Part shown: piece after piece, positions 1-14,764 of the stretch
Numbering within the stretch: the stretch's first letter is position 1
Layout: every line of letters starts with the position of its first letter
Source: an uncultured Dehalococcoidia bacterium
Lineage (GTDB): Bacteria; Chloroflexota; Dehalococcoidia; Lucifugimonadales; UBA3495
NCBI GenBank assembly: GCA_950072105.1
Contig: CATMOE010000073.1
Span: forward strand, 1-14,764
Length of the DNA stretch: 14,764 nucleotides
Reading direction: 5' to 3'
The notes under the pieces: generated by a model
The model's database searches: none
What the model saw: only the letters and a program-made list of their open reading frames with translations
Told to the model about the DNA's origin: nothing
Made by a program: the position numbers and the translations under genes

Positions 1-249
1 CGTCGACGTGTTCCACACCGCCAGGCCCAGGTCGACCGCCGCGTCGTCAACGGCGTGGGCGTTGGGGCCGTCGACCAGAATAAAGGTCAAGTGAGCGCCT
101 TTGCTGATCCATCCGCCCTGAAAAGTGCACCCGTGGCTCTGTAGCACCTCGGTCATGGTGGCGTTCATCCGCATTACCCGGTCTCGGATCTCGATGGCGA
201 CGCCGGGGCATTGGTCGGGGGTGTGGCTCAGCGACATCATATACAACAT
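1..249 (-). CDS. Small hypothetical protein (DUF3303/GYD-like dimeric alpha-beta barrel), 3' end runs off the window
   Basis: Not in the ORF track. Manual translation from ATG at 249 gives MLYMMSLSHTPDQCPGVAIEIRDRVMRMNATMTEVLQSHGCTFQGGWISKGAHLTFILVDGPNAHAVDDAAVDLGLAVWNTST..., open to base 1. A GAGGT RBS-like motif lies about 10 nt upstream. Family assignment rests on recalled resemblance (HxPxxCP N-terminus). Confidence 0.7.
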   Translation of the reverse strand, partial: MLYMMSLSHTPDQCPGVAIEIRDRVMRMNATMTEVLQSHGCTFQGGWISKGAHLTFILVDGPNAHAVDDAAVDLGLAVWNTST

Positions 250-278
250 AGAAGATCAAACCTCATTGATGAATTCTC

Positions 279-307
279 TGGACAAACAGGCATGAATTAT
301 ATACCTT
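279..307 (+). promoter_or_regulatory. Putative sigma70 promoter for the alpha/beta hydrolase gene
   Basis: TGGACA (279-284), 17-nt spacer, TACCTT (302-307), in the AT-richer divergent intergenic region. Confidence 0.35.
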
Positions 308-346
308 GCTATTGCTGAATTAAGTTGAAACCGGCGCAGACTGGGG

Positions 347-454
347 CACCCCCCACATTAGTCCTCCCCCGCAAGGGGGGAGAAGATAAGTCCCTTCCCG
401 CTTTGAGGGGGAAGGTTAGAGCCTGGCCTGAGCGCAGTCGAAGGGATGGGGGTG
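347..454. repeat. REP/REPIN-like palindromic doublet (family A) carrying a 25-nt family-B insert at 420-444
   Basis: Near-identical to 10417-10499 apart from the insert agcctggcctgagcgcagtcgaagg. Contains hairpins cctcccccgcaaggggggag and ccttcccgctttgagggggaagg. Confidence 0.85.
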
Positions 455-529
455 AAACCGTACTGGTCAAACCTGGTTGGATCAAGTAAAGCATCCATTC
501 AGAACTCAAGAGATTCCTCACTTCCGCTA

Positions 530-577
530 CGCTACAGTTCGGAATGACAGAAGCGCTGCAGTTCGGATTGACAGAAG
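530..577 (+). repeat. 24-nt direct tandem duplication just upstream of the RBS
   Basis: cgctacagttcggaatgacagaag (530-553) and cgctgcagttcggattgacagaag (554-577), 22/24 identical. Confidence 0.85.
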
Positions 578-589
578 AAGGAGTATCAA

Positions 590-1486
590 ATGCCATACGC
601 CAATGTTAACGGAACGAACCTGTACTACGAGGAATACGGTACCGGACCGGCGGTGATGCTGACGCCGGGCGGTCGCAATGACACCAACGGGTTGCGTCCT
701 ATCGCCGCCCTGCTGTCTCCCCATTGCCGGGTCATTCTCCACGACCGCCGCAACTGCGGAAAGTCCGACATCGTCATCGGCGGCGAGTTGTCGGAGCAGC
801 ATGCTTGGGGCGAAGAGATGGCCGGTTTGTTGAAGCAGATCGGCGCCGCCCCGGCCTACTTGGCAGGCGGCTCGGCCGGCTCCCGCACTTCCATAACGGT
901 GGCGGTGCGGCACCCGGAAGTGGTCAAGGGCATCTACGTTTGGGAGGTTAGCGGAGGACCGATCAGCGGGACGTCGATGTCCCCCGGATATTACGGCCAA
1001 TACATCGACGCGGCGGAGCAAGGCGGGATGGCCGCCGTCGCCGAGACCGATTTCTTCGCCCAGCGGATAAAAGACAACCCCTCCAACCGGGACCGTCTGA
1101 TGTCCATGGATGTTAAGGAATTCCTGTCGGTGATGCGGCGCTGGCAAGCGGAGTTCGCCCGTGCCAACCCGGTAGGTGACCTGACCGAAGAGGAGCTGAG
1201 ATCAGTCACGTGTCCCACCGTCCTCCTTGAAGGCAACACCCCCGACGACGTTCACCACGTGTCGGCGGCGGAGAACGCCCATCGCTTGATGCCCAATACC
1301 GAGCTTCGGCCATCGGCGTGGACCCACGAAGAATGGGACGTGATCGGTCAGCACGACCATACTTTCGCCGGGATCGCGGCCACCAACCGATACTCCATGA
1401 AAGCGCCTTTTTACGCCGCGCAGATCCTTGAATTCGTCAATAAAGTCGAGGCATCGGAACCCGCCACGGCCCAGGTCGGCGACTAA
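590..1486 (+). CDS. Alpha/beta fold hydrolase
   Basis: NGTNLYYEEYGTGPAV N-terminus, HDRRNCGKS, nucleophile elbow G-G-S-A-G, C-terminal DDVHH. AAGGAG RBS upstream. Confidence 0.9.
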   Translation: MPYANVNGTNLYYEEYGTGPAVMLTPGGRNDTNGLRPIAALLSPHCRVILHDRRNCGKSDIVIGGELSEQHAWGEEMAGLLKQIGAAPAYLAGGSAGSRTSITVAVRHPEVVKGIYVWEVSGGPISGTSMSPGYYGQYIDAAEQGGMAAVAETDFFAQRIKDNPSNRDRLMSMDVKEFLSVMRRWQAEFARANPVGDLTEEELRSVTCPTVLLEGNTPDDVHHVSAAENAHRLMPNTELRPSAWTHEEWDVIGQHDHTFAGIAATNRYSMKAPFYAAQILEFVNKVEASEPATAQVGD

Positions 1487-1534
1487 GCGGGTATCTGGTC
1501 GTACTTTTTCAACGTATTAATGTTGCACGGCCAC

Positions 1535-1620
1535 CACCCCCATCCTAACCTTCCCCCATCGAGGGGGAAGGGATTTATTCTCGCCCCCTTTACGGGGGAG
1601 AGTTAGAGAGGGGGTGAACC
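1535..1620. repeat. REP/REPIN-like palindromic doublet (family A, no insert)
   Basis: 1535-1576 (cacccccatcctaaccttcccccatcgagggggaagggattt) is the reverse complement of 3381-3447 minus its insert. A second inverted unit spans about 1578-1620. Confidence 0.85.
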
Positions 1621-1675
1621 GCGTAGGAAATGTTTAAAGGATCAAGTCGACTGAATACCAGCACAGGAGCGGCTC

Positions 1676-3016
1676 GTGGCGCATTCTGACGCCGATGCCA
1701 TTAGCTTGATAGTCGTCGGCGCCGGAGGGTGCGGGATGATGGCCGCTCTGGTGGCTGCGGGGAAGGGCGTCTCTGTCCTGCTGTTGGAGAAGACGGACCA
1801 GCCAGGCGGCAGCACCGCCTTCTCATCCCGGGGCATCCGTGCCTCCGGGTCCAGGTTCCAACGCGCGCTGGGAATCGACGATAGCCCGGAGCAATACGCT
1901 AGAGATATCTTCGGCAGAAACAGCAACGAAAGCGACGTTGCCCTGACCAATCGCCTGGCCGAGGTTTCCGGACGGGTAGCCGACTTCTTGGCCGACGTAG
2001 CCCGCATCAATTTCAGCGTCGGCGAATTCGTTTTCGGCCACAGCGCCCGCCGCGCCCACTCCTGGAAAGAAGACAAAACGATCACGGACTTTCTGTTCGA
2101 GGCGGTTGAAAGGGAGTCGAATATCCAGGTGCGTTTCTCAACCTCCGTTCTAGGATTCCAACAAGCAGATGACGGGACGGTTAACGGAGTTGTTACTGAG
2201 AGCGGCGTCATCCCGGCGGCTAAGGTCATCCTCGCCAGCGGCGGCTTCGGAGCCAGTCAAGAACTCCTGACCCAGTACATTCCGGCGGTGGCGGACGTAC
2301 ACTTTCCCGGCCATCACGGTAGTACCGGAGATGGCATAGGGATGGGCCTATCGGCGGGGGCAGCTCTTGAAAACATGGCGTCTTTCCAACCTTATCCCGC
2401 CCATATAGGTCCGGGAATGCGGTCGGTGTCGCCGGAAGTGATCATGGGCGGCAGCATCATGGTGGACCCGCAAGGCAAGCGATTCGTCGACGAAACCAGG
2501 TACCCCGGTGGACTCAGCAACGGGATACTACAACTTCCGGACAAACAGGCGTACGAGATTCTAGACCAGCGATTGTACGAGTTGCTTCCGCACTACTTGG
2601 AAGAGTTCCTCACGGAGGGACTGCTGCACCGGGCCCAAACTCCAAGGGATCTGGCCGGAAAGTTAGGAATCGACGCCGAAGGTTTGGAGCAAACGGTGGA
2701 AGAGTACAACGGGTTGGCTGGAGCGGGGCCGGACCGATTCGGGCGGACTCCGCCGGAGCCATTCAAGGCTCCGTACTACGGCATAAGAGTTAAAGCCGCC
2801 CTCTACCACACTCAGGGCGGACTCAAAGTCAACACGGACGGCCAAGTATTGCGCCCCGACGGCTCCATCATTCCCAACCTGTACGCCGGGGGCGGGGTGG
2901 CCACCGGAGTATCCGGAGCAGGGACGGAAGGCTACCTGCCGGGCAACGGCCAGTTGGCCTCGTTAGGGTTGGGCATGCTGGCCGCCCAGCACGCCGCCGC
3001 GTCCCTCATGGCGTAA
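1676..3016 (+). CDS. FAD-dependent oxidoreductase, fumarate reductase/KstD/TcuA flavoprotein superfamily (FAD_binding_2)
   Basis: IVVGAGGCG Rossmann motif, LLEK..GGST, VILASGGF, TGDG, GKRFVDE, HTQGGLKVN, IPNLYAGG. GTG start with CAGGAG RBS. Confidence 0.88.
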   Translation: MAHSDADAISLIVVGAGGCGMMAALVAAGKGVSVLLLEKTDQPGGSTAFSSRGIRASGSRFQRALGIDDSPEQYARDIFGRNSNESDVALTNRLAEVSGRVADFLADVARINFSVGEFVFGHSARRAHSWKEDKTITDFLFEAVERESNIQVRFSTSVLGFQQADDGTVNGVVTESGVIPAAKVILASGGFGASQELLTQYIPAVADVHFPGHHGSTGDGIGMGLSAGAALENMASFQPYPAHIGPGMRSVSPEVIMGGSIMVDPQGKRFVDETRYPGGLSNGILQLPDKQAYEILDQRLYELLPHYLEEFLTEGLLHRAQTPRDLAGKLGIDAEGLEQTVEEYNGLAGAGPDRFGRTPPEPFKAPYYGIRVKAALYHTQGGLKVNTDGQVLRPDGSIIPNLYAGGGVATGVSGAGTEGYLPGNGQLASLGLGMLAAQHAAASLMA

Positions 3017-3035
3017 CCCCCATCGATTCCGGCCG

Positions 3036-3314
3036 CTAGTCTAGAAGCTCAATCTCGGTGAACCGTATCTCCTGGTCACTCAGGTTGAAAACGTCGTGCT
3101 CCACGCCCTTTTCCCTGGCGTAGGCGCCGCCCGCCTCCGTGGGGAACTTGGTGGAATTGCTTGCCGCATCGACGATGGTCAACTCGCCGCCGGTCAAAGG
3201 CACGACAACATAGTCGTATTCATGTATGTGATGCCCGGTGGATTCGCCCGGAAGCAGCCGCCTCTCCGTCACCCGCACCCGGCCCGTTTCAACTTTCAGT
3301 ATCGCTCCACTCAT
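3036..3314 (-). CDS. Small cupin-domain protein (BauB-like)
   Basis: Cupin motifs PGESTGHHIHEYDYVVVP and GVEHDVFN...EIEL. Confidence 0.85.
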   Translation of the reverse strand: MSGAILKVETGRVRVTERRLLPGESTGHHIHEYDYVVVPLTGGELTIVDAASNSTKFPTEAGGAYAREKGVEHDVFNLSDQEIRFTEIELLD

Positions 3315-3380
3315 TTCTCACTCCGTCCGATCGGGATCACCAGTCTCTATTAACTCTGTTTTACTGTCGCGGCAGAGCCT

Positions 3381-3447
3381 AAATCCCTTCCCCCTCGACG
3401 GGGGAAGGTTAGAGCCTGCCCTGAGCGCAGTCGAAGGGATGGGGGTG
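3381..3447. repeat. Family A REP-like unit with the same 25-nt family-B insert (3413-3437)
   Basis: aaatcccttccccctcgacgggggaaggttag[agcctgccctgagcgcagtcgaagg]gatgggggtg. Confidence 0.85.
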
Positions 3448-3591
3448 GTCCGGTATCGGCAGTGGCCATTGCCCGTGTATTTAGATCGTCTAACCCACGA
3501 ACCTCTCCGGTCCTTCAGACCATTAGCTAAGCCGAGTTTCGTAAATCCGCCTCATTGAGTAGTAATTACTCCACCCTTAACGGCAACGAAA

Positions 3592-3600
3592 TGCTATCAT
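3592..3600 (+). promoter_or_regulatory. Putative extended -10 promoter for typA
   Basis: TG-c-TATCAT about 93 nt upstream of the typA ATG, with no clear -35 box. Confidence 0.4.
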
Positions 3601-3693
3601 AGAAAGGACACTACTACGCCACCGATATCGCCTTGCGCGGCTAAAACCCGTTAAGCCGGGGAATACGGGGCAGGATTATCGACCCGGAGCAGC

Positions 3694-5541
<1,848 letters not shown>

Positions 5542-5605
5542 CAAGGCCTCCATCGGGTCTCGGCGAGTCACCGATCCGTCTCGCTGTTATGAAAAGGAAC
5601 TTCTA

Positions 5606-5902
5606 ATGGTGCTGGAAGTCGCCATCCTGGACGTAACACCCGGCCTGTCCCACGACTTTGAGGCTGCCTTCACCCTAGCCCAGGTACTGATCTCGTCGAT
5701 GAAAGGCTACGTCTCCCACCAGTTGCAAAAGTGCCTCGAGAAGCCTAACCGGTACATCCTGCTGGTCAATTGGGAATCCCTAGAGGACCACACCCAGAGC
5801 TTCCGAGGCTCACCCGAATACCAGGAATGGCGCCGCTTGCTCCACCACTTCTACGACCCCTTCCCTGAGGTGGAGTATTATGAGGTGGTTGCATCAGGTT
5901 AG
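5606..5902 (+). CDS. Antibiotic biosynthesis monooxygenase (ABM) family protein
   Basis: MVLEVAILDV...GYVSHQLQKCLE...WESLEDH..FRGSPEYQEWRRLLHHFYDPFPEVEYY. AAGGA RBS. Confidence 0.92.
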   Translation: MVLEVAILDVTPGLSHDFEAAFTLAQVLISSMKGYVSHQLQKCLEKPNRYILLVNWESLEDHTQSFRGSPEYQEWRRLLHHFYDPFPEVEYYEVVASG

Positions 5903-5937
5903 ACGGCCAGGCTTTTCGGTGCCCACGCTCCCCAATA

Positions 5938-5966
5938 TCGACACCGCTCCCCCCACCCTGTATCAT
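5938..5966 (+). promoter_or_regulatory. Putative sigma70 promoter for thiolase-GMC-VOC genes
   Basis: TCGACA (5938-5943), 17-nt spacer, TATCAT (5961-5966), about 53 nt upstream of the thiolase ATG. Confidence 0.55.
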
Positions 5967-6019
5967 AGCTGCCACCGTGTTTTATCCTTATCCGAACTTG
6001 CAAAAAAGAGGAGATACCC

Positions 6020-7219
6020 ATGCGTGAAGTTGCGATTGTTTCACCGGTCAGGACCGCTGTGGGGAACTTTGGGGGCGGCATGCGTGATATTTCCGCCGCC
6101 GAGTTGGGCAGCATCGTCATCAAGGAATCGTTGAGCCGGGCCGGCTTGGACGCCGAGAAGGTGGACGACGTTATTCTGGGTCATGGTTATCCCAGCGGCG
6201 AGAATCCCGCCATCGGCCGTTTGGTCTCCCTGAAAGCCGGACTGCCCATCGAGGTGCCCGGTTACCAGTTGGACCGGCGCTGCTCGTCGGGTCTCCAGGC
6301 CATCCTCAACGCCGCCATGCTCATCCAAACGGAGAACGCCGACGTGGTTATCGCCGGGGGCGTCGAAAGCATGAGCAACGCCGAGTTCTACTCCAACGAG
6401 TCCCGCTGGGGCGCCCGCTTCGGCTCGGTCACATTCCACGACCGGTTGGCCAGGGCCAGGGAAACAATCTCACCTGAAGAACGGTTCGGCGTCATTTCGG
6501 GCATGGTGGAGACCGCCGAGAACCTGGCGAAGCAGTACGAGGTTTCCCGGGCAGAGCAGGACGAATACTCCCTGCGCAGCCACCAACGGGCCGTCGCCGC
6601 CTCCGAGTCTGGGAAATTCGCCGCTGAGATCGTCCCCGTTCCCATTCCCCAGCGCCGTGGCGACCCGGTGCCCTTCGATAAAGACGAAGGTCCCCGGAGT
6701 GACACATCTATGGAGGTCTTGGGGCGGCTGCGTCCGGTGATGGCCGACGGCACAGTGACCGCCGGTAACGCCAGCAGCCAGAACGACGCCGCATCGGTGT
6801 GCCTGGTCGTCGCCGCCGATAAGCTGGAAGAGCTGGGTCTGACGGCCATGGGCTACCTGAGGGGCTGGGCCGTCACCGGTTGCCATCCGGCCTACATGGG
6901 TATCGGCCCGGTGAGCGCGGTCAGCAAGGTCATGGGCAAGATCGGCATGTCTCTCACTGATATGGACCTCATCGAGCTGAACGAAGCCTTCGCCGCCCAG
7001 GTCCTGTCGGTGCTAAGAGAGTGGAAACTGCCCAACGACGACAAACTCAACGTCAACGGCTCCGGGATATCCCTTGGCCACCCTATCGCCGCCACCGGTG
7101 CCCGCATCCTAACCACCCTGCTACATGAGATGGAACGCACCGACGCCCAATTCGGTCTGGAAACCATGTGCGTGGGCGGCGGACAAGGCGTCGCGGCGGT
7201 ATTCGAGCGAAAAGCCTAG
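6020..7219 (+). CDS. Thiolase (acetyl-CoA C-acyltransferase/acetyltransferase)
   Basis: Catalytic motifs RRCSSG, GGVESMS, TAGNAS, NEAFAAQ, GHPIAATG, CVGGGQG. GAGGAG RBS. Confidence 0.96.
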   Translation: MREVAIVSPVRTAVGNFGGGMRDISAAELGSIVIKESLSRAGLDAEKVDDVILGHGYPSGENPAIGRLVSLKAGLPIEVPGYQLDRRCSSGLQAILNAAMLIQTENADVVIAGGVESMSNAEFYSNESRWGARFGSVTFHDRLARARETISPEERFGVISGMVETAENLAKQYEVSRAEQDEYSLRSHQRAVAASESGKFAAEIVPVPIPQRRGDPVPFDKDEGPRSDTSMEVLGRLRPVMADGTVTAGNASSQNDAASVCLVVAADKLEELGLTAMGYLRGWAVTGCHPAYMGIGPVSAVSKVMGKIGMSLTDMDLIELNEAFAAQVLSVLREWKLPNDDKLNVNGSGISLGHPIAATGARILTTLLHEMERTDAQFGLETMCVGGGQGVAAVFERKA

Positions 7220-7224
7220 CGGCG

Positions 7225-7312
7225 AGCTGTCAGCCTTCAGCGGTCAGCCGTCAGGAAAACCATCCCCTGCAATCATTGGGGGCGGGGATTGTTGAAAGCT
7301 GAAAGCTGACCG
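7225..7312. repeat. Inverted pair of heptamer tandem arrays (agcNNtc x4 ... gctgaNN x3)
   Basis: agctgtc-agccttc-agcggtc-agccgtc (7225-7252) and gttgaaa-gctgaaa-gctgacc (7291-7311), mutually complementary. Confidence 0.75.
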
Positions 7313-7330
7313 TTCCTCCGAGGAGATTCA

Positions 7331-8929
7331 ATGGCCATCAATAACAATGACATCGCCGACGTCCTGGTGATCGGAGCCGGGGCGTCCAGCGCGGCTTTTT
7401 GCTGGAGCCTGAGCCAGGCGGGTATCAACGTGGTGTGTCTGGAGCAGGGCGGATGGCTTCCCCAGAACGCCTTTCCCACCTCCGATGCCGACGCTCAACT
7501 TCATCTGCAGACCGATTTTAACTTTAATCCCAACGTCCGCAAGTTGCCGGAAGACTACCCGATCAACGAGTCGGAAACCCCCATCGCCCCCTTGATGTGG
7601 AATGGGGTCGGCGGGGGTACTATCCACTGGGGCTCTCACATTCCCCGGTTTCACCCCTCTGATTTTCTCCTCAAAACCCAGGACGGCGTGGCCGACGACT
7701 GGCCGCTGACCTATGAGGAGCTTGAACCGTATTACGACCTTAACGACCGGATGACCGGGGTATCCGGCCTCAATGGCGACCCGGCTTATCCTCCCAAGCC
7801 GGAGCGGCCCTGCCCGCCCCTGTCCATCCGAGCCAGTGGGAAAGCCCTTGCCAAGGGTTTCGACAAACTAGGCTGGCACTGGTGGTCTTCGGACAGTGCC
7901 ATATCGTCGGTGACCTACGACGGCCGGGAGCCGGATGCCGTCGGCCACCTGCGGTCTTCGGCGGGGGCCGACCTCAACTACTGGCCGAAAGCGGTGAACC
8001 AGGGCACCAGGCTGATCACTTACGCTCGGGTCCGGGAGATCTCGGTTGACCGATCGGGCAAGGCCACCGGCGCGCTGTATTACGACCGCGAAGGAAACCT
8101 GCAGGAGCAGCGGGCCAAGGTTGTGGTGATGGCCGCCAACGGCATCGGTACCACCCGGCTGTTGCTCAACTCCAAGTCGGTTTTGTTCCCCAACGGTCTG
8201 GCCAATAGCTCCGGACTGGTAGGCAAGAACTTGATGCACCACCCCACCGGCGTGATCCTCGGCATCTTTGACGAGTGGCTTGGAACCGATGAAGGCGCCC
8301 GGGGCAGTTCCATGCTAAGCCAGGAGTTTTACGAGACCGACCTGAACCGGGAGTTCGTCCGCGGCTACGAGATGCAGATCCTCAGCCAAGGGTCGGCCCC
8401 GTTGACCGCCGCTTTGGGAGGCTCTCAGGGCGAGAGGGTGTCCTGGGGCGCCGGCCATCACCGGGAGTTCCAGGAAAGGTTCGGCCATATCGCCGGTATC
8501 ATCATCATGACCGAAGACCTGCCGGAAGAGCACAACCGGGTTACTCTAGATCCGGAGATGACCGACAGTAACGGCATACCCGCCGCCAAGATTCAATACA
8601 CCATCAGCGAGAATACCGACAAGATGCTGGGTCACGGCGTGGAAAGAGCCAAGGAAGTGATGGACGCCGCCGGGGCCAAGAAGGTGCTGTGGTCCCACCA
8701 GCGCCGCAACGCCGGCTGGCACCTGTTGGGCACCGCCAGGATGGGTGAAGACCCCGCAACCTCGGTGGTTGACCGTTGGGGCCGCGCTCACGATGTCCCA
8801 AACCTATTTATCATCGACGGCAGCATCTTCGTTACCGGCGCCTGCGTCAACCCGACACCCACGATCCAGGCTCTGGCCCTGCGCACTGCCGACTACTTGA
8901 AAGGCGAGGGAAGGTCTATTTTGGAGTAG
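7331..8929 (+). CDS. GMC family oxidoreductase (flavoprotein)
   Basis: DVLVIGAGASS, GVGGGTIHW, DWPLTYEELEPYYD, LANSSGLVGKNLMHH, active-site WHLLGTARMG and VNPTPTIQALA. Confidence 0.94.
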   Translation: MAINNNDIADVLVIGAGASSAAFCWSLSQAGINVVCLEQGGWLPQNAFPTSDADAQLHLQTDFNFNPNVRKLPEDYPINESETPIAPLMWNGVGGGTIHWGSHIPRFHPSDFLLKTQDGVADDWPLTYEELEPYYDLNDRMTGVSGLNGDPAYPPKPERPCPPLSIRASGKALAKGFDKLGWHWWSSDSAISSVTYDGREPDAVGHLRSSAGADLNYWPKAVNQGTRLITYARVREISVDRSGKATGALYYDREGNLQEQRAKVVVMAANGIGTTRLLLNSKSVLFPNGLANSSGLVGKNLMHHPTGVILGIFDEWLGTDEGARGSSMLSQEFYETDLNREFVRGYEMQILSQGSAPLTAALGGSQGERVSWGAGHHREFQERFGHIAGIIIMTEDLPEEHNRVTLDPEMTDSNGIPAAKIQYTISENTDKMLGHGVERAKEVMDAAGAKKVLWSHQRRNAGWHLLGTARMGEDPATSVVDRWGRAHDVPNLFIIDGSIFVTGACVNPTPTIQALALRTADYLKGEGRSILE

Positions 8930-8956
8930 CGGTCTACGCCAAGACAGGAGCGAATC

Positions 8957-9328
8957 ATGCCACGCGTTGTTCACTTCGAGATATATGCCGATGAGCCCGA
9001 CCGGGCCCTAGGATTCTACACCGAGGTTTTTGGCTGGACGGTCCAAAAAGCGGAGTTGCCCAGTGGGGACTATTGGTTCCTGACCACCGGCCCTGACGAC
9101 GAGGCGGGCATCAACGGCGCAATCATGCCGCGGCCCGACCCGGCTGCCAAAACAACAAATTACGTGGACGTGCCCTCGGTGGACGATTACACGGCCAAGA
9201 TTCAGGCTGCCGGCGGTACCGTGGCCACGCCCAAAATGTCCATTCCAGGTTTAGGCTACGCTGCCGTCTGTCTGGATACGGAGGGGAACACCTTTGGGCT
9301 GTTCGAGGACGATCCTTCCGCCCAGTGA
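8957..9328 (+). CDS. VOC (glyoxalase/bleomycin resistance) family protein
   Basis: VVHFEI..FYTEVFGW..GINGAI..AAGG..DTEGNTFGLFE. CAGGAG RBS. Confidence 0.93.
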   Translation: MPRVVHFEIYADEPDRALGFYTEVFGWTVQKAELPSGDYWFLTTGPDDEAGINGAIMPRPDPAAKTTNYVDVPSVDDYTAKIQAAGGTVATPKMSIPGLGYAAVCLDTEGNTFGLFEDDPSAQ

Positions 9329-9344
9329 CGCCTGCGTATTCCCA

Positions 9345-9373
9345 TTGACACCCCATACCCGACACTTTAGGAT
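9345..9373 (+). promoter_or_regulatory. Sigma70-type promoter upstream of the NHL gene
   Basis: Consensus TTGACA (9345-9350), 17-nt spacer, TAGGAT (9368-9373). Confidence 0.7.
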
Positions 9374-9446
9374 TGCATGGCGCGTGACCACCCATCGTTC
9401 CGTGTCCATCGGGCGATGATTTATAAAGATAGCGAGGTGATTTCTG

Positions 9447-10394
9447 ATGGCCGACGTTTTTGGCACCGGTGAATTTCTTTACACCCACGTACCCGATTGG
9501 GAGAAGCTGCCCGATGGTATGACCTTCAAGGAGTGTCCCGGAGTCGCGGTGGACTCCCGGGACAACGTTTATGTCCTCACCCGTGGCGAACACCCCATCA
9601 TCGTGTTCGACCAGGAAGGTAATTTTATCCGCACCTTCGGTGAGGGTCACTTTAGCGCGAACCGCACTCACGGGCTGTATATCGCTCATGACGACTCCTT
9701 GCTAGTTGCCGACGACGGTCTCCACACCATCCAAAAGTTCGGTCCCGAGGGCGATAAGCTGATGGAGATCGGCGAGAGGAACCATCCCGCCCCGGCATGG
9801 AGCGGCCAGGCCTTCAACCGCCCTACTTCGGCCGCCATCATGCCCAGCAACGGGGATGTGTACATCTCAGATGGGTACGGCAACTCCCGCATCCACGTCT
9901 ACTCCGGGTCCGGCGACTACAAATTCTCTTGGGGCAGTCCCGGCATCGACGCCGGTCAGTTCATCCGCCCGCATAACATCGCCGTGGACAGCGACGATAA
10001 GGTCTACGTAGTGGACCGGGAAGCCCACCGCATACAGATATTCGACTCCCGGGGCAACTTCCTAACCATGTGGAATAATATCCACCGCCCCGACTCGATG
10101 GTGCTGTGGCAGGACCATATCTACGTCGGTGAATTGAACGGCATGGGCGGAGTTGACGAAGCGCCCGGCCTGGGCCACCGTGTCACCGTTTACGACTTGG
10201 ACGGCAACCGGGTTTGTATGTTCGGCAGCCCCGAAGAGGGCGAGGGCCCCGGCCAGTTCATCGCTCCCCATGGCATCGCGGTCGATTCCAAGGGTGACGT
10301 GTACGTATCCGAAGTGTCCTTCACCATCCGCGGCTCCAAGATGGACCCGCCCAAGGTGTTGCGCAGCTTCTCGAAATACGCTAGGCAGTGGTAG
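9447..10394 (+). CDS. NHL-repeat beta-propeller, peptidyl-alpha-hydroxyglycine alpha-amidating lyase (PAL)-like
   Basis: Repeated P.GVAVDS.D.VYV / GQF..PH.IAVDS units. PAL-like SDGYGNSRI and VDREAHRIQIF. GAGGTG RBS. Confidence 0.9.
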   Translation: MADVFGTGEFLYTHVPDWEKLPDGMTFKECPGVAVDSRDNVYVLTRGEHPIIVFDQEGNFIRTFGEGHFSANRTHGLYIAHDDSLLVADDGLHTIQKFGPEGDKLMEIGERNHPAPAWSGQAFNRPTSAAIMPSNGDVYISDGYGNSRIHVYSGSGDYKFSWGSPGIDAGQFIRPHNIAVDSDDKVYVVDREAHRIQIFDSRGNFLTMWNNIHRPDSMVLWQDHIYVGELNGMGGVDEAPGLGHRVTVYDLDGNRVCMFGSPEEGEGPGQFIAPHGIAVDSKGDVYVSEVSFTIRGSKMDPPKVLRSFSKYARQW

Positions 10395-10416
10395 GCGAAC
10401 GGTAAGCGGTTGGACG

Positions 10417-10499
10417 CACCCCCCACCTTAATCCTCCCCCGCAAGGGGGGAGGAGATTAGTCCCTTCCCCCTTTACGGGGGAAGGTTAGGATGGGGGTG
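10417..10499. repeat. REP/REPIN-like palindromic doublet (family A, no insert)
   Basis: caccccccaccttaatcctcccccgcaaggggggaggaga-ttag-tcccttccccctttacgggggaaggttaggatgggggtg, which matches 347-454. Confidence 0.85.
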
Positions 10500-10557
10500 A
10501 AAACGCTACGCTGGGCCCACGTAAAAATACCAACCCGCTCCCAAGACCGGCAGGTGA

Positions 10558-10582
10558 ACTGAACGCTGAAAGCTGACCGCTA
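10558..10582 (+). repeat. Heptamer tandem array (gctgaNN) before an RBS
   Basis: actgaac-gctgaaa-gctgacc-gcta, then GGAGGAG. Confidence 0.7.
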
Positions 10583-10602
10583 TTTCCCGGAGGAGATTTC
10601 TA

Positions 10603-11661
10603 TTGCAAGATGTTGGTGAAACTACCACCGTTGTTTGGAACGACGCTTTAGAAGCCATTGAGCGCTGCTATGAGTTGGGCTGGGGCGACGGGCTACCCTT
10701 GGTGCCGCCGACCCAGGGCCGGGTAGCCCAGTTCTTGGAGGCGGCGGGCAAGGCATCGGGCGAGGTAGTCGGAGAGATCCCCGAGCGGCGCCGGGAGATC
10801 ACGGCGGGAAAGGTGGCCGCCAACGCCGTGATGGCCGGGTGTTTGCCTGAGTACATGCCTGTGGTGCTGGCCGCTACCGAGGCGATGCTGGCCCCGCCTT
10901 TCAACCTGGTTGGTCCTTCTTCCAGCATGGGCGGATCCGCGGTGCTGGTAATAGTGAACGGACCGGTGGCGCAAAAGATCGGCGTCAACTCCCGCAACAA
11001 CCTTTTCGGGCCGGGAAACCGGGCCAACGCCACCATTGGCCGGGCCATACGGCTGATTCTAATGAATGCCTGCGCCGCCATCCCTGGACTGTTCGACCGG
11101 AGCGTTATCGGCCATCCCGGCAAGTACACCTACTGTATCGCCGAGGCTGAATCCGAAACCCACTGGAACCCACTGCACGTGGAACGGGGCTTCAAACCAG
11201 ACCAAAGTACGGTCACCGTATTCGCCTCGGAAAGCCCCCGCCAAGTCCGTTCGGTTGGGCATCCCGAGGCCATCTTGCACGCCCTCGCCGACACGGCCTC
11301 CTCTCTGGGAACCAACATGTCAACCTCGGGATCGGTGGGTAGCCGGGACGCCGGGGTTCGGCAAGGGGAGATCGTGGTCACCGTCGCCGGGAATTCTGCC
11401 CTCTGGCAGGACTGGACCAAGAAACGGGTCAGGGACCACTTATATGCCCGCATCCGCCGGTCGGTCGCCGATCTGAAAGCGGCCCAGGTATTCCCCGGCG
11501 AAGTCGAGCCGGGAGACGAAGAGCGTTATGTCTCCCTGATTCCGGAGCCGGAGGACATCCTCTTGATCTTTGCCGGTGGCGAGGAGTCCAACATGTCGTC
11601 GGTGATTCCCAGCTGGGGACCGAAGGTGGGGTCTACGGCCGTTACCAAGGAAGTGAAATAG
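10603..11661 (+). CDS. Conserved uncharacterised protein, putative partner subunit of the UGSC selenoprotein
   Basis: 352-aa ORF with a TTG start 7 nt after GGAGGAG. Motifs GWGDGLPLVPPT, KVAANAVMAGC.PEY.PVV, GNRANATIGRA, GHPGKYTYCIAE, LHVERGF. I recall this family adjacent to UGSC genes but cannot verify it here. Confidence 0.85.
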   Translation: MQDVGETTTVVWNDALEAIERCYELGWGDGLPLVPPTQGRVAQFLEAAGKASGEVVGEIPERRREITAGKVAANAVMAGCLPEYMPVVLAATEAMLAPPFNLVGPSSSMGGSAVLVIVNGPVAQKIGVNSRNNLFGPGNRANATIGRAIRLILMNACAAIPGLFDRSVIGHPGKYTYCIAEAESETHWNPLHVERGFKPDQSTVTVFASESPRQVRSVGHPEAILHALADTASSLGTNMSTSGSVGSRDAGVRQGEIVVTVAGNSALWQDWTKKRVRDHLYARIRRSVADLKAAQVFPGEVEPGDEERYVSLIPEPEDILLIFAGGEESNMSSVIPSWGPKVGSTAVTKEVK

Positions 11662-11667
11662 CTGGGG

Positions 11668-11733
11668 GAAATCCCCCCAACCCCCCTTTACGAAAGGGGG
11701 GCTTAGATTGCTTATAGCTGAATGCTGATAGCT
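11668..11733. repeat. Family A-related hairpin followed by a heptamer array
   Basis: aaatccccccaacccccctttacgaaaggggggc (about 11669-11702), then gcttata-gctgaat-gctgata-gct (11710-11733) before the GGAGG RBS. Confidence 0.7.
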
Positions 11734-11746
11734 CTTGGAGGTTTCT

Positions 11747-12289
11747 ATGACTCAGAAGAACGAGTATGTTTTAGTCGATCCGACTACCCAGGCCATCGTC
11801 GCGCCTTTTGATGGGGCTCCCCGATTACCTACCGTGGCCGGGATCAGGTTGGGAATCATTGATGACAGCAAGCGCAATGCCGACGTTTTGTTGGAGGAAT
11901 TGGCCGAGGTCTTGCGCACCCGCTATGAGATCGCGGACGTGCGCTGGCACCGTAAGCCCAGCGCTTCCAGGCCTGCCGACCCGGCGGCCATAAGGGAGTT
12001 GGCGGAAACTTGCGATGCGGTGGTGATCGCCATCGGGGATTGAGGGTCCTGCAGCGCGTGCAGTGTGCACGACGGGATCCACGTAGAGAACGCCGGCATA
12101 CCATCGGTTACCATTTGCACCGACCGTTTCATCCCTACGGCCAAGGGGATGGCCAAGATGTGGGGGTCTGAAGACTACCCCACAATATTCACCCAGCATC
12201 CCATTGAGAACATGAACAGAGAACAACTACGGCAGCGGGCCGAAGAACTGGCTCCTCAAGTGGTTGGAGTGCTGGTCGGCGGGCAATAG
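11747..12289 (+). CDS. UGSC-family selenoprotein (180 aa, Sec99 encoded by TGA 12041-12043), UxxCxxC motif
   Basis: ATG 11747 follows GGAGG. The two track ORFs share one frame separated only by TGA, and read-through gives DAVVIAIGD-U-GSCSACSVHDGIHVENAGIPSVTICTDRF...HPI. A SECIS-like hairpin follows. Confidence 0.92.
12044..12080 (+). promoter_or_regulatory. Candidate bacterial SECIS element
   Basis: Lower stem gggtcctg (12044-12051)/cgggatcc (12073-12080), 8 bp including 2 G-U. Internal loop, then perfect upper stem cgtgca (12057-12062)/tgcacg (12066-12071). Apical loop GUG starts 19 nt after the UGA. Confidence 0.7.
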
Positions 12290-12309
12290 TCCCACCGGTG
12301 ACCAAATGC

Positions 12310-12378
12310 ACCGGAGAGACGTCGAGGACACAGAGCTTAAAAACTAAAAAATCTCTGCGCTCTCGGCGTCTCCGCGGT
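12310..12378. repeat. Imperfect inverted repeat (family C) between convergent genes, possible bidirectional terminator
   Basis: accggagagacgtcgaggacacagag (12310-12335) versus the reverse complement of 12353-12378 (accgcggagacgccgagagcgcagag), 20/26 identical, with an A-rich 17-nt loop. Confidence 0.7.
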
Positions 12379-12384
12379 TAATCA

Positions 12385-12567
12385 TTAACCCCGCATCTCC
12401 GGTGGTAACAGGTTGGGGATGGCGTCGTCGATGGGATAGATCTCGTCGCACTTGTGGCAGATTAGAGATCCCTGGATCACTTCGTCTCCTTCTTCGGTTT
12501 CCACCTTCAATTCCAGTTCGCTCTTGCAAACCGGACAGGCCAGAATGTCCATCAGGTCCTTCTTCAA
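12385..12567 (-). CDS. Trm112/YcaR family zinc-ribbon protein
   Basis: KKDLMDILACPVCK...GSLICHKCDEIYPIDDAIPNLL. Start placed at TTG 12567 just after GGAGGA (track start is 12600). Confidence 0.9.
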   Translation of the reverse strand: MKKDLMDILACPVCKSELELKVETEEGDEVIQGSLICHKCDEIYPIDDAIPNLLPPEMRG

Positions 12568-12617
12568 GTCTCCTCCAGCAAGTTTGCGGCGTTCAGCCAT
12601 TGGCTGTCGGCCATTTT

Positions 12618-13103
12618 TTAGCTACGTGCGGCTTTCTCGAACAGGGCGTTGAGAACGTCGGACAATCCCAAGATTATCACACCGTAAATCAATAGTGCCC
12701 CGGTGCTCGTCATCCGGTCCTTAGCCCTTCCGATGCGGCTACCGCCGGCGTTAGCGCTGTCGGGGTAAACCCGAGGCCGCAGGAAGCGCACCACGTAGAA
12801 CATGTACAGAGCCAGGACGATCTTAACCACCAGCACCGCTACGTAGGGAGTAGTCACGGCGTTGTCGGTAAGGCGAGTCGCCGAAAGCACTATGCCCGTT
12901 ACCAACAATACCCCGATGGCGGTGTTGACCAGGTCCCGAAATTCCTCCCCGATCGACCGGCGAGTTGCGCCGCCAGTCTCATCGGACCTCCCTAGGGCGG
13001 GCCGCAAAACTAATATCCAGAACATTCCCCCGCCAACCCAGGCGACGGCAGCCAGGAGGTGGAACCAGCGGATGGCTGTCAATATCCAATCTAGGACGTT
13101 CAT
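12618..13103 (-). CDS. Four-TM membrane protein, CopD/DUF4149-like
   Basis: RWFHLLAAVAWVGGGMF, LLVTGI, LVVKIVLAL, with four hydrophobic segments. Confidence 0.8.
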   Translation of the reverse strand: MNVLDWILTAIRWFHLLAAVAWVGGGMFWILVLRPALGRSDETGGATRRSIGEEFRDLVNTAIGVLLVTGIVLSATRLTDNAVTTPYVAVLVVKIVLALYMFYVVRFLRPRVYPDSANAGGSRIGRAKDRMTSTGALLIYGVIILGLSDVLNALFEKAARS

Positions 13104-13134
13104 GTTTCCACGTAATCAGGCTTTTGCAAGAGGT

Positions 13135-13200
13135 GGTTCGACATGCTCACCACGAACGGTGCGACCCACGATGTCCATTCGTCCTGAGCCTGTCAAAGGA
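13135..13200. repeat. Inverted doublet of REP-like family B
   Basis: ggttcgacatgctcaccacgaacgg (13135-13159, reverse complement ccgttcgtggtgagcatgtcgaacc) and ccattcgtcctgagcctgtcaaagga (13175-13200). Related to the inserts at 420-444 and 3413-3437. Confidence 0.75.
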
Positions 13201-13221
13201 CCGTTTCAACCGTTCCATAGC

Positions 13222-13776
13222 TTAAGACATGTCCCGGACGATTCGGGTGATTTTCTCCGCGTCTAGTACGCTGATCTCCGAACGGAATAACCTTCCTGCC
13301 TTGTCGATAAAAATCGTGGTAGGGAAATAAGCCAGCCGGTATTCTAGAGTGATCTGGGCCATATTGTCGGTGGCAAACTGGTACGTGAGACCCAACTCCT
13401 GTACGAAATCCCTGGCGTCCTGCTCGGAATCGAAGCCTTGAGGGACGAACAGCCCCAAGAATAGTACGTCCTCGCCCTTTAGCTGTTGCCAGGCATCTTC
13501 GAAGTCCGGCATCTCCGCGCGGCATGGCGGGCAAGAGGGGAACCAGAAGTTGAGCACCACCGATCTTTGGCCGATCTGGTCGGAAAGACGGAAACTGCTG
13601 CCGTCGAACAGCGTCACCTCAAAATCCGGCGCTTGCTCAAGTGCCTTCCCCAGGGTGATGCAGGACGCCAACGACAACACTAACAGCGGTAAAACCGTCA
13701 GAAAAATAAGTTGAATAGCCCGTCGAAGGCGCGGCGGGTGCTTCGTGGTTATTAGTGAGGAGATGAAAGCGGCCAT
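13222..13776 (-). CDS. TlpA/ResA family thiol-disulfide oxidoreductase, probably membrane-anchored or lipoprotein
   Basis: APDFEV, VVLNFWFPSCPPCRAEMP (CxxC), cis-Pro FPTTIFIDKAG. Hydrophobic N-terminus ending LASC. Start uncertain (ATG 13776 or 13815). Confidence 0.88.
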   Translation of the reverse strand: MAAFISSLITTKHPPRLRRAIQLIFLTVLPLLVLSLASCITLGKALEQAPDFEVTLFDGSSFRLSDQIGQRSVVLNFWFPSCPPCRAEMPDFEDAWQQLKGEDVLFLGLFVPQGFDSEQDARDFVQELGLTYQFATDNMAQITLEYRLAYFPTTIFIDKAGRLFRSEISVLDAEKITRIVRDMS

Positions 13777-13907
13777 GCTTCCAAATATTTTATAGGTGCG
13801 GCTGTGCAGGGTCAATCTGACGCATACCTAGGTATTGTTTGATTAACCGGCCAACCACGATTAAACTGACGACCTGAGTGGCGAGTCTGTTCCGAGGAGA
13901 AACACGA

Positions 13908-14657
13908 ATGCGGCTGGAAAATAAGGTTGCTTTAATCAGCGGAGGCGCGAGGGGAATGGGCGCTGTTGAGGCCAAACTCTTCTCTGTCGAAGGCGCGAAA
14001 GTCGTGATCGGCGACGTTTTGGAGGATGAAGGCCGCCGCACCGAGGCTGAGATAAACGAGGCCGGAGGCGAGTGCCTTTTCGTCCCATTGGACGTTACCA
14101 GCGAATCCCAATGGCAGGCTGCGGTCGAGGCTGCGGTCAGCCGATTCGGCAAGCTGGATATCCTGGTGAACAATGCCGGTATTTACCGGACCGAGCGGGT
14201 TGAGGAGATCAGCGGAGAGTTGTGGGACCAAGTGATGGGAATCAACGCCAAGGGAGTTTTCTTGGGGACCAAGCACGCCATCCCCGAGATGCGGAACGCC
14301 GGGGGCGGTTCCATCATCAACATCTCATCGGTGGCCGGGCTGGTTGGTAATCACATATCGGCCGCTTATTCCGCGTCCAAAGGCGCGGTGCGTCTGCTTA
14401 CCAAGTCCACGGCCATCCAGTACGCCAAGGAAGGGATACGGTGCAACTCCGTGCATCCCGGCACCATCGAAACGCCGATGACCGCCGACATGCTGGCCGA
14501 CCAGCAGTACCGGCAAGACCGAATGGAAAGAACGCCGTTGGGCCGCCTGGGCACCGCCCAAGACGTAGCTTACGGCGTTCTCTACCTAGCCTCGGACGAA
14601 TCTTCCTTCGTCACCGGCAGCGAGTTGGTGATAGATGGCGGGAGGACGGCGCAGTAG
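13908..14657 (+). CDS. Short-chain dehydrogenase/reductase (NAD-type, 3alpha/20beta-HSD or cyclopentanol dehydrogenase-like)
   Basis: SGGARGMG, IGD, LDV, NNAG, NISS, YSASK, VHPG, DGG. ATG 13908 follows GAGGAG. Confidence 0.95.
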   Translation: MRLENKVALISGGARGMGAVEAKLFSVEGAKVVIGDVLEDEGRRTEAEINEAGGECLFVPLDVTSESQWQAAVEAAVSRFGKLDILVNNAGIYRTERVEEISGELWDQVMGINAKGVFLGTKHAIPEMRNAGGGSIINISSVAGLVGNHISAAYSASKGAVRLLTKSTAIQYAKEGIRCNSVHPGTIETPMTADMLADQQYRQDRMERTPLGRLGTAQDVAYGVLYLASDESSFVTGSELVIDGGRTAQ

Positions 14658-14665
14658 CGGCGAGG

Positions 14666-14730
14666 TATCAGCAGTCAGCTTTCAGGGGATACCCCCCACC
14701 TCAATCCTCCCCCACAAGGGGGGGAGGAGG
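14666..14730. repeat. Heptamer array followed by a family A REP-like unit
   Basis: tatcagc-agtcagc-tttcagg (14666-14686), then accccccacctcaatcctcccccacaaggg...gaggag, matching the left unit of 10417 and 347. Confidence 0.8.
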
Positions 14731-14764
14731 CTATTTATCCAAACTGGTACTCGGTGGTGGCGCC

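Follow-up and report, generated by a model that had tools for sequence, protein, structure and literature searches.

The stretch of DNA analysed here (hereafter the window), 14,764 nucleotides from an uncultured Dehalococcoidia bacterium, contains two open reading frames, 11735-12043 and 12065-12289. As was pointed out in a preliminary description made from the sequence alone, they share one frame, and their sole separator is the TGA codon 12041-12043. This codon was proposed there to encode selenocysteine (Sec) and to join the two frames into one protein of the UGSC family. The locus thus raises the question of whether the TGA is decoded as Sec and what kind of enzyme the product is. The features on which the answer depends are collected in Table 1.

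Table 1. Features of the UGSC locus (positions counted from the first letter of the window)
Feature	Position	Strand	Basis
NHL-repeat beta-propeller gene, conserved neighbour upstream of the UGSC-partner pair	9447..10394	+	PF01436, ortholog synteny
Partner gene (352 aa); family without a name, 'Unknown_1' domain in Zhang and Gladyshev (2008)	10603..11661	+	pairing, motif, conservation
GGAGG, Shine-Dalgarno-like, 5 nt upstream of ATG 11747	11737..11741	+	sequence
UGSC-family selenoprotein gene, 180 aa, ~19.7 kDa when read through	11747..12289	+	PF24696, NF041046, ortholog conservation
In-frame TGA, very likely read as Sec99	12041..12043	+	same column in paralogs and other loci, Cys homologs, Sec machinery
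Cys102 (12050-52, invariant) and Cys105 (12059-61, variable) of the UxxC(xxC) site	12050..12061	+	43-member alignment
bSECIS upper stem-loop, 19 nt past the UGA (stem of 6 bp; 3-nt loop whose first base is G)	12057..12071	+	folding, conservation, covariation

With the TGA taken as Sec, the UGSC frame starts at ATG 11747 and ends with the TAG at 12289. The read-through protein matched PF24696 at E 1.6e-58, with a score of 198 bits against a cut-off of 25; the match spanned the TGA and took in positions 2-171 of the 172 in the model. Its score for NF041046 was 159.3 bits, above the cut-off of 125, whereas the separate halves scored 50.8 and 87.3 bits, both below it. The family assignment made at the outset was therefore right, and similarity was continuous on both sides of the TGA. 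In a gapless comparison of 18 orthologs, the parts of the gene before and after the TGA were each approximately 80% identical; for the two parts, the differences amounted to 0.48 and 0.52 at third positions, against 0.08 and 0.11 at second positions. This third-position bias of the changes downstream of the TGA indicates that the post-TGA part is under coding constraint. Among 105 protein matches, 92 stopped at the residue directly preceding Sec, which bore out the expectation that gene callers would split the gene; 6 read through with Cys aligned to the TGA column, and the others were 2 sequences with Arg-Ser and 5 fragments or chimeras of other kinds. The two Arg-Ser homologs (P0002 and P0003), in which these residues replace Sec-Gly, may represent either a degenerate allele or an assembly artefact. 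The names of close homologs pointed to SAR202 (Dehalococcoidia).

If the TGA were a true stop, the locus would be a gene inactivated by a nonsense mutation, a pair of split genes or the result of a sequencing error. The neighbouring gene 8957-9328 ends in TGA, so this codon functions as a stop in this genome, and GTG 12065 could open a 74-aa frame. However, the downstream frame has no ribosome-binding site of its own, as had been noted: no GGAGG-like motif was present in the 20 nt upstream of GTG 12065, and this GTG lies within the SECIS hairpin. Moreover, the codons between the TGA and the GTG, correctly read in the preliminary description as GSCSACS, encode the most conserved residues, and the Cys homologs are single chains. 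All 12 UGSC paralogs in the genome contained a single TGA each, always at query column 99, and TGA occupied this column in all 21 closest orthologs as well. Altogether, the stop was TGA at that column in 42 of 42 loci examined (12 in this genome, two of which were fetched twice, and loci from 23 relatives), and the codon was never TAA or TAG among the 150 UGSC matches listed. Assemblies from three other sequencing runs spanned the TGA codon unaltered: X1 and X2 were identical, and X4 had two differences elsewhere. A contig from a fourth run, X10, had 7 differences, 2 of them at positions not listed. Considering the span of the PF24696 match, the 12 of 12 paralogs and the contigs of the other runs, it could be concluded that the TGA is neither a chance occurrence nor a sequencing error, and a true stop at this position is very improbable.

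Reassignment of TGA throughout the genome, to Trp or otherwise, would also explain an open frame, but nothing except the in-frame TGA itself speaks for it. Ten of the 11 long ORFs in the window contained no internal TGA, and TGG was used in all of them; tRNA-Sec was the only tRNA with a TCA anticodon found; and homologs had Cys, not Trp, at this position. The use of TGG, the presence of tRNA-Sec only and the Cys homologs effectively refute such a reassignment, whose probability is close to nil.

A search for the Sec machinery, suggested in the preliminary description as a check, showed that the genome (92% complete) encodes tRNA-Sec, SelA, SelB and SelD, and SelD of this genome has an in-frame TGA too. 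UGSC was found in 33 of 40 relatives, 30 of which had SelA and the remaining 3 SelB. Supported by homology, by the Cys homologs and by the Sec machinery, the recoding proposed at first may be upheld: UGA 12041-12043 very likely encodes selenocysteine. At least half of the locus words were contained in 14 RNA runs. The contigs from RNA runs covered neighbours on both strands evenly, and for this reason transcription could not be inferred from them; a promoter scan at the locus found none.

The hairpin downstream of the UGA was studied by folding and by comparison with related sequences. Its stem arms are 12057-62 and 12066-71, and a variable lower stem lengthens it to 12044-12080. The available text of PMC13188914 gives as constraints for bSECIS elements a loop of 3-9 nt, a stem of 4-16 bp, a G in the first two loop positions, a distance of 16-37 nt from the UGA and an MFE <= -7.5. 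The hairpin agreed with these values, its energy being -9.7 to -19 kcal/mol. Folding energy alone was unremarkable (z -0.13 for 60 nt and -2.0 for 47 nt). Codons +5 to +9 were identical in 21 of 21 orthologs, the window included, and codon +10 was identical in 20; of 85 comparable degenerate codons elsewhere, none was invariant. In 39 sequences, which are kin and hence not independent, 97.9% of 234 cells paired, and at two pairs both sides had changed. The five paralogs that have Trp at position 105 showed G-C instead of one C-G pair, via a third-position change on the opposite arm. One paralog (L016) paired poorly in this stem. The SECIS hairpin 12057-12071 is thus synonymously frozen and covarying. 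It would almost certainly be bound by SelB for the insertion of Sec99.

UGSC-containing proteins are named in PMC1976440, PMC2398784 and PMC13188914, and in the accessible part of PMC2398784 UGSC is the fifth most numerous selenoprotein family of the Global Ocean Sampling data, with 255 sequences. A 2026 review, as far as its available text goes, still describes UGSC as largely uncharacterised. The statement of the preliminary description that the function of the family is uncharacterised therefore stood, but the novelty was overstated, since this selenoprotein family is already catalogued and both Pfam and NCBIfam have a model for it. As a family member, the gene is unexceptional: the full-length match, the UGSC motif and the Sec/Cys pairing are common to both, and nothing excludes membership. 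What is added here to the family as published is a GrdB-related site, a predicted flavodoxin-like fold and 12 partner-paired copies. The preliminary description mentioned neither the partner gene nor the SECIS hairpin, the multiplication of paralogs or the apparent relation to GrdB.

The UxxCxxC site attributed to the protein was present, but its third Cys does not define the family. Cys102 was found in 43 of 43 aligned members, whereas position 105 was Cys in 30, Trp in 5, Asn in 5 and Gly in 3 of them, and Cys in 5 of the 12 paralogs. Because Cys105 varies, the core of the UGSC family is UxxC. The invariant or nearly invariant residues were Sec99, Gly100, Cys102, Asp109, Glu114, His108, Lys70 and His151. 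TIGR01917, the model of glycine reductase selenoprotein B (GrdB), was weakly matched at E<=0.05 by 37 of 43 members (best 2.4e-7), and the similarity was limited to model positions 333-412 in the C-terminal half. When the profile of UGSC was compared with that of 12 GrdB-like proteins of the same class, the alignment extended over 94 columns and matched Sec to Sec (79.7%, E 1.5e-5). UxxCxxC is the GrdB motif in the available text of PMC13188914 and PMC6778437; the Sec of UGSC is in register with that of GrdB, and the third Cys is variable in both families. UGSC resembles GrdB/F/H and PrdB in having U-G-x-C-x-x-C in register, a similar next helix and strand and a two-subunit logic, and the SECIS hairpins in the GrdB genes of this genome are about as far from the UGA. 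In contrast to GrdB and PrdB, which have ~430 aa, UGSC has 180 aa and lacks the N-terminal region of GrdB; its partner is not a pyruvoyl proprotein, and its genes lie outside grd/prd operons.

Membership of UGSC in the GrdB family itself was rejected. The scores were far below the family cut-offs (24.5 vs 602.2 bits for TIGR01917 and 21.5 vs 65.45 bits for TIGR01918). No gene with PF09338, the pyruvoyl proprotein domain of GrdE/PrdA, was found at any UGSC locus of the genome, and its 3 PF09338 genes adjoin its 3 true GrdB genes. In the open-access papers found to contain both names, the passages on UGSC draw no connection between UGSC and GrdB.

The genome contains several other selenoprotein genes of the glycine and proline reductase type. 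The three true GrdB-like genes (G000:C45:8277-9545, C78:4149-5417 and C13:60195-61481) are each located beside a GrdE-like gene, and two of them encode U-x-x-S-x-x-S instead of UxxCxxC. One GrdA gene with an in-frame TGA was found at C28:1995-2435. Three short PrdB-like genes (G000:C105:1818, C31:33805 and C25:46196) contain a U-x-x-C site whose U is encoded by an in-frame TGA, with a SECIS-like hairpin at equal spacing.

The fold of UGSC was predicted with AlphaFold using Cys in place of Sec (pLDDT 93). The model consisted of five strands alternating with helices and placed Sec99 at the junction of strand 3 with the helix that follows. The structures that matched it had folds of the flavodoxin-like or periplasmic-binding type (best Z 10.7 over 125 aligned residues, rmsd 3.1), among which no single match stood out, and neither a thioredoxin-fold chain nor a GrdB or PrdB structure was among the matches listed. 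In the accessible text of PMC2398784, UGSC was supposed to have a 'likely Trx-like fold'; the model favours a flavodoxin-like fold instead. Judging from the model, Sec99 probably lies where strand 3 ends and a helix starts. The flavodoxin-like domain around it is probably homologous to the C-terminal part of GrdB/PrdB, in which their Sec is located. Neither UGSC nor its partner had a significant match in the PDB by sequence or by profile, and in the Atlas no protein with a name from outside PF24696 resembled a Cys-containing UGSC homolog.

The gene next to UGSC was then considered as its partner. All 12 partner paralogs of the genome were on the same strand as a UGSC gene and next to it: 5 were upstream, 6 downstream (one cut by the contig end) and 1 was fused. 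Among 151 genomes of the phylum, all 14 with UGSC also had the partner, 2 had the partner alone and 135 had neither. The partner family is large, with 4787 clusters at 50% identity (E<=0.001), and 25 of 150 distant partner representatives contained a fused UGSC sequence, in either order. Two cysteines, Cys80 (10840-42) and Cys178 (11134-36), were each conserved in at least 90% of sequences, and the motif around the conserved Cys was the same as in the Unknown_1 segment in Fig. S1A of PMC2398784. The UGSC/Unknown_1 fusion was thus already published in 2008 (PMC2398784); there it was an occasional fusion domain in a few aquatic organisms, whereas here the partner is mostly a separate adjacent gene. 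Sixty longer partner homologs included 31 with PF07992 (pyridine-nucleotide disulfide reductase), 11 with UGSC and 1 with redoxin, and several of those with PF07992 were named thioredoxin reductase at the source. A thioredoxin-reductase-type gene was also located within ~4 kb of 2 of the other 11 UGSC-partner pairs. Taken together, it is highly probable that the partner is functionally required by UGSC.

The partner had no match in Pfam or NCBIfam and showed no similarity to GrdE/PrdA (no Pfam match), and its neighbours in the Atlas were unnamed clusters. Its whole-chain model (pLDDT 93) gave a best PDB Z of 4.1 and no Foldseek match at E<=0.001. The closest structures were Fe-S class I fumarate hydratases (Z 4.1 over 195 aligned residues at rmsd 6.2, and Z 4.0 over 171 at rmsd 5.2), with a Foldseek E of 5.5e-3. 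These structures raise the alternative that Sec and the Cys residues of both proteins bind a metal or an Fe-S cluster, the pair being a hydro-lyase or metal-handling enzyme and not a selenol reductase; the two conserved cysteines of the partner and the conserved His108, Asp109 and His151 of UGSC would fit it. However, a Z of ~4 is below the best value typically obtained by chance, which is 7-8 according to the structure-search tool, the third Cys of UGSC is dispensable, and the thioredoxin-reductase fusions point towards dithiol recycling. Metal binding of this kind is therefore quite improbable. The hints of a fumarate hydratase or Toblerone fold were too weak to be used for any other reading.

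UGSC and its partner are more likely a two-part selenium redox enzyme, a distant relative of glycine reductase. There is about an even chance that the product of the single UGSC frame, with its Sec, contributes the catalytic selenol to a reductase of two subunits, the other being the adjacent 352-aa protein. By analogy, the partner would bind the substrate, as the counterpart of the pyruvoyl subunit GrdE/PrdA that accompanies GrdB/PrdB; in proline reductase, according to the available text of PMC11229817, the selenol of PrdB attacks a substrate held by PrdA. The selenolate of UGSC would attack C or S of a small organic substrate bound to the partner and reductively cleave a carbon-heteroatom bond. 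Cys102 would then resolve the intermediate to a selenenylsulfide, possibly via Cys80 of the partner, and thioredoxin with thioredoxin reductase would re-reduce it. This sequence of substrate attack, resolution by Cys102 and recycling by thioredoxin reductase, with proline reductase as the analogy, is proposed tentatively, at slightly less than an even chance.

The surroundings of the UGSC-partner pairs were compared. In 18 of 19 family-level orthologs, including the window, the NHL gene is on the same strand as the UGSC gene and ends 0.9-2.5 kb ahead of it, as found by comparing coordinates by hand; in the 19th, the two genes are on different contigs. Two more distant homologs (in G034 and G032) do not have this arrangement. 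The NHL protein matched generic propellers, and the PAM lyase domain (E 1e-19) ranked below TRIM71/Thin; no function was adopted from these matches. At the other 11 pairs, where the neighbour scan covered 68 of 91 called ORFs, amidohydrolases were found at 3, luciferase-like monooxygenases at 2, CoA-transferases at 2 and a hydantoinase at 1. These neighbours differ from pair to pair and are often catabolic or redox enzymes, and no family recurs at most loci. The UGSC paralogs were mutually 23-41% identical, and each of 24 family genomes contained 2-24 UGSC matches; the genome with 24 (G015) has 7% contamination. One UGSC copy, G032:C13:5819-6328, has two in-frame TGA codons.

This multiplicity bears on the strongest alternative, namely that UGSC does contain Sec but reduces peroxides or disulfides in general. 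Sec99 and Cys102 would then act on hydroperoxides or on protein thiols in oxidised form, and the partner would do no more than relay electrons from thioredoxin reductase. The invariance of the UxxC redox motif and the fusions of the partner with thioredoxin reductase and redoxin agree with such a function, and GrdB has a side peroxidase activity. Thiol oxidoreductases also make up most marine selenoproteins in the accessible text of PMC2398784. On the other hand, the predicted fold is not thioredoxin-like, and substrate diversification fits the many divergent copies beside catabolic genes better than a housekeeping role does. A general reductase is therefore rather unlikely. With the two-part enzyme related to glycine reductase, the substrates, taken from the catabolism of organic matter, would differ between paralogous pairs. 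It is conceivable, though not quite an even bet, that the pairs form an undescribed class of two-subunit selenoenzymes recycled by thioredoxin, in which a free-standing protein related to the catalytic domain of GrdB acts with a substrate-binding subunit of a fold absent from the PDB, and which was multiplied in SAR202 for the breakdown of dissolved organic matter and hidden by UGA-truncated gene calls.

The literature searched, which was open-access and took in few supplements, contained neither the link to GrdB nor the fold predicted here in place of a thioredoxin-like one nor the near-obligate pairing, and the string 'selen' was absent from the main text of the SAR202 literature searched. 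Now that UGSC has a defined partner, an active site resembling that of GrdB and a link to thioredoxin reductase, its long-open function becomes accessible to a two-protein assay. The expansion of UGSC in this SAR202-like family suggests a selenium-dependent side to SAR202 catabolism.

Several minor features were observed in the window and elsewhere in the genome. A small archaeal-type Trm112-like gene at 12385-12600 on the minus strand is convergent with the UGSC gene (NF038101, 100.9 vs 77 bits). Palindromic intergenic elements with G/C runs are located at 11664-11704, which in this genome is between the partner and UGSC genes, and at ~10410-10510. They are dispersed repeats with 75 and 89 blastn hits in the genome, respectively, and as such account for spikes in contig depth. 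In one paralogous pair, two small ORFs lie between the partner and UGSC genes (G000:C1:158400-158900) and presumably resemble a small toxin-antitoxin-type pair. Finally, 29 tRNA genes are clustered on one strand within 4.5 kb (17631-22111) of one G000 contig and resemble the tRNA arrays of mobile elements.
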